Positions 1-64,000 of a stretch of 64,000 nucleotides of DNA are shown piece after piece. Each line of letters begins with the position of its first letter. Position 1 is the first letter of the stretch. Location: contig OZ176054.1 in assembly GCA_964247055.1 (NCBI GenBank), positions 2,728,001 through 2,792,000 on the forward strand, in the 5' to 3' direction. The notes below the pieces were generated by a model. That model made no database searches, had not been told where the DNA came from, and saw only the letters and a list, made by a program, of their open reading frames with translations. Position numbers and translations under genes: made by a program. The stretch comes from Paragordius varius. Its lineage: Eukaryota > Animalia > Nematomorpha.

Positions 1-812
1 TCCATGCAACCTCGTGTTAAAAAAATCAAATTCAAACCGTGAGCGGGACGAAATATGCTCGTAATTAACAGAAACACGTGAAAACACATCAACGCTATTC
101 CTTTGAGAACGACGGCTGGCTTAGCAAATGTATCAATAATTATAAAAATAATGATATTAGTTTCTACGCGAAAAGTTCGACCTAGTCAACACTCCAATAC
201 CTGTAATTTTATATCGCAAAGCGATTTGAAATTTGAATATTAAAATATTTAAGCTTTTGAGCCAAATTTAAAAATATGCTTTATTTAATCTTTTAAGCGC
301 ATCATACAAAATTTTTTGTTAAAAGATGTAAAATTGTAAAAAAATCTTTATTTCAAACTTTTTTTAAGTCATCTTTCTATAATTTTTTAAAATCATAATG
401 CAAAAGACAAATAAATGTATTTTATGGTTTAAAAATGTAAATAATCAACTTTAAAAAGATTTTAGGCTTTATTTTACCAGCAAAAAGTTGATATTTGATT
501 TTAATACAGCTGTTCGTTTCTATCGTGTTTTGAAGCGCCAAATTAAAATTCTTGAAGTCACAAAAGTATATAAGTTTTTATCTATTACTTACTAACAATA
601 TTTGATAATTAAATTTTAACCAAAGTAAGTTTCACAACTGTAGTTTATTTACGAAATCGAACTCTGGAAGATAAAACTACCCCAAAAGATAAACAGGTCA
701 AAAGAGTGAAAAGGGAAATTGTTTTGTACTAATTTATTTCGTTACAAATTAATCACAATATGCTATATACTTTAAGTATGAAATTGAGAGTTGGGAGCCG
801 TTTAAATGTTCC

Positions 813-2180
813 TTATCTATACCGACTGTTATAATTATTGTTATTGTCGTCATAAGGAAATTGACGATAATCACTTGGATCTTGTGGAGGTTTATATATC
901 GAATTTCGATCAGGCGGATATTCATTATTTCGATAGTAGTCCGGCACATTATTTGCATTTCGTTGATTGTAATATGGTGATATTGGTTCTGATTCCACAT
1001 TCTGTGGTTGCTTTCTCCCAAAAGGATACCTAATTTTGTTCCAAAAATAATCCTTGATCGCGAATCGCCTTGTTTCTATAGTTGAGGCAGAAGGTGACGG
1101 GGCAGCAGAAATGGTTGTGTTTATATTTGAGATTGGTGGTACCTCGGTGCTTTGCTACACGATATTTTATCATAAATAATTGTATATAAAAACCCGTTTT
1201 TGTGATAATAAGCTATTTTAAATATGCGCGTAAAATTAATGACCTCATGCTAATAATTTTACATTATTTCAATTTATTAAATGGTTTTTCTGTTAAATAT
1301 AGGTCAGCTAAAAGTCTTATTATGTTTATAATAAGTATTTTTAGGCCCATAATTAACATATGTTTTTATGTAAAACATTTCTCCATTTTTCCTGATATTA
1401 GATAATAAAAAATTAAAAGTTCAGATAGGGTCATAATGGTTTGGATAATGAACCGATTCCTATTACAGTGAGGGGGTAAAAATACGTAACATTTAAATTT
1501 TTTAACAGTTTAAATTCACAAATAACATACTTGTGTGGTATTAGATTGATATATTGGTAGATACGGTTTATCGGGTTTTTCATAATTAAGTGACGACGGT
1601 ACATTGCCCACATAATTTTGGGGTTGGGGTTGAGCTGTTTTACAATTTAGATCATTATATTTAACAACTAAAATACATTTCTGTAATCTTTGGCAAAAGA
1701 CATCGCCGGAGAGGCATTCATAAACCACTGGAGTCCATGTATAACCATTGATATCATAATTGCAAACGAAAAATCTATATTTTTTTAAAAAAATATTTGT
1801 CGGTTAAAGAATAATTTTAAAAAACGACGGTTTCGGTACTTGTTGGGATAATATGGATCAGTTAGCAATTCATTCGGATTGTTGTAATAATAGGCTGGTC
1901 TATTACCATTTTGTTTTTGACATATCCCTAAAATACGATGAAAATTTTAAATTCTCCAAATCCAAAAAATATTAAAAAGTTTGATAAAATCGAGAAAAAA
2001 AAATTTACTTGTTAAATACTGTCGATATCTCTTTTCCTTTTCGGCTAATCTGATGTTAGGAATTTCATTTGGATTATAACCGGAACCGCTATCGAAATAT
2101 GGATCATAATAATCGCTTAAACTGAACTCAAAAAGGCAGAAAATTGTTAGGGTAAGAAATTTATTTAATATAAGCTTCAT
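813..2180 (-). CDS. Secreted protein with a divergent chitin-binding type-2 (peritrophin-A/CBM14-like) domain, S/T/P linker and N/Y/P-rich tail, about 281 aa; exons 2180-2009, 1927-1840, 1774-1531, 1154-813
   Basis: Hydrophobic signal-peptide-like N-terminus (MKLILNKFLTLTIFCLFEFSLS). GT-AG introns with matching phases give one ORF containing C...DPYYPNKFFVC...YECLSGDVFCQRLQKC...C, the CBM14-type spacing (KFxxC..CxxGxxF..C). Confidence 0.7.
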
Positions 2181-3258
2181 GTTTGACGATATTTTATAAA
2201 TTTTATAAGAGCGGTTATATTTTCAGAATAATTTATCAAATTTTTTTGTAAAAATATAAAAAAGAAAATTATATAAAATAATTGACGGATTTTCGTATAA
2301 TTAAAAAATATTGTATATCTTTTGTTACTTTTTACTTCATATTTATACATATAAGGATAAATATTCAAATTTCGATATAAAATTCTTAATTGACAATTAC
2401 TTAAAAGTTTTAAAATTAGGTCAAACTTTAGCGGTTATATTTTAATTAAAAATATAGATTATTCTACATAATTGAGATGCAAATTTATTAACAAAAATTT
2501 AAATGATAACGATTTGAAAAGAAATTAGTTTCGAAAAAAAACTTATTTAAAATTATGAACTTAAGAGGTTATACTGATACTCTTTCCATCCACAAATTTT
2601 AATCAAAAATGTTCTTTATTAAATGGTTATTAAAAAAAATAATACTTTATAATCACATGTCATATTGATAAAAAATACATGGCTCATTATCCGCACCATA
2701 ACTCTTTAAAATAGGAAATGAAAATTTTAAATATATACCGATGTGTATCAGATAAAAAAACTGAAAAAATAAATAAAACCCACAAATTAGTTTATTGTTG
2801 GAGAGTGTGCGCGCAACTTAACTCTGTTTGAGTTAACCATCAAACATATTCCTTAATACCTGACTAAATTTAGCATATATATTCTAATTATTGAAAAGAT
2901 TTTTTGGCATCTCAGATATTTATGGCGTGTGGCATGATACTATCTTTTATTTAACCAAAATTACGAAATTAATTTATTATAGTGTGACTCCGAAAAATAA
3001 GTATAAAATCAATCATGATACCGTAATAATTACGAAGACAAAAGGACAAATATTTTTCAAAACAGCATTTTTTTCTAAACTATAAATAAAACCTGTGATT
3101 TGGAATGCAAAATAAGGTATAATAAATTGGTAACACACCCAATTCCATATTTCACAATTGTTATCTCATTAAGTTAATAGAGAAAAAATCAAGGTTTAAA
3201 AAGTATACCTAGCTGTTTTTTTATGAAAAATATTTGTCTTTTTAGTTTTTACGTATGG

Positions 3259-3846
3259 TTAACACTTGGATACAACACACTTATTTTAGTCCTTCGATTC
3301 AAATTGGGGTAGTTGAATACCCCAGGCCTGTTTAAAATCAAATACTTTAAAAAGTATGGAAGCAATCGAAACCATGGCAAAATTTTGCACTTATATAAGA
3401 TTAATAAACCGAAATATATAAAAAAATTTATTCAAAAATACTTGATATTACTTATTTTGAGCTAAAACTGAAAGGTAAAAATTTAGTCAACGTGACATAT
3501 GTCAAATTGTAAAATTAAAAATAATACAAAATAAACCGCTTTTTCTATTTCTATCAATGTTAGATGTAATTTATATAAAAAAATAAGCTTTAGTTTTACC
3601 CTTAAAATTAAATAAAGACAATATTTTGCAAAAATTTTTTAAAATAAAAATGGCGTCGAAGTAGTTTGAGATGGAAATTTTTTTCAAAACAAAATTTTAT
3701 CAAGATATTTTGGCATATTTATATAATATTTATCAGGATAGAAGCATAAATTTAAATTGGGGCCGTTTCCTTCAGTAGTTTTTAAAATTTCTAACTTAAA
3801 TTTAGTCTGGGGTATTTAGATACCCCAATTTGAATCGAAGTGTTAA
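3259..3846 (+). mobile_element. piggyBac-like MITE, copy 1 (about 580 bp, TTAA-flanked)
   Basis: TTAA at both ends (3259-3262, 3843-3846). Termini CACTTGGATAC / reverse complement CACTTCGATTC. A 34-nt internal repeat at 3292-3325 is inverted relative to the right terminus. Three more copies occur in the window. Confidence 0.8.
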
Positions 3847-3920
3847 TTTTTTAACCCGCTTAAATTTAGCCATTTTGATCGCTTATAAATGCAAGAAAAC
3901 CTGAAGTAATAAACCTTGAT

Positions 3921-4110
3921 TACAGTATTAGTGAGTATATGTTGCTAGAGAGTTATTAATTATTGCCAAATTGTATGTGCAACAAAGGGTAGTATTATTG
4001 GCTTATGGTATTTTTTCCACAATTTACTATTATTAGTCAATAATACCACCCTTTATTGTATATTCTATTTGGCAATTAATTTCCAGCAATGTATATTTAC
4101 TGATTATGTA
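3921..4110. mobile_element. Foldback (hairpin) MITE with TA flanks, family shared with 44413-44596
   Basis: Imperfect inverted arms of about 85 nt (TACAGTATTAGT..TTGCTAG..TTGCCAAAT.. versus its reverse complement), TA at both ends, CAGT-like terminus. Confidence 0.6.
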
Positions 4111-4548
4111 ATACCATAAATGTAAAATTGTTTGGCTAAAATAAACAATTAAAAATTAATTAAAATTAAAATATAAAAATTGCACAATTTTTAATGTTAA
4201 TTTTTATTTTCATATCATTAATATTAATGCCAATCATGAAAAAAACATATGTAAACTTTTTGATCGAACCAATAGTTGAATAAAGAAATAAAAATATTGA
4301 TATGAAATGTCTTATCATGATATTCAAATTTAGCTTCACAGACAAATTTTAGTTAGTTAGTGTTTTACGTTATAAAAGGACTTTGTATCATATAAAAAAA
4401 CATTAAATACATCTGACTTTACTAGCCCATATATATCTAAGGAGGTGGCACACTTTGTCAATCACAAAAAACCACATAATTAATATTTGCAAAATGCTAC
4501 ATTTAAAATAAAAAATGACAATAAATATATTTATTATATATGGCGGAA

Positions 4549-7500
4549 TCATTGATTGGAATTTGGTGTAATCTTCTCATAATCTTGAATCTTTTTTCTC
4601 CACACCCATATTTCAAAATGGCCCATTAAACATGTCGGACAAAGTGCATTAGCCACATCAATTGATTTTGAATGCCGACCAATCCTAGATAGATCAAAAG
4701 AGAGAACAAAAATGCTCAAAACATAATCAAATGTAAAGTCGACAAAGCGATCTTTTCTTAAAGTTAACAAACGAAAATAATTTATTATCAGATATTACAT
4801 AATATATTAATTTAATAAAGCTATTTCAATAATATTGCATAAAAATATATGATTTTAATTTCAAATATCTTCGATGTGCTAAATTGTATATATTACCCAA
4901 ACAGGATGCTGGATCCTACTTTTTATTATAAGCTTAATGTAAACAAATTTTAATAGGTTTAATTTATATATAGTTATCGCTAGTTGCGAGAACATTTTTT
5001 TGAGAAATGACTTTTTTAACTCTTTCATAAATTCCGATTTTTTAAATCTTTTTTTCGGTTACCATGTGTTTCAGAAGAGAGGTTTGACTATTTAAAGATG
5101 ATATAGTATCATTAGTACCAATAAAAAATCGTTTCAAACATAATATAATTAAAACATACTTATAAGAACAGGCATGACATTTGTACAAAAATTTAGTTTT
5201 GATATCATATGTGTGACATCTTTTGATGGGAGGGAGGCAAGGAAACGTTTCAAGAGCCCGTTTTGCAAAATATTGCCAGAGTGGTCCATGGTGTCGTTCC
5301 ATTTTACTGCATATTATATACAATATTTATTTCGTTTCAAAAACAACACTTTTACGCTAGACCCGCTTTAATTTCGTTCATAAAGCAAAAATTGTTTTAA
5401 GGAGCACAGTTTTAAAAAAGATTGCCATTAAATAAAGTTACTTCAATCAATTTTTTAGAGAATTGTACTAGTAACATGATAATTTTTAAGCCGTTAATGG
5501 TATATTTTATGGTTGAAAAAAAATTTATTACTTTAAACATCCTATGATAAAATGTTTTTCTACTAATACCCATTAATTTGTCCCCAAATATATTTTTTAT
5601 AAAAGGCTTACATAATTGTGATGTCTTAGACGTAAATCATACCTGGAAGTGTAATAGCCCTGGTTATCAAACATTTTACGTAATCGACCACGTGAAGGGG
5701 TCAGTGTGGCCCACGAATGATTCAATGAGTTTTGTATGGTTTTGCTTGCTTTTTCAACCTTTTTTGTGGTATATGAAGTAATTTTGATTTTTTCATTAGT
5801 CTTTTCTTTTTCGTTATCACTACTTTGACTCTCTGAAAAACTACAATCTTCATTATTGTTGGTAAGACAAATCTTCGGAGCAGTCGGAGTTTTAAAAATC
5901 AATTTTTCATATTTTACGTTGTCATTTATATTGTTAACTGACTGCGTTAATTGAAGACCGTTAACATTATCAAAAGTTGATTTATTCCGCACATTCTTAG
6001 ATTTAGTAATGTAAAATACGGCAGCATGGCACATTTCATGTATAAGGACGTCCCTAACGCGTTCTTCGAAACAAATGTAAACGTTATTATTTGAACCATA
6101 AAAAATGGTAAAAATTCTGAGCAAATGGTTAATACTTATTGTTGGGCATTTTTAGATAAAAAATTGTTAATTATGGATATTATTACTAAAAAAATAATAT
6201 AAAAGGATAACCTCAATAAATATATTCTTGGTAAATCAATGTAAGAAAAGAATTTTTTTAATTTGCAACTATATCAAATATCATTGTTTAGTAAGGAAAA
6301 GATTAAGTATAATTAAAATTATCCCATTAAATGTTATTCTTAAAATCAAAATGTATAGAGAAAAATCTTCCAGATTATAATATATATATATATATATATA
6401 CCTGGGGAATCACAAATTTTATCCGACAACTCAATCCATACATCTAATGTTTGATAGAGAACTTCATTATTATTCTCATTTCTAACGGTGCGTTTGCGCG
6501 AAAAACATTTCCCAGCCGTTTTCGTTAGTCGCCCATTCCATTCTATCACAAAATCTTGAGGAAACTGTTTAAATTTAAAAAAGCAATAACGCCATAATAT
6601 CATAACTTGTATAAAATAAATCTGTTTAATTGCGAATAACATCTTTAATAGATGCGATTCTAGATAATTAATATTTTTCGCCAAAAAAAGTTGAATTAAA
6701 ATTTCTATAAAAAGAGGTTAAACCTTTCCTTGGAAAATACAGTCATTATAAATTTCAAATAGTTTGTGAGTTAACTCCAGACGATACCGTTTAAATTGCT
6801 TCACATATCTAATGGCTAAGTTAATTAAATCTTCCATTATAGGTTCGTTTGATTTTCCGAATCTTAAACCAGACTCTACGTCTTTGTCGGATAAACTTTT
6901 CAAAAATTGTTCATAGCTACTTTGTAAACTCAAACTTTGACCATATTTGGTGGTGTTTTTATGTGGCGTTAAACCAACCTTACTGCTTTTAGGTGTAATC
7001 AATGTATGTGCATTTTTATTGGTCGCATAAGAGTCTGTATTATAAATTTTAGAACCAGATATGTTTGGGTTCAATGCATCATTTAAAATGTTTTTTCTAA
7101 TGTCCAAAGTTTTTAGACTTATTGGTCTTGTGTCTCCTTTTGTCTCTTTATTTAATTGCAAAAATTTACTTTGATAATTGGAGTTGACAAAATGTCAGGG
7201 ATTAATTCTGTATCTGTTTTAAATTTTAATATTTCGGGATACGATAATGTGCATATATCAGATTCTTCATCTGATGATGTATTAACAATAAAACTATCAT
7301 CTTTCCTTGATTTCAATATTGTGGTTTGCTTGGATTTTGTTGGATCATCAATTTTTAATTTTTCAAAAAAGTTTTCTAATTTTTCGTCATCATCAGACGA
7401 AGAACTAAAAAAAGTATGCACTTGTACCGATTTTTCAGTATCAAATAATTCTAAGGATCATCAAAGCGAAAATAAACTTTTACATATTTGATTATTATCC

Positions 7501-7619
7501 AAGAGTGAATCATCAACCAAAATATCGTCAGTGGACTTATTATCATTTAGATCATCGGATAAAAAAGAATTTTCAATCAACGTTATCCCACTTGTTTTAT
7601 ATTTGATGACACTGTTCAT
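4549..7619 (-). CDS. GCNA: GCNA/ACRC-type SprT-family metalloprotease with an acidic disordered N-terminus; exons approx. 7619-7478, 7450-7170, about 7143-6724, 6564-6402, 6063-5643, 5306-5160, 4684-4549
   Basis: Motifs LFEIYNDCIFQGK|FPQDFVIEWNGRLTKTAGKC, IELSDKICDSP|ERVRDVLIHEMCH (HExxH), HGPLWQYFA, RCHTYDIKTKFLYKCHAC, IGRHSKSID..CPTC. Phases of the four 3' introns are consistent. The start codon and the junction near 7144-7169 are uncertain. Confidence 0.8.
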
Positions 7620-7733
7620 ATAGCTTAACTACTGATTAATTGTAATAATTTTGGCAAAATTATAATTTTCAAAAATTTAAATTTACCGGTTTTCCTCATA
7701 TGAGTTAACCATGTGTTCAAACAGACAATATTA

Positions 7734-8184
7734 ATGTTGAAGCGTAGCGTTTTGGTGGATGTTATAAAACAAATTAACACCGGTGGAATTATTTCCACTT
7801 TGTTTATTTAAATATATTAAATTAAGACTGTTAGATGAAGAAGGTTCAGTTTTGGCACATTCTGGGAAAATTGAAAAAAATGTCCCAATGATATCCGCAA
7901 TCCTTAGCAGTATTTGGAAGATATATTTAAGTAAAGCAAATCAAAAAACTGATATTCTCCCAATCGATTGTATAGTTAGTTGATAAATATATTTAGAATG
8001 GTGTTAAAATATTTGTAAAATCAATCAACAAATTCCTTTTATGCGTTGTTACTGCACCCATTGATGAAAACAATCAGCCCATAAATAAAGGCATGGTGTT
8101 CCATAAAGTTATATTTAATTAAATATCTAGATATCACTTTTGAGCGACTACCTAGCTCCTCAATTAGCCAAATTAGCTCTATGA
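7734..8184 (+). CDS. LAMTOR2: Ragulator subunit LAMTOR2 (roadblock fold), 126 aa; exons 7734-7801, 7827-7974, 7997-8107, 8131-8184
   Basis: Spliced product MLKRSVLVDVIKQINTGGIISTL|LLDEEGSVLAHSG...AILSSIWKIY...IDCI|NGVKIFVKSINKFLLCVV...GMVFHK|ISLLSDYLAPQLAKLAL* matches the recalled LAMTOR2 pattern (NTGG, LL..EGSLLAYSG, IW..Y, GM, YL..PL). It requires GT-AG introns of 25, 22 and 23 nt. Confidence 0.9.
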
Positions 8185-8599
8185 ATGCATTTAATTTAAT
8201 ATATTTCCTTCAAACTATTTACCATGAAAATATTAATTTAGTTAATCCTTAAAACTAAAGTGCTTTTATATCAATCTTAATGCATTCCGTATATGATACC
8301 AATTAATCTCGCTGATATGAAGATTATGTCATATTAGATGTAAAAAGAGTTGCTTTAACTAAATAAATAGGTCTACCTTTTTCCCTATATCGATTTCAGA
8401 GCATTCGAAACACCTGAAAAATTGCCATTGAAATTGAATAGACCTAATGTTAGTGGGATTGTATTTAGATAAAAATCAGACCATACGTTCGTATCGTTTG
8501 TATTTATATTTGGGCTCTATCGTTAATATGTAACAGGGCGCCGAGAAAAGGATATTATATTTCTGCGCTTCTAGTGACTATCGACGAAAAACCAAATTA

Positions 8600-10003
8600 T
8601 TATAACACACAAATGACAAAAACAATTCGAATTTATGTTCTATTTTTGAAATATAGAACAAAAAATTATAATAACTAAACACAATCCCAATAATATCTTC
8701 CTCCCAAAAAAGATTAGCGCACAGCCGAGATGTGTTTTGGGATACGCTCGACCATTGAAGACAATGTGGGGCCATGTTTGGTGGCCAACTACGCCTTTTC
8801 GCCAACCTCTATTCTTTTCATTTTCAAGCCATGCAGTTGCTTTGGATGATAAAAGTAGCAAGCCACCTCTGTAGGATTTCCAGCTGTTTTTTTAACCCGA
8901 TATTTGTTTATTGTCCGATCGTCATATTCACTAATTCATTAGATTGAGGGTTGAAGGCGTATGTAAAAATATGCTTAATATTTAGTTTTAAACAATATTT
9001 TTAAATTTTGACGAAGGAAGTTGGGATCCGTTATCAGATACTCTAAAGAAATGGGTCCAAACCGAACAAAATAATGTTTAAACCATTTATAACAGTTGAA
9101 GATGTAACCTTTTAAGAAATACAACTTCACACCATTGTGAAAACCCATTAACTAAGACTAGAAAGTCTTATCTTCCGTCCATTGGACCTGTTATATCGAT
9201 ATAAATACGCTCCCAGGGAGAATTGATTTCTTGCCAATTACCGCAAACTTTCTTACTGTCACTATTCATACGGCAAGCTACAAAGTATTTGATTTCTCTA
9301 TAATGTCAGAATTTATTGAATTTAACAAGACTAAATTTCTGGTTAGAGATTTCATACTTTCGATTCCCGGGTACCTCTTATGGAAATTACTTTAAACATT
9401 TTTCTGTAATCTTTTAGGGATTATTATTTTCCCATCACGTGGCATTATCCGTTTTCAATTTCAAACTTATTGGGATCTAAATCAAAATATTGAGGAAAAT
9501 GGCCGCTCTTATAAGCATAGAATTTGAGGAATTGCAAAAAGTCTGTTCTCGTCAGTGGCGTAGCTAGAGGGGGGGAAGGGAGGCTGATGCAGGCGGCATA
9601 ATTGAATGGGCGCCGGATTTTGAAATTTTTTAATTTTATTTAAGAAAATAGGCATTTAAAAGTTATTATTTTAAATAATACATAAAAAATACCCCTTTTA
9701 TCAGTGATATCGACCACGGGTTGAATTCGATTATTCCAAGGGGTTGCATAGAGGGGAGGGGGCGCCATCACGGATTCATGCGCGGGCGCCAGAAATGCAA
9801 GCTACGCCTCTGGTTCTCGTGTTCATCTCGAATCTCGACAAATTCAGATTATTAACCCTCGAATCGATATTTCGACTATTCAGCATCAGGCTTTTGATTA
9901 CCAATATTAACTTCTTCACAAATCGGTATCCTAGATAAGGAATCTATGATAAATTTTGGGTACCCGATCGATATTATATTTTAAAATCACAATCAAACAG
10001 GGC
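8600..10003 (-). mobile_element. Degenerate Ty3/Gypsy LTR retrotransposon copy A, 3' part (RT-integrase connection, integrase, PPT, eroded 3' LTR)
   Basis: Minus-strand translation with stops and frameshifts: DFKI*YR..DSLSRIP, IIIPKRLQ..H..PGI, PWERIYIDITGP, VSDNGSQ, PQSN. Purine tract GGGAGGAAGA near 8700. Colinear with copy B. Confidence 0.75.
9553..9812. mobile_element. hAT-family MITE (260 bp) inserted in Gypsy copy A
   Basis: TIR CAGTGGCGTAGCT / AGCTACGCCTCTG (12 of 13 match). Perfect 8-bp TSD GTTCTCGT at 9545-9552 and 9813-9820. Confidence 0.85.
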
Positions 10004-10070
10004 GGGCATCGCCAATCCCCACCTGCTCGCGGTGATGCCCGCAATTCCTCCTTGGGATACTAACGGGGAT
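10004..10070 (+). ncRNA. HDV-like self-cleaving ribozyme at the 5' end of the RTE LINE
   Basis: P1 GGGCATC(10004-10)/GATGCCC(10034-40); P2 ATCCCC(10015-20)/GGGGAT(10065-70); P3 ACC/GGT; L3 TGCTCGC; P1.1 GC(10025-26)/GC(10041-42); P4 ATTCC/GGGAT; J4/2 ACTAAC with the candidate catalytic C at 10060. Confidence 0.85.
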
Positions 10071-13000
10071 GGTGGTCCGAGATGACCGAACTCTTGTAAA
10101 AGAGATTCTCTAGCTTTGTGCAGCGAAAACGCACTCTCACCTCTGAGTTTGAGGTTCAGCTATAAGGGCATATAGTTTGTAAAAAAAACCTGCTAAATTA
10201 TTTAAAACCATGGAAATATTGAACAATTATAAGAATGAATGATATCACTATGAAACGACCTAAAAACATCACAGATATATTAAAATCTATGTTAATGAAA
10301 ATTTTTAATAACAATATTATTATTTCTACTAATAAAAATTATAATAATATATATACAAATTAAAAATGGGACCATCCAACAAACAACACCAAAGTTAAAC
10401 CAAAATATAGAAACTATAATAAGATAAATATAAATAATTCCATCCCTAAGCGTCTCAAAATTGGCACTTGGAATGTTGGTACTATGAACGAAAAACTATG
10501 GATGGTTTTAGACACAATCGCAAAATTTGGCGTAGATATATGCTGCCTCCAAGAAACAAGATATAAAACATCAGGTCTAAAAAATTTAAAAGGCTTTACA
10601 TTATTTTTTACCGAGGTAAAACAATCTCAAGCTGGAGTTGCAATAATAATATAAAATGAGCACAGAGATAACATTCTTCAAATTACTAGACACAGCGACA
10701 GAATTATACAAATCAGATTGTTAATACAAAATTCAATATACAATATAATCTCATTGTACGCGCCTCAACGTGGCCTTCCCGACGTATTAAAGAGGCTTTC
10801 TGGATCCAATTGCAAAACATCTCATTCAAAATTCCTACATCCGACAAAATCATTATAGCTGGCGATTTCAACGCCCATATTGGCAGCAACGAAGGATTCA
10901 AAGGATTGCATGGTGGTTATAGCTTTGGCTTAAGAGATAAAGAAGGAGAAACTCTGCTCGAATTTTGCTCATCTATACAACTCCATATTGCTAATACCCT
11001 TTTCACCAAAAAGGACAGCAAACTGATTACCTATACATCCGGCTCACAAAAATCAACAATCGATTATATATTAACAGGTGAAAACCTGAGGCATCTGATT
11101 CAAAATACAACTACATATAATGCGGATACACAACACAAATTACTTGTAAGTACATTAAAATTAAAAAAATTCAAACCTACACCACAACCATTCCAACCCA
11201 AAATAAATACCTCCAAAATAAAACACATAAAAATAAATAATAATTTTGTTAGTAGTACAACAAACGAAATAAAAATGGATTTTTAATCAGTAGAGGAAGG
11301 ATGGAAAAACTACAAACAAACGATAATGAATAATGCTGAAAAATGGTGTGGAAGGATGGTGGTGGGATGACAGTGTGAACCCTTACTCCTGAGAAAAAAC
11401 GAGCTGCATAAAAAATGGAAGAAATCAAAAAATAATAAAGATTAAATCATATATAATCAATATAAAAAACTGGTATACAAAGCTATTATGGATTTAAAAA
11501 ATAAACGTAGTATGGAAATGGCGGACGAGCTGGAAAAGGACATAAATAATATGACTTTAGAAAAATCAAAACCAAAAGGATATTAAAAATATGTGTTGCG
11601 TTAAAGATGAAAAACATAATATTCTTATCAATCCAAACGACATAATAAACAGATGGGAAAAATTTATGAAAACTAAATTTAACCCCCCTGAATCTAAGTT
11701 TACTACACATGAAAATCCTGTCATACAAGGTCCCATTCAGGAATTCACTCCAGAAGAAATAGCAATAGTAATGAAAAACATTAAATCTAACAAAGCCACT
11801 GGGCCCTCTGAGATCTCTGCAGATTTAATGAAGGCCACACCGATAACTGTTAAATTTTTGGCAGAGCTGTTTAATTTGGTATACAAAAACAACACAATAC
11901 CAACCGATTGGGACAAAAGCTACATTTACCCCGTTTATAAAAATAAAGGAGATACCGTTGATTGCTCCAATTATCGCCCACTAAAACTTTTGGAACACGG
12001 TATGAAAGTCTTTGAAACAGTGATCAAAAATAGAATTAAAAATATAACAATAAATAAAAATCAATTTGCTTTTCAAGAAGGTAAAAGCACATCGGAACCC
12101 ATTTTTATTTTAAATCGCCTACAAGAAAAATACCTAGCAAAAGGTCAAAAGCTGTTCCACATCTTTATAGATCTGGAAAGAGCGTTTGACACTATACCCA
12201 GACACCTCATAATTGAGGCATTAAGGTATCAAAAAATCGAAGAATATTTAATAAAATTAATAATGCTCCTGTATGAACATGCAAGCTGCGTTAAAACACC
12301 AGTCGGAAACACAAATTATTTTAATATTAATATAGGCCTCCATCAGGGCTCAACTCTAAGCCCATTACTGTTTATAATAATAATGGATTTATAAGCAGAG
12401 ACTTTGCAGCTGTTCCACCATGGAACATGCTGTACGCCGACGATTTGGTTATAACAGCAAAAACAGCACATGAACTGAAAATTTTATACCTCAAATGGAA
12501 TACCTGTTTAAAAAACATGGGCTAAAAATAAACATAGAAAAGACGAAGGTAATGATCACAGGAGATGAAAAAGAACCGTAAAATACCCTTGCTCCATTTG
12601 TTACAAAGATGTTAAAACAAATTCTATTCTATGTACATCGTGTAAAATGTGGGTCCATAAAAAATGCTCCAACTTGAAAGGAAAATTAATTGACAATAAA
12701 AATTTTGAATGCCAAAGCTGTATATCAGGGAAACCAAACATCCCTAAGTCAAGGGAGTTTAGTATCGAAGATTGTAGGTTTGAAATCGTCAACGATTTTA
12801 CCTATTTAGGTAATATCAGTAATAATAATGGGGACCCTCAAACAACCATATCACATAGAATCACTCGGCTGGGCAAAATTTAACCAACTCAAATATGTAT
12901 TGACACATAAAGACATAACCGAAAAAAATAAAATCAAAATGTATAAAGTGGGTGTCCGCCCTACCCTTACCTACTCCTGCGAAACCTGGGCAATCACAAA

Positions 13001-13332
13001 AACATTAGAATCGAGATTAAAAAGAACGGAAGACAAAATGCTAAAATATATGATGATAAATTCTACCATTGAACTAGAACCAATAACAGCTTTTATCAGA
13101 ACAAATAGACTTCGTTATTTTGGACACATAGACAGATCCAGTATAGACTCACATGCAAAGGAAATTCTTGATTTACAGATTTCTGCCCCCAACCGTAAAG
13201 GTAGGCCTAAAATAACTTGGACTCAAATCATAGAAAATTCCTGAACATACCTCGAAACGCAACAAATGATAGAGACATATATCGTAAATTAATCCATGGA
13301 TCCCAATAACTGGGCCAAACCAATAATACAAT
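10004..13332 (+). mobile_element. Full-length but frameshifted RTE-clade LINE (APE endonuclease, RT, PHD-like finger), 3329 bp
   Basis: APE motifs IGTWNV, ICCLQET, YAPQ, AGDFNAHIG, IDYIL. RT motifs KATGP, NYRPLK, FIDLERAFD, GLHQGSTLSP, LYADD. RYFGHI..KGRPKITW at the C-terminus and a CAATA-type tail. 13-bp TSD AATCAAACAGGGC at 9991-10003 and 13333-13345. Confidence 0.92.
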
Positions 13333-13650
13333 AATCAAACAGGGCCCAGGCCTATCGACGTAATCTATTATTTATGACTTTCGACAAGTCTCTTTAAAAA
13401 AAAATTACAAAGCTTTATGATCCGTATTACCTGTAAAATTTTTCCCATATAAATACTTATGAAATTTATTAACAGCAAATATTTCGGCTTCCATATCAAA
13501 AATAGAGACTTGCTCAGTTTTAGACAATGTACGTAATATATAAGCAATAGAAAATTCTTTGTCATTAGTTGATTGAAACATAACAGCCCCCATACCATAG
13601 TCGGATGCATCGGTTTTAATATAATTGGATCCTTATTATTGTATATTTGA
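13333..13650 (-). mobile_element. Gypsy copy A, RNase H portion (upstream of the LINE insertion)
   Basis: TDASDYGMGAVMFQ..IAY..RTLSKTE..AVNKFHKYLYGK.F...TDHKAL. It joins across the LINE TSD to the connection domain (RLRR*AWALFDCDF). Confidence 0.8.
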
Positions 13651-14289
13651 AAAGACATTTTTGGTGTAATTATTTATTTATTTTAAAAAATATCACATTA
13701 TATTTCGAAATACAGACGCTGTATTTCTTATTGTTGTGGTGCTTTACACAAACATTAATATAATTGTCTTGTGGAAATAAAAATATACAATATTGTCTAC
13801 TAACTCGTTCATATTTTCATTAAAAGTATTAAGATACCAACTGCTTGCAAATTTCTTTCTTCATATTTTCGCGATGAACAAGCTTCTACTCCAGGTTAGG
13901 TGGAGCAACTAATCTTTGATCAAAACAAAAGCCAAACATAGCTGTTTCCATATATGCAACCTTAAAACATAAAGATTCATCACTGTTGAGATCATGTGCA
14001 ATGGAAAAGGGAAAAGGGGAAATGATGATCACAACCCTCATACATAAAGCGCAAACAATGACATAATGGTAGTTTTGCAAAAGGCTATTTAAAAAGATGA
14101 TCCTAATTGTACCTTCAATAAATATGCTATGTTCTTGCCAGAAAATGCATTCGGTGAGCTTTTTCAATGATCCTACCTTTAGAGGAAAAAAAGACAATTG
14201 TTAGAATGCAAATAATAAAATTATTGAATATAATGAATGGTTGAAAGAGCGATATGCTGAGGGAGTGATGATGGCAGTCGTAGGCGATA

Positions 14290-15501
14290 CAAATATCGGG
14301 GTAACAAAATTATATCGCGGATACTTTATCTAAAATACCGATTTGAGACTACTCCAATTCGAGAGCCCGATGCGGTAAAATTATTCGGAAAATCAATTTG
14401 AGTTATCTGAATTTGTCGAAAATCGAAATAGAAACAATAACAAATCCTATAGTATGCTTAAGAGAGGCAATTTTCCTCAATATTTTAATTTAAATTCCAG
14501 TGAAGTTGAATATGAAAACGAAATAGTGCTTCGTGGTGGCAAAACAAAAGCTTACAGAAAGATGTTTTTAATATTTTCCATAAGCGACATTCGGGAATCG
14601 AAGGTATGGAATCTTTAAGTGGAATTCAATAAATTCTGACATTGGAGAAAAATCAAATCGTGTAGCTTGCCGTATATATAGTGACAGTAAGAAAGTTTGC
14701 GGTAATTGGTCAGAAACCAATTGTCCTTGAGAGCGAATCTTATCGATATAACAGGTCCCTTGGACGGAAGATATTAGCTAGTATACGTTTTCAAAATGGT
14801 GTGAAGTTGTCTTTCTTAACAAGGTCACATCCTCAACTGTTATAAATAGTTTAAACAATATTTTTGATCGGTTTGAACCACATATTTCTTTAGTATTTGA
14901 TAACGGATCACAATTTTCGTCAGAATTCAAAGAATATTGTTTGAAACTAAATATTATGCATTATTTCACCCTACGACCCTCAATCTAATGGGTTAAGGGA
15001 AAAGACGATTCGGTCAATAAAGAAAAACTATTGGACTGAAAGAACAACTGCAAATCCTTAAGATTTGACGATGCTAAATGTTTTTTTGGCCTATCGCCAG
15101 GCGTAACATTCGTCGGTCAAGGAATGTCCCAAGAAAGTTATTTTTGGGCGGGAAGCCCAGGGGAATAATTTATTTTTCGATCCGAAAGGGATCAGTAGAT
15201 TTTGAAAAAAATTCATCCGCAGCAAGCTGCATGGATTCGGAATGATAAGACCAGAGGTTGACGAAAATGAGTAGTTGTTCGCCAGACATCGCCCCACATC
15301 GTCTGGTTTTCGATGATCGAGGGAGTGTCTTAAACACATCTCGCTGTGCGCCAATCTGGTTTGTGAGGTAGATGTTAGTAGGTTGTGTTTAGTTATAATT
15401 TTTTATATCACAAAAATACAATAGACTTTCGAATTGTTTTATTCTCATTATTGTGTTGTATTTGTAGTTTTAATAAATTTAAACCTTAATATTTATCATC
15501 A
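14290..15501 (+). mobile_element. Degenerate Gypsy copy B (connection, integrase, PPT, probable short 3' LTR 15373-15501), inverted relative to copy A
   Basis: Nucleotide-level colinearity with the reverse complement of 8600-9990. ADTLSKIP, DITGP, DNGSQF and PQSNG remnants. The purine tract is followed by TG...CA-bounded DNA containing AATAAA. Confidence 0.7.
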
Positions 15502-16817
15502 GAGCATTTTCAGAAACTTTCAAAGCTAACATTTTACTTTTTTATTAATTCCTAGAAGGATATTTTTAAAATACTTGATTTTCTCACCCAAATTCCCCTA
15601 TTCATATATTATAAATTAAGTTCTAACTATTTGTACGGATTCTCGACAAACAATTTGTCGATTTTTTTATGATAATTTGAGGTGGTCGTTTTCTACCCCC
15701 TAGCTTAAAGTCGTATATATTAATTGAAATTAAATTTTCAAACCCTCTTCTCCAGTATTGGATAAAATCTTTAGGTCTATTTATTTCCATAGTGCCCAAT
15801 TCGGATTGATCCGAATTCGCTAGTAGGATGTTATTAGAAAGCCTTTCAAAGTTAATTATTTACATCTTTTAAACATAATATACATTTATCCTGTCGTAGT
15901 AGCCATTAAAAAAATCAAAAAGAAATAAAATTGGGGCGAAAAAGTTTGAATCAGAGTTTTACAATTTTGGATTTTTCAAACATTGTGTTATGCGCCAAAA
16001 AGGTTAAAAAAGTATATTAAATTTGCCCTATACTAAAAGCCCAAAATGTCATTAAGTGTTAAAATTTTACGTTTTCTAAAATATTTTCGTTTTCAATACT
16101 TAGGTACATGGCTTTCCCCAGACTTATTTAAAGCAAAATGGTTTATCCTAAGGATTTAAACAATATAACTAATGGTAAATTTAAATTCAAAGTTTTCAAA
16201 ATTAGTCTAACCCCGACACCTTTTCTCTCAAAATTGTAATATTAAATTAAACTTGAGACCGAATTGAATAAATTATTTCAAAAACCGGGATGTTTTATAT
16301 TAAACTAGAAAAGTTTACACATATAATGTGCGCCAAATTTGCGAAATTTAGATATAAGCGATTACGACAAAGGTGGAAACAATTAAATAAAATGTCTCAT
16401 AAGCCCCAAAACCATTACCCCTTCGAGATTCCCTGTATTTTCTATTAAAATATGGATATATCGGGATAATTTTATGTCTGATTTTTGATTAGACTCATAA
16501 TAAATATTTCTAATTAAATTTTTTATTATAAAATTACCGTCATTCAAAATCGTTAAAATTAAAAGATATCATGTCTTCAAGTGGTAAATAATTGTATTTT
16601 GAACTATACTGCCATAATTTTTTTTAAATAATGCATTTTAATAACTTTTCAAGGAAAAGAATCGAGTAAATCCGTCTGTATACGTACAGCATTATCCACA
16701 AAAATTATTTTGTTATATGAGATGTGTTATATTTACAAACATAAAAATATTAGATAAATATTTAATCACAGATTTATTAAATAAAATGTCACATTTAAGA
16801 GATATAAATAAATGAGA

Positions 16818-18914
16818 TTATTCCATAAATGATGGTTCCTCCACCAAAACATGTCTTTTGGCCAGGTTTTTATTGTTACAATTATTATTAGATGATGGCT
16901 GAGTTTTTCCTTGTAAATTTATAGTTGTGGTCTCAGTTGTTAATACAGATTGGTCATTAGAGCCTAATAAGATACTTTGCTTATCGTATAAATTTTGGTT
17001 TTTACAGTTCCCTTCGGGTTTTATATTATTGTTTGCATTATTCTGATTATACTGACGTCTTTTAAGTGATGTTAGCGCTTTTTTACAAGGCATGATACAA
17101 ACGGAGACTCCTTTAAACATTTCCTGGAAAGCAAGTCGAAAGTTTTCACTTAAGAAGGCATACAAAATGGGATTGACACATGAATTGGCATATGCAAAGC
17201 AATATATGGCTAGAGAAAGGTACATTACAGGTCTTGGTAGGGGAGAATCAACATTGCGATTTTGTCGAGCACGAAGTACAAGTTGCAAAATCCAATACGG
17301 TGTCCAACACAATATGTAAATGGCTATAATAGTTAAAACCATGTGAGTTACACGCTTTATATTTTTTCTCTTTCTTTCGGCAAATGTTGTGTTGATGGGC
17401 GGTTGCGGTTGGGAAGGCGTGGATAGAGGTTGTTCTTTTGAAGGCATTTTGACTATCTTGCATGCGTTCAGGAGTTTTGAAGAAGGCACAGTGTTGATTT
17501 TTTCAGCAGTTTTTGGAGGAGTTGGGGGACTTGGAGTTTGTAGATTTATTTGTATCATTGATGTATTATTGTTGTTGTTGGGTTCGAATTTAGACAACAT
17601 ATTTTTCCCAATATATGATGGATTTCGTTTAGTGGTTATAGATTTGTCTTTTTTTATAACATTATCGCCACCGTCGTTATTTTCTATATCGTAATCATTG
17701 TCGTAATCATCAACGCTGATGTTTACAATATTATGAATACTTTGTTTAGCAGCGAATTCCTGTGGAATGGTTAACTTTTTGCCAGTCATAAGATCCCCAT
17801 GATTGGTATTATTGTCTGAATCTATAAGGGATACGTTTTCCTGCCTTTTTATAGGTGATTTAAGTGGATTGCCTTTTGCGGGTGATAGCGAATTAGATGA
17901 GTCTAAATTTTCTTTAGTGACAAAAATGGAACTTAAGCGATCACCAATTCTATGTTGTGCTTTGACAATGGACGGTAACAGACTTTGTAAAACACCTGTA
18001 TGGCTGCTCATTTCGTCAGGCCCATCGGTGTAAGACAATTCAATGGTACTAGGGATCGGTGTTTTGAGACTTTTTTGATCCTTGTGTTTTATTTTACGCC
18101 ATTCTTTGGGACCTGTGGATCTTAGTTTCATAATGACTAGGGAATAAAAAATGACAGTTAAAAGTACTGGAATGCCATATGCAAAAACAAATGTATACAG
18201 TGTGAATATGGTAGCTAAATCGAGTCTTTTGCGTTTACCCCGTCGGAGCCAAAATCCTGATCTAACCTTATCTTCCTCCTCTGGCCATATAAGGTGACAT
18301 GTTTGAATGGTGCGATTTGAGTTTAGTGTTATCTCGACCATGTTTGCATGTTTCATGATAGGTATCATAATAAGGGCCGAAAAACACCAAATAGCCAAAC
18401 ATATTAGTTTAGCGGTTACCGGTCTGCGTCTATAGCTTCGGGCTAAGCTATTTGTCGCAAGGCACACGGCTACGAATCTATCTGCCGACAAAATCATGTA
18501 GAAAACGCTACTAACGAATTGATTAACATTGGCTGACACGTAGTAGGCTTTACACATAAACGGACCGAACAACCATTGACCTGAAACCATGGTTGTAATG
18601 ATTAAAGGTATCCCTATCAAAAAAAGTACATCAGCCGTAGCCAGATTTAAAATGTACATGTTTGTCACTGTACGCATTTTGGGGTACCGAAGGATGGCAT
18701 AAATGACACAACAATTACCGAAAAGCCCTATGAGACATACAATTATGTACACTGTCATAACAAGTACGGTTGATCGATTAAGCGAATTCCTGCTGGGTGT
18801 GGGAGCAGGCGTACTTGATTGGAGATTATCAGTTGTATCACTTACACTATTTAATACTGTTGAAACATTAACCAAAAGGGTAACAAGTTTTGAGTTTGGG
18901 GAAAGGGTTGACAT
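16818..18914 (-). CDS. Class A neuropeptide GPCR of the allatostatin-C/somatostatin receptor family, single coding exon, 698 aa
   Basis: Seven hydrophobic segments with GN..V, KMRTVTNMYILNLATAD, WLFG.FMCK, NQFVSS..LSADRF, CWTPYW and NSCVNPILYAFLSENFR. Confidence 0.88.
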   Translation of the reverse strand: MSTLSPNSKLVTLLVNVSTVLNSVSDTTDNLQSSTPAPTPSRNSLNRSTVLVMTVYIIVCLIGLFGNCCVIYAILRYPKMRTVTNMYILNLATADVLFLIGIPLIITTMVSGQWLFGPFMCKAYYVSANVNQFVSSVFYMILSADRFVAVCLATNSLARSYRRRPVTAKLICLAIWCFSALIMIPIMKHANMVEITLNSNRTIQTCHLIWPEEEDKVRSGFWLRRGKRKRLDLATIFTLYTFVFAYGIPVLLTVIFYSLVIMKLRSTGPKEWRKIKHKDQKSLKTPIPSTIELSYTDGPDEMSSHTGVLQSLLPSIVKAQHRIGDRLSSIFVTKENLDSSNSLSPAKGNPLKSPIKRQENVSLIDSDNNTNHGDLMTGKKLTIPQEFAAKQSIHNIVNISVDDYDNDYDIENNDGGDNVIKKDKSITTKRNPSYIGKNMLSKFEPNNNNNTSMIQINLQTPSPPTPPKTAEKINTVPSSKLLNACKIVKMPSKEQPLSTPSQPQPPINTTFAERKRKNIKRVTHMVLTIIAIYILCWTPYWILQLVLRARQNRNVDSPLPRPVMYLSLAIYCFAYANSCVNPILYAFLSENFRLAFQEMFKGVSVCIMPCKKALTSLKRRQYNQNNANNNIKPEGNCKNQNLYDKQSILLGSNDQSVLTTETTTINLQGKTQPSSNNNCNNKNLAKRHVLVEEPSFME

Positions 18915-21338
18915 TGTGGTTATCCCCTCTTAAATTCTATATTTCTAGTATAAAGGTATATGTTTGCACTAGTTAACTAGAACATTCCTCTAAAAAGCAA
19001 ACTACAGATATATACATCATGACTCGTAAAATGTATTTGGATGATACATTCATTCTATTGTTGCAAATAGGTGTTTACGAAATTGTGCATATCCTTGCTT
19101 AATCCTTTTCAATGTAGATGGAGATCACAACTATATACACCACATCATTAGTATAAAAGCAATTTTTATAGATGCGTTCGTAGATATTTTGTATACATTA
19201 TGGATTAAACAAAACTTATCTTGATATTGAATGATTAGATGTGGTAGTAGATTGATTGTTTTATCGACATAGCCTTTTCTAGGATATAAGTATGGTTTAC
19301 GCGGAGATTATCTAAAAATAATCACAAGTATTAATAATCTAAAATAATTTATGTTGACACAAAAACGGAAAAAGAATTAAGGAATCGTAAAAATATTTAT
19401 TGTTTTGTCATCACTTTTGCACATTAACCGTTTGCAGTTCAAAGAGGAAATGAGTATTCTCTATATATGATGAAATATGTTTGGTCAAATCCCTTATTTA
19501 TTTTATAAATATTGCCGTTCTTATATCCATAACATAATAACACTTACAATATAAGTATATTAATATGAATTATTATACCTTTGGCGGGAGATGTTAAAAG
19601 GAGATGGCAAAGTTTAACCATTTTAAGTAAATTCACGACATATTAATTAAAATTATTCAAATTATGCAAATTAAGTTTCTTTCAATCATCGCGCCAAAAT
19701 AAATTTTTTTCTTTTTTAACCATTTTCTATATATCTATGCTATACGGTTTGAAAGTTTTAAATATTTTGTCATAGTATATAAAAGACAAATTAGAGGGAA
19801 AAAGGATAATTAATATTCAGTAAGGAATATCCGTTTCAAATTGTTTACGAATAATAACCAAAAACTGCTAAATAAATTTACTGATGCATAAATTTATATA
19901 ATTAAACAATTTTTGAAAATTCCCATTTGTCAGATACCTTAAATGAAAAGGAGAACTGTTTGTTAGATATATCTCATCTGGGAATAATACTTCTTTTAGA
20001 CTCTTAAGTATGCCTACATCTCTTGTGTGCATGCCTCTTTTGCATAAATAATTTACTTTATGCAAAAAACAATTCCAGTTGATATACGATGACAAAATAT
20101 TTAAATTTTTTCACTACTAAATTTGGCATGATTAATAGAAACACTTTTTTGACAAAAAAGTTTTTTTAGAAACAAAAAGTCTTCAAGCATGCTTACTCTT
20201 AAGATTTTTGGTTATAAATATTATAAACTTCTTTGAGTAAAATGTGTGGGAAAATCCAACCATACATCCATCCAAATTAAAAATAAAATTAATCCATCAA
20301 AATATTTATTTATTTAAGTTTGAAGAAGAGACATGTGTGAAATTTATTATCTAGTCTGCTCTACATTAGCAAACAATTTTAATTAAAAAAAGTTTTTTTA
20401 TAATAAAAATATAAATCTTAGAGTAGGTTTACCAACTGACGTACACTCAAATGAATCCAAGACAATTAAAGTTATTGTTATTTTAAATAATTAAATTTGT
20501 GTTTTCAAGGTTCCCTTTCTTTATAAACTTTATAATTTAAAATTTATTGCCTTCAATAATTTTACAATCTTTAAAATTTTGTTCTCTACACCTTACATTT
20601 TCAAAATCTTTCATAAATTAAAGCGCGTTGATGCTTTCATGTATTATCCGGTAATTTAAAATCAAAGTCCTTACCCTCAAAAGTAAAGAAAAAACTATAT
20701 AAATTCACTGAAAAACCACTTTTACAACCAACTTTTTTGTATGAAAACTTTAAAAACTTATTGAGTGCTTAAAATTTGTAAAACACTTTAATTTTTTAGG
20801 CTAGATATATTTTGCGATCTTTCCATCCCAGGTATCTAAAATTGCAAAAACCATCATATTACATATTTTTCCAAAACATAGGGCTGTGTGAATGAGCCGT
20901 TGATCCAATTTAAATTCGGTTATGTAAATTAACCGAATAGAGTGACTTCCATATTTTCCTCCTATTTTTTGTGAAGTTTCGAAATAGCTACAAAATAGTG
21001 GCTTAAAATTTTCCATGTCATCTTTTGTGTTTCAAAACATTTTGTATTTCTATATAGGCTGTCTCGATCACCGAAAGCCTAGTACAATGCTCATTCACAT
21101 AAACATAAAATTTATGGTTTTACAGATTTAGAGATGATCATCAGCAATAAACAGCTGAACTCAATAAATGTCCGAAATGTGCTGTCAGTTCTATGTATTT
21201 TTAAATAGGATTTATTTTTTTATATCACAAAGTTAATTTTTAAAATGCGCCTATTAAGACAGAGGTATATTTTTAAATTTGCAATATCATCGGTTTTTTA
21301 ATAATTCTAGAAATCAAAAACTACAAAATGGTATAGAG

Positions 21339-21634
21339 CAGGGATGTCCAATATGCTTTCAAAAAATACCAAATGCAAAATCTAATTTAAATAATGATAT
21401 TTACAAGATGTAGTATGTTAAATAGCTATTACTAAACGATTTTTGTATACGACTTTCTAAATTTTGGCAATGAAACAGCATTATTAAAATAAATAGTGTA
21501 GTTATATTGTATACGCATATTTTTTTGTCTTATTTGAAATTAAAAAAATATCACCCATATATTTTTCGATTACTGCCCATGGATTTTTTGAGTAAAAAAT
21601 GCGACCGCAAAGCTATTTGTGTTGGGCACCCCTG
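21339..21634. mobile_element. hAT-type MITE, CAGGG(A/G)TGTCCAA family
   Basis: Ends CAGGGATGTCCAATA / TGTTGGGCACCCCTG. Flanks GTATAGAG / ATATAGAC (6 of 8, eroded TSD). Related ends at 25527-25725, near 46739 and 58124-58396. Confidence 0.6.
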
Positions 21635-23457
21635 ATATAGACTTAAAATGGTCAAATATAATTTAGATGTAATAAAATTTAAACATATATGATATTTTGG
21701 ATGTCATTCTATAAGATGCCATACACAACTTTAATTAAAATATTATAACACTCATTTCTTAAAGAAAGTCAAAATTATGAAATATATAAAGAATGTATGA
21801 TAAATCCGAATATCCTATTTCATAACTAAATTGCTTGATTAAGCATAGTTTTTGTAAATATTTACACAGAAAATTTTCATTTACACTCTAGTAGTAGCTA
21901 AATAAAAAAACCAATAAAGTATCAAAATAATAGTTTTTTGCGAATTCATAAAAGAATTAAAATATGAGGTAAAAAGTATTTAATTATATTTTTTGTTTTA
22001 TAATTCATGATGAGATATAGCGAGCAATACAAGACAAAATTTTAATTATATTTTAATTTAGTGTAAGCAGTATGAGGTTTAGTAAGGATAATAATACGAA
22101 TACTCATTACTTTAAATTAAAATTTAATTGTATATGATTTATACGTTACAGTTTTTTGTTCTAAATATCTTTCTTTACCATTTGTGCATTTTATCTTAGC
22201 AAACACATTTTCAAAAAGCATTAACAGAATAGTTTAGAAACAGTGAGGATTTATAATCCTAAAATCCAGATCATGCACCCAGCATTAAAAAAATTACATA
22301 AATATATAAATATTTATTTATCAATTTTCGAGTGTTAACAAGAACAGTTCGGCACGGTTAAACATATATTTTAACGGGTTTAGAGATACAAAACATAATA
22401 AAAGAAAAATTAATTTATGCTTTCATATGAAGAAAAGCTAAAAAGAAATATTAGATTTCCCGCTTTTTTATTATCAATAAAATTCATGTAAAATCCGAAT
22501 TAATTATAAATGATTAAAAATATAAAAGGCCCGTAACAATCCTTAAAAAAATTAATATTAGGCCCGTTTTGATTTATAAACGATCCTTAAAAAGATTGAT
22601 TACAAATTTTTAAACGTCAAAATTATGAGTATTATCAATAAAATTATGTATATTAACTGTTGATCTATTAAAAATTACTGTTATACAACTTGCTTTACCA
22701 ACATGGCTTATAAATAAATATATCCAATTTCCAAAAAAAGTTTAACTGCTCTTGATATTAATATTTAGATTTTAATCTAGAGTGATAGAGGGTTGGGCTA
22801 TTCAGCCGAAGCAGTAAAAATGGAAACTTATGAAGAAATTTATGGAATAAACGGATTAATTAGTATTGAATATAGAAAAATATTTAGTAATTCTATAAAA
22901 AACAAACATCATCAATAAACAAATTGTTTAATTGTCTTAATACTAAAAATTTATAAATTTTTTAGTTTTACAAGATTGTATGTATTCAATTTAATACTTA
23001 TGTTATTTATTTAAAAACTGACTGTCATTTATACGAAAACGCATTTTTAACTTCAACCCTAACCCAAAATTTAGCTATAAAATTAATGATAATTACAAAA
23101 TATACTATAGTAAAGGGTAAACTAAATTTTAAATTTGAATTTTACTTGTCAGGTTTGGATTCATTAGATGTTAATATTCATATATTTTAAGAAAAATAAT
23201 CTCAAAGAATTTTATGACAAAAATATGTATTTATATGTATATTTAAATATGTTTGGGGGAAGGGAGAAAATAAAAATCACTTTAGAAAATTAAAATTAGG
23301 AGCCGTGATAATCAAAATAATAATACAATAAATATACTTAATTATAGTAATTACTTATTGTCATAATTTTCTGTTGTGGATAAAACAGGAGCAAAATAGG
23401 GAAAAGACAAAAAAATATGGGATATGGATTGTGAATTGTAATTTTTAGGAATTTTTG

Positions 23458-23460
<3 letters not shown>

Positions 23461-23498
<38 letters not shown>
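23461..23498. repeat. (TA)n microsatellite; similar tracts near 6380, 30818, 32568, 39961, 48582 and 62845
   Basis: Perfect TA dinucleotide run read directly. Confidence 0.95.
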
Positions 23499-23501
<3 letters not shown>

Positions 23502-25526
23502 AAGGAAGTAATCAATAATTATATATTTATATATGGAATGAAAAAATATACCTAGGTAAAACAACTAAACGGAAACCTAACGACAATTATTTGTTATAAT
23601 AATAATAATGAAAATGATATTAAAAATATTGAGACAGGGAACACAAAATAGCGCGGGGAGGGGGGGTGAAGTGAAAAAATAATTGTAATCTATTAATTCT
23701 TTAATGATTTAAAGCTAAGAGCATGGGAAATAAAAGGAAAATATCTTGTGTGATTTCTTTAATGTAACATAGTTTAAGTAAAAAAATAAAATAATATGTG
23801 ATAATTAATAATACTTATAAAAATGTGTGCGGAAAAAATTTTGGTGATAATGATTGATACCTGTTGGCAACCTTTTTATAATAGCTTTTTTTCTTTCTAT
23901 CTAATTCAAATAGAAAAATATTTGGTTAGTTATGTGTGACATGTCTTTATATCAATATTTATTAAGTTTTTCCTACTCTCATTTAGCAGTATATCATAAT
24001 TGAATTGATATTTCAAATTTGATGATGTTCACATTTATACAGATAGCTTGAAAGTTATAAGATTTGAACAATTTATAATTATGATTTAGTATGTCACAAC
24101 AGTTAACTATTATATAAAATGCAAACTCTTGCACAAAATTTATGATTTTGTCTTCATGATTTTGTCATGCTTGGTTAGAATTCGACACGCGATATTACAA
24201 AATTTATTGAGATATGTCTGTTAACAATAAAAAATGTGATGTTTGATATACCAATGCTTCTCAAATTATTATTTATAAGTTGTAGAAATCTAGAAGAATG
24301 TTTAAAGGCATGTGCCATTAACATCCATACTGATGTTAGTCAATTCACCTTATTGTTGACCAATTGGTAATACAGTAGCGTATGATACAAAACAAATTTT
24401 GTCCATAATTAAATAAAAATTGATGTCGTAAGATACGAAAAATTGTAATTTATTACCAATTGCTGTTTTTATCCATATGCTACTGTGTTGTCAATTGACC
24501 AAAAATAATGTGAATGTATATATTTGATCATGACTAAGATGTCTCAGAATGATGACGATTTTTACGATTAGAAAATCTATGAATTTTTCGTGGAGGTACA
24601 ATTATATATTGGAAAAGCAAACATTTGTACCACTTAAATGCCTAAAAATCACTTCTAATGTTTAGTTTTTTTCCATATAATGTGTGATGTTTCTGGAGTC
24701 ACCAAAGCTTTAACACTCATAAATTCAGTTTTCTCACATTGGTGTAAAAAAAGTGAGAGGTTTTGGGATTAATGTGACATATTTGCATAACCGGGCCTTC
24801 TAACAATGCCAAATTTGAATAGTTCATTTTAGTTGACATGTATTTTGAATCAAAAACACCTTGTTCAATACAATGAAATGGCTGCATATGAAATGTGATT
24901 TATTATTTTAATTTTATTAAAATTACTTAAACATTTGTTATAAGTTACGTTTTAGTATTTTATCGGTATAATCATCGTTGTAAAACATGCATGTTTTAAA
25001 GTAAAGTGTCCAACAATTTTTAAAAATGACAGTAGAAATAAAGGCCCCTCATATATCAACATATTAAATGGATTAAATTATAAATGAATAAGAAAATTTG
25101 TATACTATGGAATTGAGAACATATCAGAAATAATCGCATTCCTAACTGTAAAATTATGTGCACGAAAACGCCTAAATTATTTTGAATAATTCATTATGAC
25201 TGTATGGAGAGCGGTGATTTAAAAATCTAAGAATATGAGAGTTCTTTATGATTATATCATTGATCTATCCTATCATATTGTGTATAAATGACTTTTACGC
25301 CATACGTTATTTTTGTTTTATCCGTTTGCAATAGAAATGGTTCCGGTTTCAAAAAAAAGCATTTACAGATAATCTAATATTGCTAAAATGTCATTGATAG
25401 CCACAAACAAACTATTAACTATATATATAAAATGCAGTGGTACCAAGCGGCCACCCATGGGCCTTATGACCTAAAAGTGCTTTTTATGGCGCTGAAACAA
25501 CTTATTTAATTTTTGATGATCTAATG

Positions 25527-25725
25527 CAGGGATGTCCAACATGCTTTTTTGGTAAGCAGTGCTCAAAATAATGTGAGATAAAAAAAATGTGTGATAAAAA
25601 AATGGGTTAATTAAAAAATTTACGCGTTATTTAGCTGATATATCACCCGAAATTGGGCTCAAAAAAACAAAAAAAAATAAAAATTATCAAAGCAGCGGCG
25701 AAAACATTTGTGTTAGATACCCCTG
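25527..25725. mobile_element. hAT-type MITE, same terminal family as 21339-21634
   Basis: CAGGGATGTCCAACA ... TGTTAGATACCCCTG termini; TSD not convincing. Confidence 0.5.
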
Positions 25726-28029
25726 ATTTATAATTGCATATCTGTCAAACAGAGCTATATAATAATAGTTGTTTAGTGGTGCACGGTCGGTCCTACTTCA
25801 ATGTAAAAATAAAAATAGAAATTAATTTAAATATAGGGCTTTCAAAGTCGATGAAGATTCTTTCTAATAGTGTATTCAATCGTAAAAGTTCAGTTTTTTA
25901 TATACATTTTGGTCAGACATTGTTTTTATATTAACCTTAAATTAAATACTAAATTTATTCTATGAAATGCTAAAAATCATGTGAGAAATTCCAATCCATC
26001 TCATCTAATTCATGGATGGCACTTTGCTAATTATGTTGGTATTCAAAGGAAAAAAAATCAAATTTTCTAGCAATAGCTTTTGATTGCATTTTTTTCTCAA
26101 CACTGATGAAAATATAAATATATAATTATATTATTATATATTAGATTTGAGACAAAGGCTTCTTTCCTACTAAATTAAATTATTAATGGGTTTGCGATAA
26201 TTTTGATAAAAAAATTACGGTACAACATATATTAATGATGATGAGAAATAATTTAAAACTCAGGTTAAACTGATTTTTCTATATTGTATTGTTAGGATCC
26301 TATTATTCTCTATATACTATATGGCTTTAAGTCCAACTATTTTATCACCATCCCAGTCAACACACCTAATAAATTATTAATTTTGTGTGGTTTATTTGTG
26401 GTGTTTTTGCGTTAGCAAGCTCTCATTTTAAATCCAAATAAGGCAATTATTTTATCATTACACACTGTTTTTTACATTTAGGTAACACACTAAATAAAGA
26501 TGAGTTATTTAAAATTAATTATCGCTATTGGATAGATATTCCAAGCATTTATAGAACTTAATATGGTTTTACTGGTGGTATTAGAGACAATACTTCTATA
26601 TAATTAGATACTACACAAACTAACTAATTCCAAGTATGCACGAAACAAAGGTAATTATTCCAAAATTATGTGTATTAATAATTAAAAATACCAACATGCT
26701 GTGTTTTTTTACCTGGTTGGTATTACAAAGTAATTAAGGTATGCAAGCTTGTAAGTTACTTAATATAAAAAGGATCAAATTAGTAAAAATGTTGCATGTA
26801 GCACACATAATAATAACAATACTAATTAAATATCGATTGTTTTTAAGCAAATATGCAAAAACTAAGTATGAGTCTTAAATATTTTTAATTCTTTTATTTG
26901 TTAAAAATAATATTTGCCAAATATGGATTCAACATAAAATACTCTACTTTAGCAGATATTTTGTTATAATATTTTTATGATGGTGTAACATTTATTTAAC
27001 ACAGTAATTTTTGTGATTGGCTTAAATATTAAATAATCTATATTAACAATCAAAATGGCATCAGTTTTAAATGTATTTCTAGGGTTAGGCTTTGAATATA
27101 TATTTACATTTTTTTCCCGAATGTAAAATAATGTTAAGCAATATTTTAATTTTAATATGGTATCAAATAGTTTAATAAAAAATTAATATTTTTTGAATCC
27201 CAAATGATAGATAAAATAATTATGAAACCAAAATTTTTAGCATAAAAAACAAATTTATTACATAAGTGATATACTTTATTACAAAAAATTGAATCATTAA
27301 ATATAGCAAATAATTTCCACTGCATGTTTATGGATCAAGACATTATAAATATCTACCATTAAATATTAAAAAGTGATAAAAAAATATGAACCATAAATTT
27401 AATTTTTAACAAAAAAAATAAAATATAAATTATTCCGGCTTAACTATGCTTTCTCAGACACATTTACATTTCATTATATTGGGTGAAATTGTTATTGAGA
27501 AAAGCATTAAAATTTGTAAATTGCAAAATTTTTGCAGTAAAAATTATGATTTTAATGAAAAAGTCCAATCTTTTTTAGGAAACCATATTTAATCCTATGC
27601 TTTATAATCTACCAGATGTATCTATAAGGTGTTACCGATTTGCAGACGATTAATATAATACATACCCCATTTTCGTACATCTGCCATTAAACGACAAACT
27701 TAAACAAGTAGAGTCCTCCAAAACTAGCGTCTTATTTTCATGATTAAGCAATCGTATTTAATTTAGCGCCTGAAAAATATTTAAGGAACATATTGTCTTC
27801 AGAAGAAAATGAATTTTAAAGTTGACGTTTGCGGGCATACATATGGTTAATATGCTCATTAATTAAAACATGGTCGAAATATAAAAAGTTTTTATTTCAT
27901 GTGAATATGGAAGCTCTGGTAGACCTCATAGCAAAGACGCTAAAGTTTAATAGTTATTGAATTATATATCATCAATTTAACAACAATTGGAAGAAGCATT
28001 AGTCAAAAAACAATAAATAGATGTTTATG

Positions 28030-28600
28030 AGCAAAGGGAAAGGCAAAAAAATTCGGTAAATGGGTCCCAATATAATTTAAATAACCACAAATCATAAATC
28101 GCGAAGTGACTTGTAAATTTTCCTCCAATGTCAGAAAAATAACTTTGCATCAAAAAGGGACGGATGATAATACTGGCTTTATTTTGTAAATCCATGGAGG
28201 ATAAATCCTGGCTTTTATCTAGCCAAGTCATTCCATACACAATAAGGTCAAATCGCTTCGGCAAGCAAACCATGCTCTGTGTTTGACAGAGCGGTGTGTT
28301 TCATGAACTTGTCCAGTGAAAATACGCATCACTATCGATAAAAAATGCCTAAAACCATACATTAATCGTAAAACAATCTAAACATGGCAAAACGACTTTA
28401 CTTGCCAATGATTCGTCTGGCACAGCAAAACTAACCAATGAAGGCCTTAGAATCGCCTCGATTAAAATTTTCCCGCAGCGCTGAGTTCTCCTGATCTGGC
28501 GCCATCTAACTAATTTTGCCTGAGAGATGAACGAAATGTGTTTAAATGTATAATATTTTAAATAATATTGATTTCCTCCCATACATGTGGTATTACCCAA
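28030..28600 (+). pseudogene. Heavily degraded mariner-type transposase remnant
   Basis: Fragments resembling WVP..L, KxMLCV, HD....AK.T and PDLAPS in shifting frames with stops; termini not found. Confidence 0.5.
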
Positions 28601-30812
28601 AAACCTCTAAAAACTGATGAAGACACTGATGTATGACGATGGTAAAATATGAAATTGAGTCCGTTACCAGTTAAAATCCTAAGTTTCGCACAAAACTAAA
28701 TTAGGAAGTGTGAAGTTTAATTTGGTTACGTTAACGAAATCGAAATATATGATTTTAAAATCGTTATAAGACGAGACATTTTCTGAACGTAAAAATTGAA
28801 ATTTTACGGCTAATTATTTCTGACAATCATATGTGACTTTTCACTAATATATTATATGGAAAAAAGATTTTGTGACCATGGATTTTTAAAAATATATATT
28901 AAAATATTATTGTGGTTGCATTTAAATTGTAAGATTTTCATCGCCTTGATCAACATTAATTATTTGCTTCATTGATTTTTCATAAAATTTTTAATTAAAT
29001 AAATGCAATAAATAAATTTTATTTTTATGGCGAAATTGGAAAATGGTGTTTTAGTGAAAAAGAACAAATATTTTAGGCAATAGCCTGAAAAGCAAATAAA
29101 TTGACAAAATCATGTAATTTTAAAAATAAAACTTTTGATACCTATTTTTAAAATTAATATCCCTATGTCGTATTAAGTAAAATTTTTCTTTTTGTATTTA
29201 AAAATTTATTTTGTCTAAAAATATTTTAATATAGAAATGCGACAGAGTAAGATCAATATAAGGTTAATAATATGATAACCTTAATTTCGAAATTAGCTAT
29301 AATATCACGCAATCAATGTGTGAAGAGGGAAAGACAGTTACAAGCTTAAAACACAATATTTCATATTTTTCATATATGTACAGTTAAGCTGGTTAATATT
29401 TTGATACTTCTTAGGAGAGCTCTAATCTAACATCCAATTTAGTTTAAATCAAGGTTTTGACGTAATGTCGAGAAATAATAATGACTAAATAAGTTTTACA
29501 TCACTACGATTCAAACGTATATTATGTAGATGGTAAAATGTCTTATTTCAATTATCTCCGAGGAAATTGATTTCGATATCTAAATATAGATAAAGATATA
29601 TAAATATATATCACTCGTTACACGCAAAGCCAATAGGTGATCAGCTATATAATTACATTCCAATAAGCATAAAGTAATGTAAAGAATAATGGTTTTATTT
29701 TTTCCCTAGATTCAAAAAATTATTTTCTACCATACAGTCTGATACCAAAAAATTTAATGTTTCAAAAAATCTTAAATGTGTCGTTTCAATAATGTTATCT
29801 GGTAAACTCTCTGTACTATGGTTACGAAGCCCTTAATTTCAAATCCTTATTCGTATTTATAAATTTTGTAACCCAGTCAAAATATGAATCCAATATTAAT
29901 ATAAAGTTATTTATTATGACATTTTTTTATCCAAACACAAATTTGATTTGTGCATCACATATGTAATTAAAAACTATGTTTATATTAAAGTGGTAGGAAA
30001 TCAATACCTTAGTTATAAATTTATTATAGATGCAATTTTCATGTTCACATAAATATGATTAACTCAAGTTCCAAACCAAAAAACCATAATTTAAATCTTT
30101 TACGTGTCATAAATCCAGTTAAGCTGAAGTGCAACATGGATTAATCTCAAATTCCAAGCCTAAAAACTATCACTTAACGCGTTTACATTGTAAATAAATA
30201 GATATATTAACCTTAATTAAAATGACTTAATTATAAATTGGGTAGAAATTAGATTTATCAGAAATTAAATATTTAAATATAAGTTAAACACTTTCGCCCA
30301 TAGTTATGACATATTGAGAATTTTAAACTATCTAATTTTGGGTTCAAAATTCTTTGAAATTTGGGTAATAATAATTAATACCATCAGCTTTTATGCTTTG
30401 AATTTGGAGATATCTTTCGATAATAGAAAGGAGTATAGTAAATTCGCATATAAAAAATTTTTTGAATTGGTTTTGTTTTAGAAAAATTATTCTGGAATTT
30501 TATCTTAAAAATTATCTATTAATTTAAATACATTAATTTGTTGGGTTTATTGGCAAAAATTTTTAAAATCTAATTTTAAAATCATATGTAAATCTCTTTC
30601 AGAAATCGGTGGTATTAAAAAATATCCAAATAAGCAATTATTTAGTTAGAAATTTGTATCAGAATTAGCTCTTGACAAAAAAATCTATTTGGAATAATGT
30701 GAGCTAATTTTGCGATTTTTCGATAATAGTCATGTAGCACAAAAGTGTAAAGATGTTTCTTAAATCATTGGTTACTAAAACAAAAGCACCATGAGAACTC
30801 ATTTTTTTACAA

Positions 30813-30857
<45 letters not shown>

Positions 30858-32565
30858 GGGCGAGAATATATTTTTTATTCAAAATTTTCAAATGTTTTTA
30901 ACTAGATTTTTTATTGATTTATTAAAATTATTTATAAACCTGGGCTTTAATAAATATTTTAAAAATTATGCTAATCTAATCGAGTGCCGAATCGAAATTT
31001 AAGTTTCTGCCGTTTTGAAATAAAGAACAATACGAACGGTTGCATAATGTGTTATGATTTTTATCAGTTTTTGTCAATTTCGATAAAATATTAAGTTTTT
31101 CAATTTTTTTACACAACCGCAATCAAACCTATTTAATAAAAAAATTGAAATCAAAACGTCAAATACAGTCTTTAGAACCACAATTCCAATCAAAAATAGG
31201 CTTGAACATGAGATAAATCTTGGTTAAAAACTCTGCGATATTTTTAAAGAGTTATATTTGGGACTAAAATGACGTTCTCAAAATCTAATTTTTGATATAC
31301 AAATTAGAGATTTATAGGGTTAATGTTGGGTAAAATACTTAGGCAACATGTATAGGTAATAGATGTTATAATTATATAGCACAATTATAAAGTAAATTTT
31401 TAAGTATTTAACTATTTTTGCATCTGTTTAAGGTCACTAAAAAGGAATTAGTTAGTTGTTTGTCAATTTTAAAAGGCTTTTAAATAAATAGTTTTAAACA
31501 TGTAATAGAAAATAAAAAATAATGATGACAAATTGTAATTTAAATTCTATTACGAGCTATTTGATGCATTAAGTAATTAATTCAGAGTTAATTATATTCT
31601 TTTAAGTTAAGCCTTTTTAGGATGAACATTATTAATGGGAAAAACAGCAATTTTGCGATATATTGCATGTTTTATGAGACACAGGTAGTTAAACTTCCTT
31701 AACTTTATCCTTGATATTTATTACTGATATGTTTAAAGTTTTATTTTTAAAGATTTAAACTGCTTACATTTCAAATTTGGCAATAATTAATTATAAGTAA
31801 ATTTAAAAATAGTAGTAATGTATTTTTCTTGAGGTAACACTATTTTCGCCAGTCAAATATACTATATTCTTAAATTTTTGAATATATATATTGTTTTTAA
31901 ACAAAAATTTGAAGTTAGCCGTACAAAACTAACTTTTATAAGAAATATTGATTGTAATTCCCCAACGCATCGTATTTCAACAAAGTATGTGTACATCTTC
32001 AAATTGCGTAGATTTTGAAACAAAATAATTTATATATGAAAGACAACAACTTTCTCAATAATTATTATAAATAATTATTATGTATTTAAGAAATGCCTTT
32101 CTTCCTATAAAATAACTACACTATTACCTATTTATTGGAGGAACGTTTTGATTTATATATTTATTATGCATAATTTTACTTTATTAATTAATCCATCACA
32201 ATTCAAGTCAATCGTAAAATTTGCTGTTCAAAATCCTACTAATTAATTGAAAATATTTTGGAGCGAACACTAAAATTAAAATAAATCAGACTATGTATAT
32301 TTGAGATTAACTGTTATAATATTATATGTATAATTACTTTAAGTTCCTCGGGGGGCAGTTTTCATAAAGAAAGATCAATGATTCAAATCAATAGGATCAT
32401 TTCGCTCCTCATATATTTCAAAATAAAAGCCAAAAAGCAAAAAAACTTAATCAAAAAAGAAAAAATAGTTATTGTGCCAAAATAAATTATAATGATAATA
32501 ATACACTGTCTACAAAAACAATAAATATAAATATATTTTTAATATAAAAATATGGAATTTTTTGA

Positions 32566-32596
<31 letters not shown>

Positions 32597-34711
32597 CCAA
32601 GTAGACTAGACCTCTACCGAAACATTGTGACAACTCTGGTGGAGGATCTAACAAAAAACATAAAAGAAAAAAAATGATCAATATATGATGTCTATTTTTA
32701 TTTTTATTTTTGCTTTCATAAACATGGAGGAACTTCAAAAAAAATTACTTTGATTAACAATTATAGTTGACTTTTATGAAGTAAAGCATTAGATGTTAAG
32801 TCTCGAAAAAATATATATATCTTATAAAACCTAAAAATTTTATATAAAATTGATTTATAAACAATAATAGAAGGAATAATCCCAAATACATTAATATTTT
32901 GGTTTTTAGTATATTATTAACTATCGAACAAGTTTTTTGAAATCCTAATACACTTATCTATCATATATTTTTTATAAACCCGCTATATTATTTATAAAAA
33001 TATTTCAAAAACGGAAAATAGATCAAAAATTCACATATACCACCAATAATTGCTCCTTTTATCTTTTAATATTACATTACCTTTTCATTTTCTTGTAGAA
33101 TACGTTTTGGGGTAGTCAAACTACTTGTAAATTAACTATATTGTTAATGTTATTTTGATTAAAATTTAATTATAAACTTTGTACTGCTGTCTTAGATAAA
33201 ACAGCTGATATTTTGCAGTTTTAACTTCCAAAATGGAAATCGGGATAGCTACGAAATCTGATTTATACAAACAGTGCAATTTAAAAAAAATCTATTAAGC
33301 TAAATTAATAACTTACATTTTCAAAATTTACTTTTTTGGGGGGATTTACAAAAAAACTCAATTAAAAAAATAGCGGCAAATATTGGATGACGATGTTTTA
33401 CCGTTTGATTTACCCTAAAAGCGCCCTGCAATACAAAACTCGTTAATTAATATAGTATTAAAAACGAAAAGGCTGTCACAAACTAATTTTATGTCAATAA
33501 TATTTTAAATAACCTAATATAATTATAAATATTCTTTTAAGAAATATATCCATTTTTGGAACTTTTTATATCAATAAAAATATCTTTTTTTTAATTTTAG
33601 AGTAAAATTAATTTTGGTTTTTTATTAAATGCATAGGAACTGAAAAAATAGTTTGTTTCAAACCCACTTCTCGCAAAATCGGGGGATATCCTGATGAAGT
33701 ATATAAATTCTGATAGATATATCAGGATTCGCATAATGCTGTTTTGGTTTTGAGACTCACGAGTGTAAGAATTATTTGCGTTGTTGTGGTTGCACGATAC
33801 CGAAAAATCTAACATTTAGCGCACAATATTTGATAAAAAAATTTGGATAAGACCAAATCCTTTATTCTAAATAACATTATAAATGTATGATACATTTTAT
33901 TGAAAAGCAAAACAATAATTTTGTAAAATTTTAATTTTTACATAGGGCCCCGAAAGTCCCAAATTTTATCGCCCTTCTAAAATAAGCTAGTTTTCCTAAA
34001 AAACGTGAAAATGCCTAAAATGCGATAGAACTTTTCAATATTGGCTAAATCAGTGATACTCAAACAGCGGACACGGGCAGCATGCAACACTAAGTGCTTT
34101 TTTATGGCCCTGAATTATTACATATTTTGGTCTAATTATTTGGAGTACAAATATCCACAAATTTATCAAACAGCACTGCGAAAATTTTATCGGTTTGGCC
34201 CTTAAGAAAAATATTTTTTGGCCCTTTAAAATTTATTGATAAGCACCTCTGGGCTAGGTTATGGCATCAAATAAACAATTTTTTGTGCATAATTTCAATA
34301 TAAATATTAACAAATTTTGTTAAAGACTATTTTGAGGCATGATGGAACTCTTTAAAATATGAAACAAAAATATATAATTTAATGATGCTGAAAATTTCTA
34401 TCATCACACTTTGATTAATATATTTGTTTGTCTTCAAATTTATATTTATACGAATTTTTAAATAACATTCTGAGGCAATAGAAAGAGTGTTTATATAGAT
34501 AAAGTTTTATACCGTTAAAACATGCCTAAAAGCACCATAAAACTCGCTCCACCAAAATTTTCTTATAAATTAAATTTTTAAGCAATTATTCATGTTTTTG
34601 TTAAAATTTAGCTTATATTTAAATTTTTAATTGTAAATTGTTGGTATTTTTGCGCTTATTTATCCCATTTTTGAAGGGCAAAAAAATTTGGGACTCTTGC
34701 CCATAACTTAT

Positions 34712-35486
34712 CCTAGTTTACCTTTTGGAGTAGTTTTATATCATAGAGCCCAACTTTGCAAAACTACAGTTTTGAAAGTTATTTTAGTTAATATTTAATT
34801 ATCAAACATTGTTCTCATATACAGAGCGTCCACAAAAAACAACCTGATAAAATATAAATGTTCTGATAGGAAAAAGTATCAGGATTATCATTTATGCTTT
34901 TGGTTTTGGCTCTTACGAGTGATTAAGGAATTTATTTACAATTTTGCGCTAAGTGCTCCATATTAAAAAATGGCAAAATTTACGAACATATTTTTAAATA
35001 ATTTTGGGGGAAGCTTGAGGTTTCATTGCAAAATATATAATAATTTACATATAAAAAGCAAAAAATATTTTCAAAAAAATAATTTTTAGATGTGCCGAGA
35101 GCCCCAATTTTTTTTCTGAAATGGGCAGTCCTGTTAAAAAAACACAAAAGTGCCGGATCGAGCGATATTTAATCATATGCTAAATTTAGATAACATTTAA
35201 AAATATTTTTAATTAAATGCATACTTTCAAAAATTAAATTTTTACCAAAATTTTGTTTAAGCGTGCCTCATACTATTTTGAGTCGTGAAGGAAAAAAATT
35301 TTATATAAGCGTGCCTCATACTTTGAGTCGTGATGGAAATGGTTAAACAACGGTTTAACACTTCATTACATTTTAACTATTTTGCCCTAGTCTATATTTT
35401 GGGGTAGTTTTATATCACAGAGCTCAAATTTCGTAAATAAACTACAGTTATGAAAGTTATTTTAGTTAAATTTATTATCAAACATT
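34712..35486 (+). repeat. Pair of diverged direct repeats of about 100 bp (34712-34810 and 35386-35486)
   Basis: Shared CCTAGT..TTTTGG.GTAGTTTTATATCA.AGAGC..AA..AACTACAGTT.TGAAAGTTATTTT..ATTATCAAACATT. Confidence 0.7.
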
Positions 35487-35689
35487 ATTTCTATTACATA
35501 TAAAAGAATAAATTTTTTTACAGTTTGACTTCTAGCCTAAAATTGGGACAGCTCCAAACGATTAAAGCGAACAGCTGATATTAAAATCAAATATCCAATT
35601 TCTGATAAAATGTAGCCTAGAGCTACTTAAAGTTAATTATTTACATTTTATATAGTCATAAACATTCATTTGCCTGTTACATCAGCTAT

Positions 35690-36262
35690 TTAACACTTCG
35701 ATTCAAATTGGGGTATCTAAATACCCCAGACTAAATTTAAGTTAGGATTTTTAAAAAACTACTGAAGGAAACGGTCCCAATTTAAATTTATGTTTCTATC
35801 CTGATAAAAATTATATAAATATGCCAAAATATCTTGATAATATTTTGTTTTGAAAAAATAGTTTCCGACGCCATTTTTATTTTACAAAATTTTTGCAATA
35901 TATCATCTTCATTTAATTTTAAGGGTAGAACTAAAGCTAAATTTTAATATAAATTACATCTAACATTGATAGTAATAGAAAAAGCGGTTTATTTTGTATT
36001 ATTTTTTAATTTTACCAATTGACACATGTCACGTTGACGAAATTTTTACCTTTCGGTTTTAGCTTAAAATATTAAATAGCAAATATTTTTGAATAATTTT
36101 TTATATATTAGGTTTGTTAATGTTATATAAGTGCAAAATTTTGCCATGGCTTCGATTCCTGCCATACTTTTTAAAGTATTTGATTTTAAACAGGCCTGGG
36201 GTATCCTACTACCCTAATTTGAATCGAAGGACTAAAATGAGTGTGTTGTATCCAAGTGTTAA
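35690..36262 (-). mobile_element. piggyBac-like MITE, copy 2
   Basis: TTAA at both ends; reverse complement of 3259-3846 along its length. Confidence 0.82.
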
Positions 36263-36325
36263 AAAAATAATAGAAAAATAAATAGAGGGAAAAATGTTTG
36301 AGATGATTTTTTAAAATTTTACATT

Positions 36326-36883
36326 TTAACACTTGGATACAATGAATTCATTTTAGTCTTTCGATTAAAATTGTGGCAGTTAGATAACCCAGGTGTGCTT
36401 AAAATTCAATATTTTAAAAAATATGTAATAAATACAAACAATGGCAAATGTTTCCACTTATATGACATTAATAAACCGAATACAATAAAAAATCATCAGA
36501 TATATTTGATATAAAATATTTAAAGGTAAATCCCAAAGGTAAAAATTTAGGCAACATCATATGTGCATAAGCTAAATATAAAAATAATGCAAAATATACC
36601 ACTTTGTATGTTCATATCTGACGTAATAAAAAAGTAAACTAAATTTTAGGCTTAGAAAAACATGATATTTTGCAAAAAATTAAAAATAAAAATGGCGTCG
36701 ATATAGTTTGATATGGAACTTTTTTTAAAACCAAATTATATTTAGATGTTTCGGCTTATTCATATAATTTTTATTAGGATAATAAATTTAAATTGGAACC
36801 ATTTCTTTCAGTAGTTTTATAAAGATATAAATTTAAATATTGTGTGGGGTATTTAGATATCCCAATTTGAATCAAAGTGTTAA
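36326..36883 (+). mobile_element. piggyBac-like MITE, copy 3 (more diverged)
   Basis: TTAA-CACTTGGATAC start and GAATCAAAGTG-TTAA end; colinear with copy 1. Confidence 0.78.
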
Positions 36884-37810
36884 GAAAAAGGTGTTTGTAT
36901 AATGCGCTAAGGCTAAACAAAGTTTTTTTTTAAATTCGGGTTAATACCTTAAATTTTATATATTCGAATTTTAAATCATCTAGGGTATAAATTACCCCAA
37001 AAGAAAATGTTGAAATTTGTTAAAATATTTTTATTATATATTTTACTGATATATTTTAGGATGCATTAGAAAAAAATGTTGAGGTTTGAAATTTTCGCCA
37101 TTTTATATGAGCAATTACCAGAAAAGTGTAAATAACTATCTTAAATCACTCGTAAGGCCTTATAGGCAAACAAATACATCCTGATAATCCTGATACATCT
37201 ACGAGATATATAATTAATCAGAAAATTTTTTGCCACTGTGCATACTAAAAAATGCCGAAATATCAGCATTGATGCGACTTTTAAGAGAACCAGTTTGTTG
37301 GTGGTAGAACTTTGGGGCTTTCGGAACCCACCTTTATAATTTAAAATTTTATAAATATTGTTTTGCATTATTTATGTTGCTTATGTATTAGTGATATTTT
37401 TTAAAATGAAGCATTTTGCTTAAATAAAATATTTTATTTATAATATATACCAATTTTGCCAAACCATTTTCTGATGTAGTTGATTCCACAAAAGTGGCAA
37501 TACCTATATATAAAGTTTAAAAGCAGAAGCACCATAATAATTTAGGTCCAATTGTCCATCAGAATATATATTTTATCAGGATTAATGAGTGGACATCTTA
37601 GTTTCATTAAGGATAATTTTTTATATTAGACATCAAAATTATGAAATAATTTTGGAAACCACTCAATAAAACGGGAAATTAACTCATAATAATATAATTT
37701 TTTAGTTGAATGAAATTACATCCTGTATCAAATTAATTTTGGATTTTTTATATTTTATCAATGTTTACCCATTATGATCGTTGGTATGTTTTAATGAGTT
37801 AACAAAATTA

Positions 37811-40800
37811 ATGAATGATATGAATAAAAACAGTAAAGCTGCCAAAGCCATCCCTTTTTCAAGTAAAACCTTAGTTTTAGAAATCTTGTATTATAAATTT
37901 CAACATCCTAAATATTTTTGATTTTTAGGTGATACGACAGATAACGATATAACAAGTTTTTTCGAATGCCCTGTTTGTTTCGATTATGTGCTACCACCTA
38001 TCTATCAATGTCGGAGTGGACATTTAGTATGCGCATCGTGTCGCGTAAATCTTAAGTTTTGCCCCACTTGTCGCGGTCCCCTAGGTATTCTATAAAATTA
38101 TAGAAATTAAACTACCACCTTAATATAAAAGTTTTTAATTTAATATTTTTGGGTTAAATTATTATAATTTTTGTTCAAATATATTAATAGGGAACATCAG
38201 AAATTTGGCTATGGAAAAAGTAGCTAGCACTATATTTTTTCCATGCAAATTTAACAATTCTGGTTGCAATAAATCCTTATCGCATACGGAAAAGTTAGAA
38301 CACGAGGAAATATGTGAATTTAGGTAAATGAAAGATATGATATATAAATTATTAAATTATCATTATATATACTGATTTCTGACTTAAGTGTCTATTGATA
38401 ACATGACAATGCAATAAGATTTTAGGATCTAAATGTACTTACTCGCTCTACAAGTGTATAAATGACGCAAAGGCTAAATTATTAATAGTTTTTATTTGAT
38501 TTTTTTTCTTGCTTTTTTAATAATATTAATTGAAAAATTTTATAGTATAAATGATTCGTCATAATAAATAGATATAAATTTGTTAAAATTAAAGCAAATT
38601 CATATATATATATTATATATATAAATTATTTTAATTACAGGCCTTATGTATGCCCCTGCCCAGGTGCTTCTTGCAAATGGCAAGGTTCGCTTGAACAAGT
38701 TATGTCACATCTCTTGGTTTCTCATAAGACTATAACCACACTTCAAGGTATTTTATCAAATAATATCTAAGGAAACATTCACATATATATAAATATAGAA
38801 TTAAAATTATACACACTGTTAAAACCAAAGGATAAATATATTTTTTAAAAGATAACTATATTAAACTGTGTTTTTTTCGATATAAATTTTGGCTGTAAAT
38901 CATGGAAAAGAGCTGTTAATTGGTAAAACACTCAATTATATATTTTTTAATTGTGATTAATAGTTATAGTTTGTATCATGGTTTTAAAAAGTGTGGCCAT
39001 CTTCATAAGATTTTTTTGAATTTAGTTTTTTTTCATAGGTGAGGATATAGTTTTCCTAGCCACAGACATTAACTTACCAGGGAACGTTGATTGGGTCATG
39101 ATGCAAAGTTGTTTTGGCCATTACTTTATCCTAGTGTTGGAGAAACAAGAGAAACAATTGCTCCTACCCAATACACCTACGACGAACAATATTTCAGGTT
39201 CTGGAAACGGTTATATGGGCCCCGGGGGTTCCCCTTCAAATGGTGGTAGCAACTCGGCCAATAACACAGCAACCATTAATCCTTTGGGAGGTGCGGCGAA
39301 TAATTTAAGCGGTGGATTATTGCCACTTACCCCAAATAATAATGGGAATAATATTGGTAACAACTCGGTTAATTTGAGCAGTGGTGGTGCCCTTGGTAGT
39401 CATGGACATTCAGCCGGAGCTTCTGGAAACGATATATCAGGTTAGAACAGAGAATTATTTGGATTATTATATACTGGGACTCACCTGGTATGGAGTTTTA
39501 CGGCCATGCAATAATTTATTCATAGTATACAAATTTATGGCTAATTGAGGCGATTTTTTTACGTGCACATGCCTGTGTGTACAACTAATGATTTTTACAG
39601 ATCATTAGAAGATTGACCTTTTCCGTTAGTGCATTTTTACGCCCTAACTAACACCGCATGAGAATTAAAACAGGAATATTAATTAAAACTATTTACCTTT
39701 TGGGGCTGCGATTTCACACACAAATTTAACAATTTGATAAGTGTTTTTGTTTCGCTTACACAAAAATATTTTGAATTCCAATCCCTTCTTTTAGTTCAGA
39801 TAGTTATAGGATATGCGTTTGGCATTGGACTTAAAGTTTTTATATTTTTGAAATTAATTTTTTTCTGTAAGTTTTAATAACCTTCTGCTCAGGTTTGACA
39901 GTATTTTTTTTTAACATATCAATAACTGTCAAAAAAGGATAATAAATAAGAGCGTTAGGCATATATATATATATATATATATAATTTGTTTTAGCTTATA
40001 CCAACACCTTATGCTAAGTCACATTTAATATACGTTATTAATAGTCTATATTTATTTTCCTTACACAATTATTTTTTCCCTAAAAAGAGCTAATAAATTT
40101 TTAGGTAATATTTACATTCAATGGAAGTTGATATAGTAAATCCCTTAGCTGATTTTTTTAAAATCATACAATTTTTTATTGATATTTTATCCCAAAATAG
40201 GTCATCACCATTTAAATCAACATAACTTACAACAAACTTCTCCCCAACCACTTCAACAATTTTATGCGGTTGTCCAATTGATTGGTTCACGGAGACAGGC
40301 TGAGAATTTCGCTTACAAGTTTATTTCTTCTCTATGACTTTTATTAGCACTATAAATTACAAAACCAACTACTATATCTATAACACTATATATATTTAAT
40401 TATTATTATTGTTGTCAATTTATTGCTTTTTCGAAGGTGTATTTTCTCCAGTTTATTCGATTGTAAGTGAGTGATGTTAGCTGTTGTAACAAGAGATTGG
40501 TTTCTTTGGTTAGGTTTTCGATCCAGCGCATCTTGCAGCGTCCACGTTTCCTGGATCCTTCGACCCCCTTGCCTGTCATTAGTTGGAATTCCAAGTCATT
40601 AGCTCTGGTAATGTGACCAAAGTATGATAATTTCATTTTGAGGCACATGCCGATCAGGTGTATCTCGGAATTTATTTTGTCAAGGATTACGGTGTTCTTT
40701 ATTTTGTCTTTCCAGGTGATTTGTAGTATCTTCCGCCAGCACCACATTCCGAAGGCGTTAATGTATCTTTCGTCATCCTTTTTATTGTCCAACTTTCTGA

Positions 40801-42873
40801 CGCATATAGCACACTAGGGAATATTAGTGATTTAACTAATCGGATTTTTGTGTTGAGTTTGGTGTCATGTGACGACCAAAGTTCAAATAATTAAAAAATT
40901 ATGTATTTTTTACCAAGTTTGTTTTGTATCCCTTTGAACAAATTATATGATTAAAAAACTATCTAACGTTCGTAATCATATGACTAATAACTATCTAAAA
41001 TAAAAAAATGATATCTCTTTTGCTTCTGTAACTTAATTCATGTAAAGTATAAAATAACCGAAACATTTATGAAAGTTCCCGATTTCAGAGCCTATAAATC
41101 ATCATCGTTCCAATTATTTATAGAATATGTTCTTTTATATTTACAAAAGAATTTTATTACATAATTGTCCAAAATTTCTTAGAGAAAGAATTTTTACATC
41201 CACATATTTATATACCTTAGACTTGAACTCAATGGGAATGGGAGACGCCTAACTTGGGAAACTCGTCCTCGGAGTGTTCATGAAGGCGTTTCCTCAGCCA
41301 TTGCTCGGAGTGATTGCCTCGTTTTTGAGTCTGGAGTTGCGGCCCTTTTTGCCGAGAATGGGAATTTAGCCATAAACGTTACGATAACATCCCTGCTGCA
41401 ACATAATGCAAATAATGGCGGCGCCGCTAATTTAACCAGCAGCAATAGCAGTCAAAATAACGCGACTAATATTATTGGAAATAATTCCAATACTATGTCG
41501 AATAATGGTGGAGGGATGGGAAATAATCAAGGGAATAGTCTGGGAGTTGGTAGTGGAGGAGGAACTAACTTTTTAGGGTTTTTTTATATAACTTCTTGAA
41601 AGTTTAGAGGAATAAAAATTGAATTTATTTTGAAAAAAATTTAATGTGCAGTATCAATGAATCAATTAAATTACATATATTATTATATATTGTTATTAAA
41701 AGTTGTTTTATCAAGAATGCTTGCTTAGTTTATAATTTTAAGGCTTATTGTTTTCAATTAACAATCAACCCAAGAAATCATAGTTATAACACTGTATTTT
41801 CCTTATAATTTTTACAACTTTTTTATCATCTTGCAATTTAATATATATAACCATTAAAAATTAAATAAATATATCAGAAACATTTTTTGAAGAGTATTAA
41901 AGCCAAGAATACTGCTTATTTTGAAAACGGTATTACATCCCCATTTAAATATATATCGAATTTATGGTATTAACAAATATATAGAAGTTATAATAACTCT
42001 TTATTTCCCATTCATTTAATTAGTCTCAATTCGAGTAACACAGTATCAGGTGGTAGTCATTGCTCACAACAACACATCCACACTTGTCTCAATAATTTAG
42101 TTAGCAATAATGCGAACAATGGAATAGGTGGCGGCTTATTACATACGCCTAATGCTGCTGTTTCTTCCAATCTATTTCTGCTGAACAATAATAACGCAAA
42201 TTCATCACATTGTGCTCATGGTAATACTATAAACACGACGAATGGTACTAACAATAATTTATGTTGCTTGAACAGTGGAGGACACCCTTCTGGTAAATAT
42301 TTGAAAAAAAATTTTCCCTATAAAGTCGTTTTTTACCAAATTTTAGAAGTTAAAATAATGGGGGAATCTTTAGCGAATATGCTCTTTAACGAAATTTGTT
42401 AATCGTAGAAAGGTTTTTCATGCAGGAAAAGGGGCAAACACGTCCCTAAAAATATGATAAAAACCCTATTTTTCGTACATATATGCCATCACAGATTTCT
42501 CTCATCTTAAGCACTTTCAAACCAACTTGGACATATTTAAAAAAAATCCGATCGGTCATATTGTTAAATTTGATATATTCTTATGTAATTTAGAATAACG
42601 AATTTTTTGATGGTAAATTCAGGATGGGTTATTTTATCAATATTTTTTTGTAAGGTACCTTATATTCTTTTGTTGTCTATCCATCTTATAGAACAAAGAT
42701 CATTTTTGTTTATTAATTAATTTAATTTTTTTTTAGGTAATGTGTTACAATTCGGCATAAATCATGGCTCAGCAACTGGCTTACATAACCATCATCACGT
42801 GAATTTGCAAACACAAGCCTCTACTGGTGCTGGAAGCATTGGAAATTTGTCGCCTAACGCTAACCTTTTATAG
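37811..42873 (+). CDS. siah: Seven-in-absentia (Siah/Sina) RING E3 ubiquitin ligase with N/G-rich insertion and C-terminal extension; exons 37811-37862, 37929-38084, 38191-38323, 38641-38747, 39039-39440, 40201-40318, 41221-41577, 42024-42292, 42737-42873
   Basis: [119 protein letters not shown]. Intron phases are consistent. The first exon and the last two (low-complexity) exons are less certain. Confidence 0.88.
40400..40800 (-). mobile_element. 5'-truncated RTE-type LINE fragment inside a Siah intron
   Basis: [20 protein letters not shown]...LSYFGHITR...[17 protein letters not shown]...NW, followed by an (AAT)n tail. Confidence 0.8.
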
Positions 42874-44004
42874 GGTAATTTCTTTTATCTTTATAGTGTG
42901 ATAAAATTCTTATGGTAAATATTATTGACTTTTTGGAATTAATATAAAATTATTCTCTACGCAATTTATTGTTATATAAATTGGTTTACATAACGTTCAG
43001 GGAAATTATTAATGTCTATTGTACTTACGATTAAAAATATTTTATAGAGCAATATTTAGTGAAATACTTAATCATAAAATTAATTAACTAATCCATTTTT
43101 TAAAATATTACAACATAAAATAATGTTTTATTACAACTCTTTTCTTTATATATCCAGTTCTTACAATAAATTCTTTCATTACATTATTAATTTTGATGTG
43201 TTGCATTGTTGTAGTTTTTCGATAAGAATCAAACTGAAAAGACGAAGATACCACGAAATATTCTGTGCTATTTACTATATATACAGCATATGCAAACAGG
43301 CATTTATTAATGTTTGTTAGTAGTCTAATATAGTTAAATTTCTCTTCACAACAATATTTATTTTATAAAAAAATTTATTTATAACTTATTTATAACTATT
43401 AACACCATAAACATTATATTTATATCCAGTTTCAGTGATGAAATACTTTTTTTAATAATAAATTTAATAAATAGAAAAATTTATTATTATTGCAATATAA
43501 TTCAGCTAAAATTATATAAATTTATTGGGGTGAATTTTCGATTTTTACTAGTAATCCCATATCAGTTTACGATGGGTATATATTTTAACTAGACTTTATC
43601 CTTAAGTTTGTCCTAAAAGTTTTCATAAGTAAGGTTTGATAAAAATTTATTTTATATTTATATAATAATGTTTGCATAAGGTTTACAAAAAAATATTTGG
43701 CATTTTGCATTTAATATATAATAAGTACGTAAAAGTAATTATATCTAAATTGCAATTTAGTTGTTAGATAATGATGATTGTAAATTATAATGCTATTTAA
43801 TATCACATTATTTGGTTAAAATTATTCTTTATAAAACATATTAAATATTGCATTTTTGATTAAATATAATATAATTGAAAAGGGGATTTTAATGATATAT
43901 ACATGTTAAAAGATAAATTAATATTTGAGCTATTGTTTTATAAAATATAATAGATATTTTTCGTATTTTATAATATAAAATTAGTTTCAATCAAAAATTT
44001 TCTG

Positions 44005-47805
<3,801 letters not shown>

Positions 47806-50800
47806 CTAATATAAAAAATAAAATTAATTTTGAATATATGGAAAAATGGGTATATCATCTTTCATGTAGAATAAATTTCCTAAATAAAACTGAGTTGATA
47901 TATCGTTTTTCCTGCATCAAATTGTATAAATATTTATGAAGCATATTGTATGTTTTGTTGAAATTATACGTTAATTCCGTTTTGATGCATATCAAAAAAT
48001 TTCTTTTTTTACATATAACTTAAATCATTTTTTTTAACGCGATATATTATGTAAACTCTGCAGGAAATTAAAATGGCTTTTTTTCTAGCCCGTTAACCGC
48101 ATTTATTAGATTTAAATATTCATTATGCCATAGCTTTTAGCTATAAAATTATATGTGTTTTCATAAAACCTAGATTTCTGATCCCAATTTTTGCCCCTCA
48201 GTGTAATTATAAAATTTAGAGTAAATGTGAAATGTTCAGAGAGAGTTACAGAGGCATTTTCCAAGTATTAGATTTCGAAATGCGTATTTAATTTTTACAA
48301 TATAAAAAAAGGTGAGGAACAAACAGTAAGGAGAGGTATTTATAGTTGGGTATATTAAATGGTGATGCCATTTATGAGTTTTTCATTTCATTAGTTATAT
48401 ATTTAATTTAACACTGTATTTTTTTCTTAAGGATTTTCAAAATTGTCAAATAAAAAGCAAAATCTCATACATGGCAACAGACATGTAGATAAATCTCCTT
48501 TTAGGCATTTAAACTTATAATAATGGCGCTTAATGTGTCATATTAAAAATAAACTTATCATTGTAATTTACAATGTATTCTATATATATATATATACATA
48601 CTAACCGAAAAAATTTCGAATTAGTTAAGAATGGCTAAAGAGGTTATTGAAAATAAAGTGATTAAATCAAGAAATTTTATAAGAAAATAAAAATGGCCTT
48701 TGGTTATATGATATGAAAATTTCATTAGACTTAACAACAAATTCTGTCACTCGAGTTTTTTGCTTTTTTTATTTAGTATCATTTTAACAGTAATTCTGAA
48801 TTAAAAATTATGAATCTGCCTAATTTGTGTAATTGGATAATTTTATGATTTAGATACATCGATAGTTAATATTGGACATGGGAAGCGACAAACCCGCGAA
48901 GCGAGAACGTTTTTCTTATTAAAGTATTATTGAAACTAATGGATGAAAATAGCTTGAATTTTGTGTAGATGACAAGGAATGTCTAAAAAAGGTAACGCAA
49001 GAAAGTTTATGCGATTAAAACAATTATTTTTTGCTTTTGTGTCATTCAAAACAGCAGTTTTTTCTGTTTTTTTAAAAAATTATTATCATATCAATATTAT
49101 TTTCTTTGAAAAATTTCAAAGACTAGAAATATAGTTTAAGGTCCATTAAACTTTTATATCCATTATGTAATAAATTTACAGTTATAACCATGCATTTTAG
49201 TATCCAGTAGGTAAATTAATTATGATACTAATAATTTTATTGAAAAAGCAAATTAAAAGCTTTTTAAGACCATATAAGCCCAAATAACTTTTAAATCAGA
49301 TTGATTTAATTGACTGACTACCATTCGAAAGATTCAGTTTCGCGCTCTTTTGAATGATATAAAATACATGGCTCTATATCTAAAAATTTTAATTTTGAAA
49401 ATTTCGAGTCTAATGCTAAATCGGGGCCAAAAATTTTCGATAAACCCTAATATAAAAATTCTTAAGTGTTGGAACTTTTTCCGATATACTATTTATGTAC
49501 TTTAATAAAATAATTTTTAAATTTACAAGAATGGCACTTAAAAGTCAAAATTTGTTGTCTAGTGTAATATATCATCCTTTATCATAATTTTTTTTAAATA
49601 ACCAAAGATTAATTTTTGCGTTTAGGAAAAACAAAAATACTTGGAAAATAAAGCAGAAAAATGACAAATTTTGCCTAAAAATTTTATTCTTACCATTTAA
49701 ATTACCTCATATGGATATTAACGTATAAATGTATGATAATTCTAAAAAAATTAAAAAACATACGTTGAATGAAATTTATATTGAAACGAGTAATGAAAAA
49801 TAATTCTTTTGTAATTGTAAGAAGGCGTGGATCTGTTTCAAAAGAAACTTTTAGGTCAGCTCTTCTGCAGTTTTTACCACCATATTCAATATTAAACAAA
49901 ACTAAGCTCATAAAAGAGGAAATTTATATTTCAAAAAGCTTTATATATAGAGACGGTCTTTGATTTATATATTAAAAAAGGATTAACGATTCAAGTTTGT
50001 AGTATTTATCATAAGGAAATATGATGGATTTGGCTAAGATATGTGATATAAATGTTATATTATCTTTCAGACTAGCCATTATAGATTATATACGAGAAAA
50101 TGTTTCATCAATGTATAATAAAATGAATAAGTAAAATAATAAAATTAATCCATAACATAAGTTACCAATTTTGGCCAACAAATTAATGTTATTTATTTAC
50201 TGACATAATATTTTGTGATCCCGTGTATAAAGAAATCCGTTTAATTAAACATCCGAAAACAATGAATTTGATTTTTTGCATTATTTGATAAAATTAACGA
50301 TGTTGATGTAAACAAAATTAGATTAAATATTTAAAAGTTAAGGGATAGTGGGATGTTTATATATATAATTATAAATTAAGTAATAGCCTTTTATCATAAT
50401 CAATTAAGTCATTAAAAAACTAATTTTAATTGACTAAAAGATGAAATTTATCAAATGGGACAGCAGACAATTAAAAATTTTGTATCCTCATGTTAAAAAA
50501 TAAATTTTTAAGTGCCGGCTGCTGGCATATTAAGTACTGGTCCAAAAAGTTATATGAATGCAATTTTTAGATAACTGCAATCCAATAAGTATAAAAATAT
50601 AAAACTTAATATTGATTTTAAAAGCTTAAAAAAGCGATATCTGATCTGACCGCATAAAAAAGTATCCATTTACGGTCAGTGCAGTGAATGAATGCATATA
50701 TGGGAATGTATAATGGTTTTAATCTTATACTAAGGATATAATACCCAAAATTAAATTAATTAAGAAAAAAACTATTGATTCTAATATAAAGTCCAATAGT

Positions 50801-53800
50801 TTATACTCTCTGTAACGAAATGATAATTTATTGAATGCTTTTCAAACGACTATCATTCGATAAAAATATTCAACATATAATAAAAACACTTATGTTGATA
50901 TTATTTAAAGTATAATTTCAAAAAGTTTACAAATATGCTGATTTTTTAATAAAAATAATAAAATGGGTGTAATATTTAAAGTTTTGTAAACCATGTCAAA
51001 CGGTTACAAAAATATGTCAAGTTTAAGGTTAAGGTTAACGAGTTATAAAAAAATTACAATAACAAAATCATTAATCTTTTAACATCGAAAACATTCTATT
51101 GAATAAATGTTAATTTTATGAGTACATACCGCTTATTGATCTACTTTACAAAAATAATTAAATTTACTATATTTGATCAAAATCAACTGAAAATATCTAT
51201 ATAATAATTTTATGAGATGAAAAATTTAAAATAAGTCAATTAAACTTTGTTTTATATTTAAAGGGCCATAAATTATGCCAAAAAGGATATTTACTTGATA
51301 TATAGGAATAATAATAATTAAAACGAATGAATCTAAAAAATCAAGAAATGATAAAAATGATTGATATTAAAATTAAGATTTTTCTGGCAAATCGGAAAAA
51401 GTATTTATTTTTTCTGAGCGTAAGTTCCGGTTTTTGCTTGTTTTTATTAAGTGATGTAATATGTAATAATTTAATTATATACTATATATATTTAATAGCG
51501 TGGGTGCGGTTGTATTGATTTTTAAGATAATGTCAATGTTTTAGTCAAATCAAATTTTTTAAAGATGATGAGAATGACTAAGGGAAATTAAATTATATAT
51601 TGTAAAAAAGTATTGGTTGGTTAAAATATATAATATGCGCGACCGGGGAATATAAGACATATATATTGCGTATTCAATAATATTTTTTTAAATAAAGTTT
51701 TTCGTTTTTAATGACGATTAAAAATAAAAAGTTTTTTCCACAGTATTGGACAATAATAAGATGATAAATATAATAATGTGTGTCGCGATAACTAAAAACA
51801 AATATATATTTTTTGCTAAATTCAAATAAAACCAATAATTGTTTATATACACTCTATATGTAATGCAATCATAATAAAACTATTAATATATATCACGGAA
51901 AAATTGAAGTAGCTTCCAAAAAATTGTGTAGATATATCGATATATTAATTAGATTGTGCGAATAAAAATGATGATACTATTTTATACAGGATGGTTTTTT
52001 AATTTATTAAAAAATGCTTTATAATTAAAGGTAAACATTGAATTTTATTTAAATACTTTCGCCGACAAAAAAAAGTTGGGGCCATTTTTAACTAAAAAAA
52101 TAATTTTCAGAAAAATCAAATATAAATGCGTATGATTACGATACGCAGATATTGTTTTACTCAATTTACATCATAATATTATAACGTCATCGATATTCGA
52201 AAAATCAATTACGTACTTTTTTCTTGTAATGATAAATTTCATTAGGAAAAAAAATGGGATCTGGGGTCAAAGTGTTTGAAATTAAAAGATAATTATTTCA
52301 TATATATGTATATGAGCTTTTTTGCGCCCAAACCAATTCATTCAATTTATAATGGTGAGAATATATTTTTAAAGAAATTGAAATATAAAAATCAATAACT
52401 ACATCTAGAGAAAGAAGGAATATAATGTACAGACCATTCTTCTGTATATCTGGTGTTTGAATATATATATTTTCCAAATAACAAAGTTCATATTATATCT
52501 GTTTTTTAATACAAATACAATACCATTCAACCTAACTGATAACTAAAATATTTTATTCCCTTTTAAGCGAAGATTACAGAAATAGGAATTAAAAAGTGCA
52601 CAAGAATCAAAAATTCGGTTTGATAAAAATAAAAACGTTTTTAATAAAAAATAACCAACTACTTTATATAGTTGAGAAACAAATACTAGTTTCTTGATAT
52701 GCCGTTCCTGAAAATATGCTAAAAATCGTTTATGGCGTTACTAAATAATAAAAAAAATATTGTAACTTTAATTATACCAAGTTTTACTATAAAAACCATG
52801 TAGTTAATGACGAAATCGCGAATCCCGTTCCTAAAAATAAATAATTAATATCATTTAAATCGCACCTCTTAGTAGAAACGGACTAATTAATTTAAAGCAA
52901 TTTTTTATAAAATTATTTAACTATTTAAATCTAATATTTGCGAAAGTATAATCAAGTTGAATTTCAGCCAGTTATCCACAAAGGGGACTATCTAAGAGGT
53001 TTTTCAAGTTTGCATAATCTTATTTTGCCCTATTTATGTACAAAGGCAAGACAGTCAAATGGTTTAACGAATATGCCGACACATAAATGTGATAATTCCT
53101 TTTTTTATTAAGTGCAATGGCATATTTTAGAATCGGCCAGTTATATTACGAAAACATGTATGCTTTATGAAACAATTTAAGAAAACCTAATCAGCCATTA
53201 AACGATTTCACTTCCTCATAAACCACTCAGGTCCCGGTTTCATCCGTCCTGGAGTCAGTTCGGTTTCGGTTCTACCTCTAAAATGATTGGTTATTATATA
53301 ATAAAAAATAAAATTAATTGTTTAAATCATAATTTAATATTGATGTATTATAACATTTTTTCTAGTTTCCCATCAAAATGGAACCACCATCATTATTTAA
53401 AATTTGTTGTTTAAAATTATTTTAATGATCATATGATAACATTTTTTTCTAGTATCCGATTAAAATAAAATTACCGCGTTGATCTTTGAATATCTTTCAG
53501 TGGTAATAAACAGTGGCCCATGGGCCGCATGAAGCCTTCAAGACTCCGGCCACGGAAATATTAAAACTTTATCATTTAAGGCTACATTAGCGGTGCATAT
53601 TACGGCTAACAAAGAAACTTTTACGCGTTAAATCTTTATGATCTGATAAATAGTGTGACGACCTAATTGTTTTGGCACAATTATTTTTTAGAGTTATATA
53701 AAGATATCCTTCATAGTTAATACAAATACGCTTTTTACTTCCTCTGTACTTATATATTTTGCTATTTATTTTTTTTAAATTATGTGTTGATTTACAATTT

Positions 53801-53867
53801 TTAATATTTTGGTTTGAATATAATAGAAAGTTTATATGGAAATCATTTTATGATATTCCAGAAAAAT

Positions 53868-54047
53868 GAAACCGGTTCCATATGTAAAGAACCGGTTCCG
53901 GAACCGTTAATTTAAGACCAGGTTCTGGTTTCACTTGCTCAGACTCGCTTTTATTAAATTCCCAGGAACCAGGTGGGTTTCGGGTCCACCCGTCCAGGAA
54001 CCCATCCGGTTTCCGTCCCACCTTTTTCGAACCCATTCTAAGCTCTG
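53868..54047. repeat. GC-rich cluster of AACCGG/CCGGTT motifs, probably the subterminal region of a DNA transposon; related patch at 53232-53275
   Basis: Repeated GAACCGG(TT) motifs in AT-rich context, ending in CTAAGCTCTG; the matching opposite terminus was not found. Confidence 0.4.
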
Positions 54048-54427
54048 CCGAAACCTTATTGATATTTTTTGCATGAACAGCTTATCTCTTTGACACCATC
54101 CAGTGTACTATAAAATTGTCTTTAGTTATCTTAAAACGGAACTTAGAAATGGCCTGGTATTGAAATATCATTTAAACATTAACAAAAAATTTTTCAACAT
54201 TTTTTATAGAAATAAGAACCACTAACTGCAGCACAGGGCTGACAGGGATGCCAAGATAAAATATAATTTCAAATGATAGCGAAAATGGAGGAGTGTCGTA
54301 TGTTTAGTTAGATTTCCCACAATATATAAAAAATTATCTAACTAATCAAAAAAGCACCATGGTAATGTGACTAAAAATTCCTTCTCTATAAATAGTCTGT
54401 AGCCATGTTTCCCATGCGCGCTATAGG

Positions 54428-56852
54428 TAAGGTGACCAGACGTCCCGCTTTTGGCGGGACAGTCCCGCTTTTTCACACTTTGTCCCGCGTCCCGCTACGT
54501 TTTTGAAATGTCCCGCTTTTTCAAGATTATATAAAAAATAATTTTTTTTAAATCATTTAAATTTTTTATTAAAAATTTATTTTTTTTATTCGTTTAAATT
54601 TTTTATCATTAGTTATCTTTAAAATCTATATCAATTTTAAATTACAATTTTTTATTATTTTTTTCAAATTTATATCATGTGATTATACACTTTGCTTCCT
54701 ACTCTTACTACCAACATTATTAAAAAGACTAATTAATACCACAAATCGGTAGCTTATATAACTTCAAAAAATTAAGGTACTAAAATATATTTTTATACTA
54801 ATATTTTAGTTATATTATCTGCCAATCTTATCAAAAAGACAAATTAATACCAAAAATAGGTAGCTTATACGTTTATTCCAGAAAACTACGGTAATATTTT
54901 TTTAAACTAATATTAGTAAAAAAATATGAGTACAAAAACAGGTTATTAATTCAACAATGAATTAATCAAAGAATTTCCTTTAACGAAAAATGAATCATTT
55001 ATTAAATGTTCTTTATGCGGAGGGGGAATTCACCCTAGCACATGGCGGCAAGCATGATATTACAAAGCATATGAAAACATAGAAACCTAAAAATTGTTTA
55101 GATGTGGCATCATCATCATCTTACAAAATGAGTGATTTTTATCGAAAAACCGCTTTTGGAGAGGAAGAAAAAAATTTGGCACTAGCCGAAGGCGTTTTAT
55201 CTTTTCACGTGGTTAATCACAATCATTCCTTTAGTTCTATGGATTCTACCACACAGATTATTCGTACCTTATTCAATAAAAAATTTACATGTGGCCGTAC
55301 AAAGGCTGAAGTCATTGTATGCAATGTCCTTTAGCCACATGCATTTTCTGAAATATAAAAGATTTGCTAATTAATTTCATATCGCTATACTCTGCTGCAT
55401 CAAATCACATGGAAACAAAATTATTTCCCACTTTAATAAGATATTTTTATCCAGAAACCGGAGTAAAAATTAAAATTTTAGTTCTATTTCTCTCGGTTAA
55501 AATTCCGACATAATTTTTACTTCAATAATGAATATTCTAGAAAAAAATAATTTAAAAAACAAAATCATCGCATATTGCGCTGACAACACCAATACGAACT
55601 TCGGTGGAAAAGCAAGGAGGGGAACAAAAAATATTTTTTAATAAATTAGCAGATAATCTTATCAAAACATTATTGGCGCTGGGTGTGCACATATATTACA
55701 CAATGCTATTCAAACAGCTGCTGATTTGATATTTCTAGATATGGAAAATGTAGTTGTTAAAATACATTCCTATTTTTATATATATACGGTACGCGTTGAA
55801 ACGCTTAAGGAAATTCTATGAAAATGCAGAAGTTTATTATCAAAAAATGCTTGGATATTGTAAAACTTGTTGGTTAGTTCTTCTGCCAGCTATTGAGAGA
55901 ATTTTAAAAATGTGATCCTTTAAAATCCTATTTTTTATCACAGGACAAATGTCCTACAACTTTCGAAAAGTTTTTTGAAAGTGATTCTTCAAAAATATAG
56001 TTATTCCTACATAATCAAGCTTCTCTCTTTCAAAATGTTATGTAATTGTAAAGGTGACAAAACTTTGGCTATCAAAGTAACCAATGAAGTTGGTAACCTA
56101 AAATTCCAATGTCAAGAAAGGTTAGAAAATAATTTTATACCATTAACCATCCGCAATATTATAATTAATTTAGAAAAACAAGGCTTAATAAATCGCCAAG
56201 ATATCCTGTACATTATAAAAATGTTTTATATAAACTGTAAAGATTATTTGTAAGACTGGACGGTGCAATCCAATGATCATTGGATAACATTAAAACCAGA
56301 ATTTAATTGGTGTATTCAAAAATCATTTGATTACATCTGCATCTCCCAAAAATTCCCAAAAAGTAATCTTTCAGAAAATGATCCTTTTTCTGAAGAGTTA
56401 AAAAATATATTAATAATGACAAACTTAAATTATGGACTACTAAAAAAACAGTAGAAAAGAAATTGTTAGAAATATTTCATCAATTTGAAACAAACTATGT
56501 TTCATGCAATATTTTGAAAATTGTGGAATTGGCACTATCTTTACTTTTCCACACTAAATAAGGTGTGGACATCGGAAAAATTAAATTTACATGTCGAAAC
56601 TAAAGGCCATTTTATCTGTCAAATATAATTTGACAAATACTTGTGAAGACCTATATTTTAAAAAAGGATGACAGTCTGCTAAAACGCAGTCCCTTAAATA
56701 AAAAAAATATACCAAAAAATAAAATATTTATATATATTTAAATAAATAAATATTACAATAAATTTTTTGTATAAAAATTTTTGGTTGGACCCCCCATGCC
56801 CCCCTTTCTCAGATTTGTCCCGCTTTTTTCTTCAAAAAATCTGGTCACTTTA
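54428..56852 (+). mobile_element. Full-length hAT DNA transposon (2425 bp) with a disrupted transposase
   Basis: TIR TAAGGTGACCAGA / TCTGGTCACTTTA. Perfect 8-bp TSD GCTATAGG (54420-54427, 56853-56860). Subterminal GTCCCGC repeats. Remnants of a BED finger (KCSLC..H..K HM), ADNTNTNFGG, GCAHILHN and an RW-like segment, with stops and frameshifts. Confidence 0.9.
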
Positions 56853-57078
56853 GCTATAGGTAACAAGGCAACGGTTAAAAGAAATATAAAATAGTAAACA
56901 TAAACAAATATTTTTATTTATAAAGATGCAAGAACATATAAAAATTCTTGGCGTATAAAATTTCTATACTGATTATAACGGATAAAGGCGACTTCAAGCA
57001 AGTTGACCATCAAGGTAATCAAAATTAGCCGCGCTCTCTTTTGAGAATAAATTCAATTTATTTTACCTCTTATAACAT

Positions 57079-57197
57079 GTTACGACCATATCACGTTGAA
57101 AGCACCGGTTCCCTTCCGAACACCGAAGTTAAGCAACGTTGAGCCTGGTTAGTACTTGGATGGGTGACCGCCTGGGAATCCCAGGTGTCGTAACTTT
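57079..57197 (+). rRNA. 5S rRNA gene (single dispersed copy, possibly a pseudogene)
   Basis: GTTACGACCATATCACGTTGAAAGCACCGG...GAAGTTAAGC...GGTTAGTACTTGGATGGGTGACCGCCTGGGAA...GTGTCGTAAC; the ends pair (GTTACGAC/GTCGTAAC); internal A- and C-box-like elements are present. Confidence 0.92.
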
Positions 57198-57767
57198 TTT
57201 TAATTTGCTTTTTTTTTAAATTTCAAATATAATTATTTTTAATAATATATTATACCTGAATATTTGCTAATACAACTAGTGAGACAATATATAATATTTT
57301 TACAAATTTTGAATAAGATCTTGGGCCATCACAAAATCATTAGAATCTTTTGGTTTTTTTTAATTATCAAATATAATTATTTTTAATAATATATTATACC
57401 TATAAAATATTTGCTAATCAATTATACGTGAGACAATATATAATACCAGGTGTCGTAGCTTTTTCTTTTGTATTTTTTTAAATTTCAAATATAATTATTT
57501 TTAATAATATATTATACCTAAATATTTGCTAATCAATTAGATAACTAGTGAGACAATATATATTATTTTTACAAATTTTGAATAAGATCTTGGGCCATCA
57601 CAAAATTATTAGAATCTTTTGGTTTTTTTTAATTTTCAAATATAATTATTTTTAATAATATATTATACCTATAAAATATTTGCTAATCAATTATACAATT
57701 AGTGAGACAACATATATTATTTTTACAAATTTTGAGTAAGATCTCCATCACAAAATCATTAGAATCA
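57181..57767 (+). repeat. Nested tandem duplication of the 5S 3' end and downstream spacer
   Basis: CCAGGTGTCGTA recurs near 57447. The block AAATATAATTATTTTTAATAATATATTATACCT..ATATTTGCTAAT..GTGAGACAA occurs four times. GAATAAGATCTTGGGCCATCACAAAAT occurs twice, plus one partial copy. Confidence 0.85.
57195..57201 (+). terminator. RNA polymerase III oligo-T terminator of the 5S gene
   Basis: T7 run immediately after the 5S 3' end. Confidence 0.8.
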
Positions 57768-58103
57768 AGAATAAAAAGAACAGATGAGAGAATCCCTAAT
57801 ATGAAGATAAATACTATCATAAATCAACTCAAATCAATAACAGCTTTTTCAGAATAAATAGACGTAGTTACTTTGGCCTCATAGAGCAGATCTAGTATAG
57901 ACTCATCTGCTAAAGAAATTCTTGATTTACATATCCCTGCCCCTCAACCAAAAGGAGAGGCCTAAAACAACTTGGACTCAAATCACAGAACAATATTTTA
58001 AATCCCTAAATCTACCTCAAAACGCAACAAAAGATAGAGATATTAACATCGTAAATTAATCGATGGAATCCCAGTATCTAGGCCAAACCAACAATACATA
58101 CAT
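57768..58103 (+). mobile_element. 5'-truncated 3' fragment of the same RTE family as 10004-13332
   Basis: Colinear with about 13015-13330 (AAAAGAAC.GA..., GATCTAGTATAGACTCA, GGCCTAAAA.AACTTGGACTCAAATCA, GGCCAAACCAA.AATACA). Confidence 0.85.
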
Positions 58104-58123
58104 TTACGAATTTTTTTAAAAAT

Positions 58124-58396
58124 CAGGGGTAGCCAACACGCGGCCTTCCGAGACTGTGTACGGCCGTCGGAATTCCATAATTGCAAAAATATCTTTATAC
58201 AATATCACAACAAAATTAATAAATTCAAAATTAAATGTCTATCCATAAGGCAACAAACTAGAAAAAATTGTCATATTGTCTTTGCACTTAACATTATGTT
58301 CAAAACTAATAAATTATATATGTAAGGCCATATATTAAAATGTGGCCAGCTTTGGGTCAAAAATGCGCTCGAACCCATTTGTGTTGAACACACCTA
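58124..58396. mobile_element. Eroded hAT-type MITE of the CAGGGG family
   Basis: CAGGGGTAGCCAACAC start and TTTGTGTTGAACACACCTA end. Confidence 0.45.
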
Positions 58397-58884
58397 TATT
58401 AAATTATATTATGGAAAAAACCATAATTTTATATATTTATGGTCGTGTGAAAAGGAATCGGAATCATAACAATAAACATCTGCCTAGGTTTCGATGATTT
58501 GGAAGTAATATGGTTTTGTCATTTTTCCAAGCACCACCCTGGGATTGGTTTCATCTTTTTGAGATCAATCTCGGTTGCATATAATAATATTTTTTAGAAA
58601 GATAAGGAAGGCATATGTATATTAATAAATACAATAAATTTAAACACAATATATCGGTATAAATAACCGATTGGAAAAATTTTGGTTTTCATATTTTAAC
58701 GCCGATGTCGAGGTATTTTGCGGGAAAATTGGTTTAAATTCTATTGTTTTTGCGCAAATGGTTTATTTCAGAAGTTTTATTTTAACACAACATAATTTAT
58801 AGGTATAATGTGAAGAAATATTTACAAACTTCTTTGAAAATTAAAAATAAATCCATTTTATTAATTTGAAAATATAATTGATCT

Positions 58885-61668
58885 TTAATCCAAATTATCC
58901 ACAACTTTGGTGTAAGTTGACATGAATTGCGTAACAAACGCTTCAAGATGGAATATAGCCTTACTTCCTTTCTGGAGTCTGTGTTCATAGAAAGCGGCCC
59001 ATTTAATCGTTTCAACATATGCCTTCTCATCACAATTATTAATAAGGTGTTTTGTTAGCTCCTATATTATCAATTAAAAATCAGTTTTAATCATAAAAAA
59101 TATTTTTAAATATAATATATTGGTTTAAAGTAAATATTGATAAATATAAAAACTCCCGAGTATCATGCACAAGGTCTGAAAATAAAAAAATAAATATCCA
59201 TTTTAACTTATTATACAACAGAATTAGTGTTTATAATGTAATTATAATTAGGTAATATTATAGTTTATAAAACCGGCAATTTTAAGCTAATTCATATCAA
59301 AATTTCGATTTTGCTCAAAACAAAATCAATAATTAAAAAGTATATAATAAATCTATGCATCAAAATTTAAGAAAACGAATGCATATCCCAAATAAAATAC
59401 CTTAAAAATAATTTCGGGTGGTATACAATGGACCAATAATTCATACAAACGATCCCGAACTTCAAGTAATCTGTTTATAATGTATTTATTAAAAGCCAAA
59501 ATCTCATACTTATTTCAATCATTAAAAAACATAAAATCAAGCTGATAATCTTTATCAAAAAAAATTATAAGCCGCAAATAATATAAATTAGATACTTTTT
59601 GGGGCTCTGTTCTTTGAGTATGGCGTTTGCAGTTTCCTCTAAATAAATTTCCCAATCCAAAGGAATGATTTGTGGATTCTCAGCATTAAAAGGATATCTA
59701 AAAGTTACAATCAAAAAATAAATAATTCTGGCAAGTTATATAAAACAATGGCTCAAAAATTACCAGAGACTAGTTAGTTTATGTTAATATAATCCAAGCA
59801 ATTTTTTAGCTGTTTTATTTCAAAAGGATTTCATTATAAAATCAAAAAAACTAATTACAAGGGTATGATCATTTAAGGGCGAAAAAGGATATAAATTTTT
59901 CGACAAAATTAATCATTACCAATTATATGAAAATTAATCAGTCTTATTCACAAAACATAAATATATACCACTTACTAATGTCAAAAAACTTACAATTGAA
60001 CTTTACATGCTTGGAGCGTTAACAAAGCCCTACGTAAATTGCCACGTGATTTTTCAATTATGGCATGAGCAAAAGATTGCGGTAATTCAAATCGTTCTTG
60101 CTGAGCAATTTTCATCAAAACTTTTTCCATCTAAATCAAATTTATGGAATATAATAATTTTTAAAAATATATCCATCCGTTATAAAATAATTATTCAAAC
60201 AATATATAAAACGTTAATATATGAAACCTTTTCTTGTTAATTATATCCAGCTTTAACAATATGAAAAATTGAATTTCGAACCTCAAACTACAATTTATTT
60301 AGTCAAAAATTTATCATTACGACGATAGTTATTCTGAAAACATATCTAAAATTAAATATGTTAAGACGACTTATTCTTTATACTAACCTCTTTGACAAGA
60401 AATTTATCCTTTTGATATAATTCTGCCAATTTATAATGTATATTCCATATTAAATGTGCATTGAACTACATTCTAAAACGCATCTATTTCAAAAAACTAT
60501 TATTATGCTAATACTACATAGTTGGTAATGTTTACTGAGCGAAAAAACTTAATCCACGATTTATGAACTTCCATAAAATTTTACGTTTTTTGCCAAAATA
60601 TATGATTTTATAGTTATATATAAACTAAAATACAATTATCGATGTTTTGACATCTTTTTAAACAAAAATTCTCCCATTTAGTCTCTAAAATTGCATTTTC
60701 ATTTTTTGCTTAGAAATTTGTAAATTTAAACATTTTTAACCTCAAAATCGGTAGGAGAAGGACACCTAATACAAAGGCATCTGCTCCTGATAGCCGGTGT
60801 TATTTTGCTGAGTGTGGAAGTACTTAGGATCATGCGACAAGAAGCCATATATTTCTCCATAGTTCTCCTTAGAGCATATTGGGCATCTTTACTACAACGG
60901 TTCACCTCCGACAATATTATGACTAATTTTAGGTTAAAATTTTTTAATTTTAGGTTAAAAACAAATTGTAGTTAATTACAGTAGAAATTTTACAGAGGCA
61001 AAAGGTTAAGACTAAAAGACATTTTTTTATTTTCTCACATAAACAATATAATTTTATTAATGTATTACAAAATACATCGCTGTTTTTTATTTCGTGACCC
61101 AAAACGATGTTATATTTTATAAAAATCTTTAAGTTTTTTCGTTTGGGTATCAATTATTACTGTATAAAATAAACTTTTAAAAGTTTTTTGTGATGTTGAA
61201 TCCAATTGTTGGGTTTGAGCCGTGGATTTTATTAATTCTTGTATAACTATGCGGTCATAAATACCAACATCACTAAAAAATAATAACATGGTACTAATAT
61301 TTCTGTCAATATAATTATTTAACAAAAAGTAATATGTCCATATTAAACCTTGGCGTGCATTCAATGTGATAGTTGCTGGATAAAATATCAATATCCAATT
61401 TTTTATTAGATGGTGTGGTAAAATTAAATTCTTCCATTTTTAATTTTTCCACACCATGCCCATAAATCTCACGCAGTAGGCAATATATTCTTGTTTTTTT
61501 ACCGCCACGTGATGGGCCATAAAAGAGCAAATGAGGAAAATCTCCTGAACCAATCTAAAATTAAAAATAATAAACACTTACCAAAGTTTTTAACTTTAAG
61601 GATTGGTTATGATGAAAGTCTAATTCACTAAATTCTTTGGGGCGGTATTTATCGAGCCACAATGCCAT
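58885..61668 (-). CDS. RFC3: Replication factor C subunit 3 (yeast Rfc5 type); exons 61668-61582, 61554-61349, 61272-61175, 60922-60741, 60130-59994, 59697-59596, 59470-59401, 59061-58885
   Basis: MALWLDKYRP, GDFPHLLFYGPS.GGKKTRI, SNYHIEC.PSDVG.YDRIVIQE, KDAQYALRRTMEKY, IRSRC, GNLRRALL, DWEIYL, RLYELLVHCIPPE, EHRLQKGSK.IFHLEAF. All intron phases are consistent. Confidence 0.95.
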
Positions 61669-61717
61669 TTGAAATTTAAATAATTTTTATGAATGAACCA
61701 AAAATATTTAAAATTTA

Positions 61718-62210
61718 ATGTTATGCGGTCCAATTCAATTTGTGTCACCCATTTCACAAGATATTGATGATATATTGTTTGTTTTCAACAATTATTTTTT
61801 TAGGAATGGTATAGGTTTGCATATATTTTTATAGGAAAAAATTTGTATGATAAAAATGGAGTCATATTAGAAAATATAAAGATACTAAATTTTACATATT
61901 ACAAAGGCAATCTTTTAGTTTTGACTCAAGGCGCTCATCTCTATATAATCAATGGTTTAGCTCAAAGAGTTATTGATTGCGATTCACAAATTATGGCCGT
62001 TAAATCGAATGAAATAGAAATATATCTCATTTCAGATAAGTAAAACTAATATATTTTTAGTAATATCAAAATTTTTAAATCAGTAGAGGATATTAAATCT
62101 AATAATTTTTGTGAAATAATACCGTGTAATGTTAAACAATCTACTTGTGGCAAAGATTATATATTAATTATGAATGAAAAGAACAACATGGAAGCCAGGG
62201 GAACTTCCAA
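61718..62210 (+). CDS. 5' part of a gene with an RCC1-like repeat signature; later exons not located
   Basis: An open frame 61804-62039 joins through a 21-nt GT-AG intron (62040-62060) to NIKIFKSVEDIK...VKQSTCGKDYILIMNEKNNMEARG, resembling RCC1 repeats (V..I.CG..H.L.L....V..WG). The start and the first short intron are ambiguous. Confidence 0.45.
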
Positions 62211-62475
62211 GTATGAATATTTTATTATACGCTACATATTTTTAATATAACCTATATTTTATTTTTATATAAAACTATTCTGTTGCCATATACTACATTA
62301 GGTAAAAAATCCAAAATTATTCTGAATCCTAACCTGTTTAATATCTAATTAACCAAAAATGTAAATTGTTATTTTATTTTGATTTTTACAAAATACCAAA
62401 CGAATAGTTTAATTGGTAGGATATCATAAAATATCTTTATTGTATTTAATTAACGAAGAAGCGTTGTTTCATTTA

Positions 62476-62705
62476 CAGTCATGTATCCTTTATTTTATCA
62501 AAAATTTATTTTTATTTTCGTTAAATGTGTTTCATATTTGGTAAAGAATGGAAAAAACAAGAGCTCTATGGTAATTGTTATACTTTTTTGATGAATATGG
62601 TATTGTTAATACCATAGAGCTCTTGTTTTTTCCATTTTTTACCAAATATTTATACCCATTTAATGAAGAAAATAAATTTTTGATAAAATAAAGGATACAT
62701 GACTG
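62476..62705. mobile_element. Tc1/mariner-type foldback MITE (230 bp)
   Basis: TA flanks, CAGT termini, 37 terminal nt perfectly inverted, and arms that pair for about 100 nt. Confidence 0.85.
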
Positions 62706-63170
62706 TAATTAAATAATAAATTAAAACTTTGGTGGCGGCTAATACAAAACCTATATTGCACACAAATGTGTGTAATTGTAGTTTCATCATATTTAGTATA
62801 TGATTAAATTTTCATTTATACGCTACGGCCGATTATTTTATCTTTATATATATATATATATATAATATCAATTTTTGGCTCGTATAATCTTTTAATATTG
62901 CATTAAATGTTAAGAGATGATTTCGACAATTTGCAGATATTTTGTATATAGAGTTTTACTATATGTATATTTAGTGATTTTCTTGGAAGATTCGCCATAG
63001 TTTTAAAAACTTTGCCCTATTTCTTATTCTTTTTTTCCGTAACTCAGTTTTGGGAACATTTTAATTGAATTATAATTTTTCTAAACTTGTAGTCAGACTA
63101 TTTTAAAATGGCAATTAATTTATAAACGGTTTTCACAACTTTTAAAACAGAATAGCTATCAATACACAAA

Positions 63171-63754
63171 TTAACACTTCGATTCAAATTGGGCATCTAA
63201 ATACCCCTGACTAATTTTAAGTTAGGATTTTTAAAAAACTACTGAAGGAAACGGTCCCAATAAATTTATGCTTCTATCCTGATAAAAATTATATAAATAT
63301 GCCAAAATATCTTGATAAAATTTTGTTTTGAAAAAAAAAAGTTTCATCTCAAACTACTTCGACCCATTTTTATTTTACAAAATTTTTGCAAAATTTCGTC
63401 TTCATTTATTTTTTAGGATAAAAATAAAGCTAATTTTAAATATAAATTACACCTAACATTGATAGAAATTGAAAAAGCGGTTTATTTTGCATTCATTTTA
63501 ACTTTACCATTTGCATGTCACGTTGACCAAATTTTTCCCTTTCGGTTTTAGCTTAAAATATGTAATATCAAATATTTTTGAATAAAGTTTTTTATATATT
63601 TAGGTTTATTAATGTTATATAAGTGCAAAATTTTGCCGTGGTTTTGATTCCATCCATATTTTTTAAAGTATTTGATTTTAAACACGCCTGGGGTATTTAA
63701 TTACCCCAATCTGAATCGAAGGACTAAAATGAGTGTGTTGTATTTAAGTGTTGA
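63171..63754 (-). mobile_element. piggyBac-like MITE, copy 4
   Basis: TTAA-CACTTCGATTCAAATTGGG at 63171; colinear with copy 2; the far end is eroded (TATTTAAGTG-TTGA). Confidence 0.8.
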
Positions 63755-64000
63755 ACTTTGCCTTTAAATATCGAAATATGGTGGCAGCTTGACAAATTTA
63801 TTTTTAAACATTCTCTTATATAAGACTACATCAAAATATACAAAGTGGCAATTGGATAATGAAATTCTACAAAAATTATATATTGGTTAGTTGATTGCGA
63901 GCTTGTAGTGGAATATCGACCATTAGCGATTTATAGGAAAACTTCATCCATTCGACTGCTACGAGCTTTTAAGGATAGTTTTAGATGGGATATTTTGGAA

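Follow-up and report, generated by a model that had tools for sequence, protein, structure and literature searches.

The DNA at positions 7734-8184 of the window (the whole 64,000-nucleotide stretch of Paragordius varius DNA that was analysed) raises the question of whether a LAMTOR2 gene is divided here by three spliceosomal introns of only 25, 22 and 23 nt. On the forward strand of this locus, stop codons interrupt every frame of the unspliced DNA; removal of 7802-7826, 7975-7996 and 8108-8130 joins the coding parts 7734-7801, 7827-7974, 7997-8107 and 8131-8184 into a 381-nt ORF of 126 codons plus TGA, drawn from a genomic span of 451 nt. The arrangement had been proposed in a preliminary description of the locus, and the coordinates given there, the three lengths, the GT..AG ends, the indivisibility of each length by three and the restoration of the frame all proved exact on recount. 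Each of the segments also holds several internal stop triplets. The parts of the gene are as follows.

7734..7801, forward strand: LAMTOR2 exon 1; 68 nt, comprising the ATG, 22 codons in all and the first two bases of codon 23; GC 0.353
7802..7826, forward strand: putative intron 1; 25 nt, phase 2, GTT donor, AAG acceptor, GC 0.08
7827..7974, forward strand: LAMTOR2 exon 2; 148 nt, the last base of codon 23 and 49 codons
7975..7996, forward strand: putative intron 2; 22 nt, phase 0, GTT donor, TAG acceptor, GC 0.18
7997..8107, forward strand: LAMTOR2 exon 3; 111 nt, or 37 codons
8108..8130, forward strand: putative intron 3, the least supported of the three; 23 nt, phase 0, GTT donor, TAG acceptor, GC 0.13
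8131..8184, forward strand: coding part of LAMTOR2 exon 4; 17 codons and TGA; GC 0.389, the highest of the gene

The reading favoured here is that the 25-, 22- and 23-nt segments are very probably genuine spliceosomal introns, to which we assign a probability of about 0.82, with more confidence at junctions 1 and 2 and less at junction 3. The case rests on the colinear alignment to LAMTOR2 across the first two junctions, on the 126 intact codons, on the contrast in GC content, and on the uniform size and shared GTT donor of the segments. Rescue of the ORF was given no weight, because such rescue succeeds in random sequence and errs in the RFC3 gene of the same window.

The identity of the gene was established from its pieces. 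Within the PDB, exon 1 alone (22 aa) had no match other than LAMTOR2 chains, over their residues 1-22, and exon 2 alone (49 aa) likewise matched only LAMTOR2, at residues 24-63 (E 0.006). Residue 23, missing between these two matches, is supplied by the codon that intron 1 splits. With exons 1 and 2 joined, residues 1-63 aligned to residues 1-63 of LAMTOR2 without a gap (E 7.7e-11), all 12 hits being LAMTOR2, and the five residues over junction 1 are identical to those of the mammalian protein. The assignment to LAMTOR2 in the preliminary description is thereby borne out, exon 1, exon 2 and the joined N-terminus all matching nothing else in the PDB. The spliced product, a single domain, would be 126 aa long compared to 125-131 aa for the solved LAMTOR2 chains. 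As judged from these alignments, the gene is LAMTOR2 for the N-terminal three quarters of its predicted product, and the C-terminal third is too diverged for detection by sequence alone. Exon 3 by itself gave no match in PDB, Pfam or Atlas, and neither the exon pieces nor the C-terminal 72 aa matched Pfam, the Robl_LC7 profile included. The junctions were tested with short joined peptides, three of 72 aa and one of 79 aa; the C-terminal pieces spanning junctions, of 72 and 79 aa, matched nothing in the PDB. A search of exon 2 against 1.84 billion cluster representatives of predicted proteins returned only two repetitive junk proteins and none containing exon 2, and two word-index searches, one with an open frame of 71 aa and one with the 72 aa of the joined N-terminus, returned no relatives.

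Junction 2 was examined in the same manner. The peptide made of exon 2 and the first 23 residues of exon 3 aligned in register to LAMTOR2 residue 94, addition of the start of exon 3 lifting the score from the 20.1 bits of exon 2 alone to 25.4 bits; the first 18 residues of exon 3 align to LAMTOR2 residues 78-94. Junction 1 thus falls inside mammalian codon 23 (phase 2) and junction 2 after M77 of the mammalian 'DCM' (phase 0), and these alignments demonstrate exact colinearity of the predicted protein with LAMTOR2 across both. Overall, the product resembles mammalian LAMTOR2 (also p14, MAPBPIP or ROBLD3; chains 1VET_B, 5X6U_B and 6EHP_B) in its length of 126 versus 125 aa and in its colinearity to residue 94, but differs in a deletion of about five residues around mammalian 64-70 and, by our reading, in an insertion of about five residues before the last helix. 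No paper on the structure of the LAMTOR2 gene was found in the literature searched.

The preliminary description had held that a complete 126-aa protein is obtained only by these three removals. That holds at junction 2, where intron 2 is the sole frame-restoring GT..AG deletion. For the other two the wording is slightly too strong: junction 3 has further options of 35 and 47 nt, and at junction 1 four longer GT..AG solutions also restore the ORF. These four would delete conserved residues, leaving intron 1 as the sole GT..AG solution at junction 1 that keeps them.

How readily chance could produce such an ORF was estimated with 12 simulated 64-kb sequences of the window's dinucleotide make-up. 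When as many as three GT..AG pieces of 20-30 nt were allowed to be removed, loci of at least 126 codons arose 0-5 times per 64 kb, with a mean of 1.75. At each LAMTOR2 junction, hundreds of deletions restore the frame, between one and five of which are GT..AG; the GT..AG share of ORF-restoring deletions per junction is about 0.2-0.7%, close to the value of about 0.2% given by a rough composition-based estimate. A maximum-ORF search with free GT..AG removals picked spurious introns even in RFC3. Rescue of the ORF alone is consequently not beyond chance, and it is homology that makes the case.

The first alternative to be weighed accepts introns 1 and 2 and denies the third, with the segment either kept, giving a 113-aa protein that ends at the TAA at 8120-8122, four codons beyond the unspliced junction, or else replaced by a 35-nt intron at 8096-8130. 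Junction 3 lacks homology in PDB and Pfam, and its support depends on a provisional human reference sequence because the C-terminal pieces match nothing in either database. Alternative GT..AG solutions are at hand, with both the 35- and the 47-nt removal restoring the ORF, and the 17-codon open stretch gained by splicing would arise by chance with a probability of 0.28. Against this, removal of intron 3 yields a 17-codon extension that ends in TGA and brings the total to 126 aa, close to the mammalian 125. When a provisional version of the last 31 residues of human LAMTOR2 was taken as reference, the 23-nt version gave the best match, an ungapped one of 27 residues scoring 31 (shuffle p 0.0035), compared to 22 for the 35-nt version and 13 for the unspliced one. 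The provisional human LAMTOR2 sequence agrees with that of the mouse over residues 1-94 except at one residue, taken as a species difference; on its approximate numbering, junction 3 would fall after what we take to be the K ending the human 'GMLKAK'. The preliminary description took the three positions for those of the vertebrate LAMTOR2 introns, which might make the segments shrunken ancestral introns. The GC content of exon 4 (0.389) stands against 0.25 in the 216 nt behind it, and intron 3 has a GTT donor, a TAG acceptor and a size like those of the other two segments. On this evidence, junction 3 is probably real, and a gene with the first two introns alone, or with the 35-nt form of the third, is unlikely.

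A second alternative is that the locus is a decaying LAMTOR2 pseudogene that has received three short insertions with coincidental GT..AG ends. Chance GT..AG rescues are common in AT-rich DNA, such as that of this window (22-34% GC per 2 kb), and the RNA-labelled runs of the species contain no LAMTOR2 words. However, outside the three segments the gene runs through 126 codons free of stops and frameshifts, which is unlikely in a dead gene because the local stop density is 0.072 per codon, giving a probability of 7.7e-5 for such an open stretch. Moreover, the junctions identified above are exactly colinear with mammalian LAMTOR2, and the segments are all of 22-25 nt with the same donor triplet and a GC content (0.129) far below that of the exons (0.336), with the flanks at 0.24-0.25. 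A further argument comes from RFC3, located 54 kb away in the window, where a like segment was confirmed. Its first intron (61555-61581, reverse strand) is 27 nt long, opens with the donor GTAAGT and includes an in-frame TAA. Residues 1-28 of human RFC3 are matched by exon 1 of this gene, and the match of exon 2 begins at residue 30, its third residue being residue 32, with no gap; this exact colinearity across the intron is what confirms it. Introns shorter than 30 nt thus occur in more than one gene of the window, in LAMTOR2 and in RFC3, and a pseudogene at the LAMTOR2 locus is quite improbable. The later introns of RFC3 are, by our reading, roughly 55 and 200 nt long. In the forward-strand gene adjoining RFC3, a candidate 21-nt GT..AG intron was noted at 62040-62060 that keeps the ORF open, which proves little given the chance control.

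The favoured reading, that of three genuine introns, implies a simple sequence of events. An intact and functional LAMTOR2, a Ragulator subunit of the roadblock type in an AT-rich animal genome, would be expressed from a pre-mRNA carrying three U2-type GT..AG introns, all three of which would be removed to make the 126-aa protein; were any one retained, translation would stop within a few codons. Of these steps, removal in RNA and junction 3 are the ones that we infer. The +3 position of each donor (GTTTAT, GTTAGT and GTTATA) is T, where a U1-complementary donor would have a purine, and none of the three introns is long enough to accommodate a polypyrimidine tract. T at this position is unusual for U2-type introns. 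These departures lower the claim that the signals are canonical, not the claim that the introns are spliceosomal. Pairing with U1 would be weak with T at +3, and short A runs located 5-9 nt before the AG of the LAMTOR2 introns provide candidate positions for a branch point. Given introns so rich in AT, the weak U1 pairing and the absence of room for a tract, recognition is likely to proceed by intron definition over a very short and roughly fixed length, as in other systems with tiny introns. The view in the preliminary description that the spliceosome of this animal may handle introns too short for the canonical U1 plus U2/U2AF footprint is a reasonable one.

Removal by some means other than the spliceosome, whether by cleavage of the IRE1 or tRNA-endonuclease type or by somatic excision of DNA in the manner of ciliate IESs, would be suggested by size, as the XBP1 intron, at 23-26 nt, is of nearly the same length. 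With their GT..AG ends, however, the segments have the form expected of spliceosomal introns. Around each of the three segments, the predicted fold does not surpass that of shuffled sequences (z 0.62 to -1.14), and no stable RNA structure was found around any of the three, neither a hairpin nor a bulge-helix-bulge; that the flanks fold no better than shuffles speaks against excision by IRE1 or an endonuclease. Elimination from the DNA is opposed both by the ends, which lack a TA..TA boundary repeat, and by the DNA contigs described below, which keep the segments and include no segment-free form. Excision of any of these kinds is thus very improbable, and on present evidence no other reading would come near that of spliceosomal removal. 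Intron 1 was also seen to include 16 bases (7810-7825) with perfect complementarity to 8191-8206, in the 3' UTR just behind the stop; by a rough estimate, chance alone would provide such a complementarity about once per five AT-rich 2-kb stretches of this kind.

The contigs in question were those assembled by Logan from four public runs (X1, X2, X3 and X5) and placed on positions 5000-8600. Runs X1 and X2 (sample S1) and X3 (sample S2) behave as DNA, because each has an even depth over genes and intergenic sequence alike and resolves two haplotypes. Run X3 derives from another individual, as its many substitutions make plain. One of its contigs (record 22) spans 7354-8168 with all three segments present; its five gapped letters are accounted for by two gaps, of 3 nt at 7654 and of 2 nt at 7731, which precede the ATG and thus fall outside the gene. 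Contigs of X1 (record 7) and X2 (record 15) cover 7868/7878-8180, introns 2 and 3 included, with zero differences, and no joint or indel inside LAMTOR2 was listed among the contigs of X1-X3. The one listed polymorphism in exon 4, 8181 A>T, is by our reading synonymous in the proposed frame. The preliminary description had argued that the segments are not sequencing errors, and we concur, because the contigs of a second individual carry all three without indels and the DNA provides no uninterrupted ORF. That they are indel errors of assembly or sequencing in a truly uninterrupted ORF is hardly credible when independently assembled contigs from two samples carry them with no joint in the gene. 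Run X5 has patchy coverage at low depth that does not reach LAMTOR2, and its loose ends are haplotype variants, not splice joints.

Transcripts were sought among the same public data. The RNA-labelled runs of the species contained zero LAMTOR2 words. A further run, X11 (sample S2; a 24-Mb contig set of 24 M letters), contained 0.41 of the sampled LAMTOR2 words. From our count that 62% of the LAMTOR2 31-mers lie wholly within exons, the share expected in sample S2 is about 0.45 for fully spliced mRNA and about 0.73 for unspliced RNA, the DNA run holding 0.73. Run X11 is probably an RNA library of sample S2, and its word share fits splicing; patchy coverage would look alike, and the figure is to be taken as a lead only.

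Upstream of LAMTOR2 lies a gene with which it would share its promoter region.

about 4600-7619, reverse strand: SprT-like (GCNA-type) gene, head to head with LAMTOR2, the two ATGs being 114 nt apart

The N-terminal part of this gene is acidic, the ORF at 5597-6124 contains an HEMCH motif, and a tail resembling a zinc ribbon lies at 4549-4770. Its intron of about 159 nt (about 6566-6724 by our reading, donor GTTTAA) carries polymorphic indels at 6682, 6702 and 6718, and candidate tiny introns were noted in its N-terminal part. Within the shared promoter region, contigs of X1 and X2 depart from the window sequence behind 7675, where the depth of X1 dips as well, and at 8103 contigs of X2 and X3 start behind two different foreign sequences. 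The loose ends at 7675 and 8103 found no match within the window, and their source is probably not splicing but a structural variant together with AT-rich repeats.

Animals with introns of such size have been recognized before. According to Hadjez et al. [quoted passage not shown] The list of groups with ultra-short introns given in the preliminary description therefore needs extending, as it omits the myxobolid Myxozoa now published (PMC13644364). The LAMTOR2 introns share with those of D. japonicum and the myxobolids the form of animal GT..AG introns of about 20-27 nt between conserved exons, with reduced splice-site motifs, a few As shortly before the AG and no real polypyrimidine tract, and the animals that bear them are all parasites. 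In contrast, the median intron of those animals is tiny and has the donor 'GTa', whereas the LAMTOR2 donors are GTT in three of three, and the window studied here is not compact, holding as it does a LINE of the RTE type.

10810-13244, forward strand: LINE ORFs with endonuclease and reverse-transcriptase domains, RTE type

Tiny and ordinary introns coexist in this DNA, as seen from the intron of about 159 nt in the neighbouring gene and the longer, later introns of RFC3.

A second comparison is with the ciliate Paramecium tetraurelia. All Paramecium introns are tiny, with GTA as donor, and nonsense-mediated decay is held, in one model for this organism, to police them. Its introns are reported to have a mean length of 25 nt (10.1101/2021.08.05.455221; PMC5014332). 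The LAMTOR2 introns belong to the same size class and, as in Paramecium, retention of any one of them gives an early stop, but P. tetraurelia is a ciliate and not an animal; nor is the parallel in retained-intron stops evidence, because stops are to be expected anyway in DNA this rich in AT.

Within the Nematomorpha, no description of short introns was found in the literature searched, and the hairworm genome papers found there make no mention of introns. The Gordionus genome paper, in which introns are never mentioned, gives 71.6% complete BUSCOs and a GC content of 26.9%, with which the GC content of the window agrees. In the literature as of September 2026, a hairworm would be the third animal lineage with introns shorter than 30 nt and the first ecdysozoan. 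The earlier two lineages have compacted genomes; here, tiny introns would stand beside ordinary ones in a repeat-rich genome, with LAMTOR2 a gene of 451 nt whose introns are all tiny, and the hairworm would thus lend itself naturally to the study of how a single spliceosome deals with introns of either size. The LAMTOR2 introns are likely to be a further instance of a class of hairworm micro-introns that is as yet unpublished. The shortest intron that common gene finders allow is well above 25 nt, and genes like LAMTOR2 would for this reason be broken or missed.

A more speculative proposal, which we advance only tentatively and regard as doubtful, is that hairworm micro-introns form a separate class of about 21-27 nt with GTT donors and no polypyrimidine tract, located mostly near the 5' ends of genes and recognised in a manner unlike that of the ordinary GTA-donor introns in the same genome, for example by length with little help from U1. 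If such a class does exist, the 'loss of universal genes' and the low BUSCO values in Nematomorpha might in part be an artefact of annotation, because gene finders do not model micro-introns.

Two further features of the window were identified.

57078-57196, forward strand: full-length 5S rRNA gene (Rfam RF00001, 118 bits)
16818-18914, reverse strand: intronless gene for a rhodopsin-family GPCR of the somatostatin-receptor type, 698 aa

LAMTOR2 was absent within the 10-kb flanks of the Gordionus orthologue or paralogue of this GPCR. The best hit of the receptor is a protein of Gordionus sp. m RMFG-2023 (45% identity); only about a third of its length aligns to relatives, a limited extent that points to long inserted loops.

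Follow-up and report, generated by a model that had tools for sequence, protein, structure and literature searches.

Does a LINE in the nematomorph Paragordius varius begin with a self-cleaving ribozyme, and did that ribozyme set the 5' end of the element? The question is raised by positions 10004–10072 (+) of the window, that is, the whole stretch of 64,000 nucleotides of contig OZ176054.1 (assembly GCA_964247055.1) analysed here, for which a sequence-only reading had proposed an HDV-like ribozyme whose predicted cleavage site is the start of a full-length RTE LINE. The cleavage site of HDV-like ribozymes lies at the first nucleotide of P1 (PMC4908430), and in RTE, R4 and L1Tc elements it lies at the 5' junction (PMC3774820; PMC6765202). 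Such ribozymes have been published for RTE 5' ends before, and what is new here is the family and a swapped pair in the core. We find that 10004–10072 (+) is very likely the DNA copy of such a ribozyme, with cleavage predicted directly before G10004.

The fold at the start of the element

By reading the sequence, all parts of a nested double pseudoknot of the HDV type can be placed without mismatch from G10004 on (Table 1), and the earlier assignments of P1, P2, P3, L3, P1.1, P4 and J4/2 all stand. P2 has a core of 6 bp (10015–10020 with 10065–10070) and continues past the bulged A10014 with the pairs C10013–G10071 and C10012–G10072. The letters expected of an HDV core are present in L3 (TGCTCGC), in J4/2 (CTAA) and at the cut site (G10004–C10040). 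The L3 sequence agrees with the U19/C23/G24 core of the published HDV-like descriptor (PMC6326823), and the J4/2 of the antigenomic HDV ribozyme is C76 U77 A78 A79 (PMC2175327).

Table 1. Features of the predicted ribozyme and its host element in the window, and the ribozyme lineages of the genome
Feature	Window position	Strand	Description
Target-site duplication, left copy AATCAAACAGGGC	9991–10003	+	exact repeat at 13333–13345
Predicted cut	between C10003 and G10004	+	G10004 is the first base of P1
HDV-like ribozyme (predicted), whole fold	10004–10072	+	sequence read, drz-Agam-1, descriptor, model R1
P1 5' strand GGGCATC	10004–10010	+	pairs with 10034–10040; 7/7 Watson–Crick
P2 5' strand CC, bulged A10014, ATCCCC	10012–10020	+	pairs with 10065–10072
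P3, 3 bp	10021–10023 with 10031–10033	+	encloses the 7-nt L3
L3 TGCTCGC	10024–10030	+	U1, C5 and G6 retained
P1 3' strand GATGCCC	10034–10040	+	G10004–C10040 at the cut site
P1.1 3' partners G10041 and C10042	10041–10042	+	pair with C10026 and G10025
P4 hairpin, 5 bp including one U–G, loop TCCTT	10044–10058	+	10044–10048 with 10054–10058
J4/2 CTAA	10060–10063	+	C10060 is the predicted catalytic cytosine; AA are the ribose-zipper adenines
P2 3' strand GGGGATGG	10065–10072	+	pairs with 10012–10020
5' UTR	10073–10209	+	contains block 10101–10185, ~80% conserved with two sister families
Decayed single ORF	10210–13300	+	ATG at 10210; frames 1, 3, 1, 2, 1; many stops
AP endonuclease	~10463–11128	+	Pfam Exo_endo_phos_2 on fragments
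Reverse transcriptase	~11945–12640	+	Pfam RVT_1 on fragments
A/T-rich 3' tail AATAATACAAT, no poly(A)	13320–13332	+	sequence read
Target-site duplication, right copy	13333–13345	+	exact repeat
F1 (window family)			P1 5' strand GGGCATC; 7 matches in alignment A2
F2			P1 5' strand GGACATC; 12 matches in alignment A2
F3			P1 5' strand GGGATGC; 15 matches in alignment A2; no P4
F4			P1 5' strand GGGGTGC; 25 matches in alignment A2; G1–U pair, no P4
F4b			P1 5' strand GGGGTGT; 4 matches in alignment A2
F5			P1 5' strand GGCCAAC; 20 matches in alignment A2
F6			P1 5' strand GACCAAC; 2 matches in alignment A2
F7			P1 5' strand GATGGCC; 5 matches in alignment A2 (more in the genome search)

The best Rfam match is drz-Agam-1 (RF01787), which scores 30.3 bits (E 2e-4) in a permissive search of 301 nt (9900–10200) and stays below its gathering cut-off of 37. 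When the whole window is searched at gathering thresholds, the ribozyme is not reported and the sole match is a 5S rRNA gene (57078–57196 (+), 118 bits). The window also holds an uninterrupted ORF of 698 aa at 16818–18914 (−) for a rhodopsin-family 7TM receptor (7tm_1, 159 bits).

A descriptor that asks for P1 7/7, P2 5/5, P3 3/3, L3 U...CG., a Watson–Crick P1.1 and J4/2 C-N-R-A has a single match on the two strands of the window, at 10004–10069 (+). The same descriptor has no match in 200 simulated 64-kb sequences with the dinucleotide make-up of the window, and none in 100 random 64-kb sequences at 62% GC. Covariance model R1, described below, gives the window ribozyme 82.7 bits. Pseudoknot-free minimum free energy folding, a method uninformative on pseudoknots, returns a long hairpin based on P1 (z about −2.5) and does not recover the ribozyme. 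So modest a z-score would suit a resemblance that a GC-rich patch had produced by chance, but such a resemblance is excluded, being refuted for practical purposes by the 300 random controls without a match and by the covariation among at least 103 related matches in the genome. The start of the fold also coincides exactly with the boundary of a target-site duplication.

The host element and its relatives

The 13-mer AATCAAACAGGGC that ends at 10003 recurs exactly at 13333–13345, where 0.07 chance matches are expected, and the two copies bracket an APE+RT element of 3,329 bp without poly(A). Because the left duplication ends at 10003, the insert starts at G10004, base 1 of P1, just as had been read from the sequence.

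The hallmarks of RTE elements listed in PMC2887409 are their size with a single APE+RT ORF, a tail of simple sequence repeats (SSR) and short duplications. For an expected 3.2–3.6 kb with an APE+RT ORF of ~1,000 aa, the window insert has 3,329 bp, and sister copies measure 3.39–3.65 kb with intact ORFs of 1014–1069 aa that carry Exo_endo_phos and RVT_1. A very short 3' UTR and dispersed insertion sites are expected too: tails consist of AATAATACAAT, (GATG)n or (GAT)n without poly(A), and insertions at unrelated sites are flanked by duplications of 12–16 bp. Architecture, size, SSR tail and duplications support the assignment of the element as RTE-like. When an intact sister ORF of 1,069 aa is compared with the window by tblastn, residues 66–1062 align at 40–50% identity. 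The window copy is full-length in extent but coding-dead, because its reading runs through frames 1, 3, 1, 2, 1 with many stops. Hence the earlier label of a full-length RTE LINE is right for the extent, bounded by the duplication, and wrong for the coding sequence, which is broken by frameshifts and stops. The copy is an old insertion.

The nearest database proteins are unnamed APE+RT proteins of ~1,000 aa encoded on 3.2–3.7-kb contigs, at no more than 36% identity, together with grass proteins. Six metagenome contigs with the nearest protein relatives (L041, L042 and L133–L136) gave no HDV-like match with model R1, filters on or off, or with Rfam. These contigs are neutral evidence: their 5' ends may be missing, or the elements may use another device. 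At the 3' end of one of them (L133:3287–3429) there are spurious microRNA matches, to mir-297 and others, below the cut-offs, which probably reflect an RTE-type simple-sequence tail. After the reverse transcriptase, intact sister ORFs show a weak PHD-finger-like match (21 bits, cut-off 24; L033:646–3852 (−), residues 818–861, and L037:1210–4329, residues 778–821), and a finger of this kind is present in several of the nearest database relatives too.

A search of the genome with the first 297 nt of the element returned further copies of the window family (F1) and two sister families, which were reached through the 5' UTR block 10101–10185 and have ribozymes of their own with different helices. 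Model R1, built from 13 sequences with a structure of P1 and P3 only, then yielded at least 103 ribozyme matches in the genome at E ≤ 0.01. As this count rests on 150 of ~10,000 first-look candidates scored, the true number is probably higher. The matches (loci L043–L132) form about eight lineages told apart by the sequence of P1, and nearly all of them lie at the very start of an RTE-like element. F2 and F5 exceed the drz-Agam-1 cut-off at 39.8 and 38.9 bits, and the one F4 copy that was run against Rfam (L068) was not reported. The suggestion that family and variant are uncatalogued thus holds for F1, which lies below the Rfam cut-off, but not for the class, which is catalogued and includes the two sister families that pass. 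P4 is built from unrelated hairpins in five lineages and is absent in two (F3 and F4); it is likewise variable or absent in R2 ribozymes (PMC3774820).

In the 13 sequences from three families, the paired cells amount to 92.6%, compared with 38–52% when the partners are slid, and double changes occur in 9 of 19 pairs. With 68 distinct sequences from about eight lineages the figures are 92.0% and 37–51%, and compensatory double changes are found in 12 of 20 pairs, P2 and P1.1 included. Between lineages, 5 of the 7 pairs of P1 covary. P2 is paired in 94.3% of cells, with double changes in 6 of 8 pairs, and P1.1 is paired in 93.1% of cells (68 distinct sequences). Pairing in P2 and P1.1 is unbiased by the search model, because neither helix was in R1. 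A genome search for further copies and for covariation had been proposed as a check on the sequence-only reading, and both were found, in at least 103 matches and 12 compensated pairs. Covariation over about eight lineages supports the fold as a genuine HDV-like ribozyme shape.

Other conserved features accompany the ribozymes. F1, F2 and F3 share ~80% identity over a 5' UTR block of ~85 nt and the ACCATG start context (10101–10212), and they have the block at 10101–10185 in common although their ribozyme helices differ. RNAalifold places three small hairpins in this block with 4 of 15 pairs compensated, weak support for a structure. F3, F4 and F4b have a different, longer conserved 5' UTR block (L057:1563–1800, L068:1563–1760 and L104:265–420), which is G/C-rich, contains long-range complementary runs (TGTGTG...CACACA) and is possibly a structured RNA. 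At five loci (L069, L084, L104, L109 and L120) a fragment of the ribozyme, part of J1/2-P2-P3, lies in the 30 nt directly upstream of a complete one; these are partial duplications at the 5' junction, perhaps from template switching. A second, weaker HDV-like shape is seen 11 nt past the F7 ribozyme (L117:292–362, 24 bits). Its L3 is TGAAAAA, without the core C-G, so that it may have arisen as a tandem duplicate that is now dead, or be some other structure.

Uniform 5' ends and the proposed processing

In F2 and F3, all 7 of the 7 further full-length copies have duplications of 12–16 bp that end one base before G1, and these elements terminate in (GATG)n or (GAT)n repeats. In F2–F5, most complete copies have upstream flanks that turn unrelated exactly at G1, and some copies are without the first 2–10 nt, a 5' variation that matches the pattern reported for cleavage at position 0 (PMC3774820). 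None of the copies examined has an insert that starts upstream of P1. Together with the duplication in the window, these copies and flanks bear out the proposal that the predicted cut is the 5' end of the element. Two candidates for element sequence upstream of the ribozyme were rejected: the constant sequence before F7 is the 28S rRNA target, and the T that precedes G1 in 4 of 5 family-2 copies is assigned to the target by the duplications. F7 lies directly 3' of 28S rRNA (Rfam LSU, 225.8 bits, model positions 2628–2824), for example at L117:1–362 (G000:C2:2270731–2271092) and likewise at L115, L116, L118 and L122.

From these ends we infer both the cleavage itself and its role in setting the 5' end. 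The predicted ribozyme makes up the opening 69 nt of an RTE-like, promoter-poor LINE of 3.3 kb, and the master element would be transcribed within a longer read-through RNA. Once folded, the ribozyme would break the phosphodiester bond just before G1 of P1, C10060 acting as the catalytic base. Cleavage by HDV-type ribozymes falls at their 5' edge, so the LINE RNA would keep the complete ribozyme and carry a 5'-OH end. The freed RNA would be reverse-transcribed in full at the nicked target, and the new copy would begin at G10004, right after the duplication, because the ribozyme-ended RNA had been its template. The founder RNA of the window copy would thus have been released from a read-through transcript by its ribozyme and have kept that ribozyme at its 5' end.

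A fixed start site of transcription also predicts uniform 5' ends. The common G1 could therefore be the start site of an internal promoter, and the fold a structured but non-cleaving element of the 5' UTR, acting in translation or protein binding, for example. The additional conserved 5' UTR block downstream (10101–10185) would suit such an arrangement, and in L1Tc a single stretch of 77 nt serves both as internal promoter and as ribozyme (PMC3383444). However, what is conserved corresponds exactly to the catalytic core of HDV (L3 U..CG., P1.1 and J4/2 C-N-A-A), a core carried by P1 and P2 helices that covary over about eight lineages. Two sister ribozymes pass a curated Rfam ribozyme model, and F7 directly adjoins the 3' side of 28S rRNA, a place at which the co-transcript made by RNA polymerase I must be cut. 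A promoter-set end with a non-cleaving fold is improbable against this evidence, and we prefer ribozyme cleavage as the origin of the common end.

The window copy carries a competing fold. When it is folded with its native upstream flank, the most stable pseudoknot-free structure is a 12-bp hairpin, which extends P1 outward through G10002–C10042 and C10003–G10041, occupying the partners of P1.1, and inward by pairing GCC at 10011–13 with GGU at 10031–33, occupying a strand of P3. Extension of P1 by upstream bases reportedly lowers cleavage in R2 and L1Tc ribozymes (PMC3185411). A construct that starts near 9980 may therefore under-report the activity, because its upstream bases extend P1.

The swapped P1.1 pair and its place among known ribozymes

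The published descriptor fixes P1.1 as two C–G pairs, C20–G37 and C21–G36 (PMC6326823), and the window ribozyme departs from it. The pair next to P1, C10026–G10041, is canonical, whereas the outer pair, G10025–C10042, is swapped and still Watson–Crick. The corresponding column pair 30/53 is C–G in 50 distinct sequences and G–C in 5, all five of them from family 1; in alignment A1 the counts are 7 CG and 4 GC. Among family-1 5' ends, GC follows P1 in 7 of 7 and L3 has G at position 2 in 5 of 7, so the swap is ancestral to the family and compensated. The view of P1.1 as a compensated variant is thereby confirmed, with G–C confined to family 1.

Family 1 itself is old and mostly 5'-truncated. Its 3' ends are found in at least 40 copies at 84–94% identity to the window copy, and its 5' ends in about eight. 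Copies L049 and L051 start with GGGCATC, and L052 starts with AGGCATC and has the matching GATGCCT on its 3' strand. No intact ORF was found in four copies that were followed along their length, namely the window copy and the loci at three other 5' ends. The family looks extinct, whereas sister families in this genome are still intact.

This decay, with the score below the Rfam cut-off and the competing hairpin of the window copy, is what would be seen if the family-1 ribozyme were a crippled relic, inactivated by the P1.1 swap or by later mutations, with neither the copy nor its founder processed by a ribozyme. However, the swap is shared by the family-1 5' ends and hence predates insertions that begin at G1, and the window copy keeps all of its helices fully paired. 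We give little credence to an inactive relic. An active family-1 ribozyme remains our reading, and the activity of the swapped P1.1 is assumed from its Watson–Crick compensation and its spread through the family.

The closest published systems are the HDV-like ribozymes of mosquito of the drz-Agam-1 and drz-Agam-2 type, together with the RTE-associated ribozymes of Ruminski et al. 2011 (J Biol Chem 286:41286; cited in PMC3774820 and PMC6765202). They share with the window ribozyme the nested double pseudoknot, a common ACC-L3-GGU core, a CUAA J4/2 and a location at the 5' end of an RTE-type element that is cut at the 5' junction. Unlike drz-Agam, the window family scores below the cut-off, has a G–C and a C–G pair in P1.1 instead of two C–G pairs and has a short P4, and its host belongs to a different phylum. 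In R2 and R4/Dong elements (Eickbush & Eickbush 2010; PMC3774820), a 5' ribozyme likewise separates the LINE RNA from co-transcribed sequence, P4 varies or is missing, few core positions are invariant, and cleavage at position 0 leaves 5' junctions that differ by a few bases. However, R2 is rDNA-specific, uses a restriction-like endonuclease and in the majority of species cleaves upstream in the 28S sequence, whereas the window element is dispersed, has an AP endonuclease and makes duplications of 12–16 bp.

L1Tc of Trypanosoma cruzi (PMC3185411) has an HDV-like fold in its first ~77 nt with cleavage at +1, which is sensitive to upstream bases when these lengthen P1 and displace P1.1; it differs from the window ribozyme in a single-pair P1.1, in doubling as an internal promoter and in belonging to another LINE clade. 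The antigenomic HDV ribozyme has an identical CUAA J4/2, the same U...CG frame in L3 and a P1 of 7 bp, but it is viral, serves rolling-circle processing and has a canonical P1.1 and a different P4 and P2. The twister-variant ribozymes of Schistosoma RTE-type and other non-LTR elements (PMC8501958; PMC7761336) do the same job of 5' processing with a fold unrelated to the HDV-like one. Among the papers searched, none links Nematomorpha with ribozymes.

The G–C/C–G P1.1 may be a selected variant of the HDV core, competent in vivo and outside the descriptor used for cataloguing, that is found in Nematomorpha; we lean slightly towards this view. If it is true, searches with descriptors that fix P1.1 as C–G/C–G under-count the HDV-like class, and the about eight lineages with at least 103 copies, some with intact ORFs, form a natural mutational series for the fold.

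The known picture of RTE-type 5'-end formation is unchanged by this locus. With it, the HDV-like ribozymes of LINE RNA processing gain a family that is well supported and absent from catalogues, and in which a compensatory swap has occurred naturally in the two base pairs of P1.1, the pseudoknot whose formation is said to set off active-site folding. Family 1 escapes Rfam, and so do the lineages without P4, going by the one F4 copy run. Family 1 and its sister lineages provide a covariation set for better ribozyme models and help the annotation of LINE 5' ends in an AT-rich animal genome.
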